Shown here in pieces: positions 1 to 24,949 of a stretch of 24,949 nucleotides of DNA. Every line of letters begins with the position of its first letter. The first letter of the stretch is position 1. The DNA lies in the IMG/VR virus record IMGVR_UViG_3300021791_000010, positions 1 through 24,949 of that record; one strand, given 5' to 3'. The notes under the pieces were generated by a model, which saw only the letters and a program-made list of their open reading frames with translations, had not been told where the DNA came from and searched no databases. A program made the translations under genes and the position numbers. This DNA is from a virus. Its lineage: Duplodnaviria; Caudoviricetes.

Positions 1-1
1 G

Positions 2-133
2 ACAGGGGAAATTAGAGTAGTAGATAAAGTCGAGTCAATAGAAGAGGCGAAGAAAGTAATTAGAGACAAGGTTATCACGGGGTTTAAATTCTATCTTCTA
101 GAGAACAATACCGTTTTAACTGAGTTAGTATAG
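2..133 (+). CDS. 3' end of hypothetical protein (truncated by window start)
   Basis: Open frame from base 2 (TGEIRVVDKVESIEEAKK...LTELV) to TAG 131-133, directly before the helicase SD (GAAGGAG). Not in the ORF track. Confidence 0.6.
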   Translation, partial: TGEIRVVDKVESIEEAKKVIRDKVITGFKFYLLENNTVLTELV

Positions 134-144
134 AAGGAGATAAT

Positions 145-1410
145 ATGGAAAGTTTTGAATTTATAGAGTCGGGGTTAATTTTACAGCTAAACTCCTTAGA
201 AAACCTAAAAAAGTTTAAGCATGTAACGTCCGATTTCGCTAAACATGGAGATGCTTACAAGTTTTTAACCGAATATGTGGATACATATGGAGAATTTCCT
301 ACCCAAGATTTGTTAACAGAGAATTTTCCTGCATTAGATACGTCTGCAAGAGATTTAAATTTAGATTTTGCGCTAGACAAATTCAAGCAGCAGGTATTAT
401 TTCGTCAAATAGTCACAGTTTTTCAGTCAAATAAAGAGTTATTGCGTGAAAATCCTAAAAAAGCCTTTGCAGGAATTCTTTCAAGTCTAAATGATGTAGG
501 TATTGTATATGATGAGGACATTACTCATTATGATGACCACTCTTTAGTTAGACTAAAGGAATGGCAGGAGCGAAAAGCACATAGATTACGAGATGGGGGC
601 CTTATGGGTATTAAGACACCCTTTAAATCTATTAATAATACAGGCGTAGGATGGATGCCAGGAGATTTAATAGCTATATTTGCTAGACCAACCGTAGGAA
701 AGACTTGGATGTGTGCTGAAATGGCGGTGACAGCAGCTTTATCGGGTGTTAAAACACTATTTGTGTCCACTGAAATGCCTACAAAATCCATTAATTTAAG
801 ATTAGATGTACTTATGGCCAATAAACTAGGCTATAATTTTTCACATAGAGCATTACGACATGGAGAAGACATTGATGCAGAACAATATGAGAAGTTTCTC
901 AAAGAGTTAAACTCGAAATCTTTGTTAATTTGTGACCATATTAGTGGTCAATCAAGCATATCCATAGAATCTATAACTGCTTTGGTACGAAAACACAACC
1001 CAAGCTTCATTGTCTTGGATGGAATCTACTTAGTATCTACTGGACTAGCTAAGAGTGCTACGTGGGAACAGTCTCACGCATTGTTTTATGCTATGAAGAA
1101 TCTCTGCCTGTCCCAAAACATTTCTATGTGTGTCTCTACGCAAGCAAATAGAGACGCATCGGATATGTACGAACCTCCAAGTGCATCAAGTGTAGCGTTT
1201 GGGGATGCTTTAATCAGGGCTGCAGACGTAGCTTTATCCATGTGTAGAACAGTAGACCAAGACGGAGACCCAGATGAACGTATGAGAAGAGTACAAATAC
1301 AGAAGATTAGAGATAGTGAGCTATCCGTTGGAGACATGTATCTAAAATGGTTAGTGAATACAGGAGAAATAGAGGAATTAGATGAGTATGCACCTAACAC
1401 AGACTATTGA
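145..1410 (+). CDS. dnaB: DnaB-like (SF4) replicative DNA helicase
   Basis: Walker A IFARPTVGKT, motif 1a FVSTEM, Walker B FIVLDGIYL, motif 3 STQANR, ADVAL and QKIRD motifs; SD AAGGAG upstream. Confidence 0.93.
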   Translation: MESFEFIESGLILQLNSLENLKKFKHVTSDFAKHGDAYKFLTEYVDTYGEFPTQDLLTENFPALDTSARDLNLDFALDKFKQQVLFRQIVTVFQSNKELLRENPKKAFAGILSSLNDVGIVYDEDITHYDDHSLVRLKEWQERKAHRLRDGGLMGIKTPFKSINNTGVGWMPGDLIAIFARPTVGKTWMCAEMAVTAALSGVKTLFVSTEMPTKSINLRLDVLMANKLGYNFSHRALRHGEDIDAEQYEKFLKELNSKSLLICDHISGQSSISIESITALVRKHNPSFIVLDGIYLVSTGLAKSATWEQSHALFYAMKNLCLSQNISMCVSTQANRDASDMYEPPSASSVAFGDALIRAADVALSMCRTVDQDGDPDERMRRVQIQKIRDSELSVGDMYLKWLVNTGEIEELDEYAPNTDY

Positions 1411-2269
1411 TTGGACGAAAGTACTTCTTGCTGCTGACATTAACATCCCTTTAAACAGGACAGAGTTCAGTACTCTCTGCCCTTTCCATTCAGACAGTAG
1501 AGCTTCCTGCTCAATCAATTTAGACAAGGGAGTATGGATTTGTTTTGCTGGATGTGGGCAGGGGTCGTTAAAGACGTTTGTACAAAAGGTACTAGATATA
1601 GATGACAAGGAGTTTAATAAGTTAATAGGAGAGGTTGAGTTTAGCCTAGACCTAGATTTCTTTGAAGAATATCAACCTACGAACAACTATTTAGAAGAAG
1701 TTATTCTTCCTGATGAGATTACATTGGGAGTTTATCCTTCATGGATTTTTAGACGAGGCTTTAGCACAGACGTTTTACAGGAATGGGAGTGTGGGTCGAA
1801 TCAATATGGAGATTTGATTATACCCATTAGAGATATGGAGGCTAGACTTGTTGGATGGGTTAGTAGACGTAGAGCAGCTATACCTAAATACATGTACAGT
1901 AAAGGATTGAAGAAGTCTAAGGTATTGTTTGGGGCGCAAAAGCTAGCATCCTGCCCTTTTGTATGTATAACAGAAGGAACATTGGATGCAATGTGGCTTA
2001 CTCAACACGGCTATCCTGCTGTAGCATTATTAGGAATGAGCATGTCTAAACGTCAACAAGAATTGTTATCTTCTTTACGAACGGAAGAAGTTGTGCTATG
2101 CTTAGATAATGATGTTGCAGGACAAACTGGATTACACAAGGCTTTACAAGATATTGGAAATACTATTATGAATTCATACATTAGACTTCCAAGCGGTTAC
2201 AAAGATGTTCAAGATATAAAGAGTAAAAAGGTACTTGACACAATAATCAATAACAGATATTATTGGTAG
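1382..2269 (+). CDS. dnaG: DNA primase (CHC2 zinc finger + TOPRIM)
   Basis: CPFH...ICFAGC zinc finger; TOPRIM motifs ITEGTLDA and CLDNDVAG; adjacent to helicase. Exact start uncertain (1382 or 1388). Confidence 0.92.
   Translation: MSMHLTQTIDWTKVLLAADINIPLNRTEFSTLCPFHSDSRASCSINLDKGVWICFAGCGQGSLKTFVQKVLDIDDKEFNKLIGEVEFSLDLDFFEEYQPTNNYLEEVILPDEITLGVYPSWIFRRGFSTDVLQEWECGSNQYGDLIIPIRDMEARLVGWVSRRRAAIPKYMYSKGLKKSKVLFGAQKLASCPFVCITEGTLDAMWLTQHGYPAVALLGMSMSKRQQELLSSLRTEEVVLCLDNDVAGQTGLHKALQDIGNTIMNSYIRLPSGYKDVQDIKSKKVLDTIINNRYYW
2235..2263 (+). promoter_or_regulatory. sigma70-type promoter upstream of ssb
   Basis: TTGACA (2235-2240), 17-nt spacer, TATTAT (2258-2263), in the primase 3' end ahead of the SSB SD TAAGGAGG. 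Confidence 0.7.
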
Positions 2270-2293
2270 ATAGCAAAATATAAGGAGGAAATT

Positions 2294-2989
2294 ATGAGTG
2301 GAATTGCAAGTATAGTACAGGGAAGGGAACGGCCTCAGGTAGGGTCTAGAAATACCGTAGCGAACCAAGAAATTTGGTTCAAGGACGGTGACCAAGCGTT
2401 TGTTACGTCCATGGCTACTGGAGAACCCGATGACACGCTTCTAGACCAAATAGAGTTGTACACATTTAGACACGGCAATAGGTTTGTAAACCTACTAAAA
2501 GATGATGGGGTAGACCTAAGTGTTGTGCCTGCGGATACCCGCCCATCCCATAAATTCGCATTCTGGGGATATGTACATGAGATTATACATACCAGTAAGA
2601 GACAGGATGATTGGGAACAGATTGAAGGCCCCAGTGGAAAGAAGTTATTCAAAGAAACCGTAAATGATTATAAGGTTATTGCGTTAACCTTCGGACGGAA
2701 TGATTATCTCTTCAGCCAATTGATTGACGTATACAATGATTGGGGGTCTCTAAATAAAGGTGTAATAAGAATTAAGAGAACTGGTGCAGGAATGTATGAT
2801 ACATCATATACTATAGCAGCTACTGCAAGGACTGCAGACGTTCCTGAAGAAGACCATGAATTGGTTCCCATTAAAGAATACTTTAAGGAAAGGTATAGTG
2901 CGCTCTGGACTCCAGCAGCTTCTAACTCTTCTGAGAATGCAGGAGAAAAAGAAGTTAGGGTCGAGGACGATGATGACGACCTTTTCTAG
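2294..2989 (+). CDS. Single-stranded DNA-binding protein (phage type)
   Basis: Located in replication module; aromatic-rich core with IKRTGAGMYDTSY segment; acidic C-terminal tail ending EDDDDDLF; strong SD and own promoter. Confidence 0.7.
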   Translation: MSGIASIVQGRERPQVGSRNTVANQEIWFKDGDQAFVTSMATGEPDDTLLDQIELYTFRHGNRFVNLLKDDGVDLSVVPADTRPSHKFAFWGYVHEIIHTSKRQDDWEQIEGPSGKKLFKETVNDYKVIALTFGRNDYLFSQLIDVYNDWGSLNKGVIRIKRTGAGMYDTSYTIAATARTADVPEEDHELVPIKEYFKERYSALWTPAASNSSENAGEKEVRVEDDDDDLF

Positions 2990-3431
2990 GGTAGATGTAG
3001 ATGAGTATTTCTTACAGATTGCCAAGCTAGTAGCCGAACGTAGTACTTGCCGAAGGCGTAGAGTCGGATGCGTCCTGGTGGATTCCAAGAACCACATAGT
3101 CGCTACTGGTTATAATGGTGTACCGTCAGGATTTACTCATTGCTTAGATGCTCCCTGTGAGGGGGCCGACTCTCCCTCAGGGACTGACTTAGATAAATGT
3201 CTAGCTGTTCACGCCGAAGTGAATGCTTTTTTACAGCTTACTTCTGAAGATAAACTCACAGCATATTTATCTACTACACCATGCTTTACTTGTGCCAAGA
3301 TGCTATGTAATAGTAGTGTAGTACGAATTGTTGCAAATGAATGGTACCCCCATACAGCAGTAAAGGATATGTTAAAAGTGGCCAAGATAGATTTAGAGAT
3401 AAGAGCGGTGTACGGAACACAAAGGTATTAA
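2970..3431 (+). CDS. dCMP deaminase
   Basis: STCRRRRVGCV, TGYNG, HAEVNA and PCFTC zinc-deaminase motifs. True start probably ATG 2970 or 2973 (GAGGA at 2963-2967), not 2856. Confidence 0.92.
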   Translation: MMTTFSRVDVDEYFLQIAKLVAERSTCRRRRVGCVLVDSKNHIVATGYNGVPSGFTHCLDAPCEGADSPSGTDLDKCLAVHAEVNAFLQLTSEDKLTAYLSTTPCFTCAKMLCNSSVVRIVANEWYPHTAVKDMLKVAKIDLEIRAVYGTQRY

Positions 3432-5420
3432 ATGTTAGTAAGTAATGAAGAGATATATAGAGAAGTTCTTACAAAATTAACACCACACTCATTTTGGACT
3501 GTGGACGTTGAGACCAATGGTTTGGATTCATATGGGATAAATCAAATTTGTGGTATCGGAATTGGTTGTAAAATAGAGGGAGCTATAGAAACGTTCTATT
3601 TCCCTTTTCGCCATCAACAGGGTATTAATTTAGCCCCACCTTTGCTTAAAGATTTGATGCGTGTAATGAGTTCTAGAAAAGAGTTACTGGGGTATAACCT
3701 CAAGTTTGATATAGGTTTCCTTGAAAATGAGGGGTTGGATATTACGACGGTTACTTTAATAGATGGGATGGTGCTGGTACGTTTAACTGCAGATTCCACT
3801 GTAAAAGAATTAGGACTCACAAAAACTATTCTTAGATTTTATGGAGAAAAGGCCGCACAATACGACATTGATACTAAGAAATATCTTAGGTCAAACAAAT
3901 GGCACAATGATTTTTCTGAAGCCCCTCCAGATATACTAGGAGAGTATTGTGAACAAGATGTTTATTGGACGTATAGATTGTATGAAGATTGCCTTAGAAA
4001 AATAGAACAAAGTAAGCAGGTAGAGATTTTAACATTAGAATATGATTTGACCAAGGTCTTATATGAAATGGAGAAACGAGGGATAAGAGTAGATTCAGCG
4101 TATGCTCAAAAGGCTATGGACAAGATATTAACTCGTCAAACAGAGGTTGAGGGTTCAGTATATAGATTAGCTGGAACCGAATTCAATATTAGAAGTACTC
4201 AAGAAGTGGGGGACGTGTTCCACACTCTAGGAATTACGTCTACTGTATTAACTCCCAAAGGAAGAGAGTCATGGAGCGAGGGAGCGTTGGTACAGATTAA
4301 TAAACCTATTGCAGGACTCGTACGTCAACACAGAGCATTAGCCAAGCTAGCTTCTACATACTTAGAACCATATATAGATATGCCTGTGCTGCATACGTCA
4401 TTCTGTAATTGGGGAACATTAACAGGAAGACTGTCGTCTAGAAGTCCTAATCTTCAAAACATTCCTAGGACACACTTTAAATTAAAGGATACTAAGTTAA
4501 CTACGGAAGAACGGTCTCTTGTTAAAGGCCGTATTGAAGCGGTAATTGCTACGAAGGGTGGGTCATTTTCAGACGAACTCTCTAATGAGGTACTGGATAC
4601 ATGGGGATTTATAGGTGACGAATCATACGATGAGACGGATGAAGAACAGATTTCTATTAGGAGGCTGTTCATTCCAAGGGATGGATACACACTGGTTAGT
4701 TTTGATTACTCACAAATGGAAGTACGGGTATTTCTAAGTTATCTTCAAAATGAAAACATTAAGGAATTGTTAGAGCAAACTGATGTGGATTTTCATGGAG
4801 AAACGGCTAAGATAGCATTTGACCTTGATGAGTCTCATCCTGAATATAAATTTTATAGGCAAATGGCTAAGAGTATAACTTTTGGGATTATCTATGGCAT
4901 TGGAAGTCAGAAACTTTCTCAACAATTAAGAACAACGCAAGGTGAAGCGGCTCAATATAAGAAAAAGTATTTAGATAGTATTAGTGGTTCTAGAGAATTT
5001 ATTAAGGGAGTCATGAGTGCAGTAGAGCAACGTGGTTGGATTAAGAATAAGTACGGAAGAGTTTATAAAGTTCCCAGTGAAATGAGCTATAAAGGAGTAA
5101 ACTATTTAGTACAAGGAACAAGTGCTGATATCCTTAATGAACGACTGGTTGCGATTCATAAATATTTAGAAGATAAGAAGAGTAATCTCTTGCTTCAAGT
5201 ACACGATGAGATTATTTGTGAGATTCATGAATCGGAATTATCGGATGTCCCCGAACAAGTTGCCAAGCTCATGGAGTGGAATAGCTTGGGAGTTCCTCTA
5301 TTTGTCGATAGAGAAGTTTGTTATCCTTCATGGGCAACTAAAATAGATTTTAATGATTGGATATGTGAAGAGTGCCAAGACGATAAAGATGACATACTAA
5401 AGCATATAGATTGGGAGTAG
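3432..5420 (+). CDS. polA: Family A DNA polymerase with 3'-5' exonuclease domain
   Basis: ExoI DVET, ExoII YNLKFD, ExoIII YCEQD; TGRLSS..PNLQNIP; motif A DYSQMEVR, motif B RQMAKSITFGIIYG, motif C VHDEII. No 5'-3' exonuclease domain. Confidence 0.96.
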   Translation: MLVSNEEIYREVLTKLTPHSFWTVDVETNGLDSYGINQICGIGIGCKIEGAIETFYFPFRHQQGINLAPPLLKDLMRVMSSRKELLGYNLKFDIGFLENEGLDITTVTLIDGMVLVRLTADSTVKELGLTKTILRFYGEKAAQYDIDTKKYLRSNKWHNDFSEAPPDILGEYCEQDVYWTYRLYEDCLRKIEQSKQVEILTLEYDLTKVLYEMEKRGIRVDSAYAQKAMDKILTRQTEVEGSVYRLAGTEFNIRSTQEVGDVFHTLGITSTVLTPKGRESWSEGALVQINKPIAGLVRQHRALAKLASTYLEPYIDMPVLHTSFCNWGTLTGRLSSRSPNLQNIPRTHFKLKDTKLTTEERSLVKGRIEAVIATKGGSFSDELSNEVLDTWGFIGDESYDETDEEQISIRRLFIPRDGYTLVSFDYSQMEVRVFLSYLQNENIKELLEQTDVDFHGETAKIAFDLDESHPEYKFYRQMAKSITFGIIYGIGSQKLSQQLRTTQGEAAQYKKKYLDSISGSREFIKGVMSAVEQRGWIKNKYGRVYKVPSEMSYKGVNYLVQGTSADILNERLVAIHKYLEDKKSNLLLQVHDEIICEIHESELSDVPEQVAKLMEWNSLGVPLFVDREVCYPSWATKIDFNDWICEECQDDKDDILKHIDWE

Positions 5421-5422
5421 AA

Positions 5423-5578
5423 ATGATTAAAGAGAGACAAGAATACGATGGTGGATGGATAGAACATAAATTGTACGAAGCGTTAAGGTTGCGAAATCCT
5501 CCAGAGAAATCAAAATCCTTGGCCAGTAAGGTATGGTTAAAGATTCTTAAGGGGGTTAAAGGTAACGTAGATGCGTAA
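5423..5578 (+). CDS. Small hypothetical protein (51 aa, not in ORF track)
   Basis: ATG 5423 with GGGAG upstream, MIKERQEYDGGWIEHKLY...NVDA, TAA 5576-5578; fills the gap between polA and the next gene. Confidence 0.55.
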   Translation: MIKERQEYDGGWIEHKLYEALRLRNPPEKSKSLASKVWLKILKGVKGNVDA

Positions 5579-6146
5579 AATTCCGTTTACACAAGAGATG
5601 ATAGATAGAGCAATTCAAAGGGCCAAAGATTTTAGCCCTAGCGCAAGGCGTTCTCAAGTTAAACATTCAGGAACTGGTTTATCTAATGTAAAGGTTGCTG
5701 GATTTTTAGCTGAGGAAGCGATCGCTGAATATTTAAACGCCGAACTTGTGTTAGGAGAAGACAGGTATAACTATGATTTAGTGTTGGCGGACGGAACTAG
5801 GACGGAAGTTAAGTCGAAACGGCGTACAGTCGCACCTAAACCTAATTATGAAGTATCTGTATATCAGGTAAGTAAGTTTCAAAAACCTGACCTATACATG
5901 TTCTGTAGTTTACAATATGAAAAATCATCTCGAATAGGCAAGGCCATTCAATATGACAATTTGTTACATATTTGGTTACTGGGACAAAAGAAACCAGAGA
6001 CCTTTTTCCGTAAAGCCACCTTTTGGGACGAAGGCGATTACGACAATCGAAATAAATTGCTACTCAAAAGCAAGAGCTATAATATTGAAATAAAAGATTT
6101 AGATGAAATAGGAGACCAATATGACAAGCACACTCTTAGAGAATGA
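5571..6146 (+). CDS. Putative PD-(D/E)xK restriction-endonuclease-fold protein
   Basis: GFLAEE helix followed by YDLV and TEVKSK, matching the E...D...ExK catalytic pattern. Confidence 0.6.
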   Translation: MRKIPFTQEMIDRAIQRAKDFSPSARRSQVKHSGTGLSNVKVAGFLAEEAIAEYLNAELVLGEDRYNYDLVLADGTRTEVKSKRRTVAPKPNYEVSVYQVSKFQKPDLYMFCSLQYEKSSRIGKAIQYDNLLHIWLLGQKKPETFFRKATFWDEGDYDNRNKLLLKSKSYNIEIKDLDEIGDQYDKHTLRE

Positions 6147-6378
6147 TAAAATTTTTACATTATATAAGCAATATAAAAATCTGTTAATTATTGATAGACG
6201 ACGGTTAGGGGTGGAAAACGCAGAACAGATTGCCTCTAACTTAACAGTTGCACACATGCTTGACCATGTGGTATGCTTGTTAAAGAACGAAAAGGAAGAC
6301 CCAATAATAGCAGGAAATGAAGAATTGGAAATCATGCGTAATAACGCTAGACTAGAAGACATTCCATTATGTAGATAA
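6121..6378 (+). CDS. Hypothetical protein
   Basis: 85-aa ORF with AGGAG SD, in operon context. Confidence 0.65.
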   Translation: MTSTLLENDKIFTLYKQYKNLLIIDRRRLGVENAEQIASNLTVAHMLDHVVCLLKNEKEDPIIAGNEELEIMRNNARLEDIPLCR

Positions 6379-6389
6379 GGAGGAACATT

Positions 6390-6608
6390 ATGGCAAAAGT
6401 AGATGTACATTTAGGTTTCACATTTAGGGTGGGGCCATTAGACCAAAATCAATACGGACGAGTAGACCTGACAGTGTCTCAGATTGATACGTCATTACCT
6501 GTGGAGGCTCAATTAGAAGAGTCTAAAGCAGTAGCAGATGTGGTTTGGGATTTCATTAAAGAGAAGGTTGATTCTCAAATTGAAGAGATGCTGGATTCAG
6601 GGAGTTAA
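6390..6608 (+). CDS. Small hypothetical protein upstream of recA
   Basis: 72-aa ORF, SD TAAGGAGG, predicted beta-beta-alpha pattern. Confidence 0.8.
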   Translation: MAKVDVHLGFTFRVGPLDQNQYGRVDLTVSQIDTSLPVEAQLEESKAVADVVWDFIKEKVDSQIEEMLDSGS

Positions 6609-6610
6609 GT

Positions 6611-7549
6611 ATGAAACGTAATGCTGAAGATGCAATAGAACAATTGCTCTCTAAAAAAGACCTAAATTTGTTTAGGGGAAACAGCGAAGCGTTTGCGTAT
6701 GAACGTATCCCATTCGGGATTCCTGCCCTAGATAATTTAACGGGTGGAGGGATTCCAAAGAAACGTATGACCCTTTTATATGGGCCAACTAATGTAGGTA
6801 AATCGTACCTAGCTTCTCAGATAGTTACCAATGCTCAATCTACAGGTGGTTCAGCAGGATGGATAGACACTGAGCTATCGTGGGATTCTGTATGGATGGG
6901 TAAATGTGGGGTCGATACGACCAGAATAGCAGTAGCTCAACCCACTAATGGTGAGGATGCTCTGGCTATAGCTAGAGAGATGATGCAAGTAGGAGTAGAT
7001 GTTATTGTATTAGATAGCATTGCTGGATTAGTTCCTACTGCGGTTGTAGAGGAAGAGTTCTCTTACAACCCTATGGCGTGGCAAGCACGATTTATTAACT
7101 CATCATTACCGAAATTACTGCCCAATCTTAAGAGTGGTTCTGCATTTGTCGCCATTAATCAGGTAAGGTCTAGTTTAGGCCCAGTAGCTATAGATAATAT
7201 GCCTGGAGGACTAGCACAGACTTTCTTTGCCCACTTCTTACTTCAAGTAAGACGTAATGGCTGGATAGAGGAGAACAAGGAGAAGGTGGGATTTGATATG
7301 GAAGTACGCCTTCGGAAAAGTAAAGTAGGTGGAGAGAACTGGAAATCAGCTATAGTACCTTTCAGAGTCTCTGGAGGTATAGATGTTCTTGAAAGTTTTA
7401 TTAGAGAAGCCTTGAACAAAGGATTGATTAAACGGGCTGGAGCATGGTATACTTATAAAGAGGAAAAGGCTATGGGACTTAATGGATTAAAGGAATTATT
7501 TACCAATAATCTTGAAAAAATAGAGGGGTTAAAGAAGGAAGTGTCATGA
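6611..7549 (+). CDS. recA: RecA/UvsX-like recombinase
   Basis: GIPALDNLTGGGIP, Walker A GPTNVGKS, WIDTE, Walker B VIVLDSIAGLVP, INQVR, GLIKRAGAWYTY. Confidence 0.95.
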   Translation: MKRNAEDAIEQLLSKKDLNLFRGNSEAFAYERIPFGIPALDNLTGGGIPKKRMTLLYGPTNVGKSYLASQIVTNAQSTGGSAGWIDTELSWDSVWMGKCGVDTTRIAVAQPTNGEDALAIAREMMQVGVDVIVLDSIAGLVPTAVVEEEFSYNPMAWQARFINSSLPKLLPNLKSGSAFVAINQVRSSLGPVAIDNMPGGLAQTFFAHFLLQVRRNGWIEENKEKVGFDMEVRLRKSKVGGENWKSAIVPFRVSGGIDVLESFIREALNKGLIKRAGAWYTYKEEKAMGLNGLKELFTNNLEKIEGLKKEVS

Positions 7550-7779
7550 GTGCTGATAATTATATCCTAATTCGAAAAGAAAAGGGGGAAGGTACGGGTA
7601 AGAACGCACCTACTGGAAGAGTTATGATTAAGTATGTAGGGTATAATGAGTCTGCTTCATTAAACGAACCTAGTTACTCACGACCTGTATTTATCGCTCT
7701 TACCTTAGAGGACGCTATTTACCATGCGCAAAGTTCAGAAACAGAATACGGATATAGAATTGAAGGATTAGAAGAGTAA
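7546..7779 (+). CDS. Hypothetical protein
   Basis: 77-aa ORF coupled to recA by an ATGA overlap. Confidence 0.7.
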   Translation: MSADNYILIRKEKGEGTGKNAPTGRVMIKYVGYNESASLNEPSYSRPVFIALTLEDAIYHAQSSETEYGYRIEGLEE

Positions 7780-8045
7780 TGTTACAAGAATTTATAGATC
7801 AATTAACTGAATATAACCCTGAGGCACTTTTAGCAGACGGCTTTGAAGATGCCTTTATAGGTATATGTGAGGTTTTTAATCGTCCAATTCTTGCTGCATA
7901 TGATAGAGATAAGTGTATTACTATATTAATGGAAAGAGACGGTATGACAGATGAAGAAGCCGAAGAATACTTTGAATTTAATGTGGCGGGTTCATGGGTT
8001 GGGGATAGCACCCCTGTTTATGTAACATTATGGAAGAATGTATGA
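7779..8045 (+). CDS. Hypothetical phage protein (acidic)
   Basis: 88-aa ORF, TAATG coupling; LADGFEDAFIG...EYFEFNVAGSWVG pattern recalled from uncharacterised phage proteins. Confidence 0.8.
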   Translation: MLQEFIDQLTEYNPEALLADGFEDAFIGICEVFNRPILAAYDRDKCITILMERDGMTDEEAEEYFEFNVAGSWVGDSTPVYVTLWKNV

Positions 8046-8341
8046 TGACTCTTCCAAAAGATTACACAGCCCAAGAGAATATAATTGCGGAGTGTCTATC
8101 AGAATTTGGTCTACGCTATGACCAACAATATGAACTGCTGAAGTATACAGTAGACTTTTGGATACCTGAGATATGTTTGATTATTGAGGCAGATGGTGTA
8201 CATGGTCATTTAAAGAAACGGGACACCAAACGAGATTTAGCATTGATAGAGGGTACGGCTGCGGGATGGGTACTTCATCTTTCGCAGACCACTAAGAAAG
8301 AGATTAAGGAGATGATATGGCAGGCGTTAAACAGATTGTAG
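8042..8341 (+). CDS. Vsr/DUF559-like endonuclease
   Basis: TAQE, YTVDFW, IIEADGVHGH, RDTKRD motifs. Start probably the ATGA overlap at 8042. Confidence 0.8.
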   Translation: MMTLPKDYTAQENIIAECLSEFGLRYDQQYELLKYTVDFWIPEICLIIEADGVHGHLKKRDTKRDLALIEGTAAGWVLHLSQTTKKEIKEMIWQALNRL

Positions 8342-8976
8342 GACAACGAGACGAACTGAACGTTCAAGATAAATGGCTTATCAAAGCGTTAGACTCGCAT
8401 TTAACGGGATCGCAACGGCCCGCTAGGGTCGGAGTGTTCTATCCATCGTCATTAGGTAATACCTGTGACCGTTTCTTATACAATAGTTATAATGGATTGG
8501 TAGAGGAGCAGGTTATTGATGCTAAAACTAAACGTATATTTGATTGCGGAGACTACTTAGGATATAGATATGAGAAATACTTTGAAAAGATGGGGATTTT
8601 AATTGGTACAGAGACCCCTGTTAAATCTGACAACCCTCCCATTTCAGGAAGAATAGACTTCTTAATCAAACACGACCAATTAAGCGTTGCTATTATTGAA
8701 TTGAAGTCTATAAATCAAAGAGGCTTTAAAGCATTATCAAAACCTAAAGATGATCATTACGTACAGATTCAGTTGTATTTAAATTTAACTAACCGTGAGC
8801 ATGGTATACTCTTATATGAGTGTAAGGATGACCAACAGATTAAAGCCTTTAGTGTTTCTAAAGATTTAGAGGCATGGAGGAATATTAAAGAACGGTGTGA
8901 TAGGATTATACATATGACTGAACAACCCAAAGTATGTACAGGTTTACGATATTGTCCGTGTAGGAGGGAAAAATGA
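8317..8976 (+). CDS. Cas4-like PD-(D/E)xK exonuclease
   Basis: YPSSLGNTCDR, SGRIDFL, IIELKS, QIQLY; one N-terminal plus three C-terminal Cys (CTGLRYCPC), as in Cas4/AddB Fe-S nucleases. Confidence 0.82.
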   Translation: MAGVKQIVGQRDELNVQDKWLIKALDSHLTGSQRPARVGVFYPSSLGNTCDRFLYNSYNGLVEEQVIDAKTKRIFDCGDYLGYRYEKYFEKMGILIGTETPVKSDNPPISGRIDFLIKHDQLSVAIIELKSINQRGFKALSKPKDDHYVQIQLYLNLTNREHGILLYECKDDQQIKAFSVSKDLEAWRNIKERCDRIIHMTEQPKVCTGLRYCPCRREK

Positions 8977-9503
8977 CATTAAGGATGGAAAAAAGAGATA
9001 CTAAGTGGTCACCCTTTAAAGCGTTATCCGAAGCTGACCAGTTTATAAATGATTTATCTGTACCACCATTAGGTAAAGAGATTACTAAAGAGTATGGATT
9101 GGATTTTACGAATCTTATGAATGCGGATAATAAAAAGTTAGAAGAGTTCTTAACCATGTTTGGAGGTTATAGAGCTTATCTAGAAAGTCAATTATCTGAT
9201 ATCACAGCTAAAAAAAGTGCGATTGAGGCGGCATTTGATGAAGGGTACGCTGCCGCTATTTACAGACTTGCTGAAGAACGAGAGTCTGAGGGCAAGAAGA
9301 AGCTAACTAGAGAGGAAGTACGTGGTGCAGCATTAACACGCTATGACAGCTTACGAGAGCTACGTAGAGAGGTTATTGAACAAGAAGCGGTACATACTAA
9401 GGTCTCTGGTTTGTTAAACGCATATAAAGCAGCATATGACGCTGTGTCGAGAATTGTAACTCTCCGTACATTAGGACGGGATGGTGGAGGGTTTAAAGCA
9501 TAA
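8973..9503 (+). CDS. Helical coiled-coil protein (possible UvsY-like recombination mediator)
   Basis: 176-aa all-helical ORF inside the recombination cluster, ATGA coupled. Function inferred from context only. Confidence 0.55.
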   Translation: MTLRMEKRDTKWSPFKALSEADQFINDLSVPPLGKEITKEYGLDFTNLMNADNKKLEEFLTMFGGYRAYLESQLSDITAKKSAIEAAFDEGYAAAIYRLAEERESEGKKKLTREEVRGAALTRYDSLRELRREVIEQEAVHTKVSGLLNAYKAAYDAVSRIVTLRTLGRDGGGFKA

Positions 9504-9512
9504 GGAGGAGAC

Positions 9513-9719
9513 ATGCCAACTCATGAAGAGAACGAATTAGATTTTGATGATCATGGAATTTTAGATATGGGAGCTAAAGCAGAAATTATTTTACAGGGAG
9601 TACGATACGCTGTGTTATTTAAGGATATTGATGTATTACGAAAGGCGATTGCAGATTTACAGGATTGTGCCGATATTATGGATGCAATGACTGAGGAACG
9701 ATTTGAAGAATCAGAGTAA
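9513..9719 (+). CDS. Small acidic hypothetical protein
   Basis: 68-aa ORF with SD TAAGGAGG. Confidence 0.75.
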   Translation: MPTHEENELDFDDHGILDMGAKAEIILQGVRYAVLFKDIDVLRKAIADLQDCADIMDAMTEERFEESE

Positions 9720-10230
9720 GGCTGGGTGGACGTTATTTTTAGAAGACGAGGGAAGGCAATTGTTCATGGGAGTGGACTGTTCGTCAAGAGCTATTCATGC
9801 TGTGTTAGTAGATGAACATGAACAAGTTGTGGGTCAAGGAAAATGGCGTAGTTCGGAAAATGATTTCAATATTCGATTTCTTGAAATAGCCCAAAAGTTT
9901 AATCAAGATCTTAGTAAAATAGAAGTAATACAGGGAGTTGCTGTTGAGTCAGCAATTTTCATTCAGAATCCTAAATCGACCATGGAAATCGCTACTGTTG
10001 TAGGGGGAGTGCGATTAACGTGTTTTCAAAACGGATTAGAATGCGTACCCGTAGATAATCGTCACTGGAAAAAACATGTGTTGGGTAAAGGAAATCTGAA
10101 TAAGAAAGCGATAAAAGCCTTCACTATAGAAAAATGGGGGGATATCTTTAAAGAACAGGATTGGTCGGACGCAGCCTGTATAGCATTATGGATAAAAAGG
10201 AGAGTCAAAGATGAGCTTAAAAAAAGTTAG
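9703..10230 (+). CDS. ruvC: RuvC-like Holliday junction resolvase
   Basis: MGVDCSS (first Asp), VAVES (Glu), WKKHVLGKGNLNK, QDWSDAACIA (Asp pair). Start uncertain (TTG 9703, TTG 9760 or ATG 9766). Confidence 0.8.
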   Translation: MKNQSKAGWTLFLEDEGRQLFMGVDCSSRAIHAVLVDEHEQVVGQGKWRSSENDFNIRFLEIAQKFNQDLSKIEVIQGVAVESAIFIQNPKSTMEIATVVGGVRLTCFQNGLECVPVDNRHWKKHVLGKGNLNKKAIKAFTIEKWGDIFKEQDWSDAACIALWIKRRVKDELKKS

Positions 10231-10705
10231 GCCAGAAATACAAATCCACTTTACGTCGCCTGTAGAGAAGAAGAAACTGGAATATAAGGATAAGTTTCCT
10301 AAATCTCTTCCCACGTTAGATGATGTCAAGAAAGAACATGGTGTGGTTGTATGGTGTAAATTTACCAAATGTCAATATAATAAAGAGGTAAAGGGATTAC
10401 AACGTACAACTGGAACAATGTTAAATAATAGGGCGTACACCCCTATCAGTGAACAGGAACATACGTGGAATGGTATTTGCACTAGAGATGAAATAGGAAT
10501 TAAATATGACGAAGTCAATACCCCTAACGGTACTAAATTTAAAGTGCCTACTTGCTTTTCAGCAGTAACAGGTGTATCAGGCCATATAGACTTCAGTCGA
10601 TTCCTACAGTCTGATGGCAGCCCAATTGGAGGGAATATAGATTCCCAACACGTTTCAGATGCTGGCTATGGTGGTTTAGACGCTGGAAATATATATGAGA
10701 GGTAG
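10211..10705 (+). CDS. Hypothetical protein, possible metal-binding Cys cluster
   Basis: 164-aa ORF with SD AAGGAG; four Cys in WCKFTKCQYN...GIC...PTC. Confidence 0.75.
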   Translation: MSLKKVRPEIQIHFTSPVEKKKLEYKDKFPKSLPTLDDVKKEHGVVVWCKFTKCQYNKEVKGLQRTTGTMLNNRAYTPISEQEHTWNGICTRDEIGIKYDEVNTPNGTKFKVPTCFSAVTGVSGHIDFSRFLQSDGSPIGGNIDSQHVSDAGYGGLDAGNIYER

Positions 10706-10710
10706 TTGAG

Positions 10711-11208
10711 ATGCCAAAACGGATTCCGCATGAAGTAAGAAATAAAGCAATGCAACTTTATCTAGAGGGTAAGGCTGCTAAGGATATTGCCGCTGTTATA
10801 ACCAAAGATTCTGATGTAACGGTACAACCCTCTACTATTTATGCATGGGCTAACCAATATAATTGGAATGGGACTAGAGCAGAAGCTAGGGCCGATGCGG
10901 TGGAGCAAATAAAAGAATCTGAAACGCAGAGGTACGCTCGATTACAAGAGGAGCATTTGGACACTTATGAGGAATTGAGAAAAAAAGCGTCGTTAGAACT
11001 AAAGGCTCATATGTTTGATAAGCCTTTTGATGCCGCCAGAGCTTTAGATTTGGGAATTAAAGGCGAACGGTCAGTAATGGAAGGAATGATAAACCTTCAA
11101 TTTATTCAAGATGTTATGTCAGTACTGCTTGATGAGGTAACAGATAAAGATATGTTAGGCCGCATTGCCGTGAAACTAAAAACTTTAGTACAAACAGAGA
11201 GGGAATAG
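10711..11208 (+). CDS. terS: Terminase small subunit (N-terminal HTH)
   Basis: HTH (AMQLYLEG..AKDIA...PSTIYAWANQYNW) followed by coiled coil; immediately upstream of terL. Confidence 0.72.
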   Translation: MPKRIPHEVRNKAMQLYLEGKAAKDIAAVITKDSDVTVQPSTIYAWANQYNWNGTRAEARADAVEQIKESETQRYARLQEEHLDTYEELRKKASLELKAHMFDKPFDAARALDLGIKGERSVMEGMINLQFIQDVMSVLLDEVTDKDMLGRIAVKLKTLVQTERE

Positions 11209-12933
11209 ATGGCATCAGGTACTAGCTCAACTACATTTGGAGATGCTTTTGCTAAATTAGCAGACGGCCTTCAGACATATCAGTCAATAAAGGTTGGAAG
11301 TTTTTGGGAATTTCTGCGTGATGTATGGTCACAAAGTTTCGATCATCCTGAGTACTTCAAAGCTTGGCACGTAGGGTTATTGGCAGAAGATATTGAACGC
11401 TGTCTTCAAGAAGGAAAGAACTATGTAGCCGTGTTACCACGGTTTCATTTCAAATCTACCATCTTAGGACATGCATTTAGTGTGTGGCAGCTTTTGAAAT
11501 CCACTAGAGACTGTTCTGTACTGTACCTATCCTATAGTGACCATATGGCTAGGTATCATATTTCGGAGATTAATAAGGCGGTGAATAGAAACCCGCAACT
11601 TAAAGAGTGGATGGTTAATAGGTCACCTAAAGCAGACTATTCATTTAGATATTATATTAAGAATAATCCTATGGAGATTGCCCACGGTGGTCTTTTCTCA
11701 TTTAAACGAGGTATGCATGTTAACGGAGCATTAATTGCAGATGACGTATTGAGAGACCCAGATAACCCATTGAACTTGGGGCAAATTTATAAGGTAGAAG
11801 ACCACTTCCTTACAGAGTCTATGTTCATTCCGTTAAAGGGAGTACCTGTAATAGTACTAGGAACACCAATGATGCCAGGAGACCTCTTGACAAAGCTTCA
11901 AGAGGATGATAGATTTATGAGTAGAACATTACCAGCACTTGACCCTGTACCTGGTAGAAGGGTTTTGATGCCAGAACTGTACAGTGAGGATTGGTTATTA
12001 CAGCAGCAAAAGGCTCGACCAAAGGCATTCGCTTCTGAGTTTTTACTGGTTCCTCATTTATCAACAGAATCGTATTTTGAGGACGAAGATATTCGGAAAT
12101 GTGAAGTAAGATCTCTTAATAGCCATTCTGCATATAAGCCTTATGAGCTTAAAGATACTAGTCAAATATTTGCAGGATTCGATGTAGGTAAGAAGAGGCA
12201 TCCCTCACACTTAGTAATTTTTAGAAGGGATGGTTCACACGTAGAACAGATACATCAATCATGGTTGGATGGGTGGAGTTACTCAGACCAGATTGATTAT
12301 TTAAATCAGGTGGCAGAAAATTTTAATATACAAAGGGGGTACATAGATAATACCAGAGGCGAACTCGAAGATAGAGGATTAAGTCGAGTTTGGCGGTCAA
12401 TGTCATTTACTACAAAGTCTAAGAACACAATGGCACAAGTTTTTGAAAATTATGTGCATTCAGGTAACCTTAGACTATTAGCTGATGAACGTCAACGACA
12501 ACAAATATTGTCAGTTAACAATGAATTGAAGGCTCCTCAAACACCAATGGGTCACGGAGATGCGTTCTTTTCTATATCAATGGCATTGCTAGCGGTATAT
12601 GAAACATCAGTGTACAATATACAATCTATGGGAAACTTAATGGATTGGATGACTGACCTAGATCCTACAGAGCAGAAGAAGAAGGCCGACCCAGCAGCAG
12701 AACTGCAAAGAAAATGGGCAAGGACTTTGACTCACGGGTCAACTATGAAGGATAATGACCCCGCAAATTGGGATGGAAAAACGTGGTCGGAGAGAACTCC
12801 TGAAGAGACAATCGCACATTTGTCTCAAGTACGAGAGAATGCTCCTAATCCAGTATGTTCCGAAAGTTTGTGTAACCCATCATATTGGGTAAAAGAACGC
12901 AATTTATGTCTATATTGTGGCCATAGAGGATAA
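11209..12933 (+). CDS. terL: Terminase large subunit
   Basis: Walker A-like PRFHFKST, Walker B LIADD, coupling motif VLGTP, FASEF, nuclease AGFDVG and HGDAFFS. Confidence 0.92.
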   Translation: MASGTSSTTFGDAFAKLADGLQTYQSIKVGSFWEFLRDVWSQSFDHPEYFKAWHVGLLAEDIERCLQEGKNYVAVLPRFHFKSTILGHAFSVWQLLKSTRDCSVLYLSYSDHMARYHISEINKAVNRNPQLKEWMVNRSPKADYSFRYYIKNNPMEIAHGGLFSFKRGMHVNGALIADDVLRDPDNPLNLGQIYKVEDHFLTESMFIPLKGVPVIVLGTPMMPGDLLTKLQEDDRFMSRTLPALDPVPGRRVLMPELYSEDWLLQQQKARPKAFASEFLLVPHLSTESYFEDEDIRKCEVRSLNSHSAYKPYELKDTSQIFAGFDVGKKRHPSHLVIFRRDGSHVEQIHQSWLDGWSYSDQIDYLNQVAENFNIQRGYIDNTRGELEDRGLSRVWRSMSFTTKSKNTMAQVFENYVHSGNLRLLADERQRQQILSVNNELKAPQTPMGHGDAFFSISMALLAVYETSVYNIQSMGNLMDWMTDLDPTEQKKKADPAAELQRKWARTLTHGSTMKDNDPANWDGKTWSERTPEETIAHLSQVRENAPNPVCSESLCNPSYWVKERNLCLYCGHRG

Positions 12934-12953
12934 TATTTTTAGGAGGAGCGAAC

Positions 12954-14903
12954 ATGACGACAACAACTTCAGCAGCAGCATCATATGGTATGACTCAATT
13001 TTCAGAGAATTTACCAGAACCTGTATTATCAACCCAAGCACAGGTTATCTTAACGCACAGATATTTTTTAAAGAATGATGCTGGGGAAACCATTGAAAAT
13101 GGTATAGGGTTATTTAAACGAGTAGCGAAAGCTATTTCAAGTATAGAAAATAACTATATGACTTTACCTGTTGAAGCTGAATTAATAGAGAGCGAGTTTC
13201 TAACCATGATGAAGAGTCTAGAGTTTCTTCCAAACTCGCCCACTCTTATGAATGCGGGTACTTATCAAGGTACTCTGTCGGCATGTTTCGTCCTACCTCT
13301 AGAAGATTCCATGGAAGGAATTATGAAAGCCGCACATGATGCTGCTATGGTGCAGAAATTTGGCGGAGGTACGGGCTTTGCGTTATCCAAAATACGACCT
13401 CATGGAGATAAGATAAAAACCACCCATGGAATTGCGTGTGGCCCAATAGAAGTATTAAAAACACTTTCTAGGGTTTCATCTATGATTACACAAGGGGGGA
13501 AGAGAGATGGGGCGAATATGGCGGTTATGTCAGTGTATCATCCAGATATCCTTGAATTTATTAATTGTAAATCAATTGAGGGAACCATCCATAATTTTAA
13601 CATTTCTGTGGGTGTTGATGATCATTGGATGGAGTGTGTGGAAAATGGTCTCAAGTTTCCTTTAATTAATCCATCAACGAAGCAAATCGTGGGGAACTTA
13701 GACGCAAGAGAGGTCTTTACGAAAATCGTAGAGGGTGCGTGGAAGAACGGTGAACCTGGAATGATTTTTCTTGATCAGATAAATAAGGATAATCATGTTT
13801 CAAAGGAGTATGGGGACATGATTGCTACAAATCCTTGTGGCGAACAACCGCTACTGGGAAATGAGTCTTGTAATTTAGGTTCGATTAACTTGGCAAAATT
13901 TGTTAAAGATGATGCTGCTCCCTATACTTCCGACGTATATTGGAAAGACCAAATTAATTGGGAACGTTTGGAAAAAGTAACCAAACTGTCTACTAGGTTT
14001 TTAGATAATGTTATTGATGCTAATTATTATGCTACCCCTGAGATAGAAGCTATGACAAAAGCGACCCGCAAGATTGGTCTAGGTGTTATGGGATTTGCAG
14101 ATTTGCTTATACAATTACGGATTCCCTATAATTCCGTAGCTGCTAGAGAAGTAGGGGCATATGCTATTTCTAAGATTCGAGATTGGGCTGATGAGGAGTC
14201 CCTCGAATTAGGGGCTAGTAGAGGCACTTTCCCTGCGTGGCAAGAGAGTACGTTTGATAAAGAAGATGAGGCATACAGGAATCATTGTCGATTAACTGTT
14301 GCCCCTACTGGAACGATTTCAATGATCTCCGATACGTCTTCGGGTATTGAGCCAACATTTGCATTGGCATGGAAAAAACAAAACATACTTGAAGGCAAAA
14401 CTTTAAATTATGTAAATCAATATTTTGAAAAGGATGCGAAGAAGTACGGGTTTTATTCAGACGGTTTAATGAATTATTTAGCGAATGGTGGTTCCTTACA
14501 AAAGCATCCCCATATACCAGACTGGGTAAAGAGGGTATATGTAACCGCTCCTGAGATTTCACCCGAAGACCATGTTTTAATGCAGTCCGCATTTCAAAAA
14601 TATGTTGATTCGGGAATTTCTAAGACCATTAATTTTGCTAATCATGCTACCGTTCAGGATGTAGAAGACGCATATTTACTGGCTTGGAAACAACATTGTA
14701 AAGGTATTACCGTGTATAGAGCAGGCAGTCGTGAAAAAGAGGTACTGGTAAAAGGTACAGAGAAAGACACGCAATTAGAGTTCGCTTTGCAGCTTGAGAA
14801 CGAAGAGGATACGTCTAGTTGCTGCGAGAATCCATATATAGTTATGGAATCTGGTTGTGAGACTTGTAAATCTTGTGGATGGAGTGCTTGTGTAATTGCA
14901 TAA
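12954..14903 (+). CDS. nrdJ: Class II (adenosylcobalamin-dependent) ribonucleotide reductase
   Basis: FLPNSPTLMNAG, LSACFV, TNPCGEQPL, CNLGSINL, IGLGVMG, VAPTGTIS, ISKTINF, KGITVYR; C-terminal ESGCETCKSCGWSAC Cys cluster typical of NrdJ; no nrdB in the window. Confidence 0.9.
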   Translation: MTTTTSAAASYGMTQFSENLPEPVLSTQAQVILTHRYFLKNDAGETIENGIGLFKRVAKAISSIENNYMTLPVEAELIESEFLTMMKSLEFLPNSPTLMNAGTYQGTLSACFVLPLEDSMEGIMKAAHDAAMVQKFGGGTGFALSKIRPHGDKIKTTHGIACGPIEVLKTLSRVSSMITQGGKRDGANMAVMSVYHPDILEFINCKSIEGTIHNFNISVGVDDHWMECVENGLKFPLINPSTKQIVGNLDAREVFTKIVEGAWKNGEPGMIFLDQINKDNHVSKEYGDMIATNPCGEQPLLGNESCNLGSINLAKFVKDDAAPYTSDVYWKDQINWERLEKVTKLSTRFLDNVIDANYYATPEIEAMTKATRKIGLGVMGFADLLIQLRIPYNSVAAREVGAYAISKIRDWADEESLELGASRGTFPAWQESTFDKEDEAYRNHCRLTVAPTGTISMISDTSSGIEPTFALAWKKQNILEGKTLNYVNQYFEKDAKKYGFYSDGLMNYLANGGSLQKHPHIPDWVKRVYVTAPEISPEDHVLMQSAFQKYVDSGISKTINFANHATVQDVEDAYLLAWKQHCKGITVYRAGSREKEVLVKGTEKDTQLEFALQLENEEDTSSCCENPYIVMESGCETCKSCGWSACVIA

Positions 14904-14907
14904 ATAC

Positions 14908-14916
14908 AGTATAATA
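14908..14916 (+). promoter_or_regulatory. Putative promoter -10 element (AGTATAATA motif)
   Basis: AGTATAATA in the intergenic gap before 14945; the same 9-mer recurs at 23505 and 24277. Confidence 0.5.
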
Positions 14917-14944
14917 ATCTGTTGGAACATACAGGGAGGTCTAT

Positions 14945-16258
14945 ATGCGTAAACTATTTACATGGAAAACACTAAGGAATGTTATTAGACGGAGTGTAGG
15001 GTCAGTATCCCTACTAGCAGGTACGTTGGGCTTGGTACTACTTGCCGTAAACCCAGTTCCGTGGGTTGCCTCGTATCTACCGCTTAAGATAAATAGCACG
15101 ACCTTTGGAAGTCTGTTGCTAACAGAAGAATATTTACAGGGTCTCATGACTGCATTTTACACAGACCCTATAGTATGGGGTAGTACGGCAGGTATATCAG
15201 GATTATTGATATTATTAGCTGGGATACTTCTAGTCCGTAGCCCTAAACAAGCGTTGCGGTCATTAGGACGAGGCGTTAAAGCTTCTCCTATGGCGGTTAT
15301 ACGTTCCCCAATCACGTTCTATAGAAAGGTTGTACAAGGTCGAAATTGGTTATTGGCAAAAGTTGAGTATCTTCAGTCTGAAAGTGCTAAATGGAAGACT
15401 ACTTTTAATATTTTGAAATCTCCATACAGCCTACTTCGGGCCGCTGGATTCAGCCCTCAAATGGCCATGGGTGTATTATTCGCTGGTTCGGCTGTTGGTG
15501 GTGGGGTTGCTGTAAACGAAACGATTTTAGCTGACCGAAGTTTTAATCGTGGAGATAGCGGTATCTATGCAGCCTCTCTTGTAGGAAACGGAGCAAACTT
15601 AGATGCTCCTACAGAGTATGTTGAAGGCTCCAACACGCTTAGGATTGACTTAGGTAATACTCCCGTTCGGGAAATCACTATAGAAAATGTTTCCGTAGGA
15701 ACAGTTTTCACAGGTTCTGCCTTACCATCAGGAGAAACCAATGTAGTACAGGTCTCAGGTAATACTATATCTGGTGGCACGAACACACGCCTTGAAATAG
15801 GGCATTTTATCTTTGAAAATTCACGTTGTAAGAAGCTAACCATGACAGACATACAGGCTCATACGATCGTGGTCAAGGGCAATGCCAGCGATGGTCAAAG
15901 TTTGGCCCCTTCACCAGGTACCTCTAGAATGAGAGCTATCGGTGGAGGACATCAACAAGCAGATGCCATGATCACGAATGGCGGTACGTACGACAGGATC
16001 TGGATTCAGGCTCCGTCTTCAGGCGTAAATGGCAAGGTAGGCACCCTGAGATTGAGCAATTTGTACACAAAAGGGGGAGATTGTGTCCTCTCGAAAATGA
16101 ATATAGGAACTCTTGAAATATTATTAAATGAGATCGGAATGGGCGATGGATTCAATACTAAGGAGTTCACGATCGCTACTACAGTTACTGGTGCCAACAT
16201 AACGGTTCAAGACAATGTTGAAGTAACTATAGCGGAACCTGCCACTACTGGACATTAA
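14945..16258 (+). CDS. Membrane-anchored protein with beta-rich C-terminal domain, unknown function
   Basis: Hydrophobic segments near aa 20-37, 76-97 and 173-190; Gly/Thr/Ser/Asn-rich C-terminal half; SD GGGAGGT. Confidence 0.75.
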   Translation: MRKLFTWKTLRNVIRRSVGSVSLLAGTLGLVLLAVNPVPWVASYLPLKINSTTFGSLLLTEEYLQGLMTAFYTDPIVWGSTAGISGLLILLAGILLVRSPKQALRSLGRGVKASPMAVIRSPITFYRKVVQGRNWLLAKVEYLQSESAKWKTTFNILKSPYSLLRAAGFSPQMAMGVLFAGSAVGGGVAVNETILADRSFNRGDSGIYAASLVGNGANLDAPTEYVEGSNTLRIDLGNTPVREITIENVSVGTVFTGSALPSGETNVVQVSGNTISGGTNTRLEIGHFIFENSRCKKLTMTDIQAHTIVVKGNASDGQSLAPSPGTSRMRAIGGGHQQADAMITNGGTYDRIWIQAPSSGVNGKVGTLRLSNLYTKGGDCVLSKMNIGTLEILLNEIGMGDGFNTKEFTIATTVTGANITVQDNVEVTIAEPATTGH

Positions 16259-16280
16259 GGAGATTAAAGAGAAGTGCTAA

Positions 16281-16661
16281 ATGTATGAATATAGAGGTAA
16301 CTTGATAAAGATTATAGATGGTGATACAATAGACGTGGATTTAGAGTTAGGTTTTGATGTTATCTTGAAAAAACAACGTATACGGTTATACGGTATAAAT
16401 ACACCAGAATCACGTACTAGAGACCTTGAGGAAAAAAAATACGGGCTGGCTGCAAAAGCTAGACTAAGGGAACTATTAGAAGCAGCAGACAGTCTAATAA
16501 TCAAAACGGCCATAGATAAAAAGGCCAGAGGAAAATATGGACGAATTTTGGGTACAGTATTTGCGGATGAGACTAACGTTAATGATGTATTGGTTTCCGA
16601 AGGTCACGCAATTGCTTATTACGGCGGGAAAAAGAATACGAACAAATGGTGGAAGGAGTAG
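16281..16661 (+). CDS. Staphylococcal-nuclease (thermonuclease) family protein
   Basis: IIDGDTID, RIRLYGINTPE, GKYGRILG, LVSEGHA motifs. Confidence 0.9.
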   Translation: MYEYRGNLIKIIDGDTIDVDLELGFDVILKKQRIRLYGINTPESRTRDLEEKKYGLAAKARLRELLEAADSLIIKTAIDKKARGKYGRILGTVFADETNVNDVLVSEGHAIAYYGGKKNTNKWWKE

Positions 16662-16664
16662 ATA

Positions 16665-16889
16665 ATGGCAGTAACAATCTACACATCGCTTGGTTGAGGC
16701 CCATGCGTTATGACCAAGTCTTGGTTAAAAACTCAGAATATAGATTTTATTGAAAAACATGTAGAAGATGAAGGTGTTTCTGAAGAGTTGATGTCGTTAG
16801 GGTATAAAGTAACACCAGTAATTATGGTAGACGGAACTGCGATAGTAGGTTATAATACAAGGAAGTTAGCCGAAGCATTAGCTAAATAA
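16665..16889 (+). CDS. nrdH: NrdH/glutaredoxin-like redoxin with in-frame UGA (putative selenoprotein, UGPC active site)
   Basis: SD AAGGAG 16653-16658, ATG 16665; MAVTIYTSLG-(TGA 16695-16697)-GPCVMTKSWLKTQNIDFIEKHVE...LGYKVTPVIMVDGTAIVGYNTRKLAEALAK, TAA 16887-16889. Intact glutaredoxin pattern on both sides of the TGA. Absent from ORF track. Confidence 0.88.
16698..16729 (+). promoter_or_regulatory. Candidate bacterial-type SECIS hairpin
   Basis: UGACCAA (16711-16717) pairs with UUGGUUA (16721-16727), closing a GUC loop whose G lies 20 nt after the UGA. Confidence 0.7.
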
Positions 16890-16899
16890 GGAGGGTAGA

Positions 16900-17346
16900 A
16901 TGTTAGGAAATTTATTACAGGGTAGAGAACAGCAATACGTAGCGAATAAGGATGATAAGACCCAAACATGGCGGGTATTAGATACGTGGCACGAAGCACT
17001 GAAATCACTAAATGTCGATGACGATGTTCCCGACGATAGTCCAGCCATAACTGTATTAACTGAAGGCGGCTTTATCGCATTAGTAAAAGAAGCGGCCCGT
17101 TTAGGGATTCTTGAAAACGCATCCTTTGGAACTGGTGAGGCCGAATATGAAGCAGCTATGCTAGATAAGAATCAAGAAGTTCAGAAATTAAGAGAAGAAA
17201 TGCTGACCAAAGACTTAGAAATTGAGAAACTCCAAAAACGAATCAATTCAACAGAGGATTATGTTCTAAAAGAAAAGGCGATGGAGTCAATTCTTAAATT
17301 GGCAGCTATGTCTGATGTAGCTAATTTAACTACTAACGTAGAGTAA
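16900..17346 (+). CDS. Hypothetical protein with C-terminal coiled coil
   Basis: 148-aa ORF with SD TAAGGAGG. Confidence 0.8.
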   Translation: MLGNLLQGREQQYVANKDDKTQTWRVLDTWHEALKSLNVDDDVPDDSPAITVLTEGGFIALVKEAARLGILENASFGTGEAEYEAAMLDKNQEVQKLREEMLTKDLEIEKLQKRINSTEDYVLKEKAMESILKLAAMSDVANLTTNVE

Positions 17347-17400
17347 TTGCTATAACGCTAGTAAAATATAGAGGATGCTTATCCTAAGTGAGGATTATTT

Positions 17401-19068
17401 ATGAAACTTGGACAATATTTACCAGAAGTCCCAGCCTTTGCACAACAGATGGCAAATCTAAACAATCAATTAGATATGCTTCAGTTGATGAAAGCGTCAG
17501 GGGAGACTGGACAAGCCCCCACCATTGGGTTAGACCATGTAGTTAATACATGGGTACGCCATCAAATGGCGTACAGACAGCAACTAGTTATGGATTTACA
17601 GACAATTGCTATGTCTGTGGAAGAAATACGGGGGCCTTTAAATCATATTACTAGTGAAGTCTTTCGTAGAGGGTTTGAATGGAAGCCTAATGATTCGGAA
17701 TCTGACGAAGAGCAGTTAGATAAACTAAAAGCATTTATGAAAGATTGTAATGTCTTTGACCAAAGTCTTGAAGAGGTTCTTCGACAGTTCCATTTTGATG
17801 TTAACTCTATTGATGACGGGTTCTTGTACCTCGCAAAGGAGTATAAGGCTGGTCAGGATGGTAAACTGCGCTCTAAAGTACGAGAAATTAGACGCTTAAA
17901 CCCCGCATTGGTTGAATTTGACCTAGACCAACAGGGATTGCCCAAGAATTTCCACTTCTTATGTCCAATTCATAGGGAAGATATACAAGAATCGTCTACA
18001 ACCTGCCCTCAACCCAAGTGTGAGCAGACTATGTTACCTGTAATGTATAAATATTATCATAGGAACAAGCATATTTATTTCTTTGATTCGGAAATTATAC
18101 ATGTTTCTAAGTTTTCTCCATCAGAAACATATGGATGGAGTCCGATTTTAACAGTATTTGAAAAAGCTTTAACATTAATAGGTATGGATAAAAACCTTTA
18201 TAGATATTTCTTTGAACGTAAAATGCCTGCAGCAATGATGATGGTATTTACAGATGACCCTGAAAGTCTTAGAAGGGAACGTGCTAATCTAGCTGCACAA
18301 ACTAGATTAGATCCTAACTTCATCCCAATGGTAGCAGTTTCTGCCAAAAATAATCGTGGACGTGTAGACATGGTACGTCTCTTCCACACACTACAAGAAA
18401 TGGACTACTTACCAGTTCGGGAAGAAATTAGGGAAAGAGTTGCGGCCATGTGGGGAGTAACACCAGCGTGGCAGGGCGCACCAGAAGCATTTGGTGGGCT
18501 ATCAACTCAAACCCAGCAGTTAGTTGTAATGAGTCGTGTGGTTGAAGGTGACCAACGATTGTTCCATGAGAAGGTTTTTCCTGAGCTTTTAGAGGCATTT
18601 GGAATTACTGACTGGACATTATCATTAGCAGTTCCAGAGGAGAAGGCGGAAGCTACTAGAATAAGCTTTGCGCAACAGCGAATTGCAATCGCTAATCAAT
18701 TAAATCAAATGGGCTTCACACTTAAGCTTAAAGAGGGTGGAGTTCTTATGGAGGACGCAATGTTTACGATAGATGGAGAAGCGGTCTCGACTGCTCAGTT
18801 ACAAGGAGAGCAACAAGCTATGGCGTTGGAACAACAAATTCAACAACAAGAAATGCAGGAACAACAGATGGCACAACAGCAGGAGGCCATGGCTGCGCCA
18901 CCACCTGAAGAGGCCCCTGAAGATGAGCCTGAAGAAGAGGGCGAGGACGACTTTGACGAGGTGGCTATGACAAAAGCTATACATAGTTATCTGGATTCAT
19001 TGGATGAAAAAGACATAGATATTGACCCAGACACCGATGAACCAATTGATGAACCACTTTTAGAGTAG
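17401..19068 (+). CDS. Portal protein
   Basis: EIRRLNP, EIIHVSKFSP...YGWSPI, YFFERKMP, REEIRERVAAMWGVTP segments resemble HK97-type portals; Gln-rich and acidic C-terminal tail; follows terminase block. Confidence 0.88.
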   Translation: MKLGQYLPEVPAFAQQMANLNNQLDMLQLMKASGETGQAPTIGLDHVVNTWVRHQMAYRQQLVMDLQTIAMSVEEIRGPLNHITSEVFRRGFEWKPNDSESDEEQLDKLKAFMKDCNVFDQSLEEVLRQFHFDVNSIDDGFLYLAKEYKAGQDGKLRSKVREIRRLNPALVEFDLDQQGLPKNFHFLCPIHREDIQESSTTCPQPKCEQTMLPVMYKYYHRNKHIYFFDSEIIHVSKFSPSETYGWSPILTVFEKALTLIGMDKNLYRYFFERKMPAAMMMVFTDDPESLRRERANLAAQTRLDPNFIPMVAVSAKNNRGRVDMVRLFHTLQEMDYLPVREEIRERVAAMWGVTPAWQGAPEAFGGLSTQTQQLVVMSRVVEGDQRLFHEKVFPELLEAFGITDWTLSLAVPEEKAEATRISFAQQRIAIANQLNQMGFTLKLKEGGVLMEDAMFTIDGEAVSTAQLQGEQQAMALEQQIQQQEMQEQQMAQQQEAMAAPPPEEAPEDEPEEEGEDDFDEVAMTKAIHSYLDSLDEKDIDIDPDTDEPIDEPLLE

Positions 19069-19077
19069 GACTATGCA

Positions 19078-20811
19078 ATGACCATGATGAACCAAGGCCC
19101 GCAAGACGCAGCCCCTGTAAAAAGAATGCAACTTCCTGCACCACGAAGATTGTATTTAACAGGCAGTGATCTTAAAGATGCGACTGAAGCTGGACTGGTA
19201 ACGTATGAAGGTACTCTAGGTGGTACGTATGTGGACAGAAATGCTCACTGGCATCAAAGTCATAAGAAAGAAAATCCTAGCCAAACAATAACCTATAATG
19301 GTAACAAGATTGCTAATATGCATCCTGTTCCGAAGCATGGGCCAAATCTAGTAGAGTTTACAAATGGGGAACGGGGACTGGAAAATGACCGTCCAGTAGG
19401 TGAAGACGGAAAAAAGCTTTCAATTGCTAAAGATGATAAGGGTGGCCATAAGATAATAAAAAAGAATATGGCCACTACCTTGAATGGGGAGAAAGGAATA
19501 CCTAACGACGCTACCGATGTTTTTGTAGCTGGAAACCCGACACAAGGTGTACAAGCAACTTTTAAATATGCTACTGGTCTACCTGGAATCATTTATACAA
19601 AGGAGGCAAAAGCCGCAGTAGATGACCAACGATGGGATTCCCATAGAGAGGCGACCCCACATTTAAGAAAAGCTATAAATGCGTTGAATAGAATGGACGT
19701 TAGTGAAATGAAGGATTCTGAAAAAGTATTAAACCTTATTGCAATAATGGGATTTAGACACGGACAAGCAGGAGAGGCCCGTATACATGAGGACGGCAAT
19801 CCTACAGGAGTTGGATGTTTGACTTTCCTACGAAATAATATTGAAGTAGATGGCAATAAAACAACCTTTAAGTTTAGAGCAAAAAAAGACATACCCTTAG
19901 AGTTCAGTACTCGTAATTCTAGAGTATCGGCCATAGTTAACTCCCTTGATTTGGATAATAAGGAACCTACTGACAGGCTTTTTAATACAACGACAGAGAC
20001 TAATAATAGTCTTCTTAAAAAATTAGCTGGTCATGATACTGGTGTACATGTTATGGCATTGCGTAGATTAAAGGCTGGGGATATCGCCACATCCGAAATA
20101 AAGAAACGGGGTTTAAGTGAATCTGGGCCACTGAGTAAGAAAGAGTATAGTAAGCTAAGAAAGGAAGTTAGTATGTCCGTAGGTAAAAAATTGGGGCATA
20201 GAAGGTCAAAACGTTTTAAGGGGGGTACAACTAAAAAAGGAGTCTACGAAGATGAGGGTAGTACATCGCTTAAAAATTATATAGACCCAAATAAATGGAA
20301 ACATCTTACACCTTCCGATGTTCCGTTACAAAAGAATCAAGGGGCATATCCCCAACCCGATTGGCATGGTAAGGGGCCAAATGAGGAACGAGATATTGAC
20401 GAGTGGGCTGAGGATAGACGGCGTAAGGGAGAAAATAAGCAATGGGGAATTAAAGGATTGGCGGGAAGACCCCCTAAAGGAGTTAATAAGAGAATCTTGA
20501 AAGCTCCTAAAACATGGATAGAAGCTATAATGGAACAAGGTTTCGTAGCACCCTTGATTAAACAAGTCACACCTGATGGTAGACAGATATGGTTTTTAGA
20601 AAATGGGACTGATTATATAGCGAATTTTGGTTTGGGAGGAAATGCTTTTATAGAGAAGGCTGTTTTTAAGCCTACACTAAGAAACCCTTCTATTTCCTAC
20701 GCTCCATCTCAATCTAATAGAAAGCCTAGAAAAAATGATGAGGAGCCAAACGTTCAAGGAGAGCCTTATACGGGAGATGTTATAGATGATGATGAGGCAC
20801 AAGGACTATAA
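19078..20811 (+). CDS. Head-region multidomain protein containing a type IB DNA topoisomerase domain
   Basis: IPNDATDVFV / GVQATF..ATG...IY / GFRHG / GCLTF / FKFRAKK / ALRR / LGH / KNYIDP match the order of bacterial and poxviral TopIB motifs. Confidence 0.8.
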   Translation: MTMMNQGPQDAAPVKRMQLPAPRRLYLTGSDLKDATEAGLVTYEGTLGGTYVDRNAHWHQSHKKENPSQTITYNGNKIANMHPVPKHGPNLVEFTNGERGLENDRPVGEDGKKLSIAKDDKGGHKIIKKNMATTLNGEKGIPNDATDVFVAGNPTQGVQATFKYATGLPGIIYTKEAKAAVDDQRWDSHREATPHLRKAINALNRMDVSEMKDSEKVLNLIAIMGFRHGQAGEARIHEDGNPTGVGCLTFLRNNIEVDGNKTTFKFRAKKDIPLEFSTRNSRVSAIVNSLDLDNKEPTDRLFNTTTETNNSLLKKLAGHDTGVHVMALRRLKAGDIATSEIKKRGLSESGPLSKKEYSKLRKEVSMSVGKKLGHRRSKRFKGGTTKKGVYEDEGSTSLKNYIDPNKWKHLTPSDVPLQKNQGAYPQPDWHGKGPNEERDIDEWAEDRRRKGENKQWGIKGLAGRPPKGVNKRILKAPKTWIEAIMEQGFVAPLIKQVTPDGRQIWFLENGTDYIANFGLGGNAFIEKAVFKPTLRNPSISYAPSQSNRKPRKNDEEPNVQGEPYTGDVIDDDEAQGL

Positions 20812-20823
20812 GGGAGGACAATT

Positions 20824-22035
20824 ATGCCAGCTAAATCTGAAAAACAAAGACGTTTTATGGGAGCAGAACTAGCTCGTAAACGGGCGGGTGAACAAACACG
20901 CACTGATATGACCGAAGACGAACTAGAAGATTTTGCTTCTAAACAATCTGTAAATAAAATAATGGTTGGAGGAATACAAGAAGGTATTAGACCTAAGCTT
21001 CCTGATCATCAGTTACCAAGGAAGAAGGGACATGCTTCAGAGTATCCTCCACAACATGGTGGGATGTTAGGCCCACATAGAGAACTCAAAAAGCAACATC
21101 AGAAGTTCCTTAAGTTTGATGTAGCCTACGGGCCAGCCTCTCCTGAGCAGATAACGAAGGGTGAGAAATGTGATACATGTCTACATTGGAAAGATGGGGC
21201 AGCGTGTCATATAGTCTTTGGATTTATTCACGCTGATGATTGGTGTAATAAGTGGGAACAGAATGATTTACTCCAGAAAGCTATACCTGAGAAACCTGTA
21301 TCAGCGGTACAGGCATTAAAAGAAAAAACTAAGAAGGGGGCAACGAAACATCCTGCTCTGCACTCACATAGAGATGACCATCCAACCCATTTACATATAC
21401 AAGTACATAAAGAAGATGGCGGTGGAGATGGTGGCGGGGCCTTAGCTGGTGGAGGAACGGTATTTACTTCTACCAATTCTGGAGTTTTTACTCCTACCCA
21501 TGGAGGAAATGAAAAACCTAAAAAAAAGAAAACGGGTATTGAAAGATTGGGTCAATTTATTACAGACAATTCGCCTGAAAAAAAGATGTTAAAAGCTCCC
21601 TTGTATGCCTTGACAGAGTTATTAAATGAGGTTAGACTAGAGTTGCGAAAGGACGATGAGAAGAGACAGACTCCACCAAAGTCTAAACCTACTCTAGATG
21701 ATCCTCCTCAAGTAGTGGAAAGGGAAGCTAATATACCCGATGACCCAAATCTTGTTGCGGGACAAAAGATGACCGAAAAGGAGCAGAAGCGTATTATGAA
21801 TGAAGATAAGAATAAGGATAGTGGAGACCCACATACATTGTTATTGGATGAAGAAGATGAAGAGGACGTAACAAAAAAGGAGTGGGGAAGTGGCCCTGCT
21901 AGTGTGGACTCATTGCGTCAAACTGGAGATAAAGATAAATTAGAGTCTGATGAAGAATCAAATGAGCCTGAGGAAGAAGAGTTAACGGATAATACAAAAG
22001 ACCCACTTATAAAACGCATACTTAAGGATTTGTAG
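20824..22035 (+). CDS. Head-region modular protein: DUF3008-like N-terminus, HiPIP-like 4-Cys domain, charged low-complexity remainder
   Basis: MPAKSEKQRRFMGAELARKR...MTEDELEDFASK; Y...C-x2-C-x8-C-x11-WC-x2-W; SD AGGGAGG. Confidence 0.7.
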   Translation: MPAKSEKQRRFMGAELARKRAGEQTRTDMTEDELEDFASKQSVNKIMVGGIQEGIRPKLPDHQLPRKKGHASEYPPQHGGMLGPHRELKKQHQKFLKFDVAYGPASPEQITKGEKCDTCLHWKDGAACHIVFGFIHADDWCNKWEQNDLLQKAIPEKPVSAVQALKEKTKKGATKHPALHSHRDDHPTHLHIQVHKEDGGGDGGGALAGGGTVFTSTNSGVFTPTHGGNEKPKKKKTGIERLGQFITDNSPEKKMLKAPLYALTELLNEVRLELRKDDEKRQTPPKSKPTLDDPPQVVEREANIPDDPNLVAGQKMTEKEQKRIMNEDKNKDSGDPHTLLLDEEDEEDVTKKEWGSGPASVDSLRQTGDKDKLESDEESNEPEEEELTDNTKDPLIKRILKDL

Positions 22036-22037
22036 GT

Positions 22038-22316
22038 ATGGATTTATACCATGGACTGTGTCCAAAGTGTAGCAGGGGTTCGTTGTATGTAAACACAGAA
22101 GGTGATTTAAGTTGTCTGATGTGTGGAAATAGTATAGCATTAAGGAGGATGGTTTATGATACCAGAGATAGCCAAAGAGGAATTAGTAAAGAAAAGATTA
22201 GCAGGAGCAACGTGGACGGAGCTAGCGCAGACACTCCAACAAACGTACGGAGTGGACGTTCATCGAACTACCGTAATGCGTTGGTACGACAAAGAGGTCT
22301 CTATAGAAAACATTGA
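22038..22316 (+). CDS. Small zinc-ribbon protein
   Basis: CPKC...CLMCG in the first 30 aa; the 3' part overlaps the next gene by 161 nt. Confidence 0.55.
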   Translation: MDLYHGLCPKCSRGSLYVNTEGDLSCLMCGNSIALRRMVYDTRDSQRGISKEKISRSNVDGASADTPTNVRSGRSSNYRNALVRQRGLYRKH

Positions 22317-23502
22317 CCCTGATAACATTGTATTAGATTCTGTAGACGATCGAATTAGACTAGATAAAAAACTGGCGACCTTTAAAGCTGAGACTACTTA
22401 TTACAAGAAGTTATATGAAGCATCTTTAAAGGATACCGCAAAACAGAATCTGATTGTAGATGCCATTAAACAATTCACCCCATCTTTTGATAAGGTATCT
22501 GTCGATAAGATTTCTAAACCTAAAGGAAAGCAGAGGGGAGATTCGACTCAAATAGTTGTCGCTCCTTTATGCGATACTCATATAGGTGAGTATGTAGATT
22601 ATCAACAAATGGCAGGACTTAATTCGTATTCCTTTGATATCTTTGGAAAACGATTATCTGGATGGTCAACACAGCTTCTTAACTTAGTACAACTTAGGAG
22701 AGAGGCTATACCAATTGATGAACTAGTTGTGCCTATGTTAGGTGATATGATTAGTGGGGATATTCATGAAGAGCTATCGAATACGAATCTAGATAACTGT
22801 ATGCAACAGATGATTCGTGGGGCGAATCTAATCGCTCAAGCACTTATGTTCCTAGCCCCTAACTTTTCAAAGATAAGAGTTCCTTGTGTTGTAGGAAACC
22901 ATGGGCGCATGACAAGAAAACCCCCAATGAAAGATAAGTATATGGATTGGGACTTCCTTTTATATCAATGGGTAGCAGCGTTTTGCCAGAATCAGAAGAA
23001 TATTGAGTTTGATATACGTAAAAGCTACCTGAATACTTTTCAGATATTCGATAAAAATATTCTTATTATGCATGGTGATAGTGCATCTGGGGCTGGTTCC
23101 TTAACAACAATTACCAGAGTTCTTACAAACCTTAGGTCAGTCTTACAGTTTAGAAAGGGTTTGGAAATAGAGGCAACAAATGCTCATGACGAGCTTATTG
23201 ACCCGAATATCCTACCTGCATCCTTTGATTCTGTAATGATAGGACATTTTCATAGATGTGATGAGATAGATATAGGAACTGGACATGCTTTAATATGCGG
23301 ATGTATGAAAGGTGGAGATGAATTTGCTCTCCAAAGATTGTCCGTCATTACCAAACCCCAACAATTGGTTACGTATTGGCACCCTAAGTATGGGTACATA
23401 GCTAAAGAGACTATATATTTAAATCGTTATGATACAGTTCCAAGTCATTTCACTGATGTTTTACCTAACGTTTGGATAGATGCGTCTAAAAGAGCTAAAT
23501 AA
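22156..23502 (+). CDS. HTH + calcineurin-like metallophosphoesterase
   Basis: N-terminal HTH (GATWTELA...HRTTVMRWY), coiled coil, then DTHIG, LGDMISGDIH, VGNHG, MHGD, GHFH; SD TAAGGAGG. Confidence 0.85.
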   Translation: MIPEIAKEELVKKRLAGATWTELAQTLQQTYGVDVHRTTVMRWYDKEVSIENIDPDNIVLDSVDDRIRLDKKLATFKAETTYYKKLYEASLKDTAKQNLIVDAIKQFTPSFDKVSVDKISKPKGKQRGDSTQIVVAPLCDTHIGEYVDYQQMAGLNSYSFDIFGKRLSGWSTQLLNLVQLRREAIPIDELVVPMLGDMISGDIHEELSNTNLDNCMQQMIRGANLIAQALMFLAPNFSKIRVPCVVGNHGRMTRKPPMKDKYMDWDFLLYQWVAAFCQNQKNIEFDIRKSYLNTFQIFDKNILIMHGDSASGAGSLTTITRVLTNLRSVLQFRKGLEIEATNAHDELIDPNILPASFDSVMIGHFHRCDEIDIGTGHALICGCMKGGDEFALQRLSVITKPQQLVTYWHPKYGYIAKETIYLNRYDTVPSHFTDVLPNVWIDASKRAK

Positions 23503-23504
23503 GA

Positions 23505-23513
23505 AGTATAATA
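23505..23513 (+). promoter_or_regulatory. Putative promoter -10 element (AGTATAATA motif)
   Basis: Intergenic copy of the recurring 9-mer, about 37 nt before the start at 23550. Confidence 0.5.
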
Positions 23514-23549
23514 TTAAGATGGGTGATTTTATAGAAAGGAGTGTGTAGA

Positions 23550-24005
23550 ATGCCAAGTCCTGCAGTAATGAATAAGGTTGCACAAGCCTTAGCAGCATTG
23601 GGAGACGATATCTTTAAAGTCTCTCAGAGAAATGTTCCAGTAATGACTGGTGCCTTAAAAGCATCTGGAAGAGTGCGGACGTTCTCTAACGGATTTGAAA
23701 TTCAATACACTACTGCTTATGCAAGGGATGTGGAATTCGGAAGAACTGATGGGAGTGCTGTACAAAAACCTTGGGTACAAAATGTTCCTGCTCACGTTCG
23801 TAGAACTAAAAATGGAAGAGTGCGGGTAAAGGCGCATCAAAAAGAATATACTTCAGGAAAACCTGTACAGATGCCAGATGGTTCGTGGAGAGTGTTTACA
23901 GCTTCTCCGCAAACAGCAGCAAGATTATTTCTTACTAAAGCGGTAGAAGAAATATTGACCCCAGCTTTCTCACAGAATTTGGGGTTGCAGAAGTATATTA
24001 AATAA
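23550..24005 (+). CDS. HK97 gp10-like virion morphogenesis protein
   Basis: SQRNVPVMTGALKASG and YTTAYARDVEFG motifs; ATG 23550 is 8 nt after AAGGAG. Confidence 0.75.
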   Translation: MPSPAVMNKVAQALAALGDDIFKVSQRNVPVMTGALKASGRVRTFSNGFEIQYTTAYARDVEFGRTDGSAVQKPWVQNVPAHVRRTKNGRVRVKAHQKEYTSGKPVQMPDGSWRVFTASPQTAARLFLTKAVEEILTPAFSQNLGLQKYIK

Positions 24006-24026
24006 CTAAGTAGAGAGGAGGGTATA

Positions 24027-24230
24027 ATGGTAGATGTAAATAAAGTAACTCCAGAACAAGAATATATTATAGCGAAACATTCTAGAATGGTGGGGAAAAT
24101 TCTAGATTTGCTTGAAGCATCCATGCCTGAAGGAAACCAGTGTGAAAAAATAAAAAAATTAGCACAGATTCCTTTATATGACTTTCGAAATGAGATGATT
24201 CGTTTAGTAACAGTCGGCGTTCCTGATTAG
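24027..24230 (+). CDS. Small hypothetical protein
   Basis: 67-aa helical ORF with SD GAGGAGG. Confidence 0.75.
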   Translation: MVDVNKVTPEQEYIIAKHSRMVGKILDLLEASMPEGNQCEKIKKLAQIPLYDFRNEMIRLVTVGVPD

Positions 24231-24276
24231 ATTATATTATAAATACTATGTATATACCGAATTTTAGGCGAAACGT

Positions 24277-24285
24277 AGTATAATA
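24277..24285 (+). promoter_or_regulatory. Putative promoter -10 element (AGTATAATA motif)
   Basis: Third exact copy, in the longest intergenic region, ahead of a structured leader. Confidence 0.5.
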
Positions 24286-24324
24286 CAAACGTGTAGTCGT
24301 TAAGACTATATTATAAGATTGCTA

Positions 24325-24362
24325 ATAGAAAGGTCGGAGGTGGCTTAGACCAACCTTTCTGT
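24325..24362 (+). other. Stem-loop in leader of the scaffold-like gene
   Basis: AUAGAAAGGU (24325-24334) pairs with ACCUUUCUGU (24353-24362); inner GGU/ACC stem. Confidence 0.6.
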
Positions 24363-24404
24363 CGGTATTTTGGAAGAAATTACTTACAGTAAGGAGGTTT
24401 TACG

Positions 24405-24949
24405 ATGGCAGACCAAACAATGGAAAGGATTGAGAAGCAGTTGGAGGGCAATAGTCTTGCCTTGTCTGCTGTGGCCGAAGTTCTCTCTAAGATGGACGGA
24501 CGTTTGTCTAGAGATGAGGAAGTTGCTTTGGCTAAAGCAGAACAAGAAGAGGCTGCTGCTGACCGAAGCTCTTTGATTAAAGAGATTGCTTCAGAGGTCG
24601 CTGGAATTTTGAAGGCGGATAACCAAATGGATGTGGACGGTACGAAAGTACGACCCGCTGCTAAGACAGGGAAGACCCCTGCTAATGCAGACGACGCAGA
24701 AAAACCCATTGCCGCAACTTCAAAGATAGAAGACCAACAGGCCACCATTCAGGCTATGCAGAAAGGTGACGCTGAGGAAGAGGACGAAAAGGCAGAAGAG
24801 TATCCCGTCGATGAAAAGAAAGGTGGGATGAAGTATAAAGCAGCAGATGACGAGGAAGAGGATGAAGAAGACGTTGATAAAGCAGGGGATGGAGAGGCCG
24901 AAGAAGAAGAAGAGGAAGACGCTGATGCAGAGAAGTCTATGATGAAGCA
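24405..24949 (+). CDS. Acidic capsid scaffold-like protein (truncated by window end; not in ORF track)
   Basis: SD TAAGGAGG, ATG 24405, MADQTMERIEKQLEGNSLALSAVAEVLSKMD..., open to the window end; helical N-terminus, strongly Glu/Asp-rich. Scaffold role is inferred from composition and position. Confidence 0.7.
   Translation, partial: MADQTMERIEKQLEGNSLALSAVAEVLSKMDGRLSRDEEVALAKAEQEEAAADRSSLIKEIASEVAGILKADNQMDVDGTKVRPAAKTGKTPANADDAEKPIAATSKIEDQQATIQAMQKGDAEEEDEKAEEYPVDEKKGGMKYKAADDEEEDEEDVDKAGDGEAEEEEEEDADAEKSMMK

Follow-up and report, generated by a model that had tools for sequence, protein, structure and literature searches.

NrdH-redoxins serve the class Ib ribonucleotide reductase NrdEF, and class II reductases are recycled by redoxins via C-terminal cysteines. 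The closest described relative of the protein reported here is the glutaredoxin cGrx1 of Clostridium oremlandii (PDB 7C10/7C12), which is natively a selenoprotein according to the accessible part of PMC7642778. Sec-glutaredoxin is also listed among the prokaryotic selenoprotein families in the available text of PMC13188914, which describes the established bacterial pathway in which selenocysteine (Sec) is inserted by means of SelB and Sec-tRNA. Among viruses, the accessible portion of PMC8310308 names poxvirus cases only, the glutathione peroxidases (GPx family) of molluscum contagiosum and fowlpox viruses, and these are the same cases that the original prediction for this locus had named. There, as in the case described below, the virus bears the selenoprotein gene and the recoding is left to the host, with the difference that the poxvirus hosts and SECIS are eukaryotic, whereas the phage case involves a bacterial SECIS, a glutaredoxin fold, many lineages and a host that is presumably bacterial. 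The protein family and the recoding are thus known from bacteria, and their use by a bacteriophage is the new part.

A search of the literature, mostly outside subscription journals, did not turn up a phage selenoprotein in any publication, and queries by exact phrase gave 0 matches in the text that could be searched. The word "phage" is absent from the main text of PMC13188914, PMC2398784, PMC1088965 and PMC13326102, and occurs in that of PMC5029168 only within a species name. For selenoprotein families other than three metalloproteins, the available part of PMC9402790 reports no or very few viral sequences; because the wording is "lack or very few", a few viral selenoprotein reads may have passed there without comment. 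The 12 of its 17 supplements that were searched gave no virus match.

Could a tailed phage carry such a gene and leave its decoding to the host? The window, by which we mean the whole stretch of DNA analysed here, is a linear virus record of 24,949 nt (32% complete) with genes for DnaB, primase, PolA, RecA, RuvC, terminase, a class II ribonucleotide reductase, a nuclease and a portal protein. Between the nuclease gene and a 148-aa gene of unknown function, we found a complete redoxin gene that runs from ATG at 16665 to TAA at 16887–16889, is preceded by a Shine-Dalgarno (SD)-like word and is interrupted solely by the in-frame TGA at codon 11, as had been predicted; GGC CCA TGC (G-P-C14) follows directly 3' of this TGA (Table 1). 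An SD-like word also lies 5' of the upstream start in 66 of the 72 Sec-form genes that have enough flank. Contigs from the runs of two different studies (X1 record 5 and X3 record 10) span the TGA with 0 differences, an agreement at the assembly level in which one of the two contigs may be the window's own source.

Table 1. Positions of the redoxin gene, its elements and the neighbouring phage genes in the window.
Feature	Position	Strand	Remarks
Class II (B12-dependent) ribonucleotide reductase NrdJ	12954..14903	+	TIGR02504 654 bits, cut-off 400; C-terminal CxxC pairs
Terminase large subunit	11209..12933	+	No Pfam match; syntenic relative G001 matches PHROG terminase
Portal protein	17401..19068	+	Weak Pfam Phage_portal match; G001 relative matches PHROG portal
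Glutaredoxin/NrdH-like redoxin gene, predicted selenoprotein, U-G-P-C active site	16665..16889	+	74 codons
Shine-Dalgarno-like AGGAG	16654..16658	+	6 nt 5' of the start codon, within the terminal codons of the preceding nuclease gene
In-frame TGA at codon 11, predicted to encode selenocysteine	16695..16697	+	One alignment column in 73 of 73 TGA forms
Cys14, predicted resolving cysteine of UxxC	16704..16706	+	Kept in 78 of 78 proteins, for most of which the search pattern itself demanded Cys14
Bacterial SECIS-type hairpin	16711..16727	+	7-bp stem UGACCAA/UUGGUUA, GUC loop 16718–16720, 20 nt past the UGA
Cis-Pro segment (T50-P51) of the thioredoxin fold	16812..16817	+	Invariant in alignment A1

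The gene had been assigned to a gap in the track of open reading frames. The full gene does lie there, but the gap is not empty, since it is occupied by a 59-aa ORF from ATG 16710, and it is exactly this ORF that the protein database stores (P0002). Stubs of 58–60 residues that lack the active site account for 15 of the 21 database hits of the redoxin, which agrees with the expectation that gene callers would miss such phage genes. The truncation of the redoxin gene by gene callers is a systematic annotation error.

The 74-residue read-through protein is glutaredoxin-like in sequence and predicted fold. It matches Pfam Glutaredoxin (PF00462) with 43.4 bits (cut-off 22.9, E 4e-11), its predicted structure adopts the glutaredoxin fold (pLDDT 95.6), and the thioredoxin fold, the [U/C]xxC site and the cis-Pro segment are all present, the last of these 3' of the TGA, where the hallmarks of the family had originally been read. 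The model superimposes on cGrx1 (7C10) with a TM score of 0.90–0.91, an rmsd of about 1 Å and 36–37% identity; among proteins of solved structure, cGrx1 is likewise the closest in sequence (E 1e-21), and the TGA codon aligns with its catalytic position. As in bacterial-type selenoproteins, an in-frame UGA stands opposite the catalytic Cys of homologues within a conserved open frame. The two proteins are alike in size, fold, UxxC site and the position of the bacterial in-frame SECIS. On the other hand, the phage redoxin comes from tailed phages without sel genes, its active site is UGPC compared with U(C)PXC in cGrx1, and its gene is associated with a class II reductase and not with MsrA.

The other half of the original label, NrdH, fared less well. 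The score against the NCBIfam NrdH-redoxin family (TIGR02194) was 48.8 bits, below the cut-off of 85.75, so the strict name is unsupported, and the neighbour is the class II NrdJ instead of the class Ib nrdIEF genes to which NrdH is linked. Nevertheless, the protein resembles NrdH-redoxins and the phage redoxins found beside ribonucleotide reductases (TIGR02194; phrog_22) in its length of about 75 residues, in its location near a reductase gene and in its thioredoxin fold (TM 0.82–0.86 to 1H75, 4FIW, 4HS1 and 4F2I), and differs from them in the predicted replacement of Cys by Sec and in its class II partner. With the glutaredoxin-like selenoproteins of the Uxx-star type (NF041212 and relatives), it shares the glutaredoxin fold and Sec at the first position, but it has a full UxxC and a long C-terminal part; the window protein scored 36.1 bits against this family, below the cut-off of 66, and all 17 alignment members match it weakly. 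In some redoxin variants (L032, L142, L250 and L255), 12 inserted residues follow the cis-Pro strand, and L032 has URPC in place of UGPC.

We then compared the codon at position 11 among relatives. In an anchored set of 83 sequences (80 loci fetched via the portal protein, 2 via the redoxin, and the window), 27 contained the redoxin gene, 23 with TGA and 4 with TGT; counted as distinct genes, these were 16 TGA and 2 TGT of 18. Because protein patterns demand Cys and hence miss TGA forms, wider searches were made with a DNA pattern in which the third base of the codon was free. It returned 67 viral loci, 64 of them with a match to the redoxin profile, and at least 120 metagenome loci (31 of 64 parts), at least 55 of them in the clade; the remaining metagenome loci, either distant CxxC redoxins or matches by chance, did not enter the codon tally. 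Actinophage-like CQPC relatives turned up in the same scans. Pooling the clade members with a profile score of at least 95 gave 78 distinct proteins, with 73 TGA, 3 TGT, 2 TGC and 0 TGG at position 11, which is the mixture of TGA and TGY expected of a Sec codon in the original prediction. The ratio of 73:5 overstates the share of Sec, since the pattern overlooks some Cys forms, such as the P0180 cluster (YTSDICAPC, 15 members), and the anchored ratio is the fairer one for the same reason.

The TGA forms are 37–72% identical to the window protein and fall into 47 lineages below 80% identity, and the five Cys proteins come from about three lineages. The pN/pS ratio was 0.35 on the 5' side of the TGA and 0.28 on the 3' side (108 close pairs), and the substitution pattern in these alignments indicates that purifying selection acts on both sides, as a readable codon would require under the selection test proposed at the outset. 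A tree on 76 columns, with weakly supported deep forks, needs at least three changes between Cys and Sec, outgroups included, and it places L191 and the L044 group, both Cys forms, among Sec forms.

The hairpin 3' of the TGA meets the loop, stem and spacing rules for bacterial SECIS elements given in the available text of PMC13188914. Scored with the loop and spacing rules of that text and our own stem-energy cut of −3 kcal/mol, a hairpin was present in 72 of the 73 Sec forms and in 0 of the 5 Cys forms, compared with 6–7% of synonymously recoded sequences; at a control site, 4 of 73 had one. The split between Sec and Cys forms was stable for stem-energy cuts from −2 to −6. The published bSECIS rule of an MFE of −7.5 kcal/mol or lower gives a less clear picture: the window lies right at the limit (−7.6), and 53–60 of the 73 Sec forms but also 1 of the 5 Cys forms are below it, the count varying with the length folded. 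The single-sequence fold of the window region is no better than that of shuffles (z about 0), and the evidence for the hairpin is comparative. A search of the window for Rfam families found none.

This comparative evidence has several parts. The pS is 0.135 within the hairpin and 0.47 downstream, and at the hairpin site 27 of the 29 Thr codons of Sec forms are ACC, compared with 18 of 225 elsewhere. Across 30 sequences of the main type, 96% of the stem cells are paired; the outer stem pair is U-A in 14 and C-G in 13 of them, a covariation that 0 of 500 shuffles equalled, whose count is inflated by relatedness because it concerns a single pair, the state of which goes with the encoded residue (Met vs. 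Ala). In the Cys forms L044 and L115, the peptide ATKSWL is kept with other codons and the stem is lost, and in L191 (TGC), whose sisters bear Sec, the 5' arm is kept and the 3' arm is broken. In a second subgroup (13 of 73) the stem differs, and its loop, GUG, lies 23 nt past the UGA. In these alignments, the presence of the hairpin tracks that of the TGA, which adds evidence beyond the earlier reading of the sequence.

The phage context is provided by the window, itself a virus record, and by G001, a complete syntenic relative (85,063 nt, terminal repeats, 100% complete) that carries a UGPC redoxin and, among the 54 of its 75 ORFs scanned, genes for a major head protein, a protease, a portal, a terminase and tail proteins; with capsid, portal, terminase and tail genes, the group belongs to the tailed bacteriophages. 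Searches for selA and selB in five records, the window included, for selD in four (G001–G003 and G006), and for a tRNA-Sec over the cut-off in five gave no match. A weak tRNA-Sec match in G001 turned out to be tRNA-Tyr; this tRNA-Tyr (GTA; C1 about 20763–20850, L159:763–850) is the sole tRNA of G001 and a possible marker of the host. The absence of sel genes noted for the window thus extends to a complete relative, which is why we infer that the Sec machinery is that of the host.

Grouping the 60 loci that span 1.5 kb or more by shared flanking proteins gave a main group of 46 and seven small ones, two of which include IMG/VR records with different gene sets, G006 among them. This grouping suggests that the redoxin gene has been transferred between phage groups, and it suggests rather than proves it because groups may be split by loci that are short. 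On inspection by eye, the 18 neighbourhoods listed included none of chromosomal appearance. The gene is accessory in the phage group, being present at this position in 24 of the 64 portal-linked loci with room for it.

Several further features of these genomes were observed. Among 50,697 phage records, the window portal matches only those of the haloarchaeal tailed viruses HVTV-1 and HCTV-1/5/16 (27–30% identity); unlike these matches, the replication genes (DnaB, DnaG, PolA and RecA) and a sigma factor of G001 are of bacterial type. Behind the portal gene, a 577-aa gene (19078–20811) has no Pfam or NCBIfam match, and the middle part of its product, judged by eye, resembles a type IB topoisomerase or a domain of the tyrosine-recombinase fold, in divergent form; L239:2-526 looks similar to this product. 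A 437-aa protein with hydrophobic N-terminal segments (14945–16258), conserved in the clade, is encoded between NrdJ and the redoxin, and its look-alikes in the Atlas are only unnamed viral clusters with scores under 0.9. The loci L097, L108, L136, L144 and L156 (G006, 36 kb) belong to phages of a separate group, whose Sec redoxin gene has the hairpin of the second type; a reductase match is lacking there, and a 787-aa DNA polymerase with an N-terminal extension (fused) and a Sak4-like gene occur. In five records, 888 TGA read-through frames were screened by eye, and a second convincing sense-strand selenoprotein was not found; the other matches looked like off-frame or antisense shadows.

How would such a gene be read and what would its product do? 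By analogy with bacterial Sec biology, the SelB-GTP-Sec-tRNA complex of the host would bind the GU-loop hairpin and insert Sec11; without this insertion, translation would stop after 10 codons. Sec11 would then attack a disulfide of the substrate and Cys14 would resolve it, after which the host thioredoxin reductase or a low-molecular thiol would recycle the redoxin. Judging from the gene neighbourhood, the substrate is probably the C-terminal cysteine pair of NrdJ, and the redoxin would then support the making of DNA precursors. A selenium-containing protein is very likely because both the UGA at the catalytic site and the hairpin are conserved, and with high confidence we take the conserved UGA to be read as Sec.

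This reading has to be weighed against three others that would do without Sec. The frame might be a nonsense pseudogene or the TGA a sequencing artefact, and it is true that this phage uses TGA as an ordinary stop codon (the stop codons of the 31 listed window genes are TAA in 15, TAG in 11 and TGA in 5) and that the agreement on the codon is at the contig level; nonetheless, the contigs of two studies do agree, the same TGA recurs in full-length frames across lineages, with pN/pS well below 1 on either side, a conserved SD and a hairpin tied to it, whereas a decaying frame confined to one genome would have been expected. The conservation across lineages refutes this reading in practice, and its probability is negligible. 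It is also very unlikely that an alternative code or leaky read-through places Trp, Cys or Gly at the UGA. At the protein level, some database proteins do have Trp at the site (P0016 and the P0019 and P0178 clusters), as others have Arg (P0027) or Ser (P0188), but no TGG occurs among the 78 genes at the DNA level, and the Trp-bearing proteins lie on contigs no longer than 2.5 kb and have no Met just after the site, which would fit a gene caller picking code 4 on short contigs. When the 31 window genes were aligned to relatives (184,775 codons), the only in-frame stops were 23 TGA codons, all at the redoxin site, and opposite Trp there were 2535 TGG and 0 TGA, in line with the view that the code is unchanged genome-wide; moreover, the natural alternative to the TGA is TGY with loss of the hairpin. 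Finally, the true product might be the 59-aa ORF from Met16, with the upstream part serving as a leader peptide. A Met lies 4–6 codons past the TGA in 57 of the 73 Sec forms, and in the window a GAGG stands 5' of ATG 16710; on the other hand, the remaining 16 forms have no such Met, codons 2–10 are under constraint and hold strand 1 of the fold, and the short product would be without both active-site residues, while the Cys relatives are full length. We regard this as highly improbable.

A more serious alternative accepts Sec decoding and concerns the substrate: the redoxin might mainly serve virion disulfides, oxidative-stress defence or a host reductase. For NrdJ speaks the arrangement of the genes, which lie on the same strand at most 2.6 kb apart in all 29 loci that hold both, with the redoxin at most 240 nt from the end of the NrdJ match in 8 of them, directly behind it; the redoxin is near NrdJ in the separate L102/L197 neighbourhood as well. 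Against this stand G006 (36 kb, 85% complete), which has the Sec redoxin gene next to a DNA polymerase gene and no reductase match, the accessory nature of the redoxin, and its absence from G003 (83% complete), which bears NrdJ. In addition, cGrx1 has been proposed to reduce MsrA (accessible part of PMC7642778). Since the G006 redoxin travels without a detected reductase, another substrate is possible, though we consider it the less likely case, and NrdJ as the main substrate moderately probable. For the combined proposal that the SelB and tRNA-Sec of the host, together with the hairpin, decode a Sec redoxin that likely re-reduces the neighbouring NrdJ, our confidence is strong.

Which bacteria might supply the machinery? 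The runs that hold this stretch are seawater and marine plankton metagenomes. In 201 genomes from the phylum to which G009 (a Micrococcus record) belongs, NrdJ identity reached at most 51%, compared with 65–77% in phage relatives, and at most 47% in the 25 plasmid records and 41% in the 20 phage records listed. A scan of the genome collection with the Cys-only pattern matched only distant cellular redoxins. Selenoprotein-rich lineages include Dehalococcoidia and UBA8248, according to the available text of PMC13326102, and Actinomarina, according to that of bioRxiv 10.64898/2026.04.03.716425; these three are candidate hosts only. Separately, two Planctomycetota MAGs (L084 and L085; about 7400–8250 in L084) have three adjoining genes for small glutaredoxins, of which one is UPPC with TGA and the other two have Cys (CPPC and CGPC), a trio that is a cellular cluster of Sec and Cys paralogues.

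Judged from its conservation, the redoxin is real, widespread among phages and very probably decoded with Sec. If so, UGA recoding via the bacterial Sec pathway extends to phages, in dozens of divergent lineages. The redoxin clade offers a natural contrast in which Sec and Cys are paired with the presence and absence of a hairpin, and the compact 7-bp hairpin and its natural variants are a ready test set for the rules of SelB recognition. The reading also predicts that the hosts possess selA, selB, selC and selD, which narrows the search for the hosts of an abundant uncultured marine group, and selenium would join the known cobalamin link in viral nucleotide metabolism. A wider picture is possible, although we hold it only tentatively: an overlooked marine phage selenoproteome, in which the gene moved among unrelated phage groups that infect selenoprotein-rich bacteria, at least two SECIS hairpins were acquired, reversion to Cys with decay of the hairpin took place more than once, and dNTP supply became tied to the selenium of the host. 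When charged Sec-tRNA is lacking, UGA ends translation, and the dNTP supply of the phage would therefore hang on host selenium; if this is true, selenium would be a limiting nutrient for infections, and the redoxin gene would be a marker of Sec-using hosts.
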